DNA from: Rhodosorus marinus CCMP1338
Lineage: Eukaryota; Plantae; Rhodophyta
Length of the DNA stretch: 64,000 nucleotides
Assembly (NCBI GenBank): GCA_029953675.1
Contig: JAMWBK010000005.1
Coordinates: 1,364,001 to 1,428,000 of the forward strand
Reading direction: 5' to 3'
Shown here: positions 1 through 64,000 of the stretch, in pieces
Layout: every line of letters starts with the position of its first letter
Numbering within the stretch: position 1 is the first letter of the stretch
Notes under the pieces: generated by a model
Told to the model about the DNA's origin: nothing
Databases searched by the model: none
Seen by the model: the letters and a program-made list of their open reading frames with translations, nothing else
Program-made: the position numbers and the translations under genes

Positions 1-121
1 TAGGACAAAAAACACAAAAAAAAAAACAAGAACAAGCGCGCGCGTTTCCTTCCCTGTCTTCTGCGAGCATTGGGACACCCTTGTGGGTTCCGAAAAGGAA
101 TAAACCGATATTGTTATCAGT

Positions 122-1390
122 TTAATCCATTTTTTGGTCGCAACAAAAGTCGTTCAAGAGTGAGCTCGGCAGTTCTTCTTGGTATCTTCTCATAAGCCAC
201 GCGAAAAGATCTGGGTGCATCGCTCTTAGCGTGTCGGAGACTCCTCCTCCATAGTAGACCGGTTTGGAGGACGTTGGCGGCAGCTCAATTGGGCCACCCG
301 TGCGAGAATGTTTGAGGAACACTTCAAGGTGGCTAATTGCCGACGCGGGTGATAATCTCAAAACGTCAAAGTTGAGGAAGAAGACGTCCTTGTACCGCAT
401 CCACGACTCTCGATGGTACTTGAGGTACTGAATACGGTCGAGCGTCCTCAGTTCGTCTTCCATAGGTACTGATTGTCTGAGACACTGGAACCGATGGTTT
501 TTCCTAAACGACTCACAGCTATCCAAAGACAGTTCATTTCGGTCCATCAGGAACTCCTGGAAGCTTGACGAATATCCACCTAGCCTCTTGTAATAGTTCC
601 AAAGGCTAGCCATGTTGTCAGCAAGATCTCGATAGACATACACAATCTTTCCATTCTTTCTGTACCAAGCTAGCGCGTCACAACCAAGATGGCTGTCAGC
701 CGGTGAGTGATCACTTACTTCCACGATCTCATACATATGACCAAAGTACTTATGCAGAAACTTGATCGCCGTGTGCGTCCCAGCTCTGCGATGGGAGACA
801 ACGAAAATAGCTGGTTTCTTCCACTCCTCGGGTACTTCTGCATCGTACAAGAGGGCGGGATCACCAGTACATGCCAACTTTTTCTTGGACTCACGACGTT
901 TGCTTATCCGGCTTTCCTCCGCGAATGCAACCTTAAGACGTTCTATATCCATCCTCTGTGCCATTAAATCACTCTCGAGTTTCTCAGCGTGATCCCTTAA
1001 ATATTTCTCCTTACTTGCAACATCTACAACTGGCAACTTGATCTCAGTGAATCCCCTGGGAGAGCGGTATTGACAGAGGACGAAAGCTTCAAATTTCGAA
1101 TCTGACGGAGCACGAAGCGCATGCGCAAGAAGCTCAGCAAACTTTGTCTTGTCGTTCTCCAGCTTTTTCAGGTGAACTTCAGCGTTCTGAAGTTTACTTT
1201 TCAGCAAGGAAATCGATGTCTGTCGAGATTCCAGAAAGAGATACATCTTCGTCGTCAAGAAAATCAGTAGAACAATCCCAAGCAGCGCCGTCGCCACATA
1301 AACGTTCAACTGCCGCAGAAGGCTTCGAAATGAACCACCAAAATTTCCACTCTTCCATCTCCGGCGGGGTCCCCATGTCTTTGAACCCAT
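122..1390 (-). CDS. PAPS-dependent sulfotransferase, predicted type II membrane (Golgi-like) protein
   Basis: Single long ORF, first ATG at 1390. It has an N-terminal hydrophobic segment (VYVATALLGIVLLIFL), a coiled-coil-like stem, a 5'-PSB-like motif SHRRAGTH and a 3'-PB-like motif YVYRDLADNMASLWNYY. Confidence 0.75.
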   Translation of the reverse strand: MGSKTWGPRRRWKSGNFGGSFRSLLRQLNVYVATALLGIVLLIFLTTKMYLFLESRQTSISLLKSKLQNAEVHLKKLENDKTKFAELLAHALRAPSDSKFEAFVLCQYRSPRGFTEIKLPVVDVASKEKYLRDHAEKLESDLMAQRMDIERLKVAFAEESRISKRRESKKKLACTGDPALLYDAEVPEEWKKPAIFVVSHRRAGTHTAIKFLHKYFGHMYEIVEVSDHSPADSHLGCDALAWYRKNGKIVYVYRDLADNMASLWNYYKRLGGYSSSFQEFLMDRNELSLDSCESFRKNHRFQCLRQSVPMEDELRTLDRIQYLKYHRESWMRYKDVFFLNFDVLRLSPASAISHLEVFLKHSRTGGPIELPPTSSKPVYYGGGVSDTLRAMHPDLFAWLMRRYQEELPSSLLNDFCCDQKMD

Positions 1391-2834
1391 TCCGTCCACA
1401 AAGTTCTGAATCTGAACCCCGAAAACTTCCGCCAAGCGAACACACCCACGCGATTCAATAAACCATTGACGGAAAAACTGTCAAAAGCTTAAACTCACAG
1501 GCCTCCAACTCCTCGAATAAAACTTTCGGAGGCTCTTCTCACTTGCATTCCACAAACATGGAGCGACGGAGATGACTAACTCCCCGGCTGACAAGAATCG
1601 ACTACAGATGTCCGCCCCGGCATCCACCCTTTCCCTGCTTGCATCAGGTCCACATGCGAAAACTGTTACCACAAACAGTACCCGACGCTTATAGAAGCGT
1701 TGTTAACTTGATGTGACTTGACGGCGACAACACATACCGTCATCGCCCCACTTCAACACAGCTTTAGGCTTCTTCAACTGGACAAGCGCATATATTCCGC
1801 CAGCTTAGAAATGATTGTCCTAATCGAACTCGCCCCCGCAGGTGCTGTTCCCGAAATGGTAACGAGGAGCAAGCGTCTCAGCGTGGGTTTTGCTTTTGTG
1901 CTCGGGCTCTGCTTGACACTGCCTGTTCGTGTCCACAACTCCGGCGTTTGCTTGGATAGTCCAGCGAGCCAAGTGATTGAGAGAAACACGATCTCTACTG
2001 GGTCTTCAGTCCTCGACAAGCCGACCCGCTTAACGAATAATGACTCCAGTTCGGATTGATTGGCTTTTTTCTCTGTTTTGCTTCCCGCATGCAGAGCTTG
2101 GCCAACAAGTCGCTTGAGCTTCAGCAAAAGCAAGGCTGCCCGGGTCCTTTCAGCATGCACGAGGAGTGAGATTGAACTACTCTGGTCTGGAACTATAAGT
2201 ATGAAAACGACCAAAGCTCAACAGGTTCAAAAATGAAAGGCGTCAACATGGTACGAATGGAGAGGATTTTAATTTACAACACAGCTCTTCCCGGTTTGTT
2301 CGGTTCACTGGTCTCCGAAAAACCTACTGATCGAATAGCGAGATCGATGCAGTGGAAGCATGGAGGGTTTCCCAAGCGTCCTCTGAAAATGTGCTCCCGA
2401 CTTTTGCAGCATCATCTCAGTATTCGCACTTTCACGGTGCTGACTGGGCCCTCATTGCCACTGCCAACGCGGGGATAGCCGCTTCCATCGTTTTTGAAGC
2501 CAGTTCCAGCGAGATCATTTGAAGGGGACAGGTGGTGAACAAGCACTCTGTGCCTCGCACAAGAGCCCGTGCATCGCAAAAGAGCCCGTGCAGCCTCCTC
2601 TTCAAGTGTCCGCAATCGCGGAACTCCTGGATTAAAGGGGAGCGCTGCAGAACTGTCACCAGAGTTGTACAACAACCAAGAATGTTGGGGCGCAAGCAGC
2701 CCCCTCCCCCCAAAAAAGTAGACGTGCACACTACAAAGCCAGACTCTCGTCTTCCGTCGTAAGAGTTCTACTCCGTTTTGTTGTAGAATAGCCTACAAGG
2801 AAACACTACTAAAGCTGTCTTCCCCGTCCATGCT

Positions 2835-4166
2835 TTATACGAAAGTAAAAACCCTGAGAACCCCATCTGAACCGCCGCTGGCGAGTTTCGATCCGCCGCA
2901 CCAGGACAGACACAAACCCCGGCCGTCCTCGCCATGTGCTTGTGTCCTCTTGAACATCACTCCAAGTTTGGCTCGGATGTCCCAAACTCTGACCGCAGAG
3001 TCCGAGCCTGTCGATGCGACCTCGTGCTCGTGGTCAGGTCTCCACTTTGTCGAGTTCGCGACCGCCCGATGGGCGCGACGAACGCTCACTACTGGCGTGC
3101 TGCTGTCAGCCCTGAAGTCCAGAATTCTCAGAGCACCATCTGTGCAGCTCGCGGCTACCAACTGCGAGGAGACCGATACCGATGTAACAGCTTTCATCGT
3201 CGTAGGAATGGTCCGTATTCTCTGAGCCGTTTCGGCCTCCCATTCGATGACCGTTCCGTCCCAGGATCCGCTAAATAGCTTGTCGTTGTCGTAGGCGAGA
3301 CTCGTGACGCTCAGTGAATGGCCTTCGAGCACCCTGCTCGGCACAGCTCGTATGACGTCCTAGTTTCGCATCGACGGATATGGACATTTTTAGATTACGG
3401 TGGTGCGCACCTTTTGGTTGCATGCTTCTCTTACCTCGTAGGATGCTCTGGGCCTCTTCACGTTCCTAATCTCCGAGAGCAGCTCGTTGGACTCTCTCGA
3501 GGTTTCAAATATGACAAGCGATCCCGTCGATGTGCCTCCAGCGATACGATCTTTGCCGACGCTCACCGTGCTCTCAAAGGGTTCCACTCCAGCGCAACTT
3601 CCAATGAGCACCTGACGTAGCTTGAAGCTTTTCGTAACTTCAAAGCTTCGCAAGAATCCATCCGCCCCTGCGGCAACAAGCCTCGATCGACTGGTCCAGT
3701 TTACGCTCTTCACAGCGCGCTCGCTGATTCTGGTTTCGCTAACGACAGCGCCGCCTTCAATAATCTTCAGGTTCCCACTATACGTCCCACAAGCAAATAT
3801 ACATCCTCCATCCTCCGTTTTCAAAGAATCAACACAACAGACCCAGTCATCCAGATCAATCGCTTCCTCCTCCGCTCTCACGGGTTTGCCGCGCAGCGAG
3901 TACTCCACCTCAACGGTCTTCTCCACGGAAAACCCTTTCTGAACGCACAGCTTCCCAAGCTCTCCTCGAAGCAAAGCGCCGTGCACAAGAAACTCAAAAT
4001 TTGCTTGGTCGCCTTCTCCAAGCCCCAAAATCTGAATCATGATCTCGTTCAATCCTTTCCGTTTCACGGAACCAGGAACAACCAGCTCAACACCAGATCC
4101 AACTCCTAGCTTTTCGTCCTCAAGACGAGTAGTAAACCTCACACGAACCTCAGAGCTCCCGTCCAT
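2835..4166 (-). CDS. WDR12: Ribosome biogenesis WD40 protein WDR12/YTM1 (2 exons)
   Basis: N-terminal NLE-like domain (FEFLVHGALLRGEL...VEVEY), then DDWV and WD repeats (LEGHSLSVTSL, SGSWDGTV, VWDIRA). The GT-AG intron at 3360-3434 joins RASYE|DVIRAVPSRVLEGH in frame. Confidence 0.85.
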
Positions 4167-4499
4167 GCTTCAATTCAATACCAAGTCAAAAACTAGAAAA
4201 CCGAAACTCGAAAAACATCCAAGGAGAAGCCCACACACCAGCTCGCCCGCCTCAGCCTCAGCAAAACCTGTTTTGCCTGGATATCAAGAAGAATCAAATA
4301 CTCACTATAAAATCAACGGCCTTTTCTTCCTGAGCGGATATTGCTCTTCTTCATATCGTCCCGAACTCATAGATATACTGCAGTATTAATCTTGTACTCC
4401 AACCCAGACCTCTGCTCACAGAGAGGGCAGTCTCCATCTTCCCCCGAAAGCCTGATTGCCATCGATGTCACCGGCCGCGAACATCGATCGGATCCCTTT

Positions 4500-5015
4500 C
4501 GCGTGTGAGCAATAGTTGCTCACCGAGACGACGTGAGGGAAGAAATCGTCCGGTCTTGGCGCGTGTGCGACGCTTCGGATGCTTTGTTTAAAACAGAGAA
4601 TTGGAGAGCTTCCAGAAGCATGGCACTAGCGACTCGAATGACTCAGCAGAGACAGTGCTGGATCTCTTATGTCACCGGGCGGTAGACATCGGCTCCACCG
4701 GCAGGAACGAGCGATTGTAGCGAGACGACATGACCGATGAAAGCACGTGGTCCTTTTTTTCTGAGGTTCTTTCAACTATGCGGATGTGTTTTTGTTCTAA
4801 TCAAATTCAGAGAGCTTCCTGAATCATGTAACGAATGACTCAAAACGACTCGTCACAGGCAAGGCTTCGGGCGTATGGGCCTGGCCGTGAACCTCCATTT
4901 TACTGTGAGCAAGTCGGAGCGGGACGTCGTCAGCGATGAGGCCACGCGGTCTTGAAGTTTTTCAACACTTCGGGAACTTAGTTCATAACAGTTCAGAGTG
5001 CTTCCAAACTCTACA
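4500..5015. repeat. Highly degenerate tandem triplication, period about 200 bp
   Basis: The motif order (c/t)ggtc(t/c)t...cgg(a/g)...agag(tg)cttcc recurs at about 4551/4605, 4748/4811 and 4946/4995. Seen by eye only. Confidence 0.3.
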
Positions 5016-5832
5016 CAGACAAAACCTCAGCTCGTGAGTGGCTGATCAAAATTCCCTTGTGGGGCGTGGTGCGAAGCCCTGAGTCGAGAATGGCATGAAT
5101 CGCACTGCAACTGATGCAGGCACAGTCTTCAGGTTTTTAAGCTCTATTTGTTTGTTATAAACTAATCAGGGAGTTGCCATAATGATTTCGGTAATGACCC
5201 AGCAGAGGCAGAAGGACAGCACGTGAGATCCTGACGGATATCATCGGCGCTTAATATGAAGACATGCACATCCACAATCAGACCAGGTCTGTCCAGGCGA
5301 TGAAAGCATCTTCTAGAAGCATTTCAAGGTTCACACATTTTTTTAAAACAGCCCCGAAAGCCACGCCAAGTACGTCACCAACGTCAGTGCAGAAGCAGGA
5401 CAGCGTCATGTAACTGACCAATGTCCCCGGGAGTGAACGTCAAGTGGGCTGCATTAGAAATCACTACACGGAAGATAACGGCACGCTTCCTCAAGTCCCA
5501 GACACTTTTTTGATTCTATAGAGAGTTACCATTGGAAGTGCCAGGTACAACACAGAAGTGACAGAACACCAGCATTCACAGCTTCGTGATAATCTTGACC
5601 ACAATGCTGCGGGGCACGGATAGATCCATAGATAAGGCTTCCTGTTCACGGATGTACTACCACCGACAGGAAGACCTTCATGAATTCCCTCACATGACTG
5701 GGGATCCCTCACAGATCTGAAATTTCTCCACGTCAGCTGGCACCACGTGAGTCAAACCTTTGCAGCTTCGGTTTGCTTCGGCCGCAGCCTGTTCGCGGTG
5801 TATCATCTATCCAATAGTTGAGCTGCATTTTC

Positions 5833-6314
5833 TCATTCATCATTCGCCGGATGACCTCCCATGACTTCTTCATAATCTGGACGTGGAATCTTTACCATCT
5901 TGTAGTCTTTGTCTGCTTTCACGTCCTCAAGAGTTTCCTTGAGTTGTCCGAAAGCCCAATAACGTATCAGAAGGCTTAGAAATGGGGCTCTGTCTCACTT
6001 CTGTAAGTCTTGTTCCACGAGCTCACCTTGACGACTTCTTGTAGGTCTACCTTCTTGAACCCTTCTACGGACTCCAATTTGACCGCCGATTGTCTGGAGT
6101 CTTTCACCTTTCCACGCCAGGCCAAAAAGGAAATGTAAAGTTAGACAAAACAACGAAGACCCTCTCGCTAACTTCACAAAGTAGGGATCCTTTCAAAACT
6201 ACTTACGTCATGAAGTCCCCCAACGTAATAACTGAGCATCACGTAGCCTCCGCAAATCATGACTACGAACGGAGCTCCTCGTGACGCAAACGATGGTCGT
6301 TTCACTCTGCTCAT
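5833..6314 (-). CDS. COX16: Cytochrome c oxidase assembly protein COX16 (3 exons)
   Basis: Spliced product MSRVKRPSFASRGAPFVVMICGGYVMLSYYVGGLHD|VKDSRQ...VDLQEVVK|ETLEDVKADKDYKMVKIPRPDYEE...*. One N-terminal TM segment (G-x-P-F...GG) and a C-terminal IPRP motif are typical of COX16. Confidence 0.7.
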
Positions 6315-6709
6315 AGCCCTTTCCTTTTGAGAGAGAGAACAACTCCCGCGCTGCTGGAGTTGACCAGAAAACAAAATGTGGGCGAGCAGGCAAAACAAAC
6401 ACTTTCGTGCTTTGTCCGATTCTCACAGAAGCTGGTTTTTGAAGATCACGACGTCGCGAATACATTTCCTTTCCGATACCGTCGACCCTGCGTCGACAGG
6501 CTCTGCCTCTCTTCCTCCCCATTGTTTGGTAATGGCGCTCATGTTCAGGAGATTAGATCTTTTTAACTCTGTTGGTCGCGGAGAGAGTGGGAGTGGGAAT
6601 GGACAAGCTGTTGAAGAAGACAAGTCACGAGCGTAGAGGGTTTCCAAGGAGCTCGAGGATGATATAATCTGAGAGAGTGGGACTCTGATGAAGTGCTGTG
6701 GAAGAAAGG

Positions 6710-7984
6710 ATGAGCTGTAGTGAGATAGGATTTCTTTGGATTGTTGGAGTGAAGCCCGGGGTGAGGACTCGGGAGAGAGTACGTGCTTCTTGTGCCGATG
6801 GTGGTGCTGTTGAGAGCGTGAAACAGAGACGCCGAAGACGCGTGGGAGTACCGAAAGGGGTTGGTCATCAGAACGCGGACTACTGTGCGTCGTTGGTGGA
6901 GGGCAGCTATGCTCCAGGTAGTGGTGCACTGGCTGGGAAGAAGGACCTCGTTGTCCTCGGCATCGAGACAAGTTGTGATGATACCGCGGCTGCTGTAGTG
7001 CGTGCAGATGGTACTGTGTTGGGAGATTCTGTCGTGTCGCAGCATGAGATTCACCAGCAATGGGGCGGCGTGGTTCCCAACCTCGCGAAGGAGGCGCACG
7101 CGGCGGCGATTGACGGTGTTGTTGAGAAGGCACTACAGAAGGCTGAGATGAATCCTGAGCACGTTGATGCGGTCGCTGTGACGACGGGACCCGGTCTAGA
7201 AATCTGTCTCAGAATTGGGTTCAACGCCGCCAAGGAGTTTTGTAAGGCACACCGAAAACCCTTCGTGGCGGTCAACCACCTCGAAGGGCACTGCGTGCTC
7301 GCCAGAATGCTTCACAGAGACCTGGAGTACCCGTTTTTGGTTGTTCTGGTCTCCGGAGGCCATTGTCAGATTCTTGTCGCGGAAGGTGAGGGCATCTACG
7401 CGCTTCTAGGCGGTACATTGGATGATGCGATCGGTGAGGCTTATGACAAGACTGCGAGACTGCTTGGACTCCAGGTTGGTGGTGGTGGTGGACCAGCTGT
7501 GGAACAGCTTGCTCTGAATGGGGATGAGAATGCGTATGATCTTCCTATGCCCATGAGAGACAAAAAGAACTGCAATCTGTCCTACGCTGGTCTAAAGAAC
7601 GCGGTGAGGTTGATTGCGGAAACTGACGCGGGACGACGAAGCGAGGACATTGCTGCATCGTTTCAGCGAGTTGCAATTGACCATCTGATTCAGAAGCTGC
7701 GAACGGCAATGAAATGGTGCGAAGCACGACAGCCGGGCCGGGTAAGGTCTATGGTTGTCTGCGGTGGAGTAGCTGCGAACCAGAGGCTACGGTCCAGGCT
7801 AACCGACGTTTGTTCCGACTTTGAGTGGAAGCTCGTTGTCCCACCGCCTCGACTCTGCACGGATAATGGGGCAATGATTGCCTGGGCTGGGATTGAGAGA
7901 ATCCAACGCGGCATTCTAGATAATCCGCAGTTGCTCGAAGTGGTTTCTAGATGGCCGTTGAGTACACGACTCGTATTCGACTGA
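6710..7984 (+). CDS. tsaD: Organellar tRNA N6-threonylcarbamoyladenosine synthase (TsaD/Qri7/OSGEPL1 type)
   Basis: Motifs VLGIETSCDDTAAAVV, VNHLEGH, LVSGGH, TLDDAIGEAYDKTARLLGL and CTDNGAMIAWAG. An N-terminal extension resembles a targeting peptide. Intronless. Confidence 0.93.
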   Translation: MSCSEIGFLWIVGVKPGVRTRERVRASCADGGAVESVKQRRRRRVGVPKGVGHQNADYCASLVEGSYAPGSGALAGKKDLVVLGIETSCDDTAAAVVRADGTVLGDSVVSQHEIHQQWGGVVPNLAKEAHAAAIDGVVEKALQKAEMNPEHVDAVAVTTGPGLEICLRIGFNAAKEFCKAHRKPFVAVNHLEGHCVLARMLHRDLEYPFLVVLVSGGHCQILVAEGEGIYALLGGTLDDAIGEAYDKTARLLGLQVGGGGGPAVEQLALNGDENAYDLPMPMRDKKNCNLSYAGLKNAVRLIAETDAGRRSEDIAASFQRVAIDHLIQKLRTAMKWCEARQPGRVRSMVVCGGVAANQRLRSRLTDVCSDFEWKLVVPPPRLCTDNGAMIAWAGIERIQRGILDNPQLLEVVSRWPLSTRLVFD

Positions 7985-8180
7985 CGCAGCTCCTTTCAGC
8001 GTTGTTTTGTTTTCCATGGGGTAACCCGCCGTTTCTCCTCGCTTTTATCCGACAGCTCCACCGAACGTGATGTGTGAAACCCGATATGTAAAGACCTGTT
8101 ACTTTCCGTCGTACCTTACTAGCACCGTTGAAGATTCTCAGGAACACGCTTGGATTCTTAGCACCAAAATCGCCAGTCGA

Positions 8181-9319
8181 TCAGAGTCTGGGTATGAAAG
8201 ATTCCGCGATTCCCTTGAACAGCTTCTCCCGCTTGCTCCACCGGTTCTAGAAGAAATGCAGGTCCACACAACACAAGTTTGTCAAACAAGGAGAACCGCA
8301 TGCGATACCGGTGTCTACGCCAAGTTGCATATTCTTACCTCTGGGCACGTGATATTCACGGTGTAAAGCTTGCTCTTATTCATCGCGAGCACTGTGATCT
8401 GGTGAACTGACTTGGACTTCATCTCAACGATGTATGTTATGATACCTTGGGATTCCTTGGAGGAGCTGCCCACGATTTCCATGCTCCTCGATTTGGCGAG
8501 TTTCGCCGCGACTTCCTAATGTGGCATTATGAAGGACAAACAAGATGTTTCAGAAAAGTTGAACGCATAGCCGTTCCGACGACCTTTGCCAGGCCGTCGC
8601 CTCGGGCAGATATGAACCAGAATAGAAGGAGAATTCCCCCCGGGCTTTGACGCAAGCTTATAGAAAAAACGTCGAGGCAAAATTGAATCTTTCATGTCGT
8701 AGTCTCTATCGCACCTCAGTTGTGCCAATATCCGCCACAGTCTTCCCCTTCGTGACTGGTGTGGTGATAACGGTGATTTGCTCCACTGGGTTGATGATAT
8801 CCTGCCACTTTACGTCGAAATTTTCACTCGCGGAGAACTCGTTCCATCCTGAAGGCCTAAGGATCTTGAAACCCTTCTGGGCGTCCTGGAAGGGATCGAC
8901 CTTCCCAGCTAGTCCCTAGTGTAAGCCAAAGAGTCCAAAACCCCAAAAAATTCAGCCACTAAATGCAACTTGGCAAAGTTGGTGGAGGTAATCCGCATAG
9001 ATTTCCGGTCTATGATCCTAACCTCAGCAGCAAGGGCTGGTTGGCTCGCACCCAACGCTACCCCAATAGTTCCCGCGATACCGAGAAGCACATCCCTTCT
9101 TGAGGGCACAGCAGGTCTCTCAGCGGACATACATACCGCCGTACCCTGCCCAGAGGAACGCCCAGATCTAACCAACTAGTGGAAACAAGAACAATAAACA
9201 AAGCAAAAGTCCCCTTCAACTTTCAGATTTCCAAGATAAACATTCCCGCACTCCTCCCAAACCTAATCCAGAACCCGCCTCACCTGACCAGAACCCACAA
9301 ACCCAGCGGACCTATCCAT
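8181..9319 (-). CDS. PsbP-family thylakoid lumen protein (PPL1-like), 5 exons
   Basis: Bipartite targeting: MDRSAGFVGSGQ|LVRS... followed by the twin-arginine signal SRRDVLLG...ALA. Mature part has DPFQDAQKGFKILRPSGW, WQDIINPVEQITV, KLYTVNITCPE|NRWSKREKLFKGIAESF, matching the PsbP domain. Confidence 0.85.
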
Positions 9320-12159
9320 TCCCACACACAAACAAACACCCAACGCCCCACCTCCACCCACACAAAGTCAATACAAAAGGAATTCAGAGATGTATAAAAA
9401 ATACCAAACAGGAATCTGCATCACATACGAATCGATCCAAGAAGCAAACAAAATCCGTCGCCCTCTTATCCCTCTCTTACCCTCCTTTTCCCACTTCCAA
9501 TAAGCTCAGCACTGTCCGTCCTCATCCCCACCACCACCACGCTCGGTGACCTCAATGCTTACCGACAGGAAAACCGATCCCAATTAACCCCCCAAAATCC
9601 TTTCTCAGCCACTCAAATAGACGGCATTTCAGCAGCTCATATTCAATCTCGGATGGATATGAAATCAATGCCAATCTCCAATTTTTGTCCTAATCGATTT
9701 AATTAATGGAGAAAAATTGAAACATTTTCCTCATTGATATCTATTTTCTTCCAAAAACAAATAAATCTCATGATTCCTCGCGAACGTTATTTGAAAACTT
9801 TCCTTTTGGCTCCTTGGATTTTGTATTTTCACAATATTTCATAGTGCTTGCACTAATATTTTTCATAATATTGATTTAAGTTTGATAGAAGACACGTGGC
9901 ATGTTTCTGACTGGAGAACTGGTTTAGAGAGAGAGGGAGAGAGGATTTTTTACATTATGGGTTGTCATAAACGTAGGAACTATTGAATAAATGTAGAAAA
10001 ACATCTGTGGATGTCTGTTTGAAATGTTTCGAAAAAACCTGTCCAATAAACCGTCCGATAAAAGGTCTAATAATCAATCATCTCCGGTGCATAAACCGAA
10101 TTATGAATATTTCCTGGTATGCAAAAGCTGTCGCTCTCATGGACTTCCGTGTTCCACAGGCTGTCATTGACTATCTAATGGGGTGAGGCTTCTGCTGCCA
10201 GATTTGTATTCGAGATACACTTTGTTTTGTCTCAGCTTGGCGTTGAACGAATGCTGTAGTCGCACCAGGTAGATCACCAACTGGCGTGGTCGGGAGGTGA
10301 GCCCTCTCAACCGCTCGCGGGAGTATCTTGTTTATCTATTGCTTGTCCACAGGCTGCGCGCGATATCCTCGCAAGTCTGCACAACGATGTGGTGCTGCCG
10401 CTGGTTCAATGCGACGACTGAAGTAGTCTCAGCACGCTAAGGCGATGACTCATCCAACCTTTCGGGACTCGGCACTGTCTCATCGGTTTGTAAACGCTGA
10501 TCCTTGGTGCTTTCGTGTTTTTGACAGTGTTCGTTCTCGCTGGCTTTGTCGTGTTTTTCGCAATGCCCCTGGCTGTGTCGCAAAATCTCCTCACGGAGCT
10601 ATTTCTGAGTCTCTAGCGTGCGAATGCTGCTTTGTTGTTGGATGCGCGTTATCAGCGTCTCCCCTTTCCGCTCCTCAGCGTCGAGCGGCACCGACTTAAT
10701 TGCTGTTCTTCTCGATGATGATGGCCACCCGAAAATTGGAAAAGTGGTCAAAATCCCACGGCCTTCGACTCATGGCTATTGTCAGCGAACTGCAGCAAAG
10801 GCAATCGACCCGCGGGCTTCTCCAGCGCCCAACAAATGGTAGTTCCTTACAATGACTCCATGACCGATTCTGTGGACTCCTGCAGGTTCGTCCCCCCTCT
10901 GACTCCGGCGGTCGTTCATCGTCGCTCTCATCCACTCGCCTGCGTCCGATGAGACCAATTCTTGAGACTCTTGAACCAGCTTCGCAAGCGGTCTTTCACA
11001 ATGCTCAGATCTAGAATGTGGCAAGCCTTAACTTTTGATAAGACATCGCGTGGACGCAGTGTCCGAAGAAGAAGATTGAAATCCAATCATTTTGAACTGA
11101 TATCAGACCATTATCTGACGAGCCCCTATTTATATTTCTAATTCCTGTACACCAAACTTGTATTGGACGCGAGCTAGAAGATAAGCCTCTTAATTATTAC
11201 AAAACTACTGTCCGATAAACTTATATCGGACGCACTCGGTCGTTTTTCGTTTTTTTTCAACGGACATAAAAACACACCTTTCACCGTCACTCACGCGTCC
11301 TTTGTTTGGTAAAACTTTTTAGATTGGGTTCAGGATGGAATCAGTTGTTTTCAAAGAATTTAGATCATATAATTACCGCACTCGCCCTGCATCATCTGAG
11401 AAAACCTTAGAAAACAACATTTCAGAATCTCTTCTACACGATCAGAAAATAAGGGAAACACATATCGCCCGAAAACCACTATCACCTATCGAAGAAAAGA
11501 CTCGTTGAACGCGCTCGTCTCCACCTTAGACTCGGGTCTAAATTCAAGATCATGTCTACCCTAAATAGACCGGGAAACACTAAAACTAGACATAGGTTAG
11601 AGACTAGCTCCGCAAAACTAGCCGATAAAGAATATCTAGAAAGCGCCTGACTGAAAATAAGGTGCTGAGGCTAACATTATCTAAGAGGTCGTCATCGGGA
11701 AGAACTAAAGAAAAACCCTGTATGAAACGCCGACCAGGCCATAATTCAGAAGAAAAGTCTGAACGGGAATCGGTACCGGGGGGGGGTACAGCCTGAAGTC
11801 TTTTGGTTGGACAAGCTGTCCAAAAGGAAAGGGACAATCTGTCCATTCTGAAAGAGTTCAGAAGAAAGAAAAATTGCGGAAAACCTTCTTTTTGGGTCAA
11901 AATGAATGGATTTTCAGTGGAGTCGTCGATTGGGCAGTGCTGATTGTTTTCTACCACCGAGAGCGTGGAGCTGCCGTGCTTAAGCGGCTCTCCAAAACTA
12001 AAGGCTGTGTTAGAAGGCCACGGCATAATCTCTCAAGGAAGGAAGAGTAAAACAAGGGCGCGATTTGCAAAGTTCCACATCTCGATCGCGAAAACCGAAA
12101 CGGCCTCCCGCAAGCGCCGAGCGGGGACTGGCGAGAGTGCCTCATCGCTCTGTCGCCAA

Positions 12160-12535
12160 AAACTGGACTAGTATACTCGAGTCGTTTGTTGAGAGATCAC
12201 AAACCTGAGAGGGAAAAGGCTAGGCTAAACTAGGAGAGGGGGCCTCTAAGACTAAGGCCGCACTGGAACGCCACAGCGTAAAAGCTCAGCGAAGAGAGGA
12301 ACTGCGAGAGTGTCCCCTCACGATCGACTAAAAACAGTCGCCCTTGAGCTCTCGATGAATCCAAAGACCTCAATAACAAGCGGAACGAACGATGCGTCAC
12401 AGCGGACTGCAGGGTGGTGACATCCGTAACAGCCTCCTGGTACACCTTGCGGCGGCGCATGATGCAACCAGCCGCACCTCGTCCTCGAGTCGAAGAAGAC
12501 AAATAACCCGAAGCAGGCGGACACGGAGTAGCCAG
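12160..12535 (-). repeat. Dispersed element copy A (inverted relative to copy B), contains small ORF 12230-12460 (76 aa)
   Basis: Collinear similarity (roughly 70% by eye) to 19305-19690, e.g. cgaggtgcggctg.ttgcatcATG..ccgccgcaag and ggattcatcgag, with the same stop context ctctc.TAGtttagc. Confidence 0.7.
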
Positions 12536-12999
12536 GTCCACGTTGACGGCGGAGGCAAAAGTAGCTGGGGTTACTGTGTTAGCGTAGTTCCTTTCTTTTG
12601 GGAAGGAGAAGAGATGAGTGTGAAGATAAGGTGACGGTGTCGTCGTTTGTTATCCATTGGTGCTTTCAGTGTTCTTCTGGGATTGACCCGTCGAAGAGGA
12701 TTGGGTTTTGCCGTTTTCTCTTTTTCGAGGGCATTGCAAAAGTCTTTTTTTCGTTTTGGTTTAGGTCGCCAATGTTATGGCTAGGTGTGTCTTGGGAGTT
12801 TCTACATAGTCTTTGGATTCGTAGCTAGGAATGGTTTTTGGGTTTGTAGAGGGTGGATGGGACTGGTTTGTGGTTTCGTAGGGTGTGCGTCTCGTGGGGT
12901 ACTGAGGGATTTTGAGCGTTTTAGTGCGGATTGCTGGCGATCGCGATTTCTTTTGGTCGTTTTTGACCGACTTGCTTCTGGGTTCTTCCCTTGTTAACG

Positions 13000-15881
13000 A
13001 TGGAGCTGGGTATGTCGAGAGGTGGTAGCCTGGCGTCACTTCCTGAACCTCATCTTGCTTCGAAACGTTCACGGCGTGGGTCAGGCGATGGAAGTACGAG
13101 AGTGATCGATGATCCGTGGGACTGGAATGCTTGGCAGGCGTTGTTAGGGGAGGTTACGTCGAGGCCATTTGCACAGGGAGTTACAGATTATGAGAGGTTT
13201 CTAGATATTTATCCGACGTATGCAAAGGGCTGGAAACACTATGCGGAGCATGCTGCTCGGGCGAGTAGCGAAAGTGGTAGGGAGGCCGTACAAGATTATA
13301 CAAAAGCCCAAGCTCATCAACCCGATGACAGCGTGAAGCCAGTGACGATCTATGAGAGAGCCCTTGTGTATTGTAAGACCAACGTTGAATTGTGGAAAAG
13401 TTTCTTGAGCTACTTGAAGAAGTACGGATCCCGAGATGCGATTCTGAAGGCGTTCGATCAAGCTGTATCGAATTGTGGGTTAGAACCTAGCAGCCATGGT
13501 ATTTGGAATGATTATATAAGCTTCATATCGAAAGGCCATGGAGGTAGGGGGCCAGAGGATCAGGTCACACGGGATCTGCTTCGTAAAGTTTATCAGCGAG
13601 CGGTAAGTAGAACATTAGCGTACTCTAGATATTCTCAACCGTGACGAATACCTGGATGATTTCTCACTCGAGAATCTTCGATCTACCAGGTTAAATCGCC
13701 AATTCAAAACCTGGAAACGTTTTGGCGTGAATACGAAGAGTTTGAGAACAAGGGGAGCAATCCGGACTTTGCGAAGGGAATCCTGGCAGAGCTAGGTCCC
13801 CTGAATAAAAGCGCGAGGGCTGAGTTTCGTGCGCGAAAGTACAGGCGAGATGGTCTGGTCTTGAACTCTGTGGCGTTTCCACCGCGAGGCAAGCCGAAAG
13901 AGGAGGAGCAGGTGCGTATCAGAAATCGACGTTAGGAAGTATTCCCCCTGCCGTAATTCTTTGGTTGTTGACGCCCCAGCCCTTGATCGCGTCTCCATCC
14001 TTCTTAGTCGAAACTGTGGAAAAAGTACGTACTAGGAGAGGCATCGAATCCTCACGAGCTGGAAGCCAGTGAACTAGGCAAGCGAGTCATTTACGCACAT
14101 GAACTCTCCTTGGTTTGCTTGTATCGGTATCCGGACGCCTGGATAGAAGCCTCGATGTACTTCAGGGAGATTGAGAAGCTTGACGAAGCCGAGGCTGTGC
14201 TGCACAGAGGTAACTTGATTCCCTCAAGCAATTTCATTGGTTTCACGAGCAGCTACGCAGACAGCTCTGCTTTGGTCACAACATCCACCTCACCTTCTGG
14301 ATTTTATATTTTGTACAGGCATTAACGCCGTTCCAGCAAGCCCCCTTCTGCACTTTGCACTGGTGAACCTGCTGGAATTGCAGTCACGAAAGGAGGAAGC
14401 TCGGACCTGCTTTGAGAACCTCATTCAGAAAGCACCGTCACCGCTCGTGTACATTGAGTACATGAAATTTTCTCGTCGAGCTGAGGGCATTGCAGCAGCA
14501 AGAAAGGTAGGCCAGAGCCAGAGCCAAGGGTGAATAGACTGTTTAATATCTTTGCGAAGCCCTGAAATTTGATGGGCACTCTGTACAGATCTTCGCTAGA
14601 GCTAGGAAGGATCAGCATTCTTGTACTTATCAAGTATTTGTGGCAGCCGCGAGACTAGAATATCACGTGAACAAACTTCCCAAGATCGCGAGAAATATCT
14701 ACGAGCTTGGTGAGCGTCGGTTCGCGCATGCTAGTTTCTGCTTGCGTCCTAACACGGAGTGAATAATTCGGAATTCTCACTGCTCGGTTTGATTCCTTTT
14801 GCGGCTGCTTCAAAAAAATTTAGGGATGAAGCTATTCCCAACCTCTGTCGACTACGCCTCTGCGTACATAGATTTCTTGTGGAATCTGAGCGAGGAGAGT
14901 GCCATCAAGTTTTTGATTGAGCGCGTACTTGCCGAATTGCCAAAGGTATGTTGGCTGTTTTTTTTTGGTCTGTAGAGAGGAGGAGACACCCGCTCATACT
15001 GAGGCAAGAAATATTCCCTTATTGTTTTTTTGCTTTTTTGCAGAGCGTTGACGCAAGAAGAATATGGGACAAAAGAATGGAGTTTGAATTCACTTTTGGA
15101 GACGCTGCGTCCATTGAAGCCGTAGAGAAGCGACGTGCGGCAGCTCTTGCGGATGGGAAGTCCTCGGGTAAGTTTGGATGACCACGCCTAGAGAAGCCCA
15201 TTCGGCTGAGTTTCTTGCTTAGCAGGTTTTTTATGGCGTTTGCTTTCGTCTGGACACAGGAGACGAGGTTTTGGGCTTGATTGCTCGGACGACAATGATG
15301 GATTTGACCCCTGTGACCCATCAGGAGATGAACGCTATCAAAAGCAGGTCTACCGTGCCCCAAAGTTCCGCAAGGACAGACACTAACGAGCGGGGAAATA
15401 CCGGGGGATCTAGTAAAGACACAAGTAAGGCATCACCCAGGATCAAGCTACAATCTTGTTCGCAGGCTTCCGCCTAAACGCTTCCCTGGTATTGTCGACT
15501 TTGACAGAATCTAGAGATCGAGATGGTGGCCACTCTCGCGGAGGTGGCAAGGGCAATGATGATAATCTCGCGTTCCGTCGATCGCTGGAGAGCCTGGTGA
15601 GAATGTTTCCTAAACCCTCGCATCAGCCTACGCCACCGGTCCAGTTTGTTCTTGACCGTATAAGGGAGACGCCGGCTTCGTTTGCAGAGACTCAGATAGC
15701 CAAGACGTCCGGCGAGGGGACCGGCTCATCTGGAACGGGGAGCAGAAAACGAAAGAGCGATGCTACGGGTAGGGGTGATTCTGAGAGTGGTTCTAAAGTT
15801 GTACCAGAACCAGTGCACAAAGCTCCTCCTCAAGATATCTTCAGATCTCGACATGCACAGAAACTATCGAAGCTGAAATAG
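13000..15881 (+). CDS. CSTF3: Cleavage stimulation factor 77 kDa subunit (CstF77/RNA14/suppressor of forked), multi-exon
   Basis: HAT repeats: DPWDWNAWQALL, YERFLDIYPT, ELWKSFLSY, RKVYQRA|VKSPIQNLETFWREYEEFE, SPLVYIEYMKFSRRAEGIAAARK. C-terminal PPQDIFRSRHAQKL. Multiple GT-AG introns; the first is 13603-13689. Confidence 0.92.
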
Positions 15882-16081
15882 GGCTTTTGTCGACCAGAGC
15901 GGTGAACTTGCCAATCAGGCTGGGACCTCTATATCCCAAACGGAACCAAGAGGATAGCTATGAACGTAATTAAAAACATTAATTATACTTTGCGAGGCAG
16001 GCAGAAGATCTTGACTACCTCACACGTGCCAACCCATCCACCCCGGTATGGCTGAAGAAACACTAAGGGACCTGCTACTTG

Positions 16082-17037
16082 CTAAAACTTTGACAAGAAG
16101 AACAGAACAAATATCCCAGCTGAAAGCAGGAAAATCGCGATGAAAGAGAATGTGAAGTTGAACATGAATTGAATAAATGCGAAAAACGCTTTGAGGACGA
16201 TGACCAGGACGACAATCGCTAGAACACCGAGTGAAACCTTAGACGGAAACCACAAAGCCAACTGGGTGAGTTCCTTCTACTATCCAAGGCCGACTGCAAT
16301 GCAGAGGCCCAAACCTTACCTTCTCGATTTCATCTTTGAACTCTTGTCTATTGGTGTTCACTAAAGACGGCCCTTCGTCCTGTAGGAAGATGCTTTTGTA
16401 CCTTTCTTCCCAGCTTAGTCTATCTTCCGAGATGGCCGTTGCAGAATCAAAAAAGCGTGCATTCTCGTCTGCCCATTCATCACTTGGTGCCGCTGCAACT
16501 TTTTCGCTTCTTCTTCTTGCTGCCTCATTCAACTCCTCGGTTTCCTGTTGTTCGCCACCTGTTGTTGGACACGGCATTTCGTTTAATCCGCTGAGCGGAA
16601 TATCGAGGATGGGTTCGGTCCTAAGCACCTACCGAAGAAGGAACGAGGGAGATCCACTTCGAAGGCATCATCCTGATTTCGAGTGGTAAGTCTTCCGAGA
16701 AGGAACGATCTGAAGGTCTGCGTAAGCTTCTCCGTGGGAGTTAAATCCTTCTCCGGTTCTTGCTCACCTACAAACGGGAAAGAATGGTGCCCTTTCAGGG
16801 TACAATCCAAGCCAGTCGGACCTCAGACCAAACCAAAACGACGCAATCCTCCTCACCTCTCTTATCTTGGTTTGCTACAATCCTAACTCTCCTTACCCCT
16901 CTTGACACCCTGTTCACGCGAAAACTCGGCCCCCTCCCACACTTAGAGGCACTGCCCCTTCCCTCAACCCAAGCCGACGTCCCCCTGTTCAATCTGACGT
17001 CAAGGGGAAACACAAACCCACCTTGACAACCCGCCAT
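16082..17037 (-). CDS. Uncharacterised plastid-targeted membrane protein (4 exons, C-terminal hydrophobic helices)
   Basis: Transit-peptide-like start MAGCQGGFVF...RRVRIVA. Three GT-AG introns keep the frame. Ends VSLGVLAIVVLVIVLKAFFAFIQFMFNFTFSFIAIFLLSAGIFVLFFLSKF*. Confidence 0.65.
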
Positions 17038-18464
17038 ATTTTCTCCAACCTCTCCCTCCTTCTCAAAAACCTTCTAAAAAGATCTCATCCCCATCCAGTC
17101 CAAACGCCCCACCTCCCTCTCCCACTCTCACCAAACGCCCGGCCATATTAACACTCCCTCCAACCAAAATCCCTAGCTCAGAGTTTACACAACATTCCTC
17201 AGACCTGTACAACCAATCTCTTACTACCTCCCCCTCTAAACCCCTCTCCCCCTCCCCTTCCTGCACACCCCAAACAACCAGCACTATTATACTTTCACCT
17301 TGTCTAGACATCAGCATCACTTCACTGAAAGCCCCCCTAAAAAAACCAAAAAACACGCATAGAACAGATTTCAATCTAAAATGTCCATTTTCGATACTGA
17401 GATACCCACTTTTTTCTGGATTTAAGATATCTTTCTTCATTTTGGGGCGAAATTGGGGCTCTTTTCGGGGCCTTTTTTGGTTTATTGACCTGAGAGATCT
17501 CCTCTTTCTCATCATGCGCATTGCAAAAATGTGAAAAATGTGGGAAAAGAGTCACATACGTATGTAGAGAAGCAGAATCTGCCTATTTTGGGGGTTTGAG
17601 GGGAGGGAGGGAAGGAGGGATGGAAATTTTTACCTTTTTTTGGGGGGGGGTGGGGGAGAGGGGGTAAAGGGTATACGAAAGGGGATATGGAGTGTTTTTG
17701 TGTTGGAGGGGTTTGGGACTTTGTGTTTATAATGAAAGAGGGGGTAGCAGCTGGCGATGAGAGAGACCGGCTGGGGGAGGGAACGTGGGGGTTTTGGGAC
17801 TCCAATGCATAGAGAAACACCACCTTGCGTGATGGCGTTGGTGTTTGGTTTGGATGTTTGCTGACGGTCCGGGGTTTTAATGAGAGGCCCCGTTCTCACG
17901 GCTGTAGACTTATGATATAGTAGAGTAGCGATGGGGGACCAGTGCGGTGGTTTTTGGTTTTCGTTGTTTTTTTTTACTTGTATCCTACTTTTGTCCTAGT
18001 CGTTCATGAGCGCTTTTTCTCCCGGCTGGGTGTTGGTGTGGATTGGCGATACGACCACCTGAAGGGACTGGTTTTGATAAAGAGCACCCACAGCGGCGGC
18101 TGTTTTGATTTGAATCCTACTGCCGCACTTAGTTTCTCTGGGCTTAGCCCTGGCCTTTTCTTCAACTCAGGGTTGTTGTCTCTAAGGGGACGATGATGAT
18201 CCAAACTTCCATTTCGACAGCGCACGAGTAAAGCTGTTTGCCATGGGTCTTTTAGATAGTGAGCAACATCGTAGACTCCTCGGTCTATTGAGACTCTCCT
18301 GCGAGGTGAGAGTGTCCCACGAGCAGTGCATCTTCAAGGGCTGTGTCCCCGCGCTTGGGACGGCATGATCCATGTAATCTCGCTTAAGCCAAATTCCAAT
18401 AATGTACTTCCACGCGTCTTAATATATTGAATAATTAATATAAAAATCTCTGACCTTTCGTATG

Positions 18465-18930
18465 TCAATAAACTTCTAGCACGCGTCCCAAATAAATTTT
18501 TTTTACTAGGAGAGTATTGGTAGATATAGGATATTTACAAGATCTTACATGTATATCAATTGATATTTTTGTATTCATGAAAGGCACAAACGGGAAAAGT
18601 ATGCATCGGTTTCGTTTTATAGAAAGCACAAGGTTGGGCAAAATATCATATCGGATTGGGGATGTTCACGAAAAGGATAAGATTTTTTGCAGTGTTTGTT
18701 TAAAATAAAAATTCCCTTTTGTCAATGAAAGTCTAACACGCGTCCTTGTTTCTGGGAGAGTATTGGTAGATACAAGATATTTATCGCAAGCTTTTTCATG
18801 TATATCATTAAATGTTTGTGTATTCATCAATGGCACGAACGGGAAAAGTATGTATCACTTGTTTTTTTAGAGAAAACGACCTTTGGACAATATCTGGTTA
18901 GGTTTTTCACAAAAAGGATATCAAGGACTG
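18465..18930. repeat. AT-rich tandem duplication, period 256 bp
   Basis: gtcaat...cta.cacgcgtcc...ggagagtattggtagata...tgtattcat.aa.ggcac.aacgggaaaagtatg occurs starting at 18465 and again at 18721. Confidence 0.75.
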
Positions 18931-19304
18931 CTCATCGAATTGGGTTGAGCGCTTCCTTCGCGTGTGTTTGGGAATCGACTAACCGCCGTGGCTGGTGGTG
19001 TGGTAGATCACTGCGAAGTTTTCACAGAGTCCGTCGGATGGCTGTCGTGCCCATCTGATCGCGAGCTGTCCGGCTGTGAAAGGTGTCCGAACGCGCCGTC
19101 ATACTCTGATCAACCGTTTTCTATCTCGTACTTTGCGACTGATCCTTCGAGCTCGAGGGGCAGAGATTGACAAGGAACAGCCCCTCCCAGTGGCTCAACT
19201 CATCTACAACCGCACTGATGATTCGGAAGCCCCCGCCAGTCCCCCGAAGAGGTGCTGGCCTTGCCGTGGACGCGAACGGCCTCCGCGACACATAGCCCCG
19301 ACCC

Positions 19305-19690
19305 TTCCGTGCCCGCTTGTCTCGCGTTATTTGTCCGGTCTTGGATTCGAGAGCGAGGTGCGGCTGTTTGCATCATGCCCCGCCGCAAGGAGGTGGTGTA
19401 CTGGGAGGCTGTCACGAACGTCACAATCCTGCAGTCGGCTGTGCCATACTGGTTCGTTCCGTACGTGTTGATGTCTGCGGATTCATCGAGCTCTGCGTCG
19501 ACCTGGCTTCCGGACTGTCTGCGCGATCGTGATGAGACAACCCCGCGTTTCTCCTCTGCGTTGAGCTTTTTGCTGTGGCGTTCCCATGCGGCCTCAGTCT
19601 TAAGAAACCCGCTCTCTTAGTTTAGCAGAGCCTTCGTCCTCCCGTTTTGTGGCCTGAATAGGCGACTTGATGAGTTTGTTCGGCGACGCA
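19305..19690 (+). repeat. Dispersed element copy B, contains small ORF 19375-19620 (81 aa)
   Basis: Inverted homolog of 12160-12535; see copy A. Confidence 0.7.
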
Positions 19691-21086
19691 TAGGAGACTC
19701 ATGGTTGAGGCAGAACAGCTTTAGGGCACAGGAATGGCGTTGGGATGCGTGACCCAGGTTCGATTTTGAAAACTAAAAAACAGAAACAAGTTCTGGACAA
19801 TAAGGATATCTCATTTTTGCCATAGAACTTCGCGGAGGGCGCCGTTTGAAATCTTGTGGGGGGGGCTGGAGGCTTGTGATTGAACACCTGAGGAGATTAT
19901 GCGTTTCTTGCTTGCGCGCAGTTAAGTGCTTGACCGAGATGCCGTTTATGAGGGACGGGAGTCACCCGCTCCACCTCCAAAATCTTCTTGACCCGCTATT
20001 GTCAGCAACATCCTCACGCTGGGGGAGTCACCGTGGCGGCGTAAACTTCCTCGAAGTCTCTCCTTTCTCCTGCGCAAAACCTCTAGCAAACAGTCGTGCA
20101 TTCAATCGCTGCACTGATCCATCGCTATTAGTTACCAGGGCAGTAGCGGCCTTTTGAAAGGATCAACCTTGGCACCCTAGACTTATTATGGATCTTTTCA
20201 CCCTATCCTTAGCCTATAAATCTCCTAGTTATAGCATCTCACTCTTTTCAAGAGATAAGCAGAAAAAGCGTAGAAGGATAGATTTGGGATATAAACCTAA
20301 TTTGGGAATTATTGGGTAGCAGATAAAGTTTGAATTCGACAAGAATTCGGAAACCACGCCAAACGTCAATTCAGGAAGGCCAAACTCCTATCTGCCAGAC
20401 TGTCTGTCCTTCATTTTTGTAGATTGTCTGCTTTCAGGACATGAAAACTCCCGAATCCATCTGCCAGGCTGTCCCTAGTTTTTATTTTGTTTATCTAGGG
20501 CGTCTTTTGTCTTGACGGTAAACTCCGGATATTGGGTTTGGCGCGCTAAGCTTTTCCTAATATAAATATTTGGGAATGGCGGTAGGGTTTCGTGGTTGGG
20601 TGAAGGAGGCGCGTCGGGTAGGGGGTGGGGTTTTGAGTTGACTTGAGAAGTTGTTAGGATTGAGAAGAGACAGTGGATTTAGGGGCGTGTTAGGTATTCA
20701 GCAACTGGGTAAGAATTGGTTAGGATACGCAAGTTTTTTTCGGGTTTGTTTTTGTGAATCGTGTGGGAAAGGAAGTTTTCTGGGGGGGTGGGGGTGGGGG
20801 AAAGAACGAGGAACGGGGTTGGTTGACTCCTTTGTGACGCTTGCTTTGTGCTAAAAGCGGGGAAGGGGATTTTCTGTTGGTGGCAGGTTTTGGTGTGGTC
20901 GAGTGGGATGGTTTTGATCATTGTGGCAGATTGGCTTGATCTGTGCACGGGAATTTGGCGCGGCTGAGGGTGTGCGGAAGGGTCAACAGCAGCTGTTCTG
21001 GACTTTTGCTTTTGTTTCTGCTTGCAGTTTGTGCAGGACACCTGAGGAGGTAGCGCCATTCCTCCAGCAGCTGGTTCGTTTTGAGA

Positions 21087-22109
21087 ATGGCTTACGATTA
21101 CTATAGCACCCTTGGGGTTGATCAAAGCGCGAATTTAAGTACGTTGACGACGGCATACAAAACCTTGGCGGCTAGGTACCATCCCAGCCGACAAGAGAGC
21201 AGTTCTGTGCTGTCCAAATCGTACTTCAAGCTAATAGCTGAAGCCTACCAAGTCCTGTCCAACAAGTATCTGAGAGTACTCTATGGAAAGTTTGGGAAGG
21301 GGGAAGCCGGCAAACCTTGGGCTGAAGTCCTCGTAGAAGCAATGTCGGGCAACACCTTTTCTGATGAAAATCGTCCGGTTCTCGTTACCGCGGAAGAGTT
21401 GTTCAAGCAGGTTTTCGGAGTCAGCGATATAAGCAGTGCCAATGATATAACACCAGCACCACCTCCGAAAAGGCAGCGGCCGAATGAAGCCACCAGCATT
21501 TATCCAGGGGCTCCAACGAGTTGGAGGAATCGTAACCTTCCGAAAGATCCCGACAAGGAGATGGTTTACTCTATCTCTTTGGAGGATCTCTACAAGGGGG
21601 TCAGGAGGAGGCTCAAACTGACTCACACTATCATAGACAAACATTCGGGAACTCCCGTAAGGGTATCCGAATTGAAGGAGTTTGTTCTGCGACCTGGAAC
21701 CTTTGCCGGAACTAAGGTAAGATTCGAAAATGCGGGTGACGAAACTCCTGGTAGGATTCCAGCCGACGTCGTACTAGTCGTTCATGAGAAACCGCACAGC
21801 TGCTTCGTCAGAAAAGTGAACGACCTCGTCGCGACCTACAATATTTCTCTTCCTGATGCGCTGACCGGGACGACCCTTAAGCTGACATGCTTGGATGGTA
21901 AAGAACTTGCGATTCCAATAACGGAAGTCGTCAAACCTGGCTACACGAAGAGAATCGCTGAAGCCGGAATGCCGCTGAGGAAATCTAATTCAAGGAAGTT
22001 TGGAGATTTGCTCGTCAATTTCCAAATCATGTTTCCACAAAACCTTTTGACAGCAAGGAAGGAAGAAGTCCGAAAGCTGCTTACCGAGCAGGAGGACGAC
22101 GATATCTAA
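21087..22109 (+). CDS. DnaJ/Hsp40 class B-like protein with a non-canonical J-domain motif (HPS)
   Basis: N-terminal J domain (DYYSTLGV...ARYHPS...FKLIAEAYQVLS) and C-terminal substrate-binding domains (ISLEDLYKG, GDETPGRIPADVV, ISLPDALTG, GMPLRK...GDLLVNFQIMFP). Confidence 0.88.
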   Translation: MAYDYYSTLGVDQSANLSTLTTAYKTLAARYHPSRQESSSVLSKSYFKLIAEAYQVLSNKYLRVLYGKFGKGEAGKPWAEVLVEAMSGNTFSDENRPVLVTAEELFKQVFGVSDISSANDITPAPPPKRQRPNEATSIYPGAPTSWRNRNLPKDPDKEMVYSISLEDLYKGVRRRLKLTHTIIDKHSGTPVRVSELKEFVLRPGTFAGTKVRFENAGDETPGRIPADVVLVVHEKPHSCFVRKVNDLVATYNISLPDALTGTTLKLTCLDGKELAIPITEVVKPGYTKRIAEAGMPLRKSNSRKFGDLLVNFQIMFPQNLLTARKEEVRKLLTEQEDDDI

Positions 22110-22328
22110 TGTATCCATGGCGCTGCTTTCTGTTCAAGGAAAGTTGCGAGTGCTAACACCCTGTCCTAGCAAGCAACTCATTCGCGGATTCGATTTAAGA
22201 TTGTTTGCTCTATGATTTACTATATATGAAAACGGAAGAGGAGAACGACTAAAATGTAAAGGAAGCTGACAACAAGCTCAATCACCGCAGTTACAAAATA
22301 TCCCAGCCCTCGGGTTGATTCTGATCGC

Positions 22329-25300
22329 TCAACCCTTCAGCAGCAGCTCAAAACGATCGATTAGATCCTCGATGGTCTCCATTTCCTGTTTGTACTTGGC
22401 CTGTTCGAGCGAGTGGTTGGGTATCGGAATCAGTAATTTGTGCTGGGCCAGCTGAATCTTGAGCACAGCAGCTTACCAAGTTGGCTGTGTTCTTCTCCTG
22501 TACATTTTTCGGGACGTTCTTCTCGTAGTCCGGTACGGACATCTTCTTCTGATACCCCTCCACAAGGATTTTCTTCTCTCTGGCGTTGCCTCTAAGCTTC
22601 GTCAGCTCAGCCTCGACGTCCACGAGGCCAGCAAGAGCCATATGCACCTCCGTGTTCTCGTTCACCACAGCAACGCCACAACCGCTTGGGACGTTTCCGG
22701 AACCGAGTTTCAAAATTTCAACCTTGCTGCTCCTAGACAATGTTGCGATCTTAATCGATGTTTTTTGCCCATCCTCAAAGGATTGATCATCCCTGCACAA
22801 TACATAGATCTCCGGTCGCGCCGAAGGCGTCAAGTTGTACGCTGCTCTCAAGCTCCGAATGGATTTGGTGATTTCCATTGCGGAATCCACTTGTCTATGT
22901 GCCCCTGGAAAAGCCTGCCGCGTAAAACGAATGGAGACACAATGTCAGGCCGGCGAAGAAAGCAAAATCTATTGCGAAGTTCTGAAACGGAAGCAAAGCA
23001 AATATCACTTGAGGCTTTTCGTCTCATCACCATGCTCTCCGAGTACTGCGGAAATGCGCTTAATGAAATCGAGATGGCATCGTCGTGCTTTTCCCGGTTC
23101 GGAAGCCTCTGGAACAACTCCTCCGTCAAAAAGGGCATGATCGGGTGAAGCAACCGCAAGCCAGAGTGCAAGCAATGGTACAGAACATGAAGTGCGTAGT
23201 TTTTCGCGTCTGGGTCTTCACCGTTCACAACTGGTTTGATGACTTCCAGATAGACATCACATAGTTCATAGAGCCAAAACTTGTAGGTCGCAGAAACAGC
23301 ATTATATAAAGCGAATCCCTTCATAGCGTTTTCGGTGTCCCGGCAGGCGATGTTCAGACAATCCAATATATACAGATCCATGGGGTCACTGTGTTCCACA
23401 GCTTTTTGCAAATTCTCCGGTTTGAATACAAAATCTTCTCCAAGATTGGAAAGCGCAAAGCGGCTAGCATTCCACAGTTTGTTGCAAAAGTTTCTGTACC
23501 CCACGACGCGTTGAACGTCCAAATTGATATCCCTAGCCTGCTGGGTGTACGCTAGCAGTCCACATCGAAGAGCGTCCGCTCCACATTCTGGAATTCCATC
23601 CGGGTAGTCTAGTTTCATACCGCTGTTGGCTTTCTCCAACTCCCTGGGATCCAAATTCGACTTTTGCAGCTTCTGTAGGAGCTGATCCAAGTTCGTACCA
23701 CCGATTACCTCTAGAGGGTCTATCACGTTTCCTAGAGACTTTGTCATTTTCCGACCATGCTTGTCCCTGACCATGGCATGCAGATAGACCGTCTTGAAGG
23801 GAAGCTTGTCAGTTAACGCGAGACTCATCATGACCATCCTCGCTACCCAAAAGAACAAGATGTCATGGCCCGTCTCCAACAAAGTCGTTGGGAAAAAGCC
23901 TTGAAGATCCTTCGTTTCCTCAGGCCAACCGAAAACAGAAAAAGGAAATAGTCCAGAGGAGAACCAAGTGTCCAACACGTCCTCATCCTGTTCCAAAGTG
24001 AGTTCTGCACCGTCAACTCCAAGCTTTTCCGCAGCTCGATTTCTTGCGTCATCTTCGTCACGCCCCACAATCCATTCGCTGGAGCCGTTTTTGGCAGCCG
24101 CAAGGTATGCTGGAATCCTGTGTCCCCACCAGAGCTGCCGGGATACACACCAGTCGCGGATATTATCCAACCAGTTGAACCAAGTCCCCTCAAATATGTT
24201 CGGTACCAGCTTCAATTCTCCGCTGCGCACAGCCTCTGTGGATCTGCGCGCAATTTCCTTACAATCAACCCACCATTGCGGTTTTAACAAAGGCTCAATG
24301 ATATCTGCTGTTCGAGAGCACAACCCCAGACGCATAGGATTGTCTGTCTTGCCGCGGAGGAGAGCCTTCGCCTCCAGCGCCTTCTCCACTTCAACACGAG
24401 CCTGGTATCGCTTCATTCCGGCAAATTGTCCACAGCTGTTGTTCATCAAGCCCTCGTCGGTGAGTATAGAGACTTCCTCAAGGTTGTGCCTCCTTCCGCA
24501 CGCAAAATCGTTGGGGTCGTGAGCTGGGGTGACCTTGACTGCTCCAGTTCCGAACTCCATGTCCACAAGCTCATCATCAGCGATGATCTTCAACTTCCTA
24601 TCAACAAACGGGTGAACGAGCTCGGACCCAATCAGGTGCTTGTATCGGCTATCGTTCGGGTGCACTGCTACAGCCACATCTCCCAACATAGTCTCCAATC
24701 TCGTTGTAGCAATGACCAGCTCTTCATCACTCCGCTCAACTTTATAGGCGAAGTGAGTAAGAACCCCAAACTCGATTTCATCGTCGTGATTTGGCACCTG
24801 GACACGGGCGCAAAAAGGACGTAAGCGAGCTACCCGTCGTGGGAAACACAGACGCGTGCAAGCTCTTCTATAATCGAAAAGTTGTATATTCCCTACGTAC
24901 CTTCATCATCGTTCTCCCTGTAATATCAACGTAGTCTACCTCAATATCAGAAAGAGCTGTTCGCAGCTTGCAGCACCAGTTCACCAGTCTCGTGTCGCGG
25001 TATATCAAGCCTTTGTCGTACAATCGAACGAACGCTTCGTTCACAGCAATTGACAACTTCTTAGAGAACGTAAACTCCTCCCTCGTCCAGTCCACCGAAA
25101 GCCCCATTTTCCGAAGCTGCATTGTAATCTGGGCACCGTACTCATCCTTCCACTTCCAGACCTCGTTAACGAATGCTTCTCTGCCCAGATCATGTCTCGT
25201 CAGGTTCTTTTCCCTAGCAAGCTTCTTTTCCACCACTACCTGCGTGGCGATTCCGGCGTGATCAACTCCAGGCAAGTACAACGTAACACGACCATGCATT

Positions 25301-25815
25301 CTGTGCCAGCGGGTAATCGTGTCCTCGATAGTGGCCATCAGGGCGTGCCCCAAATGCAAAGATCCGGTAACGTTTGGAGGCGGAATGACCATAACAAACT
25401 TCTGATCGTCGTTTCTCTTCAGTGCCTCCTCCACATCTGCTGTGAAGAACTGCTGGGCCTCCCACCACTCCCCCCACGCACTTTCCACATACTTGGGATG
25501 ATACGCAGGCAGCATTTTCTTCATAATCTTCTTTTCGCCCTTGGGCGTGCTGTCCATCAGGTCCTCCGCAGAGACCTGCTGCGCCTTCTTCTTCTGCTTA
25601 TTCGCAGCGGCTTTACCCTCGCCCTTGGGAGCCACATCGCCTCTCTGAGCCTCCCCAGCATTGCCTTTCGCCGCCTTCTTCTTCGCGACCTCTACCATCT
25701 TCGCCAACTTCTTCTGACGAGCTTTCGGCAGCTTCCCCTTCTCCTCATCGCTCATCTGCATGAACTGCTCCACTGTCACCGGCGCGACATCCGCAGAACT
25801 GTTCTGATCCGCCAT
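22329..25815 (-). CDS. VARS: Valyl-tRNA synthetase, cytosolic type (4 exons)
   Basis: [15 protein letters not shown] (HIGH motif), [44 protein letters not shown] and a C-terminal coiled coil. GT-AG introns restore the frame. Confidence 0.97.
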
Positions 25816-26596
25816 ATTTTCTACTTCTTATACAGCTCTAATCATAAACAAACCAATACAAAAAAATATTACCAAACTGAAAGCGCTTCCAGTAGCCGAC
25901 ACCATCCATCCACCTCCTCCCCCTCGCCAACAACCCAAACAGCCGTCCCTTTCCATCAGCTCAGCACTCCACATCCCTTTCCAAAAAACCCTGTTCCTAA
26001 ATATATGCACATATATTTCACGTCCCATCAGGACGTCATATATACTTAAAATTCTTAATCTAAACAATTTATATTTCGCATAAAATTGCTTTTTCGAGTA
26101 AGTTATTCTTCTTGTTGTGGATGTAAATACAGTAAATAGTTATTTTATTCTCCGATAATTCGAGTTGTTTAGAAAACGTTGCTAATAATATGGTACGAAA
26201 ACATCGGTGTCAAATGTGATTGTTTTATTAAAATTTCCCCGCTCAATCACCCCCCTTTAAACATGAGGTGGAATATCGAACACGAATACGAACAAGGGGT
26301 AAAAAATACACACATGTCTTTGCTTATATATTTATTATACGAAATAATTTTCGATTAGTATGGAAAGGAGACACGAATTTACCCCTAGTTCAAACTGGAC
26401 TATTCTTCTCCTCGTGATAAGATTTGTCACCCCTATGCATTGATTTCATATGTGTAATTTTCGACGACGGGATTTTTTAATTTTTAAAAGATTTATGGCT
26501 TTGATGGATTTGGATCGGTTGGAGTTGATTAGGGCTTCTAGATGTTCCAGCGATCTCTGGTTCTGTTGCGGGGAAGTTGGTGGAGATGGAGGGGCG

Positions 26597-26995
26597 ATCG
26601 TCTTATTGTCTGCTACCAAAGTTCGATGTTAGTATGCTATATAAGCGAATCTGGATTAGTTTTAGATATTCTACTCGAACTGAACCAGTTGGTTTTTAAG
26701 GGTTTTGTAAGCCAGAGTTGTTGCTGTTCTAGACCAACCAGTGGTACCTTTGCTGACAGCCCAAACCAGTTTTGTTTCCTAGATCGATGGTGCCGTTATC
26801 GTCTTATCGTCTTGTACCAACGTTCGATGTTAGTATGCTATTTAAGCGAATCTGGATTAGTTGTAGATATTCTCCTCGAACTGAACCAGTTGGTTGTTAA
26901 GGGTTTTGTAAGCCAGAGTAGTCGCTGTTCTAGACCAACCAGTGGTCCCTTTGCTGACAAACCAAACCAGTTTTGTTTCCTAGAGCGATGGTGAA
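26597..26995. repeat. Tandem duplication, 2 x 201 bp, about 90% identical (estimate)
   Basis: atcgtctta starts at 26597 and 26798; gttagta at 26628 and 26829; the units align along their whole length. Confidence 0.92.
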
Positions 26996-27679
26996 GGTTA
27001 GCGCGCATGAAAGTCCAGCAATTGGACAAATCGATACCTGAACGCGAAGTTGTCCTAGTCCAGAAACATCCAGCGGCACAGCTTCCTACTAGACGTTCGG
27101 GGATTGACGGACCGTCCGCACGTGAGCTTCGAGATATCGCATCCTAGTGTCCAATAATGTCGCTGTTTGAATCCATGAGGAAGTGAATAGCCAGTGGTAG
27201 TCTGAGCTTCCTCATACGGAAGCAGATGCTTAGTACAAGATAACATATCGAGGCACAGGGGGTTCAAATCAGACGAAAACATTGTGGTGCGGCAGCTGCA
27301 ACTTAACCTTTGCACATCGTTCACCGCCAGGTTCTCTGTGAATGCGTTGTTAACCACTAGAAGTCTGGCCGTCACTGCTAGCAGACCACACTCCAGCGAG
27401 CATGGTAGTTACTTGTCTTCCTCGTCAAGCCTTTAAGCGGAACCTCTGGAGTCCTATCGCTGACACTGGGGTCGGCGTGTGATTAGGGTTGTGTCGTTCT
27501 AGATAGCTTATCGTTCGGTGCCGAAAGTTTCAGATATAATCTACATGGAGCATTTACCAGAGATCTATAGAGCCACCCCGAAACCTTTCATCTGTTCCGG
27601 TAACGAAGGAATAGCTCAATATTTTTCGTTTCACAACTTCCCTTGAACGTTGTTAATGGCAGACAAAACTGAAGAGGCA

Positions 27680-27912
27680 GAGTGTGCCGGAGATACGATC
27701 ACTGAGAGTGGGATCGCCATTGTGTGATTTGGGAAGACCAGTCGACTTGTACGCTTCAGAGAGGCGAATGCTTCTGTTTGATGCTGGAAGACGACAGCCC
27801 TGGAGAAGTGGATCGTGCTGGAGATACGATCACTTGAGAGGGATCGCCTTTGAGTGATTTGGAAAGGCAGTCGACTTGCACGCTTCGGAGAGGTGACTGC
27901 TTCCGTTTGTTT
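27680..27912. repeat. Tandem duplication, period 131 bp, upstream of ispF
   Basis: ggagatacgatcact...gggatcgcc...gtgattt...agtcgacttg.acgcttc.gagagg starts at 27689 and 27820. Confidence 0.8.
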
Positions 27913-27994
27913 CTCTTTTAGCTAAGGATTCCTTTTCGGGTCTGATTTGATACGGTTTAGAACTGACGGAAGTGCCGCGGTAGAGCCGTCAGCG

Positions 27995-29216
27995 ATGGCC
28001 TTTGTCGGAGGCCTTGGTGTTGCGGATCTCAGAGTTCGGAGGACAGCGCCGTTTGTGAGGCAGAGGAGGCGCCCTGCTGTGCTGAGAATGGCAGCCGTGG
28101 GACCACGAGTCGGTCATGGATTCGATCTTCATCGACTGGAGCCTGACAACAAGCTAATTTTGGCCGGTGTAGTTCTGGACCACACAGTTGGGTGTGTGGG
28201 ACATTCGGATGGAGACGCGGTTTACCACTGTGTTGTCGACTCTGTCCTCGGAGCTCTTAGTATGCCGGATATTGGCCAGCTGTTTCCTGACAAAGATCCG
28301 CAGTGGAAGGGAGCTCCATCCGACGTGTTCATGAGGGCCACGAAGGACTTGATGGAAGAAAAGGGTTACGAAATTGGAAATCTTGATGTCACAGTCATCC
28401 TTGAGAAGCCAAAGCTGTCCCCCCACAAGGACAAAATGAGGGCGAACATTGCGGAATTGCTCGACTGCGACCTAGACAACGTTAACTTGAAAGCCAAAAC
28501 TCACGAAAAGGTTGACGCGCTTGGTGAAAACCGAGCCGTGGCGTGCCACACAGTAGTGATGCTCGTTCCCAGACCACTCGCACACGAAGCTCAGTCCACG
28601 GTAGCTCAAGCAACAGCAGGTATCTCTAAAACAATCTAAACTAGACAACGTCAGGGTGCTGAGCAACCAAAACATCCCATCCAACAATCTCTCGTTTTCA
28701 CAGTGATGGTCGACGACCCAAAGTCGCTAGCACAAGACTGGATGCAAATGGCATCGAAGAGGGTGATGGTGAATCTCGAAGCCGGAACTGCGGCTGTCAG
28801 GGAAGCAGAAGCCGCGATCCAAGATGACCATGTGCTTCAGACTCTGTACGAGACTATAAAATCTCGGAAGGGTGCCGATCCTTCCAGTTCATGGACGGCA
28901 AAACTGTTTTCCAAAGGAAGATCCAAAATCTCTCAAAAGGTAGGCATGTCAGTAGAGCCACCCTCCTATTCCTGTAGGAACGAACTGAGCCATTGGCCTA
29001 CGGCACACTCTCCAGGTTGGTGAGGAAGGGACTGAGGTGGTCATAGCCGGAATCAGAGACGACAAGTCTGAGTTAATAAAGGAGAGCGCAGACCTGCTCT
29101 ACCATCTCGAAGTACTCTGGGCAGATGCTGGTGTTGAGCCAGACGAGGTTTGGGATGAATTGAGATCTAGAGAAAACACCTCAGGAATAGCTGAAAAGCA
29201 GTCTAGATCTTCATAA
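27995..29216 (+). CDS. ispF: Plastid 2-C-methyl-D-erythritol 2,4-cyclodiphosphate synthase (IspF), predicted to be spliced in frame to a C-terminal HisE domain (exons 27995-28619, 28704-28939, 29016-29216); the unspliced form ends at 28639
   Basis: MAFV transit peptide and IspF motifs RVGHGFDLHRL, HSDGDAVYHC, DIGQLFPD, NLKAKTHEKVDALGE. Phase-1 donor AG|GTATC at 28620 and acceptor ttttcacag| at 28703 join the IspF and HisE frames. Confidence refers to the IspF identity; the fusion itself is about 0.7. Confidence 0.9.
28704..29216 (+). CDS. hisE: Phosphoribosyl-ATP pyrophosphohydrolase (HisE) domain
   Basis: VLQTLYETIKSRK...SSWTAKLFSKGRSKISQK|VGEEGTEVVIA...ESADLLYHLEVLW...VWDELRSR. Intron at 28940-29015. 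No HisI domain and no transit peptide of its own. Confidence 0.9.
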
Positions 29217-29526
29217 GCAACAAAAGCATCATCCTGCGGGATGCTGTCTCATCTAAAGAATAGAGTTTGAGAATATCGATGAGCTTCATTCGTTTAGAAA
29301 ATCAATGGACGACCCCCGTTCCGAAATGCTTTGAGCTTGATCCTTTTGGAGTTCGATGCGTCTCCGCACACGCTGCACAGATGTATTGCCGAAGCTGGGC
29401 AGCTAAACGAGCACGTATTCCGCACAGCGCTGAACTGTGTCATCTCCAAGTCTTAGTTCACGTTCGCGTGAAGTCAACCGGCTTCCGATTTCTCCGCGGT
29501 TGAATCCCAACTGAGGCCAAACTTGT

Positions 29527-29973
29527 TTATTTGCCCTCCTCGTCCACAACAGTTTGAGGATACACGACAAGGAAGAGATACCACCATCCTATCACGCCCA
29601 CGGTGATGAAGAAGGCTATTGCCTGAAACCATCCATGTAGGGTTGTCCAAGAGACAGAAACAACAGCTCCACCAGTGCCCAGGATCGTCCAAGGCTGGCA
29701 CCACCAAGGCTTGCTTTCGGAATAGACTCTTCGGAACGGGGAAGGACAAAATACATAGATTGAGGAATCGAAATCTGCAAGACCAAAAAAACAACAAAAG
29801 GACACCTTCCACATCTGGTCTGGAACCTACCGTTGCGTCGTTCGGGCCATTGAAACCAAGTCATCCCCCGCAGCCTTCATCGTGACGCTCAGGTTCGTTC
29901 GAGGACATTGTACAACCCCCGACCGTCTACGATGATTGAATCCGTACGTTGTAACAAATCCGAGCATAGACAT
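29527..29973 (-). CDS. Small plastid membrane protein with KPWWCQPW motif (cyanobacterial/plant DUF6737-like)
   Basis: Spliced product MSMLGFVTTYGFNHRRRSGVVQC...TTQR|VYSESKPWWCQPWTILGTG...GWWYLFLVVYP...*. GFV transit peptide plus two hydrophobic segments. The family name is from memory. Confidence 0.7.
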
Positions 29974-30252
29974 TGTGTTCGTATTCTATCTACCTGATCC
30001 GATAGAAATCTCATCGAAGCCTCCTCCTTCAGTTGGAACTCCGAATGCTTAGTGCAAACATCGATATCTACTTCAAGCCCAGGCATTGCTCAGCTATCTA
30101 AACTTTGGAGGTCCTTTTGAAAGTTCTCTGTTTCTTGCGTCATCGCGTTTTTGTTTTAGTGTCTTCTCCTCTTCAAGAAGCTAGCTTTGCATAGGTTTGA
30201 AACCTCTATAACGAACATTTTAACACAAAAAAGAAAGAATTGGGCTGTTTCT

Positions 30253-30786
<534 letters not shown>

Positions 30787-32109
30787 CCCTCTTACTTCAA
30801 AAATTCACCACTTCAGGTCGCTGCTCACACCAACAGAACTGCAGAAGCTTGTGCGCAAACCTAATTCGGCGACGACAGTCTCTTAACCTTCTTCGCCTGT
30901 CGGTCAACTCTCATCTCCCTCCAAGGTCCAACTGTTGTGTACATGGAAGTTTAGCCCTTTTTGTTCCCCTAAAAAAAATCCAGAAACGCTCGAAGGCAGG
31001 GCCAACTTCCAGGCGTAGGCTCGCGACCACGAGCGCTGGCATTGTTCTGTTGCACTATATGTGCTTCAAGAAAGCTACGAAGAGCTTCTGTTGAATACTC
31101 TTGGAGCTCAAAAAGCCGACCAGGTTCGTCTTAAGAGCGGTGTGTTACAGCAGCTCGAAACCGAGGTTGCTAGCGTATATCTGTGTAAGCGTCCTCTGGC
31201 AAATCCTTTCAGGGGCGTGTGAATTGATCTGCCTTCGTTTGCATGCACCAAAAATCGGTATTACTAAGCTACAGTAGTCCTTGAGATCTCTACTCGATAC
31301 CGCAACCGGCCCAGCGGCTTCACACTTACTACAGTTGTAATCGTTTATGTCATGTTATAATGATTGACTTCATAATGATTGAATATTGACTACATGTTGA
31401 GAGAGACCATCGCGTGTTTTGGATAGAAAAGCACACCACTCTCCAGACATAGCACAAGAGATTTTAGCGGGACAATTCCACACGTACCCGCAAGCCTCCC
31501 TTTCGGCGCTTCCCCATTCCGTGGTGTACCGAGGTCTTTTGCTTGCTGCAGACCTCTGTCGATTCATCCGAAAAATTCGTTGATGACCACTTCCGTCGCT
31601 ACGAGAGCCGTCTTTTTCAGTCAGAGACGCATCGGTTTGATTCCTGACGTAGCATCTACTTGGTCTTGTGACTAAGTCTACGGACGCGCTTAAGGCATGA
31701 AGAATATGACGGACGCCTTAAGCCGCAACGCATTGCAGGTTCTACGCAGCATCCCACCCGACAACTGGAGAGAAACCTGCCAAACGGATCACAGGTTTTA
31801 GGCGTACCTCCAGTCTGTAGGTGTGGTGGTGGGTACACCCGAATGTTTCCGGGGTTAAGGCACCCGCCGCATTGGTCTCTGTTTCAAGCTTTATGACGAG
31901 AATTTCGATTCATAGACGAGACTGTGAGCTTCACAGTCTCGTCGATGAATTCGGCCATCAAATGATTGGAGTGGGGCCCCGAGGTTTTGAGAGGTCGCGA
32001 TTGTGTAGGTCTCTATATGCAAGAACGCTATTTCAGCGTACACTAGGCTCTGATGACCTCCCCCTAACATTCACTGTGAGAATCATGGGACACTAATCTT
32101 GCGTAGAAT

Positions 32110-33364
32110 TTACTTCATGAAGAGTTCCGTGCAGATAGCCTTGGTGTCGTCCGGACTTTCAACTGAGTGGCCCTCCTAAGCATATTGTGGTGCAAGCGGC
32201 GAGCTACTGTCACACTCGGGTTCACTGCACGCGAACGAGAATTGCTGTTCGTGTAGTACTCACCGTTCTGTCGCTAGCGTATATCTCGTAGTCGTTGCCA
32301 CCTTCCTTTGTCTTGTCTCCGAAGAAATGAACTGTCTTGTACTCCTCAACGAACCGTAGGCAATACGTTTTATCCCATCCCAACGGGAAGACGTCGAAGC
32401 TGATCTGCCCGCCAATGGAGAATTGCAGGTTCCAGCTCCCAAACTCCTTCCTCAGTTCAGCGACGAACTTCTCTCGGATCTTTACCGATTCGTATGTAAG
32501 CAGTTGGCATGTTGGTGAGAAGTGTCTTGAGATTACCAAATGTGGCTGTTGTGACGACGAACCTTGTGTTCCAGGTCGTAGACTTCATAGGCGTCTCTTT
32601 CTTCTTGGCTGCAGTTTCGTCCGACAGGGGACACGTTAAGCATCCCTTTTCTGAACTCAATAAAGGTTCCCCTCTTCACTGGAATATCAATTCCCTGCGG
32701 AGAGGATTTCTACGTCAAACCTTCTGCATAACTTGAACGCTGAGGACACCTCAAGACTTACAGCGATGTATTTAAGGCAGTAGTTGATAAACTGCTTCAG
32801 CTTGTCCTCTCCCAGGTAGTTTGAAATACTTTGAACTGCAAGCATTTCGTGTCCCTTGTAAGCCTGGATAAGTGAAATTGTACACGTTCAGCTATTACAC
32901 CCGAGGTATGAAACCAACAACTTGGATGCACTTTTCATACCAGGAGCCCATTCTCAGAAAAGCTGTAGTCGAAAACGTCAAAGACGTCGTCTCCAAGTTG
33001 CTCCTTTTGCTTCGACAAATCGGAACCGCCAACAACACCTGCTCACCAAAAACAAAAAAAAAAGGTTCAAACTACATGATAACATCCTTCAGAGTGAATC
33101 ATCCCTGAGCGATTTCACTTGTCAAAACACGCACCGATCACAACCCTCTTCCCCAAGTCGAGGAGGAATTCCTTCATCTCAGGCGTGATTTTCTATACAA
33201 CAGAAAAACAACGAAAAGCCGCATAAGAATTGAAATACTGCTGAGAAGAGGTACTATCATCTTCACTAAAGAAAACCTTTAGGTCTACTCACCTTCCTCG
33301 GAGCAGTCAGAGTGCCGTCCACGTCGAACAGCGCGATCGTATCCGTAACCCTTTCAACCGCCAT
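32110..33364 (-). CDS. PMM: Eukaryotic phosphomannomutase (HAD family), multi-exon
   Basis: [64 protein letters not shown]. Confidence 0.95.
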
Positions 33365-33555
33365 CGTCAATAGAAAAGCAGAACTCTCACGCCAAACAAC
33401 CCCCGAAAAAACACGCTACCTCCAAGGATCACAGAAAATATACAGCAGATCCAAGAAAAACCAAACCAAGCACGAAATCACTGAACTCTAGAGCGCAGTT
33501 GGAAATCCACAGACTATCTAGGCACGCACCAAGGACAAAAAGCCAACCGATTCCA

Positions 33556-33573
33556 CCCCCCTCCCTCCCGCCC
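33556..33573 (-). promoter_or_regulatory. Canonical G-quadruplex-forming motif upstream of the PMM start codon
   Basis: The minus strand reads GGG-C-GGG-A-GGG-A-GGGGGG, about 190 nt upstream of the ATG at 33364. Function is not shown. Confidence 0.35.
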
Positions 33574-34534
33574 GCTTCAATACCGAACCCCAAAGACAAA
33601 ATACAAGAAGAAACAAAAGCCACGCGAAACCCTAACCAAAAGAGGGTTTCCATAAATTATTTAAACTTTTCCTCTATTCTCCCTATTGCAACCAATCAAT
33701 TCTCAGCAAATTCGGTGTCTATTTGAAATATCAATCAAAATATTCAAAATAATGATTGAACCGTTCGTGTGTGAGTGACCAATTCATGAATTCGTGTAGC
33801 TTTTGAGCAGTGCGTCTGCTTTTAACTGATAAAGATGTTTGTACTAACGAAACGGGCGATACTAAGATTCGGCTTCGAGACCATGTTTCCCCTGTGCGGG
33901 AAAGGCTCACAAGGCTTTCTCTCATATGTCTCATGTGTTTACAGGCAATTTGACAAGGGGCTGTAATCTGGAACTGAGCTCCACTACAACTCCGTCGAAG
34001 ACCGGTAGATACTCTAATCCCCAGCCCAACCGGCGGGCTCGGACCTGCTTGTTAGATCGGATTAGCGTGGCAGTAGCTGAGCTTTGTTCTGCTCGTGTCG
34101 TGTAGGAGAACGAGTAGAATGATTACGTTCCATCAGTTCTGTTCATTTTGAGGAGCCACAACCGATGTTAGGAGTTCCATTAGCCCCGTCCCGTGGTTTT
34201 CGGTTGTTAGTCAACACGTCGTCAGCCTGTCGCCACCAGCTTCCGTCTAAATAGTAGAGCCAAAGATTAACGGAAGAAAAGCTAGTGGTGCGGTGTACAG
34301 ACATGGCAGTCCACATCCAACCAGCTCAGTAGCTTGTAGACCTCCAACTTGTCTTGGTTCAAAAACTCTAGAGTGTTCCGGTCGCAATGAATATTTCTGG
34401 AGCTGACATCGAGCTAACGGCCTCACGGCATACCAAGGCCTCTGCGCTTAGCCACGACTCTACTGACGAGCGTATCCTGCAGAGCGCCCTTTGCTAAATC
34501 AATACCAAGACGACCACTCGCCAAAATAAATATC

Positions 34535-36369
34535 TCATATCCACCTCCACTTTTTAAAACTGTACATTAGGAAACAGCCGGCGCAGCTCACAAACATCCA
34601 GAACAAAACGTAGCCGACTTTGAACTTGAACTCAGGCAAATGCTGTGAAGGCAAAAATTTGATGTTTAGCGTCAAGGGCCCGTCCGAGCAAGGACCGGGG
34701 GAAAATGGACCCCACCTCAAAGTTCATTCCATAGACACCGGCAAAGAACGAGAACGGTATAAAAGTTGCTCCAATAACCGTCAAGCGTTGCATAACTGCG
34801 GGACAAAATAGGGAGAAAAGAAACTCAGCCTATGCGAAGTAACATTCGCACGGTGGAAAAGAGCCTTCCGGTTCCTGAAGAGAAGACCTCACCTTCTTGA
34901 GTCTTATGGTCTTGGGAACTCAAGTACAAGTCAACCAGGCCCGCCGAGATATCTCTCTGCGTTTCCACCATATCCGCGAGGTATGTCAGGTGCTCGTAAA
35001 GTTCTTGCATTTTCCTGTTGGGAAGAGTAGCTGCGGAGTCTGTCAGTGCGAGCCTTCCGCATGTAATCTTCTGCAAAAAAGTGGGCGTGCCTCTTGGTCT
35101 CCAGGTCGGGGAAGAAGTCTGACATCATTGCGTCTGCAATATACTCCCTCATTGGCCAGATTACGCGTCTCAGCCTTGACATATCTCGTTTAACCCTGGA
35201 GATTGCCTGTGCAACAATTTGCAGAATAAGATTGATTCAAAAAAGGGGACTTAGTCTACTATATACTGGTCCACGCTATTCCAAAGTTCTGACCTTACCT
35301 TGGCGACGTTCTTGCTCGACTTCCCGGTCATAAGCCATTCTTCCAGTTCCTCAAGGTCGTCGCTATATGACTCGAGCAGCGGGAAATATTTGTCCACGAC
35401 CGCTCGAAGGATGAAAGGAACCAACGCACTCGCTTTCTTGTGCCGAAATCCTTCCACGTTAATTCGTATTCTTTCGTCTAGAGCAGATGTCCAGTTTCTA
35501 ACCTCTTGATCGTCTTCGTCCTGGTGTCGTTCGAACGCGCCAATATTTAGCAACAAACCGCAGTGGTCGCGTTTTCTCGAGATTTCCGCTTACATGGAAC
35601 GAAACACAGAAATGCGAACCTAAGAATGTCATCAGGCCTAGCTGCGTATTTGACATTTCAATGTAGTGCCGTGAGTCATCTTCAGGTTTTGATGGAATGT
35701 GACTGATCAGAAGAAGAGTAGAATCCACCCTAATCGAAAGAAGCGATCACTGAAACCTCTTAGCCCGGGGTCACTGTTCAACATGTTGCTGTGGGCGGCA
35801 CATACGAGAGCATCTTCGGTCTTTGCGGGGTCTTCAGGATGATGTCCGCAGCTACATCGTGTAATTTAAAAAGTTTCCTGAACAAGGAGACCGCCTGCTT
35901 GCTATCTTCTCTTCCGCAGACACGTATCCAGTACTGAGGTTCATCGCTGTTTGAGTTTTCACTTTGTTGGCCAAGTGAATGAAGTAAGCCGTTGAGGCTG
36001 ACATCAGGTTGCGACTCGAATGAGTCATGAGAAAACTTAACGACTTGAACATAGACCTCCTCCTCTTCATCTGAGCTTAGGTCGAAGCTCGTATCTGTTT
36101 CATATTCGGGCAGGTCATACCTATAGCGGGATGACGAAAACAAATCAGCCTCAGAATAGCTGGGAACGAAATCTGCACAAGTTAATCACCGTAACCAACC
36201 TGTTCACCGAGTTGCTCCTACTACTTCCTAACAAGCTTGGTGGAGAAGTCTCACTGGAGAAACTACTACCGGAGTCGCCGCCACCGTCCGAACTGGATGA
36301 CGAGCCATGTCTGCGACGACTAACGATCCAGATTGGTCTCGAGTGGGTGTCCTGGCTTTCTTTCTCCAT
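34535..36369 (-). CDS. corA: CorA-family Mg2+/divalent cation transporter, multi-exon (start uncertain)
   Basis: YWIRVCG...LHDVAADIILKTPQRPK, ILRAVVDKYFPLLESYSDDLEELEE, LRRVIWPMRE, ELYEHLTYLADMVETQRD, TFIPFSFFAGVYGMNFE (GMN motif), LPEFKFKVGY. Confidence 0.88.
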
Positions 36370-39295
36370 AGCATCCAATTAGCCTAGTTCATCACACGCA
36401 TTTAATGCGTCCCTCGCCCAACTCCCCTCCGGATTTTTCTAGCTTCACCACTGCTTGTTCTGGCAGGACTGGACTTGTCGATTATTGCACGGCATAGAGT
36501 TGCGGGGAGCAGACATAAGAGACCTACACAATACCATTTGCTGGTTCCTTTTTTTGCAGTTCGTGAATCAGCTTTATTGGCCAACCAAACTGGACGAGAT
36601 TCTCTTGCTGAAGAGGTCCCATGGAAAGTTGCCTGGTTCAGATGTATCTGAAAGTCTGGTTGCACAGTATTAGAAGAGGATACTCGAATTTTGCTCAATG
36701 GGAACGCCGACTGAAGTTCGAAAGTCCTGGTGGCCTTCTGCGTATCTACTGCTAAGGGGTGACACTGTCGCGGTTCACTCACTACTCGCGGAGGGGCACT
36801 TCCCTGCGGACATTTGAAAGGGTTCGTGGGTTTTACTCGTGGTCAGGCTGGTTTAAATAATCGGATTGGACGATTGCAGGATTGTAGCTATTGAAATTCC
36901 ACAGTTTGTATGTGAAGTTCACATACATCATTGTCATGCGTTTGTTTAGAGCAAGCGCTACCCTGAAGCTTCCCTGAAGCTTCTACTTTCACTATCCTCG
37001 ACTTCCCAACATACTCGTGATATAGTGCTCTTCAGATTCTTATGTCTTGCGTACAAAGCGTTGAATGTGACCACCGTGGCCTGCAGAAAAGGATCAACTA
37101 CCTTGAGGAGACACCACCTGCAGGCGGCGGGCAAACCCTTATTGTGTGAGTACTCACGAGTATTTACACAATTCACGATTGGCATAAACTGCCCCGACGC
37201 AGAGGGAGCTCCCATAGATTTCCACTCATCAAGCAAAGCGCAAACTGCGCTGTGTCTGCCAGTAACCACTTCGTCATAGGCACAATTGACGACCAGCGTA
37301 CCGGGACGTAGTACGGGCAATTGCCCACTGGTGAATTCACATCGTATGTCCCCACCGGTAGACTATTAAAGACGCCAAGTTTTCATCAACCTCGTGTGCG
37401 AATATTTGTCGATGACTTCTATGAAACTTTTCACAACTAGATAAGATAGGAAAGACGGTAGTGCGAAGTTCCACTAAATCAATGCATTAACTTTCTCACT
37501 TAGGGGGATGAGACTCACAAGCTTCAGAAGCACATCCTCCCAAGTGTTTTGAAAGTCCATTGACATGCACCGCCATGGTTCGAGCTTGGTCTGTAGTTGA
37601 TCCTGTGATTGTTACTAGTAATGAGCTGCATAGCACTTCAAATGCTCTCCCAGCAAAGGACCCTGCATTTTGCTCGAACAACCGAGTAGAGCTATATGGA
37701 ACCTATCCACCATTTTAATGACGCATGTTCATTCAGAGCCTACCTACCCTGCTGAGCGTCAGGGGAGGGGGCAAACAATACCGCACTGTTGTTTAAAGCG
37801 AGTACCATGCGTCTTCAATAGTTTAATGGTCACGGAGTAGTTAGACTGATAAATGTCCTTGTCTTGATGAGCCGCGTCCAACGACAGCGCGGCGTTACTC
37901 CGCCAGAAGGTCGACTATAGTAGTATACCAGATTGTCACATACAATTCCGTGAGAAGGCTGTGAAAGACAGGCACTGTGAAAGTCGCGACGCTAGCCAAC
38001 GAAAAGCAACACTTCTAAAGACCAACGCACTTCATAATGAGCGTTTCTACCGATGAGGCAGCGCCGAGTTCCGGAAGATTGGATAAGATACGTGTAGAGC
38101 CCTTGCCAACAGTTAGGATTTGTGCCATCGATACTTCCGCGGGAGCCCCAGCTCCTCATACCCAGCCGTCAGCCTCCCTCTCCGGGTTTCGCCTAAATGG
38201 TTGCAGCGGATGACAATCAATCAATTAAACGATCTATTGATGAAGAAAACAGATGTGATCAATCAATACGGAACTAGGGCCTTTCTGATATACATTTGCA
38301 TCAAACGCGCACGTCAACAAAACATTTGTTTGGGGAAAATAAAAACCTTTATTGAACATAGACGATCATCTTCTACCCCGCGTAAGAACATTGAGAATCT
38401 GTGTTAAATGCTCGGTTTGGTAGATTTAGCAGATACAAACCACTCCCATACCAGCCCCTATGGAAGATGCAATATCTTTTACTACCACACGATGGTACAT
38501 CATTGGTTGCAGTCTAGGCTCCCATCTACACTATTCGTCCAACCCAGACCAATCACTTTCAACTATCAACTGGGAACAGTACTTTGGTAGTACAAAGCAA
38601 CGAGTAATTAGCATGTACTATTCCAACTGGAGATGCATCGGAGAACCGATATTTTTTAGACGATTAATTTAATGTGCGTGACCCAAAAAAGCAACTTTTG
38701 GGCGTTTAGTAGAATTTTTGTTGTTTTCTAGATTTCTCGATAAGGGTCGGGGCCACAACAGAACGAACATTGGGCTGAGGACGTTTTGTTTCCAGACGAG
38801 TAGGTCTTGAAAGCAATTTTTGTGGATGGGGAGTTCGCGGGGAGGAAGGCTAGGGAGGAGGCTTTGGCTTGCTTTGTAGTTGGCGTTTTGTGGGAGGCTT
38901 TGTTTTTGTTTTTTTTTTTGCTTGTGGTTTTTGTTTTGGAGCTGTTGTGGACGATGGAGGCTGGGGGTCCATCGCTGGCTTTTGTTTTTACTTTGACAAG
39001 AGGCTTCACGTGTTGAGGAGGAGGGAGGTAGAAAGGGATCGCGTCAAGTTCTGGACGTCGTTGAGGGGCTTCCAGCTTGGTGGATGCTTTCGGACTTGAG
39101 GAAGTGGGTTCCTGAGGAGTTAGACATGCCGGGATGAGGGACAGGAATTAGGTACTCCCTTAAACTTTGGAGGAGATGACCCCAGTTGAGGTTATATGGA
39201 ACGGGCTGTCAAGGGCACCGGAAATCTCTTCCGGAACATTGATCTATAGCTTCTCCACGGGTCAAGTTTATTGCATTTAATGTTTTGAGGAGGGG

Positions 39296-42212
39296 ATGTG
39301 GCGGGTTTATAGATCCTCCGTTCGGCTCAAGCCGCCGGATGGAGTTCGCTTTCTATCTGATCATGTCCGTCGTCTGCCTCCAGTGTTCTCGAACACCAGG
39401 AGAACAGAGCTTGTATATCGGTTGACACGTCACTGGAAGGCAGAGAAGATTGTTCCAAGTACTGAGTACTTAAGTCCGCTCCTGGAGAGATGGGGCCGTG
39501 CTAAGAAGACAAGACACATACTGACGGTGATGCGTTACATGGATCTGGTAGGAGCACTGTTTTCACCAGCGCTGTACCTCAACCTTATCCGCGCCCATTG
39601 TGAATGCGGAGAAATTGTGAAAGGCCTCTACTATTACCATGAGATGTGCTTCACAGGCATAAAACCTTCAGCGGAGATCTTTAAGTATCTTTTTCGGGTA
39701 CTGGGGGAAAACCAGAAGTTTGCGGAAGCCAAATGGCTGTGGGAGGACGTGAAGGCGAAGGGGTTGTCCCTAGACCGAGAATTGTACGCCAGCTTTGCGT
39801 ATGTGCTGTTCGTGGAGAGAGGATTTTCTGCGATTACCAAACTGTTGAATTCGAGCGCAGGGGAGAGCAATTTCGACGAGGGCGATTTTATGAACTCGCT
39901 CATAGCGGTTTTGAACGAGAAATCCGAAGTGCAAATGGCGGAGATGCTATTGAAAGAATTGGCGGACCGAGATTTACGCCCGGATTCGAAAGCGTTGGCT
40001 TCTTTTGTAGATGCATACATGCGTGATGGGAAGACTCACGAGGCAAGAGAGATACTACGAGCGCAAGAAGAGAACTCAATATTGGGCATCGAGTCCTATA
40101 ACGGGTTGATGCGCGGATTGTTGACGACGGGCCAGTGCGAGAGATTGAAAGAAGTCTTTGAGACGATCGAAGCCGTCGAGGATGTTGTAGCTGATCGCGA
40201 AAGCTTTATGCTGTTATTGTCAGCTCTCTCAAGCATTGGTACGCCTCCAAGCAGTTCTTGTGCCTTTTGAACTCTTTTCATGTTATACCTCATGCCCGAT
40301 TCCGACGCTTACGAGTAACGACTGTTCTTCCCTGCAGATGACCACACGGGATTGATGCGGGCATTTGAAAAGTTTAAATCTCGAGAATTTGAGGTCTGCG
40401 ATGAGGTCGCGGATAGGATTATTCACTCACAAATTGTTGCTGGGAAGGTGAAGCAGGCTGCGAAGCTCTTCCTTGATGAATTTGCAGCACAAAGATGTTC
40501 CGTTTTTCGAGCAACGCAAGCTTCTTTAATTGAGGGCTTGGTGTCCATGGGGGAGCACTCGCTCGCTGTGGACGTCTTCGAAAATCTTCAAGCTCTTGGT
40601 GAAGACAGGTTTACTCAAGTAACAAATGCGCAAATGGTTGAAGCTTATTACAATCGCGGCGACTCGTTGAGCGCTGGCCACCTCATGTCAGTCATTGTTG
40701 AGACCACAGTTCCCAGCAGAGACTGGCCAAAGTTGAGCTGCAGATCCCGAAATTCTATTTTGAGGGCGCAGAATTACGTTAATCCCGAAGGAACCAAAAA
40801 ACTATATTCAGCGTTCAAGCAGCTTGGATGTAGTGTGAATGAAACAACCCACGCTATCGTAATTGATAGCTTTGGGAAAACGAGGAATATGAGGTCACTT
40901 GAGGATGTTCTCCAGAAGATGAGATCGGGACGTCTAAAATACAGTGAAATAACTGCTGAGGCCATGGCCGACGCGTTCGTTGAGATGGGGGAAGTAACAA
41001 AAGCGCTTTCCGTTCTTGAGGAGGCGGCTGGAGACGGCCTGAAACCTCAGCTTGTAAGATTCAGTATTCTAGCTACCGTTCTGTGCCGACAATTTTTTTT
41101 TTAATTGCTAAAAGGAAGCACCCTCTTTCTGTCTACCACGCTGCTGAGCAGAAATCCTACTCCAGAGTGATATTGTATTTCGCGAGAAATGATGTTGGAA
41201 GCATGTACAGAGCTATTCAGAATTTGTGCGCGAAGGGAGTCCCACCGAGTCTGGAAGTATTTGAAATAGCGATTCGTTCTCTCGCGAATCGGGGACACGA
41301 CTCTTCGGCGCATGGAGTATACAAGATGGTGAAGGATGCAGGAGCGACCCCGAACCGGTAAGAAGTGGTTAGGAAAGTGGGACAGCATGTGGGACTCCTA
41401 TTCATACGAACGCCATTCCAATTATTAGGGAAATCCTGGAAGATCTTGTTTCCATGTGCGCGAGGCTCGGAAAGGTACAAGATGCACTGTTCTATTTTGA
41501 CGAGCTGATCGCCCATGACATAGTGCCCAGCTCAAGGTCTCTCAACTGGATTCTGAATGGACTGGCAAGAGGTATTGCATCTCGCTCGCTTGAAATTTTG
41601 AATGCGTAAACCCTTACCATCATTCTTCTTCCTTCCACCCAAGGCCTGCATATTGAGGTTCTGGGTATGTTCTATAACGCCATGAAGCGAGGCGGCGTTG
41701 CACCCGACGGGACTTCCAGGCGAGCTATACTCTTAGGATTTGCAGAGAGTCCTTCATTCTGTCGCGGCGTGAGTGAGCTCAACGCGATCCTGGAAACCCA
41801 GGACATTCAAGGAGAGCTTGCCCGCGAAGAGACTGTGGAACGTGGAGAAGAAGCGAGTACAATAGAGGAAATCAAAGATGACGCCGTCAAGGACGCTGAA
41901 GAAGAGCAGTACGTACCAAGGAAAATCCGGGCTCTAGCGGGACTCCTGGGCAGCTTCCAGGTGAAAAAGCCTTTCGCGGAAACGAGCGTTTTGCAGAGAC
42001 AACGCAGACTTTCTTTGGAACGTAATTTCAACCCAGAGCGTTTCGAAGATGTGGAGCATGAACCTGGAGTGGGTGATTTGAACTACTCTGGTAACTTTTC
42101 CACGATGACGCCGGAGTCATGGGCTGGAGTGCGATTATCAACTGGGGAGAAGATCGAACTGCGGGAGAAACCGATATTGAAAAGGACCACCAAGAAGAGC
42201 CATGACGCCTAG
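39296..42212 (+). CDS. Pentatricopeptide-repeat protein, probably mitochondrial, multi-exon
   Basis: Arg-rich presequence-like N-terminus and tandem ~35-aa helical repeats (ALYLNLIRAHCECGEIVKGLYYYHEMCFTGIKPS; ESYNGLMRGLLTTGQCERLKEVFETI; THAIVIDSFGKTRNMRSLEDVLQKM). Confidence 0.82.
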
Positions 42213-44009
42213 AGGAAGCGTCAACAAGCTCACAGCGCTCTAGGAAGTGTTGATAGATACTTAAGACTAACGAATTAACTACGAGCTGGCCGAACAACCA
42301 CCCAAGATAACGAAGGCTGCGATCAGAAACCAGGTAGATCAAAGTTCTCACCGTTTGTACATAAGGCCAAAATTATTTAGTATTCCGTTAATTAAAATGC
42401 TAATTACAGAATTTTTTTGATACGAAGAGTATGGGCCGAGCTCGACCGGCTCGAGAGGTTAACAGCAACTCGTGCGCTTGAGGAATAGCTCGGACACGCG
42501 AAGCTGAAACTTGCAGCAGGCTGTAAGCGCCCGCAGACCAGGGACCGATCCACATTTCATCCATCAAGCATAGCACACTCCGATGTGAGTACGTCAGACC
42601 AAAAATCTTCGTCGCTCTGGTCTCCCTTAGAATCGATGTGTTGCGATCGAGGGCGGCCGGGATCAACAAGCACATAAGCAGAATAGTTAGACTGTACGGC
42701 AGGGTCTTGCGATACATTGGACGTACAGATTGAGGTTTCCAGTTCCGTAGAGGATTTGATCAAGTCTCGTCCTCCTCACAGAACGAAGAGCTTCCTAAAC
42801 AAATCTCCACAAAAACGCAAAATATTATTGAAATGCAAAATAATCCTGTTGGTGGTAGACGAAGTCTTTCGTCCGACGCTACCCACCACGAAAAAAAAAA
42901 CACAAATAAAATCCAAACCTTTAAAACTATCTATCGACATAGTCTTAACGTAAAAGCAATAACTATATTCCGAATATCTTGAAAAATGGAATATTTATTT
43001 TCGAGGAAGCCGAATATGGACCAATTTAAATTGTTTTGTGAAAGAAATAATCCATTCGGTTTCGCAGAAATAGTCAAAAGCCAATGAACTTTTATGTTTT
43101 GGACCTTTAATATCCTGTTAGGAACAAACAACTTATCCAGTTCGTCTGCGACAAACCGGCTGATTGGATAGGAAAATAATTTTTCGAAAAATATCATTTG
43201 CGCGGGATTATTTTTCTGAAAATTCCAGGCGCTGTTAGCGAAGGGAAAGAACTGGCGAGGCGAGACGAGGGTGGGGGGTTTGAATTTATGATAGGATAAG
43301 AAATACAACCAAAAGTTTTTAAAACACCTGGATTTGATTTAAAAAAAATTAGATTTACCCCTCTTTTGAAAATAGTGAACGAAGGACGTGGCAGATACTC
43401 AATCATTGATCTTCATTTTTCTAGTATTTTTAGATAGCAAGTATCTTGGGTTTTCTATTCTCGTCATAAAAAATATGTTCGGTTAATCAATGGGTTCACG
43501 TCGTCGTTGGTTGGATGAGGCGGAAAATTCAACAATAATGATTGGAGAAGCTTGTCTGATGATCGACCAACCAATTGGCTCTGACTATGCGTCCATGAGC
43601 AGAAAATGACTTCCTTATTCTCCATAACTTTTTTTTGGCCGGGAGAATGTAATATTGGCCAATATCTTGCGATGCCCGTATAGAGGAGGACAACGCTCGT
43701 GGTACCCACCCTTCTTGTAGAACATGAAAGCAGAAGAGCTTATTTTATGAGCTTCTGCAACGATGTTTACTCTTGCGACATGCTAGTTTGGGGGGGGGGG
43801 CGGAGTTAAGATATGGAAGTCAATGTGAATGGATTGTTTTTGTTTAGTTTTTCTTTTTTTGGTTTGTCCTGAGCGATTATAAAGACCAGAGGGAACACTG
43901 AGGTGGGTATCATTAGATGAGCATGTAGTGGAGGGGTTTAGTTGAAGGGAAGGAGCTTGATTTTTATCTTGAATATCTGATTTGGACAAAGTCTTGTACT
44001 TCTTCCTAT

Positions 44010-44052
44010 AGAGAGAGAGAGAGAGAAAGAGAGGGAGAAAGAGAGAGAGAGA
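44010..44052 (+). repeat. Imperfect (GA)n microsatellite just upstream of the ferritin ATG
   Basis: gagagagagagagagaaagagagggagaaagagagagagaga. Confidence 0.9.
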
Positions 44053-44068
44053 TTCGACAGGTTAAACT

Positions 44069-45173
44069 ATGGCGTTTGTGTCTGGGTTCAAGGTCGGCGG
44101 TGGTCGACGTGCGTGCGCGAAGCAGAGCAGCTCGAGAAGGTCAGCATGGGGGCAGGACAATTTCTTTTGGAATTGTTTTGGACTCTGTGTGGTTTGCTGG
44201 GACTGATGTTAGGCTCCTCTTGTTTCGCTGATTAGGACTGCCCTCAGAATGTCGGAGTCGAACCTGTGTGATTTCACAAAGGTTGACTTCAAGGAGAGCT
44301 CCGAGTTTGAAGGTAGGAATTTTATCGGGGTTGAAAGTTTCGTTTTTGCGTCCAATTGCTGCTAAGAGCTTTGCTCTACTCTTTTTTGAACAGGGAAAAT
44401 TTTCAAGACTGATACGGTGGATTTTCCGGCAACCCGAGTCAAGCTCGACCACAAAGAAGAGCTTTCATACAAGAAGGAATGCGAAGAGGCTATTAACACG
44501 CAAATCAATGTTGAGTTGACTGCTTCATACCTGTACCAGGCTATGTATGCGTATTTCTGTCGAGACACTGTTGGTCTTCCAGGATTTGCCAAGTATTTCA
44601 AGGTAGGTTCTCCAAGATATGAGCTAGTTTTTTCTTTCCTGCTCGGACCTCATCGCGCGTGAACGGTTCTTGAATTGCGTCTTGTTTGTAGGACATGAGC
44701 GTGGAAGAGAAGGAACACGCAGAGAAGCTTATTGAATACCAAAACGCGCGAGGAGGACGAGTGGTCTTCAAGCCACTCTATGTCCCCGAGATCGCCTTTG
44801 ACTACTATGATGGGACTAGCGATGCTTTGTACGCAATGGACTTGCACCTGCAGATTGAGAAATTCGTTTACGAAAAGGTCATGGCTGTCCATGAGGTAGG
44901 TTCTTGAAGCAGATTTTCTTGAAGGTTCAGTTCATTATCTCGGTCCTCATGTCTCCCGTTCTGTTCATAATATAGGCTGCTGAGAAGGCGCATGACCCTC
45001 AGCTCCAGGACTACATGGAGACGTTCTTATCAGACCAGGTTGAAGCAATCAAGGTAGCGGCTGACTACGTCGCCCAGATTCGTCGCGTCGGGACCGGGCA
45101 TGGAGTATACCACATCGATACAGCTTTGCTGGAAGGGAACATTATCCCAAAACCCGACTTCGCCCTTGCATAG
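44069..45173 (+). CDS. FER: Plastid ferritin, multi-exon
   Basis: MAFVSG transit peptide; [57 protein letters not shown]. Ferroxidase-centre residues are present. Confidence 0.95.
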
Positions 45174-45555
45174 ACTTATTTTCCGGCAAGTTTGATCCGT
45201 TTGGTGTAGTTTTTGGTATCTGCTGACAATATACGATCTAGTTGCTAGCCATGTACGACTCGTAGCCTGCTTTCAGCTTGACCCAAGGCATCTGCCACTG
45301 TTACTCATTTCAATAGCGAAAGCGCTTCGAAGCTCGACGAATTCTCGTATTTTCCTGTGGATTATTCTTCGCGAGCAAGGTACTCGAGACCCGGAGTACC
45401 ATTTCAACGCTTGTTTCGACCCGTAATAAGCGCTCGTTTCTGCGATGTCTCGCGTGCACGGGCGATGTGAGACCAGCACAAGTGTGTAGTTAGCTGCTCG
45501 GCAATGCAGCGTGCAACTTACTCGTATTTCTGACGTCTTCGAATGCCGAGAAAGA

Positions 45556-46864
45556 TCACTCCACATGCAGTCTTCCGGCTATGGCAGAATAGAAATCGTT
45601 CTTATCGTCCAAAGCATTCTCACTCATGATAAGGGCGATTTCGTCCTCCATGTAGTCGTCATTAATCATCTCATCTACAACGAGTAACGGAAACAGCAGA
45701 CGTTAGGCACACCATCCTCGGTATACTGACAAATCGATTGTCCTGCAATGAACCTTACCAGCACTGAAATTAGTAGTTACTTGCGATTGTATGGTAGTGT
45801 CCGAGATCTCCCGAGGTGGCGATTTGTGCACAATCTTTTCATGCCGTTGCATTGTCTGCTTCAGCCTGAAGTTCTTCCCGCATACCGAACAAGCGTAGGA
45901 CGCTTCTTTCTGGTGAACTGTTCGGACATGTGTTTTCAAATTCGACCTATAGATGAACCAAGACGAAGAAAAAAACGAAAGGAACGTTGGCATCGACTAG
46001 GGTTTCGATCGAACGCGGGATTTTCACCTCGGGGCTTACGCGGACGAGAGGTTCTTGCCGCATACTTTGCAAGGATATCGGACACGATCAGCAGCATGCG
46101 TTTCGTGGATTTTCTCGTGCTCTTGCAACCGGCTCTTGTGAACAAACTTTCTGCTGCAGCTACTACAAGAGAGAAGTTCTTGTTTGTGCGCCAATTTTCG
46201 GTGTTTCCGCATGTCCGAAAACGTGTAGAATTTCTCCTGGCACCCATTTCGTTCGCACGTATACCTTGGGGATGCTGTGGATCATTCAATTCTGTCAGAT
46301 AGACCGGGCTTCACCAAGACAACAGCGCCGTGGTATGACTTACATGGGTGCCGACGCTCCTGATGTCTCCGGAGTTCTTGCGGATAGCGAAACCGCTTTG
46401 TACAAGAATCAACCGGACACTGATACGGAGCCAAACCAGTGTGTTCCGTCGTGTGCGCTTTCAGCAGATTTTTCTTGGTAAATGCCTGATCACAGACACT
46501 GCATACGAAAGGTCTCGACTGCTTGTGCAGGAGCTCATGCCGGTTGCGCTTCTGGTTCGTCACAAACCTGCGCATTGAAGAAGTCATTCAGATATCAAGC
46601 ATTGGCAAGTTTGATCGTTGGTAAGCCTTACCGTTTCTCGCATCCCTCAAAACTACAGGCAAGAGGTCTTTCAGACTCCGGCCTATGGCTCATAGTGTGT
46701 CGTTTCAGATTGTCAGACCTAGCAAAAGTCTTTTCACACGCTGGAACAGAACAACGGAAAGGTCTTTCGTTGGTGTGCACTCGCAAATGCTGATTCAGCT
46801 TGCCCCGACATTTGAACACCTTATCACATTCTGAGCACGGAAACTTAGGCACCTCCGTGCCCAT
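45556..46864 (-). CDS. GTF3A: Nine-finger C2H2 zinc-finger protein, transcription factor IIIA-like
   Basis: After splicing there are nine tandem C2H2 fingers (CSEC, CSVPAC, CSFEGC, CSVC, CPVDSC, CERNGC, CSSC, CKVC, CSVC) with mixed CX2C/CX4C spacing, RSNLKTHVRTVH in finger 8, and an acidic C-terminal tail. Confidence 0.75.
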
Positions 46865-47863
46865 GATGGTGAAGTTATCAACACCTTCAGAAACGTGCTT
46901 CAGCAAGGATGCATTGCTCACGAAGGTACTTCAGGTTTCCCTGAAGCAAGTTCCTATGGGCTAAGCTCAAAAACCTCAGCACTCCGCCGTCTGCCAGAGA
47001 TCACAAACCACTTCAAAAGAAGACAAGGCCAACAGTCAGCCGGGCCTCGCAGAAGTACCCAACCTCATGAAACGTCGCCCAGGGAAACTATCAGTTCTAG
47101 CTCCTAGAAGCCCCGCCCAAGGCCCTCCCTCCCCAAACTCAAAAGCCGTCCCATAAGACTCCGAACACGGGAAGACAAGTACTGCTTCGACTTCCGCAGA
47201 AAACTTGAACAGATACGAGATCCCAAAAAAGTCAGTAAAAATTCGCAAATTCTCTTAAGAAAACGAGCGAGTACAGAAAAAAGGATCCAGACAGAACTCT
47301 GTTACCGCCCGAAAGCTCTCCTTCAACCCGAAGTACTGTCTCTAAGCCAGTCCATCCTCCCCAGCATTAAGTTCCTTAAATTTCATTCAAAGCCGGCGCG
47401 TCGCCACAACTGAAAAGAAAATGATTGTATTCAATCTGTTTATTATGTATGATTAAACTTATTCGATGTATTCAATCTATTATCCCTTTACTCGATTATT
47501 GGCAGTTTATGATTAGTACACAGCCAAAAATAGATTGAATAGAATACGTTATTTAACTTTTCATATTTCTGGAGTTAGATTATAGATTACCATCTGGAGG
47601 CCAGATCAGGGCAGGGTTGGCGTTGGGTTTGGCTTGATCACAAACTCTTTCCGTACCGTAACCGGCTTCTATATGACCTCATTTCTGGTCCCATCCCAGG
47701 CCCCACGCAAAAGTCGCCTGGGTTCGCGCTTGGTCGTGTTCACGCAGTCCTTGCGAATCCGGGTTGATCGGGGGAAGCTGCGGACTTGTATTGTTGCTCC
47801 TGATCATCTGTATGGAATTTGAACAGCATCTAGGATGTTTCCAAGCGCTGTAGGTTGTTACTT

Positions 47864-49684
47864 TCATATGTACTGTTCATTTTGGCTCCTGTGGAAAGCC
47901 CTCACGCCTCCGGCCATGGTTCCTCCGCCGTCGGTTGCGTTGCCGCTGCGGTCACCCGTCAGGGCACCGAGCTCGTGCTCGTGCTGGTCTGTGTGTAAGA
48001 GATACGCTAACCTTGATTCTAGAGCCAGTGCAATGCTGACTATTAGAATGCAGGCTTTCCATGTATTCCTGATATCGAAGTCGCCCAGCACCACTAGCAT
48101 AACCAGGAAGTTCAAAGGGATCCGATAGATATTCATGATCGTACTTCTCGACTCCTCCGGAATCAACCTGAGAAACAAAACCGGTTTGATTATAAGAAAT
48201 CCAACTCGCATCTCTGTCCCCCGGGTCCAGCAGATTTTGTAGTACGCACTTGGCTCGAATAGTTCCAACAGCGGGAAAATACATTCCGACAGCGACTTCA
48301 AAGACCAGAAACGCGGCGAACGTGGTCTCAAGTCTCTCCGACAGTGCGCAAATCAAAAAAGCGAGTACAGACATTCCAAAGGCGGTCCTGCTCGGTTCCA
48401 ACGGAGTATTAGTGCTGAGCGTGTGGAATAGACAAACCAGGTTATGGGCGCTGTCAACCGACCTTAAGACCAACTCGCATGCGAAGACCTTCAGAAGAGC
48501 ATCTGAAACAGTGCTTCCTATCATCAAGGCGACCATGAATGTCGAGAATATCGTTCCTAGTAACCAGCAAAAACCATGGTAAACTTTCAGCGCCTTTCTG
48601 ATCGTCACGTTATGGTCGGGAACCAGACGCCTTCGAAGCTGGAGCCTACCATGTGGAATCTCAGAGGAGCTAGCGTTCTGCAGAGCCGGGGTCCACAGAA
48701 AAACAAACAAAAACAAAGAACTTTCGTAGAGACTCTGAATGAAGCCCAACGTCCGAATTCGCTCCGAGCGCAGGACATGACGGAAGGCTATCTTGAAGCC
48801 TTTCAGTAGGGACTCACTGTTGTTCCCATAGTTTTCGCCCCACGTAAGAGAGACCAACAGCGCCAACACGCACAGGTCAAGGATTGCTAAGTCGAAGGGA
48901 AGCACCTTACAATGGAAACGACCGAACAGATTGTCAAAGGGCAACTAGACTTGGGTTTGAAAGCTACAGTCAGAGCATTCAGTACCTTCCCATACTTGCT
49001 TGCAATCAGTCCAGCTGCTTGTCCAGCAGAAATCGCGGATATCCCGTTGATGAGCACTGCTTTCGCGAAAGTCTCAGACACCAACGATTGGATGAAATGG
49101 TTAGCCTTATGCTCGCAAACCATCCACGCCTGCATGGGACAAGTGGTGCATACCATTCCAGAAGACGAGAAGCGTGGGAAAACGTTAAGCACCTTGCTTC
49201 TGGTGGGAGATTTGCGGTTCGATCGAGAAATTTGACCACCAACCTCAAACACGGTGAACAAAATAGACGTGGACGCGCCGGCTAAAGCCCTCCCGACGAG
49301 AAGAACCCAAAAGTTTGGAAAATGCTTGGTTGCGCAGGAGACGCCATAGGTCAAGCAGAAGATGTAAACTGTTCGCTTTCTGCCAAATCGATCGGCTAAA
49401 GATGCAACGAAAGTCCCGAAAACTGCAGATGCTGCATACCCGGCGATGAACAGCTGGCCGACCTCTTTCTTCCCGTAGCCATAGTCAGTATACAGCGCGT
49501 AGACATATGCACCTTGTAACCAATCCGACGTACAAGCCAAGGCATATACCAGCAAGTATCTCAGCTGAAAGCTTGAAAAGCTCTTGTCCTGCTCGGAGCT
49601 AACCCAGCGCGTTCTCCTCCAATACACCACACCGCGTAGCAAAACACAACCGATTAGCCCAGCCAAGAAAACCTGCTGAAACAT
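47864..49684 (-). CDS. MFSD5: MFS transporter of the MFSD5/MOT2 (DUF791, molybdate-anion transporter) family, multi-exon
   Basis: FQLRYLLVYALACTSDWLQGAYVYALY, LADRFGRK, FEVAVGMYFPAVGTIRAK, IPEESRSTIMNIYRIPLN. Confidence 0.9.
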
Positions 49685-50910
49685 ACCAAAAACAAACTCA
49701 TCCCCGGTCGAGCACAGAGGCTTCCGAAGCGATCCGACACAAGGCTGATCAGAACGCTTTCAAGAGCAAACAGGTCTACAACTGAACGACTACTATCGAC
49801 GTCAGTTTCCTCCCCAACCCCTTTGCAGTTTTCCCAAGAGCGAACCCCACCAAATAGAAGTCTCCTGTCCCACAATAATGATTACGTAAAACTCCCTGTA
49901 GCAGATACTAGTCTAAAAAATTTCGTTTTTAGAGAACAAGAAATAACCAATTCCTGCAAAAAGGACGATATTGATCATGAAGTTTTTGCTATTTATGTTC
50001 CAAAAAGAGTCTATTTTTGAATATTATTAAAGAAAATAATGAATTAACACTATAATTTACGAGAGGATGACATGTTGTTGGCTACTTTCAGGTATGTAGC
50101 TGTCTGTTGACGCGACAGAATCGTCTAGACGAAGGGAACTTTGGATGCGCCAGCAGGCTGTTGCTGCTTTCTATGATCTCCTGGCATTCGGGATCAACCT
50201 GCTGTAAAGCTTCATGTTCTCACCTTCAGCTCCAACGCGGTTCAGTATCCGTGAAGCATCGTCCTCTGCAAGCTCGATCACCACCTCCAACACCTCCGAA
50301 GACTCCCTCTGGCAAGCCGAAGTTCACCGAGACTGCGAAGCGATTTTCAGCACACGAAAGAGAAATACACGCCGTGGTATATTTCAGGTACATGTGGCGC
50401 CAATACCATAGAAAAACTTACACAACGGCGTTTATTCCTCCTTCATGGATCGCTTCTAAGTCTCACTGAAACTTTCCGACCTCTCTTAACCCGATTAGGT
50501 ACCCGCGCAATGTTAACATTCATCGCATACCAATTCCAGGTTAGTCCGTGGTCTAACCTCGAGCTCTAGATGGTTCAGACTTGGTAGTGGTTAACACTGT
50601 GCGGTACGCTGCGTACTTAAGGCCTTCTCGAACTGTAGGCCTCGAACTGTTTTCTCTGGACAGAATTGTCCTCTGCGTTCTGACCGCAAAGAGGCTTCTC
50701 TGTTGGTTTGTATCAGTCGGAGTGGGTCGGATCTACGTCGCTTACCTAGTACGAGCTTGGGGTAAAAACGTGAGAGTTGTTTTGAGAGACTCGGCGAATG
50801 TGAAAGCGTTGACGGCCGCTAAGACGTTTTTTCTCTTCCATTCCAAGATCCCGTTTTCTTGGCGTACGTCCGTGAATGTCTAGTTTCGTCAGCGGATGGA
50901 GTTGTAGGGA

Positions 50911-52275
50911 ATGGAAGGTGGTAGGTTGTCATCGTCTATGGCAGAGTTTCTTAAACCACCGCCGTCGTTGGAGCAGTTGACCAACAGCGTTGAACGTACC
51001 TCGAAGGATGCTGGTGATCGTGCGGGAGTTGATGGAGGTCAAATGAAGCGACCAGCGGTGGAGGAGTTTCTGGAACTACCTCCAGTGCTCGAAACGGTGA
51101 TCGTCAGTGCAAACGTCGAGGAATCGCTTGCTTCCGGAGCTGCGGATGAACCTGGAGAGATACGAGAGGACGAGAATCTTTCTGAAGGGGAGATACAGCT
51201 CAATTCGGATTCCTTGGATCGTTTATCAGCGGCGCCAGTAGGGCACAATACAGTTCAAATCGAGGGTAGAGAAGAAGACGACTGCTATGCCCCGTCGACT
51301 CAAAATGCCGGATATCTTGGGCCACAGGGTACACACTCGATCAAAAGGGCGGAATTGGAGCCTCAGCATAACGGCAACGAGAAGATTCAAGAGTCCGATA
51401 CGCTTTTCTTTCCTTCTGTTCCTGGAGACGTGGATAGCTCGGAACTCAGGGAACTGCTACCTCAGCAGGACCTTTCTGAAGAAGTCAGGTTATGCGTCAA
51501 GAAGAAGGCAGTTGAGGGCTTCAATTACGTATGGGTGAAGTTTGGAGACGTAGAGAGCGCTACTGAGGCATACAAAAAGCTTCGTGGTTTCGAAATCCGC
51601 AAGAGACGCCGACTTGCTCCAGTGTTCCACCACGGGGGATTCCCAGAGCACTCACTAACGGTTCCCGGCGGGAAGGCGTATCTTGATAAGAGAAAGAAGG
51701 TACTGGCGGCTGGTGGATTTGGAAACACCCTCTTGATCAGAGATATTCCTTGTGATATAGACGACCAACAGATCGAGGAAGTACTTCGGAAAGAGACCGC
51801 GGGCCTTCTTCGCATAAGGTGCTCGGAATCAGCGGGATTGCCGGAGTCAATGTTCTCCACCGCTGACGAGGGAGAGGAGACGTCAAAGAAGTGTTGGGCA
51901 ACGTACAGTGACCAGGAGACGTGCATAGGAGCGTTTAGAAGGTTGTCGAAAGCTAAGCTCGCATTTGACGAGGGTTGTGAAGCTGTTGTTACTGTTGCTC
52001 TCCACGACGATACGACAGATGCCCATCATCCTACAAAGAAAGGGAGACGATTAGAAATGAATCGTGGCGAGGGCAAAGTTGGTGGACGGAAACGGAAAAC
52101 ACCGGATCGTCAAGAACGTGAATCTTGCCGATTCTTTCAACGCGGAATGTGTTCAAAGGGTGAAAATTGTAGATACAAGCACGACAAAAGTGCTGATCAT
52201 TTTATTAAGGCATTTGTACAAAATGTGCAGGATTCGAAAGCTAGTACCGCTCGGTCAAGTTCTGAACTAGCTTAA
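50911..52275 (+). CDS. RNA-binding protein with two divergent RRM-like domains and a C-terminal CCCH zinc finger
   Basis: 454-aa intronless ORF. LFFPSVP...YVWVKFGDVESATEAY, TLLIRDIP...CWATYSD, and CRFFQRGMCSKGENCRYKH (C-x7-C-x5-C-x3-H). Confidence 0.7.
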   Translation: MEGGRLSSSMAEFLKPPPSLEQLTNSVERTSKDAGDRAGVDGGQMKRPAVEEFLELPPVLETVIVSANVEESLASGAADEPGEIREDENLSEGEIQLNSDSLDRLSAAPVGHNTVQIEGREEDDCYAPSTQNAGYLGPQGTHSIKRAELEPQHNGNEKIQESDTLFFPSVPGDVDSSELRELLPQQDLSEEVRLCVKKKAVEGFNYVWVKFGDVESATEAYKKLRGFEIRKRRRLAPVFHHGGFPEHSLTVPGGKAYLDKRKKVLAAGGFGNTLLIRDIPCDIDDQQIEEVLRKETAGLLRIRCSESAGLPESMFSTADEGEETSKKCWATYSDQETCIGAFRRLSKAKLAFDEGCEAVVTVALHDDTTDAHHPTKKGRRLEMNRGEGKVGGRKRKTPDRQERESCRFFQRGMCSKGENCRYKHDKSADHFIKAFVQNVQDSKASTARSSSELA

Positions 52276-53581
52276 TCGGTCGCTACCAACGAGGATGGTG
52301 GAATGTCCAACTTCAGCAGAAACTCTAGAGCTAAAGCTGGAAATACGGCGAGGTGGTGAGCGCTGAGCGTCCTGCCAAGATCTGTTCAGTAATTGAAATG
52401 TACTATACGTGGCGCTAGAATTGGCAAAGACTTAAAAAGTCGCTAGAACCGGACGCACCGGCTCGTTTCGTTGCCGCTCCGTATTATGGACACCTCTCGC
52501 GAGGCAGAGCACGGATGTATAAGCAGCTTGTCGCGATCGGCACTCGACTTGGACCAAAGGGCATGTGTTGAGGAGCAGTTTCCAGCGCATTACGCTCGAG
52601 TCCCATTCCCGGCGAAAGTAGTTCACAATCGAAACTGGTTCTCACTGCCTTTGGTTGGCATGTTGCTGAGCTTGGTTCTTCTTCTACAACTTCAACCAAA
52701 ATCTAAAACAGTAGGGCAATCCGATAAACATAAAACATAGACAAACTCATTCAAAGACTCGGTCATCCTCCAGTCGATCGAAGCTTGGCGGTACAAACTA
52801 CATAGAAAGAATTGCGGTACGGCAGACCCACTCGTGACAACAGCAAGAGTCCAATCGAGAAGAAACGTCGTAAGAAGGACAGAAGAAATAAGCAGTCTGG
52901 ATCAAACTTGCTTTTAGGTATGATCCGAGCTAAATTAAAACTCCAACGGCGTGGAAGTTCAATGTCCATTTGGGCCTAAGCGAACTCCACCGAGTGACTC
53001 GGCTGTCAAACGCAGTTCGCTGGTGTTCGATCTTCAGTCAGGAAAATGATCGTTGAATAGAATTAGCTTCGTGATATTTCCTTCATAAATGCCATCATTC
53101 TCTTCCCTCTCTCCAGCTCGGGAGCCTGCCTGGCCTTCAGCAAAAGAGCCAAGAAAGAGAGACCCCATTTGCCAACCTCCCTCGTGATGAAGAAATGTTG
53201 GCCTGTGAAATGCTATTTGAGAACAGCTGGCCAGGAAAGCTTTGTGGGGAGGGGGAGGAGAGCGGGGAGGGAAGGAACGATTAGATATGATATCAGAATA
53301 GAATGGATGGGTGGGTTAAGCTCTGAATAAAAATCGCAGAGGCATGGACCTTGGGTTTGTTGAATTCATGTATGTTGCGAATCCATGGTAAGACACGAGC
53401 AACGGAAGACGGAGGATGTGTATTGGGAGGGATCGGAGGAGCGTTTGGTAGGACAAGATGGCTGGGTTTGGAGTTTGAGCGGTTCCTATCATTCCGTTGT
53501 TTGCTCTCTCTTTTCTTGTTTTTTCGGTTTAGGAATTGGTAGCTGTTCTTGAAGGAATTCGGAAGTTTGGGTTTTTGGGGG

Positions 53582-54696
53582 ATGATGGAGGAGAGCTATG
53601 GGAAGAATAAGTCTCCGAGACGGAAGGAAACGGTTGAAAGAGAGGAAGAGGATGCGGAGCCCAATCAGAAGAGGAAGAGGATTCCAGAAATTCGTTTTGC
53701 GTATGTATCGAGCGTTGGATGGCTCCCTCTAGTTGAGAACGACGAGAGGTTGGAGCAGGTCGGCAGGCATCTGGCGAGAACGTACCGTGGAGAGTTTTCG
53801 GTTTCAACTGGCTTTGACGCGAGCTTCATAAGGAGGTTGACCTATTATGGTTTCCTTCCAATGTCGCTGTACTCGACTGCGGGTAATATTCTCACGCCGA
53901 AGATGCACCAGAGGAGATGCGTGTTGTGCTTCAACGCCTTGCACATTCCGAAGAAGGTGAAGAAGCAGTGTAAATTGTATTATATGACTACCAATCAGTG
54001 CTTTCGTGCGGTCGTCGATCTCTGTAACCAACAGCACGGTGAGCACTCTTGGCTCTGCAAGGAGCTCGTGGACAGCTTTCTTGAGATTTACAACTCCAGC
54101 AGAAAGGTCAGTTTCCGGTTTGCGAAAGATCATAATCAGCTGGCCATATGTTGTGAGCTGACGCAGGTTCTCCTCAATCCAACAGGAGGAAATTGGTAGA
54201 GTTCCAGAAAGGGCAAAAGATGAAATCTCTTGCCGTATGCATTCAATCGAACTCTGGTCAAAGAATGGAGATCTCGTTGCTGGCGAGATTGGCTACACAG
54301 TTGGTCGCTGCTATACTTCACTTAGTGGGTTTAGAACAGAAGACTCTTCTGGAACTATTCAATGCGTCGCGACTGCGAGGTTTCTGGAGGAGGCTGGTTT
54401 TAAGTTTTGGGATTTGGGAATGGCTCTTCCGTAAGTACTGTGTATTGGTAGTCAGTCGTCTCTTGTGATTTGAGAGCTGTCAACATGTTTTCATGGCATC
54501 TGCTGATTGAGGTTTGCTGGAATTATCCTCGACCACCGACTCATTTAGGTACAAGATCAGCCTAGGTGCCTCGACGTGGACGCGAGAGAAATTTCTGAGC
54601 GAGCTTTCGTCTGCGCGAGGTGACTTGTCAAGGAGCTTCAAACTGGATAAGACAAACGCCAGAGACATAATTTTCCCAACCAGTAGCCAACCGTAA
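53582..54696 (+). CDS. aat: Leucyl/phenylalanyl-tRNA-protein transferase-like protein (Aat/LFTR fold; ATEL1-like), 3 exons (53582-54106, 54186-54430, 54549-54696)
   Basis: [43 protein letters not shown]...[36 protein letters not shown]|YKISLGA...REKFL. Confidence 0.85.
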
Positions 54697-56168
54697 CTTT
54701 CCAGCAAGAGTGAGAATCGCCTTTAGCCGCGTAGAAACGGCCTCAATTCTGACCGGACCGCCTTGCACCCCAACCATCTGCACTTTCAAGCTGCTGAACA
54801 ACTCATGCTTTTGGGAGGAATTCTTGGTGAACAAGAGCAATCTTGTTTCGAGGTCGGAGAACTCTCTTCGGCTGGCTGAGGGATGGAAATCTCCGTTTCA
54901 CCCTGGACTATCACAGGCCAAATGCCTGGATCGGTTGGACCCGTCTGTATCAAGAGAATATTCACAAAATGATCGGGCAAGTGTTGTACATTACGGTTAC
55001 AAATCGGGCAGCCCGGGAGGTTGAACTGTCTGAATCGACAGCAAAACTAGGAGTCGCGCACTTGTGGAACCCTGGCCTCTGCTCAACGCAGGTGGAAAAA
55101 AGATCGCCGGGAAATGTATACCCTGTCGCTCGAGCATGGATTATTATTTGCTAGGTTTCTTCATGCGAAGTAACTCCAGGGCTGGAGACGGCAGATTGGG
55201 TTTTATGTTGTTAAGCAACGAATACAATCAGAACATGCCAGATTTTTTTTGTCGCGGCATTTAAGCTTGTGAAGGCCTTTGAGTTTCTCCATAAATCGAG
55301 CGCAACTCCTGTTGATATTGCAACCCTGTTGTCGCATAATTGGATCGAATCTCCAGCTTGCTGGTCTAGAATATGGTGTGTTTCGTACTGACCCCGTCAC
55401 GGTTCCAGATGAACAAGTTTAAGGTTTCCGGAAGAGAAGCTACTCTGCACAAATCTAGTTCGAACCATCCTCACGACCTCGGCTTCAGTTGCTTGTCTTA
55501 GACGCCTCTAAGAGCTACCAGACCTTACAGAGCTCTTAGACGGACCTTGTATGAAAACGGATATCTGAGCGTTTTTCTTTCTGCACCCACCCAGTCACAT
55601 GCAGCGAGCGAACTACACTCTAGGTAAACGGACATGACCTTGACCCAGATGCTCTTTCTAGGGAGTCGACTTTAAAACCAGCCATCCGATTACTACACAG
55701 ACTGAAAACCCCGAACGCCTGGTCCATTTCTGATTGATAGAGTCGAAAGCGAGCTTCTGGGAAACTCACTGGCTTCGGATAGCGAACCTGCTGAACAATC
55801 TTGTCGAAGACCAAGGAGGTGGTGCTCCAGCTCGATCCTTGTTGGACGTGCCCATCCCAAATTACGTTCTCTTCGCCCATTAAGAGGTTTCCAGAGTGTC
55901 TGCTTCTGTTCGTTGGGGATCTTCTTGAAGCTGCTTGTTCGTCTCCAGGATGGAAAAGTCTTGACCACCAAGTTGCTCAAGTGGACGAGGCCATCGACGA
56001 GCACAGTTTCTTGTGGGGACGATCTGGGACAGGTCTGTGGGACAAGGATGATGAAACTTGTGAGGATGCCTAAGCTACGTGAGTGCCGATTGTGAGATTG
56101 TTCCTTTTCTCTGGTACTGGGAAGGTTGATGGGATTGTTGTTTTGTTTGTATTGATGAAATTTTGAGG

Positions 56169-57531
56169 ATGAGGATCGTTCACAAGTCGATAGCGAAAGA
56201 TGGTGAGGGAAGGGTCAAGCTTATTGCCACTGAGGCTGAAGACTTGTGGCATTTGTACAACCTGATTGATGTTGGCAACTTTGTGAAGGCCACGACGATT
56301 CGAAAGGTTCAGAGGGAGACGGATACGGGATCCTCGGAGTCGGAGAGGCTGAAGATTGTCCTGACCATCGAGGTGGCTGAAGTGGACTTCGATTCTCAGG
56401 GGTTACAGTTGAGGATAAAAGGGAGGAACGTGGTTGAGAACAGTCACGTGAAAGTAGGTGCGTTCCATACCATTGAAGTGGAGTTGCACCGAAGTTTCGA
56501 GCTCACGAAAAGCAAATGGGACGTCATCGATCTCGATCGGCTGACTACTGCGAGCGAGCCAACTGCGGGTGCCGATGTTGCTGCTGTGGTTATGCAAGAG
56601 GGATTGGCTAACGTCTGCGTGCTTAGCAACAGCCTGAGCCGGTTTGTCGCGAGAGTCGAGTCGAATATTCCACGAAAAGCAGCCGGAGCAGCTTTTAATA
56701 AGGACAAGTCAAAATCGAAGTTTTTCGACCTCGTGTACAGGGCTATAAAGGACAAACTGAAGCTGGATGAGCTTAAGGTTGTCATTCTCGCCAGTCCGGG
56801 CTACGTCAAGGACGAATTCTTCAAGTACATGAACGCTGAAGCTGTCCGTACTGATGAAAAGTCCATGATAAAGATAAAGCCGAAGTGTATTCTCGCACAT
56901 TCGTCTAGTGGGCATAAGCATGCGCTGCACGAGGTAAACACAAGCAGGCTCCTTTCCAAGACGAAAAAAGTGGGTTGATTGATCACCCGCTCGTACAGGT
57001 TCTTGCGAACCCAGCTCTGCAATCCAGGCTGGTTGACACAAAGGCAGCAGCGGAGGTGAAGGCACTGGAAACCTTCTTTGACGTCCTGAACAACCAGCCA
57101 GATCGAGCCTGCTACGGACCTCCGCACGTTCTCTACGCAGCGGACTTGGGCGCAATCCAGACTCTCCTTATAAGCGATAGCCTCTTTCGCAATGCAGACG
57201 TCCCCACCAGACAAAAGTACGTCGGCGTGGTCGACGTTACTCGATCAACAGGTATGCCTTCCTATCTCACTGGGGTCTCGTTTCTTGTTGCTTCACAACC
57301 CGCCAACGTTCATTAGCGTTAGAACTCTTGTCTGGCAACCAAACGCGTCAGAAATGAGAATGTTCACGCAATATTACCTCTTCGACTTTTCTTGCCATAG
57401 GTGGTGACGTTCACATCTTTTCAGCAATGCACATCACTGGTGAGCAGCTGAACGAGATGACTGGTATCGCCGCCGTATTAAGGTTTCCGCTCCCAGAGCT
57501 TGAGGATATGGACCTCGAGCAGAGCCCCTGA
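56169..57531 (+). CDS. PELO: Ribosome-rescue factor pelota/Dom34 (3 exons)
   Basis: MRIVHK...[95 protein letters not shown]. Confidence 0.96.
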
Positions 57532-57788
57532 TTTAGCCATGAATTGACTTTTTTTAACTGATCAGGCGGAACATCTGTCGCTACTAGTTTCAGCCTTGGC
57601 TTCCGCTCTGTTTGTTCTTTTGGACTATGTAAATAACGATAAGCTATCGCTCTCTGCTCGCGAAGCATGGAGCTGATAGACTGGACAAAAACCCGAGAAT
57701 TAGTTCTGCTTCCTCGTATCAGCCTTGCACCGTGGTCAATCAGGAGGATAGTGCTGGAGTAAGGGTTGCGGGCCGCTCATCGTGCTGA

Positions 57789-59759
57789 TCAGTCGGTTAC
57801 TCTAACGGGAATTCCATTCGTTACCACTGTATCCTTGACTTCCTTGATGCTCACTTCTTTTCTGTGGAAAATTCCTGCTGCCAGCGCTGCCTCAACCCCA
57901 GTCTCGTTGAAGCACTCCACAAAGTGCTCTGGGATACCAGCTCCGCTGCTTGCAATGACTGGTATGCTGACTGCACTGCTAACCATCTTAATCAAAGGCA
58001 GGTCATAACCTATAGCCAGTGGTACCCGACGAAACAGAACCGTTCACGATATTTCAGGAGCTGGACATGCGATAGTCTCTCAACTAAATGCAGCATTGAC
58101 GCGGCCATACCTGCGTTTGTGCCATCAGCATCCATGCAGTTAAGCAAAATCTCTCCAGCACCCATGGACTCCACCGAAGTAGCCAGCTGCACAACGTCGA
58201 TGTCCCTCCTGCGAAAGGCGTGACGTGGTTCATCCGTTTAGAGAAATCTAGTCACTATGGCGATGCTCCGGGATTCGTCCTTACGCTTCTCGACCGCCCC
58301 TCACCGTGCACTGATACCAACAATATTCTTCACCGTTCGGCCCTTTCTGTTGAGCAAGCGTGGTCACATGCTCCGTATCCTCAGGGCTACTTACGTAGAC
58401 GCGCTTCGGGTCGATGGACACCACCACAGCTTGGGCTCCGTAAACGAATGAAATCGCTCCTATGGAGCTGTCCTCAAACTTGCCGTTCTCGATAAATTTC
58501 TCCGCTGCATACACAGCATCGCTCCCGATGCTGACTTTGTCGGCTCCTGCTCGAAAGTACCTCGCTGCAACCTCTAGGGCCGTGTAGCTCACACCGTTGG
58601 AATCTTCGTAGTCCCGAATTCCGCCGCCAATGCACAGAGGTACAAAGACTCCTTCTGAAGAGCGTTCCAGAATCTGCAGCATTGGCGCGTCGCCAAGGGG
58701 CTCTCCACGGAACGATGTGATGTTCAAAAAGGTGACTTCATCCGCACCCTCATTGAAATACCGACCTGCAAGCGCAACCGGCTTGCCCAGGTTGCGGACC
58801 TGGAAGTGATCAAAGATTCACATCATCAATACAAAAACGGTCAGGTCAACCCTATTCAGCTCACGATCACAATCAAAAATCCTCTTTCAAGTGGAACAAG
58901 TTACCTCGCGGTCTCCGGCGGTTTCCCTGACGTCGTACTGGTCTCCTTTGGTAACCACTAAATCCCCTTGATCATTCTCACGAACGTCAAGGCATGCGAC
59001 TATCCGCTTTGCCAGGCCGCGATTGACGGAGTCCTGAGCCGCTGGTAAGGACTTTGGCAAAGCTAAGTCTGAGCTTGAGATGAAGTTATCAATCAATCGA
59101 AGACCCGCCTCTCCACTCTTCTCTGGATGAAACTGAGTCGCAAACAAGTTCCCTCTCTGAACGACGGACACGAAAGGTGATCCGTGTACTGTCTCAGCGA
59201 GGCAGTGTTCACTCTCTTCCAGCCGAAATGAGTGTACAAAGTAGAACCTCTCGTACTCAACGCCGTTTAGCAATACGCTTCCTCGTTTCGGAGAAAGCGT
59301 ATTCCAACCCATGTGCGGAACCGAAAGTCCTGGAGATGGCAGTATCTTGGTAATCGTACCGTCGATGATTCCCAGGCCGTCAATCTCAGGTGACTCCTCG
59401 CTGCCGTCGAACAGGCAGTGGAGACCGAGACATATGCCCAAGTAGGGACGATCTTGTTGCAAATACTCTGCAAGGGGCTCGGAGAAGTTTTTCTTGTCGA
59501 GATTCTCCATCGCAGCACCGAAAGAACCGACTCCGGGAAATATTAGCTTCTCCGCTGCGAGGATATCCTCCGGGGTCTGAGCCCACTTGAAATCGTGGCC
59601 AAGTCTCCTCAACGCGTTTTCCAACGAGCGTACGTTTCCAGCTCCGTAGTCAAGAATGGTCACGGTGGACATACAAGTAGTGTATTTTTTCTTTCCGACG
59701 CCCTGCCGTTGGCCAGGAGGACCTCGACTTAAACCCGATCCCGCAACAAACGCCATCAT
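57789..59759 (-). CDS. HIS7: Plastid imidazole glycerol phosphate synthase, fused HisH-HisF, multi-exon
   Basis: MMAFV transit peptide. Glutaminase motifs [27 protein letters not shown]; cyclase motifs [47 protein letters not shown]. Confidence 0.96.
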
Positions 59760-60289
59760 CCCCAGCTCAACTCTTCCAGGGCAGTTTCCACCTGATATCG
59801 CAACCTGAGCTACAGAATTCAAAAATCCAAAGAATTCGGTACTTTGTGTCCTTGAGTCAGAGACACTCCCCAAATAGAGTCCCAACACTCTTCTCCGCGA
59901 AAACTTTATACTCCAAAAGTCCATCAGCAGCGTTTCGATCGCTTTGACCAAAGACTACCTCTTCACATCAAAAACTCTCCCACATGCTCACGAGATGAAA
60001 CTTTGAACAAAATTTCCACTACCACGAAACTACACATGGAATACTTTTGCTTTCTAATAAAAAGGTATATCTAATAGATTGATTCAATCTAAATAAATGT
60101 TTTGCATTTCATTCAGATGCCGGAATTTTCCAACCGAGCGACCGCCGTTGTCATATAAAGATTGACGCTCTTCATATTATAGTAAAATATTATAGTATGT
60201 AGATAGAGTCAATCAGTTGGTTGCAATGTGGTGGGATGGTTTTATACCCGAATTGGGTTTGCGAGAAGGAAGAGGGGCGATGAATGTCG

Positions 60290-61450
60290 CCTTCGTTAAG
60301 ACCTGGCGGATTGCCCCAATTTTTTGGGTGGCAAAGACTTGCTTTTTCCGTCCAGGATTCGTCAGCCTTTGCGCGTCCCTTTTCCGGGCACAGTGATGTT
60401 TCGCCGCTGAGAGCGGTTGGGTGGTGCCGATGGTGACGGCGTATTTGTCAGCCTGACTATGAGGAGACTCTATAATCAAGATGTTTGTTAATGCGAGACA
60501 GCGTAATAGACGGTCTGCAATGCAAAAAAGGCCTCTCCGGCTTGCGAAGACTGCCAACTGCTCCGTCTGTAGAGAAACCTTCGAGCTGCCTGGATGACTG
60601 GAAGAGAGCCTAGTCTGATTGATCTATAAGGTCCTTGGACTGCGTGCTCCAGTCTAACATGCAACCCAAGGGGTCCATCCTAACGCATCGTTCCTTGTGT
60701 GAAGGGCAACCTTAAGCCATCCATCGCTCAAATCCTACGGACAGTGATCGACAGATTTGTGGAGGATCCTTCAGACACCAACAAGGACAGTGTTGTGCGA
60801 ACAGGGGAAAGTCATTGGCCTGCAACGATGATTTTCCAATCGACACAACATGGATATAAGTCGCAGCTAGAAAATCGTAACCATAATCTAATGCCTAGCC
60901 CATATTATTCGCCGCAGTTTATGTCATTGCTGTGCAAAGGGAGCATCATCGCTGTGCAAAGGGAGCATCATCGCTGTGCAAAGGGAGCATCATCGCTGTG
61001 CAAAGGGAGCATCATCGCTGTGCAAAGGGAGCATCATCGCTGGACTCCAACGATGCTATCCCATTAGTGCAACATAGATTCAACCACAGTGCATAACCGG
61101 CCAAGGTATCAGATGATGGATGCTCAAAAAACAGGAGCGAAACCATTTCCACGGGAATTCCAAATCGCCCCTCACCCAAATTTGCGCAATTTCCTGTATG
61201 GATTGATGTACTTTCTGATCTGGGGGTTTCAGGCCAACGACAAACCGAACATCTCGGAGTCCGAAGTACTTTCAACTTGGACAAGGCGCTGGTTTAAGGT
61301 TGCAGGCATAAGCAGCTACGGAAGTTCTCCATAGCGCTCGCGAGAGTTGTTGTTTTAGCTCGGATCTTGAGGCCGATCAAAGTACCCGTGTTGTGGACTA
61401 GAGTCCTAACAACCTGCGATCGCAAGAAACAGGCTGTCTTTGCAGCGTTT
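60290..61450 (+). pseudogene. Possible decayed tyrosine-recombinase (DIRS/Ngaro/Crypton-like) fragment
   Basis: Motif-like pieces occur in the expected order across frameshifts and stops: TAYLSA (about 60436), RTGE (60798), QKT (61125), STWTRRWFKVAGI (61290), LHSAR (61327) and D*S with TAG one change from TGG (61399). By-eye only. Confidence 0.25.
60929..61042. repeat. Minisatellite, 5 perfect copies of 22 bp (GCTGTGCAAAGGGAGCATCATC) plus 4 nt
   Basis: Units start at 60929, 60951, 60973, 60995 and 61017, with no spacers. Confidence 0.97.
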
Positions 61451-62258
61451 AGCTTTTTCAGATGAAACTTATTGACCAATCACATATGCTCTTTAGTACA
61501 CGTGTAAAGCTTGAACTCTCCGTTCATCAAACTTTAACCAATAAAAAAGCTTGTAATATTTTTGTTCCATAGTCTATCCAATCCCCTATTGATACGCAAC
61601 ATCCCTTGTCCACAGAATCGCGAGTGAGTTATTTGTACTTAATTACGAATCTCTCAACTAATGCATAGTATATTCAATATTTTCCCGGTGGGTTGGTCAG
61701 CGCCTTATTTTCGAGTCCGTTCCTCCCGGGGGGTTGTCGGATTTTGGAACTCCTTCTCTATCTGGTATGCTTTGTACCAAGGGGGTAGAAAACTGATCTA
61801 TATAGTATTTAAATTATCATTTTAAAGGAATTGGGATGGAAACGTCGATTTTTGTAAGGGGTAAAACGAACCCCACGAAATCGACCAACCCCACCCCCTA
61901 AAAATCGAGGCTTTATGTCGAGATAGTTTCTGATTTGGAACAGATATCTATATATAGAATAAAACTTTTCTACATAAACCTTTTTATTGTCCTATGATTA
62001 TATTGGACGGTGCGGGGATTGTAAATGTAGGATACCAGTAGTCTTTTATTTGGCTGGATGGTTCAGCGGTCGAGCTTGTGTTTGTTTTTTTTTGTTCGGC
62101 TTGGAGATTCGGCACGGGGTCTTAATGGACAGGTTATAGTCGGCACAGCTCTTGCTGAGCGAAGGTCTGCTGCTGTGTGGTGGTTGGGTAAAGGATCAGG
62201 CTGGAACGACGCGAGGAAAACTTGAGAAGTTAAGGATCGAACTGTTGAAAAAGGAAAG

Positions 62259-63207
62259 ATGGCGTTTGTTGGTGGTGTTGGACCGGTGGTGCGCTCCGGT
62301 GCGAGGAGATGCTCCGTTGCTCCGAGGATGACCGACAAGGTGGGCACGCCGAAGAAGGGAGATTGCATGATCTCGCCGTCGATCCTGTCCGCAAACTTCT
62401 CGAAGCTTGGAGAGGAAGTTGCTGCCATCGATAAGGCTGGCTGTGACTGGGTCCATGTCGATGTCATGGACGGGCGATTCGTTCCAAACATCACGATTGG
62501 ACCACTGGTCGTCGATGCCCTGAGGCCCATCACTGACAAGCCTTTGGATGTTCACCTTATGATTGTGGAGCCTGAACTCAGAATTCCTGACTTCGTCAAG
62601 GCTGGATCTGATATCATTTCAGTTCATTGCGAGGGTGAATCCACAATCCATCTTCACCGCACAGTTAACCTCATCAAGGTAGGATTTCTAGTTTAATCAA
62701 GTACTAGGGTTACAAATGGCTGATATTCAAATATATTTTTCATTCCCAAAGAGTCTGGGCTGCAAGGCTGGTGTTGTGTTGAACCCAGCGACTCCCGTGT
62801 CGGCGATTGAGTACGTGATCGAGGATGTTGACTTGATCCTTGTCATGAGCGTAAACCCTGGCTTTGGTGGACAGGGCTTCATCAGTAGCCAGGTCAAGAA
62901 GATTGCACAGATCAGAGCGCTTTGCGACGAGAAGGGTGTGAACCCTTGGATTGAGGTGAGGCTATAGAAGGTCACGAGCAAGCGGGATATGCGATTGTCT
63001 CTTTTCAACTGTGGTGTCCCTAACCTTGAATATGTATGTGGATCCAATCTGCAGGTTGATGGAGGTGTAAAGGGCAGCAATGCTTACCTCGTGAAGGATG
63101 CTGGCGCAAATGCCATCGTTGCAGGATCAGCCGTCTTCGGCGCAGACAGCTACGCCGACGCGATCGCTGACATCCGCGCGAGCAAGGCCCCGGCCGCCGT
63201 CGCGTAA
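62259..63207 (+). CDS. RPE: Plastid ribulose-phosphate 3-epimerase (3 exons)
   Basis: MAFVGG transit peptide; [59 protein letters not shown]. Confidence 0.97.
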
Positions 63208-64000
63208 ACTCACAAGAAAATCCTGTTGCTCTGTTTTGACTACGAAAATCTGATAAAGACATTCCCGCCGACTCACAATTGCCCAATCCCTTATCAGCAT
63301 TTGACATAGTAGACAGCAGCTCAATCCGATCGGGCTTATGGCGTGTGTGTTCTGAGCATTGTGTCTGCCTCGTACCAAGTCCGTAGAAACTCCAGAAATC
63401 GCCCCAACCCTCCCTTGAAGGACACGATCGATGCATCAAAGGCAAGATTCGTATACTGCATCGTCCGCAATCCGAGTTTCCAGTGCAGTCTTAGCATGGA
63501 GGACCGTACTCAAATCAGAATCCGAGTACTGGGGAGACTGTGCACATAAAGGTTAAAAGGGAGACTTCAAGGTTGGCCGTCTGGAACTCAATAAAGTGGA
63601 GTTCGATGTTGACCACAGAGGAAATCAGATCTGCGCTTGTACCGCTGCATCCTGAGAGTTTGGTAAACTCTCAGCTCACTATTCCCAACGAGCAACAACC
63701 TCGCTAATTAAGCAATGACACTGATCGAACGTGCTATATTGTTGACAGGCTGTGGAGGACATTTCGGGAAACTGCGGTACGAGCTTTAGGATAGAGGTAT
63801 TGACCTTCTTGCCCAATGACTCCACGCCTGAAGCGTGAAGAGAGTCTCCGGCCGGAAACCTGAATGTTTACGTCCGTTGCTCCGTTTCAGATATCGTCTA
63901 AGGACTTTGTGGGTGCACGTTTGATTGAGCGACAGAGAATGGTTCACAAGGCACTTGGGTAAGTAGTGTCCATTCACCTGAAAGTCATTCTTTCATAAAC

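What the first reader, a model, noticed from the sequence alone, without database searches (positions are those of the whole stretch)
27995..29216. Intron-mediated IspF-HisE fusion linking the MEP isoprenoid and histidine pathways
Seen in sequence: the HisE ORF begins only about 65 nt after the IspF stop and has no transit peptide. IspF carries an unusual C-terminal extension ending at a donor (GCAG|GTATC, 28620). A pyrimidine-rich acceptor (ttttcacag|, 28703) lies 84 nt later, with a branch-like GCTGAG at 28658; this intron size is typical for the window. Splicing gives G|TG-ATG and joins the two frames into a ~353-aa protein: transit peptide, IspF, a ~55-aa linker, then HisE. The intron contains the in-frame TAA at 28637, so retention yields normal IspF. 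Established knowledge: IspF makes MEcPP in the plastid MEP pathway; HisE is normally free, fused to HisI (many bacteria, plant HISN2) or part of HisI-HisE-HisD (fungal HIS4); plant His synthesis is plastidial. Inference: HisE reaches the plastid through the IspF transit peptide, and splicing could toggle between IspF alone and the bifunctional protein. I do not know of this fusion being characterised, but cannot confirm novelty.
Basis: partly seen in the sequence, partly recalled or inferred. Interest (0 to 1): 0.85.

Follow-up and report, generated by a model that had tools for sequence, protein, structure and literature searches.

The report
Red-algal IspF–HisE fusion gene, real
This is one three-exon gene of the red alga Rhodosorus marinus that makes a single, probably plastid-targeted, protein joining an isoprenoid-pathway enzyme (IspF) to a histidine-pathway enzyme (HisE); the fusion is real and shared by all red-algal classes sampled, but the gene model is already in public databases and nothing shows that splicing switches it on and off.

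Summary
Removing an 84-nt GT-AG intron (28620-28703) and a second 76-nt intron (28940-29015) gives a 353-aa ORF with a full IspF domain and a full HisE domain.

The same 353-aa protein is already deposited for Rhodosorus marinus (KAJ8904868.1). Transcript-derived proteins from two other R. marinus strains carry the same junction.

About 80 further two-domain proteins were found. Every named one is a red alga, from Cyanidiophyceae to Florideophyceae. In a Cyanidioschyzon merolae-type contig and in Porphyridium purpureum the fusion is one uninterrupted ORF. So it is an old, constitutive red-algal fusion, and the intron merely lies in the variable linker.

An intron-1-retained transcript (IspF only) does exist, but so does an intron-2-retained one. 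This looks like ordinary incomplete splicing, not a switch.

The HisE domain is closest to stand-alone alphaproteobacterial HisE (60-68% identity).

I found no paper describing the fusion. I could not find where HisI is encoded in red algae.

Verdict: valid, catalogued but uncharacterised, of moderate interest.

The parts
27995..28619 (+). Exon 1. It encodes a predicted transit peptide (aa 1-37, nt 27995-28105, starting MAFV...), the IspF domain (aa 38-191, nt 28106-28567) and the first 17 residues of the linker. It ends with the first base (G) of codon 209.
   Evidence: TIGR00151 ispF, 194 bits against a cut-off of 116. Zn-ligand positions D44, H46 and H78 are invariant in alignment A1. Against strain contig L005 the exon is 91% identical with no gaps, and differences by codon position are 6/10/41. 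AF2 pLDDT is below 50 for residues 1-31 and about 90 or more for the domain.
28620..28703 (+). Intron 1: 84 nt, GT-AG, phase 1, lying in the interdomain linker. It holds an in-frame TAA at 28637-28639, so retention ends the ORF as IspF plus GISKTI.
   Evidence: Transcript-derived 353-aa ORFs P0121 and P0124 lack it, and P0123 retains it. It is only 65% identical to L005, with indels that are not multiples of 3, yet both splice sites are conserved. A related species has an intron at the same position and phase (L001, 119 nt).
28704..28939 (+). Exon 2: the rest of the linker (aa 209-~249) and the N-terminal part of the HisE domain (from about aa 250, nt 28826).
   Evidence: The linker part is 90% identical to L005 with no gaps, and differences by codon position are 2/1/10 in the fused frame. 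ATG 28706 is ACG in L005 and Thr in P0121.
28940..29015 (+). Intron 2: 76 nt, GT-AG, phase 0, inside the HisE domain between K287 and V288.
   Evidence: It is retained in transcript ORF P0122 (322 aa) and removed in P0121, P0124 and P0125. It is 77% identical to L005. L001 has an intron at the same position (107 nt).
29016..29216 (+). Exon 3: the C-terminal part of the HisE domain, with the EExxE and ExxDxxYH motifs, and the stop codon TAA at 29214-29216.
   Evidence: NF001613 HisE, 135.9 bits against a cut-off of 120; TIGR03188, 106 against 42.7. E290, E291, E294, E310, D313, Y316 and H317 are invariant in A1.

Best explanation
Positions 27995-29216 (+) are a single nuclear gene of the red alga Rhodosorus marinus. 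It has three exons and encodes a 353-aa bifunctional protein.

The protein consists of:
- a red-alga-type N-terminal transit peptide (MAFV...);
- an IspF domain (2-C-methyl-D-erythritol 2,4-cyclodiphosphate synthase, MEP pathway);
- a poorly conserved, probably flexible linker of about 55-60 aa;
- a HisE domain (phosphoribosyl-ATP diphosphatase, second step of histidine synthesis).

Shown:
- The gene structure, and its expression as one mRNA.
- The integrity of both catalytic domains.
- The presence of the same fusion in every red-algal class sampled. In two of them it is one uninterrupted ORF, so the fusion is ancestral and constitutive, and the Rhodosorus intron simply sits in the linker.

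Inferred:
- One transit peptide imports both activities into the plastid, and each domain carries out its canonical and unrelated reaction. This is co-targeting and co-expression, not substrate channelling.
- From established knowledge, IspF is a trimer and HisE a dimer. The fusion may therefore assemble like the bifunctional IspDF enzyme, as two IspF trimers bridged by dimers.
- The intron-retained transcripts are by-products of incomplete splicing. The intron-1-retained form carries a premature stop upstream of another intron.
- The HisE module most likely came from a stand-alone alphaproteobacterial-type hisE.
For: Gene model and transcripts:
- The spliced ORF is 353 aa and identical over its full length to KAJ8904868.1 of R. 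marinus.
- That genome was annotated with BRAKER using RNA-seq mapping (PMC10250338).
- MMETSP transcript ORFs P0121 and P0124 (353 aa, two other strains) read straight through the junction as ...ATAV(T/M)VDDPKS.
- Transcript_27476 carries both the IspF ORF (P0123) and the HisE ORF (P0125), so both lie on one RNA.

Comparison with a diverged strain (L005):
- Exons, including the linker directly after the acceptor, are 90-97% identical, have no gaps, and differ mainly at third codon positions.
- Intron 1 is 65% identical and has indels.

Related species:
- L001 has an intron at the same position and phase, and no ATG directly after the acceptor.

Domains:
- Pfam and NCBIfam equivalog models score above their cut-offs for both domains.
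- Catalytic residues are invariant across 16 red algae, while the linker varies from about 18 to 100 aa.
- AF2 gives two confident domains and low confidence for the N-terminus and the linker.

Distribution:
- About 80 two-domain hits were found. All named ones are red algae: Rhodosorus, Bangiopsis, Purpureofilum, Porphyridium, Gracilaria, Agarophyton, Chondrus, Pyropia, Cyanidioschyzon, Cyanidiococcus and Galdieria.
- The unnamed ones have red-alga-like N-termini and no signal peptides.
- The ORF is uninterrupted in L002 (C. merolae-type, 368 aa) and L003 (P. purpureum, 397 aa).

Origin of the HisE module:
- It is 60-68% identical to stand-alone HisE of Rhodospirillales.
Against: - No enzymatic, localisation or oligomer data exist for any member.
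- The transit peptide is judged only from its sequence character. No targeting predictor was available.
- I could not find the red-algal HisI gene. So I cannot say whether this is the only HisE in red algae, or whether a HisIE also exists.
- The first ~26 nt of intron 1, including the TAA, match at 24 of 26 positions between two strains, against 32 of 60 alignment columns (10 of them gaps) for the rest of the intron. This could hint at a functional retained isoform or a splicing element. It is a post hoc observation on two sequences.
- The alphaproteobacterial origin rests on best hits, not on a phylogeny.
Confidence: 0.82

Rival explanations
1. Regulated splicing switch. Rhodosorus uses retention of intron 1 to adjust the ratio of IspF-only protein to bifunctional IspF-HisE.
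For: - An intron-1-retained transcript ORF exists (P0123, 214 aa, ending ...ATAGNSKTI*), and further unspliced contigs exist (L004, L005).
- The in-frame TAA and the first ~26 nt of the intron are conserved between strains, at 24 of 26 positions.
Against: - Intron 2 is retained in another isoform (P0122). That isoform yields a truncated HisE, so retention is not specific to the junction.
- L005 retains both introns, so it is pre-mRNA or DNA.
- The C. merolae-type contig and P. purpureum have no intron there, so the fusion is obligatory in them.
- In the related L001 the intron start is not conserved, and read-through adds 40 residues instead of 5.
- The retained mRNA has a premature stop upstream of another intron, which is a typical substrate for nonsense-mediated decay (inference).
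- No quantitative or condition-dependent data exist.
Confidence: 0.1
2. Two adjacent independent genes, or a dicistronic message. IspF ends at TAA 28637, and HisE is translated on its own from ATG 28706.
For: Both ORFs are open without splicing. The intron-retained transcript carries both ORFs.
Against: - Full-length spliced ORFs come from transcripts of two strains, and the RNA-seq-informed genome annotation agrees.
- ATG 28706 is ACG in another strain, and there is no ATG after the acceptor in L001.
- The sequence between the acceptor and the HisE domain evolves as coding sequence in the fused frame.
- The same fusion is a continuous ORF in other red algae.
Confidence: 0.02
3. The C-terminal domain is no longer a histidine enzyme. 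It would be a HisE-derived all-alpha NTP pyrophosphatase recruited to serve or regulate the MEP pathway, while a separate HisIE makes histidine.
For: - HisE belongs to the MazG-like all-alpha NTP pyrophosphohydrolase superfamily, in which substrates shift (established knowledge).
- A fusion to an unrelated pathway enzyme, conserved across all sampled red-algal classes, invites a functional link.
- Other eukaryotes studied have HisIE (PMC1963479; diatoms in PMC3901274).
Against: - Equivalog-level HisE models score above their curated cut-offs over the full model length.
- The domain is 60-68% identical to bona fide stand-alone bacterial HisE.
- The metal-binding motifs are invariant.
- The fusion is retained even in the strongly reduced C. 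merolae genome, which argues that it is not redundant (inference).
Confidence: 0.06

Closest known systems
Bifunctional IspDF (e.g. Campylobacter jejuni, PDB 1W55; also 8XHU)
   Same: An IspF domain is fused to a second enzyme on one polypeptide. PDB hits 1w55 and 8xhu match the IspF part. In IspDF a trimeric IspF and a dimeric partner build a hexamer (established knowledge), which is the likely architecture here too.
   Different: In IspDF the partner is IspD, from the same pathway, and it lies N-terminal to IspF. Here the partner is HisE, from an unrelated pathway, and it lies C-terminal. The NCBIfam IspDF model scores 180 bits against a cut-off of 417 and matches only the IspF part.
HisIE / plant HISN2 (PDB 7BGM, 6J2L) and fungal HIS4
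   Same: They contain the same PRA-PH (HisE) catalytic module as the C-terminal domain of a fusion protein. In plants it is plastid-targeted (PMC8102479).
   Different: In those proteins HisE is fused to HisI, the next enzyme of the same pathway. Fani et al. 2007 reported hisIE in all eukaryotes they examined (PMC1963479). Here no PRA-CH domain is present, and the HisE module is of the stand-alone bacterial type (NF001613/NF001611 above cut-off, HisIE model NF002747 below).
Stand-alone alphaproteobacterial HisE (Rhodospirillales; e.g. WP_211558279.1 of Gluconobacter, and Azospirillum and Magnetospirillum entries)
   Same: 60-68% identity over the whole 105-aa domain, with the same motifs.
   Different: These are free proteins of about 105-135 aa with no IspF domain and no targeting peptide.
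Plant plastid IspF (Arabidopsis, PDB 2PMP)
   Same: It is the best solved-structure match for residues 38-191 (E 3e-67). Green-plant IspF proteins are 61-68% identical. Both are nuclear-encoded with an N-terminal extension.
   Different: Green-plant IspF proteins end after the IspF domain and carry no PRA-PH domain.

Membership tests
IspF (MEcPP synthase; Pfam PF02542, TIGR00151) | Full-length match to the family model above the curated cut-off | tested here: met
   PF02542: 194.3 bits against a cut-off of 26.7, model positions 2-154 of 155. TIGR00151: 194.2 bits against 116.45.
IspF (MEcPP synthase; Pfam PF02542, TIGR00151) | Zn2+-binding Asp/His/His triad (E. coli D8, H10, H42) | tested here: met
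   D44, H46 and H78 lie at the corresponding positions and are invariant in 16 red-algal sequences. The residue correspondence is from established knowledge.
IspF (MEcPP synthase; Pfam PF02542, TIGR00151) | Catalytic conversion of CDP-ME2P to MEcPP plus CMP; homotrimer | not testable with these tools
   Needs an enzyme assay and SEC-MALS or a structure.
HisE (phosphoribosyl-ATP diphosphatase; PF01503, TIGR03188, NF001613) | Full-length match to equivalog models above the curated cut-off | tested here: met
   NF001613: 135.9 against 120. NF001611: 110.1 against 99. TIGR03188: 106.1 against 42.7. PF01503: 78.4 against 21.3.
HisE (phosphoribosyl-ATP diphosphatase; PF01503, TIGR03188, NF001613) | Acidic metal-binding motifs EExxE and ExxDxxYH of the all-alpha NTP-PPase fold | tested here: met
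   E290, E291, E294, E310, D313, Y316 and H317 are invariant in A1. The AF2 model gives a confident helical bundle for residues 250-340.
HisE (phosphoribosyl-ATP diphosphatase; PF01503, TIGR03188, NF001613) | Acts in histidine synthesis (PR-ATP hydrolysis; sole or necessary HisE of the organism) | not tested
   Needs a scan of whole red-algal proteomes for PF01502 and PF01503, plus complementation. No HisI motif is present in the window.
HisIE / HISN2 bifunctional enzyme | PRA-CH (HisI, PF01502) domain on the same polypeptide | tested here: not met
   Only YgbB and PRA-PH are found. NF002747 HisIE scores 97 bits against a cut-off of 187, on the HisE part only.
IspDF bifunctional enzyme | IspD cytidylyltransferase domain N-terminal to IspF | tested here: not met
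   NF006899 scores 180 bits against a cut-off of 417 and matches only model positions 226-379. The N-terminal 37 aa are a low-complexity presequence.
Regulated intron-retention switch | Retention specific to the switch intron and conserved with the gene | tested here: not met
   Both introns appear retained in transcript isoforms. The junction intron is absent in C. merolae-type and P. purpureum genes.
Regulated intron-retention switch | Isoform ratio that depends on conditions, and an IspF-only protein product | not testable with these tools
   Needs read-level RNA-seq and proteomics.

The most novel reading that the evidence does not exclude
The fused IspF-HisE may be the only HisE that red algae possess. 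Red algae would then be eukaryotes without the HisI-HisE fusion found in the fungi, plants and diatoms examined so far. They would run the second step of histidine synthesis on a module of alphaproteobacterial type riding on an MEP-pathway enzyme. The trimer-times-dimer geometry would give a hexameric or higher assembly that physically couples two unrelated plastid pathways. The fusion would be a clean molecular synapomorphy of Rhodophyta that was not passed on to red-plastid-derived algae. In intron-rich Rhodosorus, retention of the linker intron might additionally release some IspF-only protein.
Probability: 0.35. Interest if true: 0.5.

Novelty: already known. Interest (0 to 1): 0.3.

Why it matters
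The fusion is a conserved "Rosetta-stone" fusion of two enzymes from unrelated pathways.

- It is a caution for function prediction that relies on domain fusions.
- It is a possible lineage marker for red algae. It was seen in all red-algal classes sampled and in no named non-red organism, and diatoms use HisIE instead.
- Red-algal entries are named only "IspF" or "hypothetical protein", so histidine-pathway reconstructions for red algae may wrongly report HisE as missing.
- If it is the sole HisE, it changes the textbook statement that eukaryotes carry hisIE.

None of this makes it a new kind of system. It is a catalogued but uncharacterised bifunctional enzyme.

Tried and rejected
- Literature. 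Seven full-text searches and several papers were read. None describes an IspF-HisE fusion. Many "hisE" hits were "HiSeq".
- HisI. A motif scan of the six-frame translation of the window found nothing. I found no way to retrieve a red-algal HisI with the capped search tools: any HisI query would return only its own close relatives among the 120 listed hits. I therefore left the third homology search unused.
- HisE-domain homology search. It listed only bacterial stand-alone HisE and did not list even the identical self-protein. That tool's lists are therefore not exhaustive, and absence claims based on it are weak.
- Bacterial promoter/terminator scan of the junction. It found nothing and is not relevant for a eukaryote.
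- Contig of the closest eukaryote-looking stand-alone HisE (P0149). It was an uninformative metagenome scaffold.
- Separate-genes and dicistron reading. Rejected on the transcript and comparative evidence.
- "Intron-mediated origin of the fusion". Rejected because other red algae have the fusion without the intron.

Full report
**1. Observation**

- An ORF starts at ATG 27995 and runs to TAA 28637-28639, giving a 214-aa IspF.
- A GT lies at 28620-28621 after GCAG. An AG lies at 28702-28703 after a pyrimidine-rich tract. The interval is 84 nt.
- Splicing leaves G|TG-ATG and keeps the frame.
- A second GT-AG intron is needed to reach the stated ~353 aa. By the GT-AG rule it is 28940-29015 (76 nt, phase 0). 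My first splice was shifted by one base, but it gives the same mRNA because 28940 and 29016 are both G.
- The spliced CDS is 1062 nt, or 353 aa, and ends at TAA 29214-29216.

Domain searches confirm both halves.
- Pfam finds YgbB/IspF at residues 38-190 (E 2e-57) and PRA-PH/HisE at 254-339 (E 5e-22).
- NCBIfam equivalog models pass their curated cut-offs for both domains: TIGR00151 at 194 bits against 116, NF001613 at 135.9 against 120, and TIGR03188 at 106 against 42.7.

Another intron in the window, in the ValRS gene at 24798-24900 on the minus strand, is 103 nt with GTACGT...CAG. Introns of 75-100 nt are therefore normal here.

**2. Identity of the locus and proof of the fusion**

The 353-aa product is 100% identical over 100% of its length to "hypothetical protein NDN08_001382 [Rhodosorus marinus]". 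This is KAJ8904868.1, which UniRef names as IspF.
- The window is therefore from the nuclear genome of the red alga R. marinus.
- That genome (strain CCMP1338) was annotated with BRAKER trained on RNA-seq mapping. It has 8392 genes and 24,821 introns (PMC10250338).

The 90%-identity cluster of this protein also holds ORFs predicted on MMETSP transcripts of other R. marinus strains.
- P0121 and P0124 (both 353 aa) read through the junction as ...ATAV(T/M)VDDPKS.
- P0123 (214 aa, ...ATAGNSKTI*) and P0125 (132 aa, MQMASKRV...) lie on the same transcript (Transcript_27476). This is an intron-1-retained RNA that spans both halves.
- P0122 (322 aa) has intron 1 removed and intron 2 retained.

So the two ORFs are one transcription unit, and the spliced fusion mRNA exists.

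**3. Comparative test within Rhodosorus**

Contig L005 comes from another strain. It is unspliced and about 85% identical at the DNA level. Its alignment with the window gives:

| Segment | Identity | Gaps | Differences by codon position |
|---|---|---|---|
| Exon 1 | 90.9% | none | 6/10/41 |
| Linker part of exon 2, directly after the acceptor | 90.1% | none | 2/1/10 in the fused frame |
| Intron 1 | 65% | indels, not multiples of 3 | - |
| Intron 2 | 77% | 1 gap column | - |

- Both splice sites of intron 1 are conserved.

A more distant relative, L001 (Logan run SRR22824290), is 78% identical in IspF.
- It has introns at the same two positions and phases (119 and 107 nt).
- It has no ATG directly after the first acceptor.
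- It splices into a 345-aa fusion.

**4. Distribution**

The first homology search returned about 80 proteins carrying both PF02542 and PF01503.
- Every named one is a red alga: Bangiopsis, Purpureofilum, Porphyridium purpureum, Gracilaria, Agarophyton, Chondrus, Pyropia, Cyanidioschyzon merolae, Cyanidiococcus and three Galdieria species.
- The list then drops straight to single-domain IspF of green plants.
- The unnamed two-domain hits cluster with named red algae at 56-100% identity. Where complete, their N-termini are of the red-algal M..F.. type with no signal peptide.

The fusion is a single uninterrupted ORF in two red algae from other classes: the C. merolae-type contig L002 (1107 nt, 368 aa) and P. 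purpureum L003 (1194 nt, 397 aa).

From this I conclude:
- The fusion is ancestral to red algae and constitutive.
- The intron in the linker is a feature of the intron-rich Rhodosorus lineage, not the mechanism of the fusion.
- Diatoms are reported to have a conventional bifunctional HisIE (PMC3901274).

**5. Anatomy of the protein**

An alignment of 16 red-algal sequences (A1) shows:
- The IspF Zn ligands (D44, H46, H78) are invariant.
- The HisE acidic motifs (E290, E291, E294, E310, D313, Y316, H317) are invariant.
- The linker varies from about 18 aa (Galdieria) to about 100 aa (Pyropia), with little sequence conservation.

AlphaFold2 on A1 gives:
- pLDDT around 90 or more for both domains.
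- pLDDT below 50 for residues 1-31 (presequence) and 197-248 (linker).
- pTM 0.49, which fits two independently placed domains.

No PDB entry contains both domains. The nearest solved structures are:
- Arabidopsis IspF (2PMP).
- Stand-alone HisE (2A7W, 1YVW).
- The bifunctional IspDF (1W55, 8XHU).

**6. Origin of the HisE module**

An exhaustive HMMER scan of 1.84 billion cluster representatives with the HisE domain found mostly proteins of 105-150 aa among the best 150 hits.
- The closest named ones are stand-alone HisE of Alphaproteobacteria, especially Rhodospirillales, at 51-68% identity.
- This points to a monofunctional alphaproteobacterial-type hisE as the ancestor. It rests on best hits, not on a tree.
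- The IspF module is closest to plastid IspF of green plants (61-68%).

**7. How it most likely works**

- Shown: one gene, one mRNA, and two intact catalytic modules under purifying selection.
- Inferred: the MAFV-type presequence imports the whole protein into the plastid. There, IspF makes MEcPP and HisE hydrolyses PR-ATP. The two reactions share no intermediate, so the advantage is probably co-targeting and co-expression rather than channelling.
- Inferred from established knowledge: IspF is a trimer, HisE is a dimer, and IspDF is a hexamer built in this way. An analogous assembly is therefore plausible.

**8. The splicing-switch idea**

An IspF-only ORF does arise from intron-1 retention, and such RNA is present. 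Several points argue against a switch:
- Intron 2 is retained in another isoform.
- L005 retains both introns.
- Two red algae from other classes have no intron at the junction.
- The retained RNA has a premature stop upstream of another intron.

One point in its favour: the first ~26 nt of intron 1, including the TAA, match at 24 of 26 positions between two strains. This is post hoc, and the segment is not conserved in L001.

I put the switch at about 10%.

**9. Context**

The neighbouring genes are:
- a DnaJ protein (21081-22109, +);
- valyl-tRNA synthetase (22348-25815, -, with introns);
- a convergent DUF6737 gene (29527-29814, -).

None is a histidine or MEP pathway gene. No HisI motif is present in the window.

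**10. Novelty and verdict**

The exact gene model and dozens of orthologous two-domain models are already public, though they are named only as IspF or "hypothetical protein".

In the searchable literature I found no description or characterisation of the fusion. Fani et al. 2007 state that all eukaryotes they examined have hisIE.

The open and mildly interesting question is whether this is the only HisE of red algae. I could not answer it with the tools available.

Interest 0.3. Novelty class: already known (catalogued but uncharacterised).

Noticed in passing
window 27662-27914: Two tandem copies of a ~130-nt unit (76-87% identical) lie directly upstream of the ispF-hisE start codon. The core motif CAGTCGACTTGYACGCTTCRGAGAGG occurs only at these two places in the window, against 0 expected. 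Contig L005, which may be an unspliced transcript, starts inside this region and also matches both copies. The repeats may therefore lie in the 5' UTR or promoter.
   Followed up: partly
window 28620-28645: The first ~26 nt of intron 1, including the in-frame TAA, match at 24 of 26 positions between two R. marinus strains, against 32 of 60 alignment columns (10 of them gaps) for the rest of the intron. The segment is not conserved in the more distant L001. It could be a splicing element, or it could be chance.
   Followed up: partly
window 26542-26994: An ORF with no Pfam match has a translation that contains an internal tandem duplication (...LIVCYQSSMLVCYISESGLVLDILLELNQLVFKGFVSQS... appears twice). 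This indicates a tandem DNA repeat between the ValRS and ispF-hisE genes.
   Followed up: no
window 29527-29814 (-): A small gene encoding a 95-aa DUF6737 protein (E 8e-17) converges on the 3' end of ispF-hisE. This leaves about 310 nt for both 3' UTRs.
   Followed up: partly
window 22348-25815 (-): A valyl-tRNA synthetase gene is split into at least three ORF pieces. One clear intron of 103 nt (GTACGT...CAG) lies at 24798-24900. A DnaJ gene lies at 21081-22109 (+).
   Followed up: partly
P0071 (Chondrus crispus gene model), alignment A1 columns ~345-425: The deposited Chondrus model lacks the conserved start of the HisE domain, including the SWT motif. The 96%-identical P0023 was not aligned here. 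The Chondrus model is probably mis-predicted.
   Followed up: no
P0147 (218 aa, ENA metagenome clusters): The best-scoring representative for the HisE domain is a protein with two tandem HisE domains. The second copy is degenerate: ESADLLYHL has become ASDGLLFHL. The source organism is unknown.
   Followed up: no
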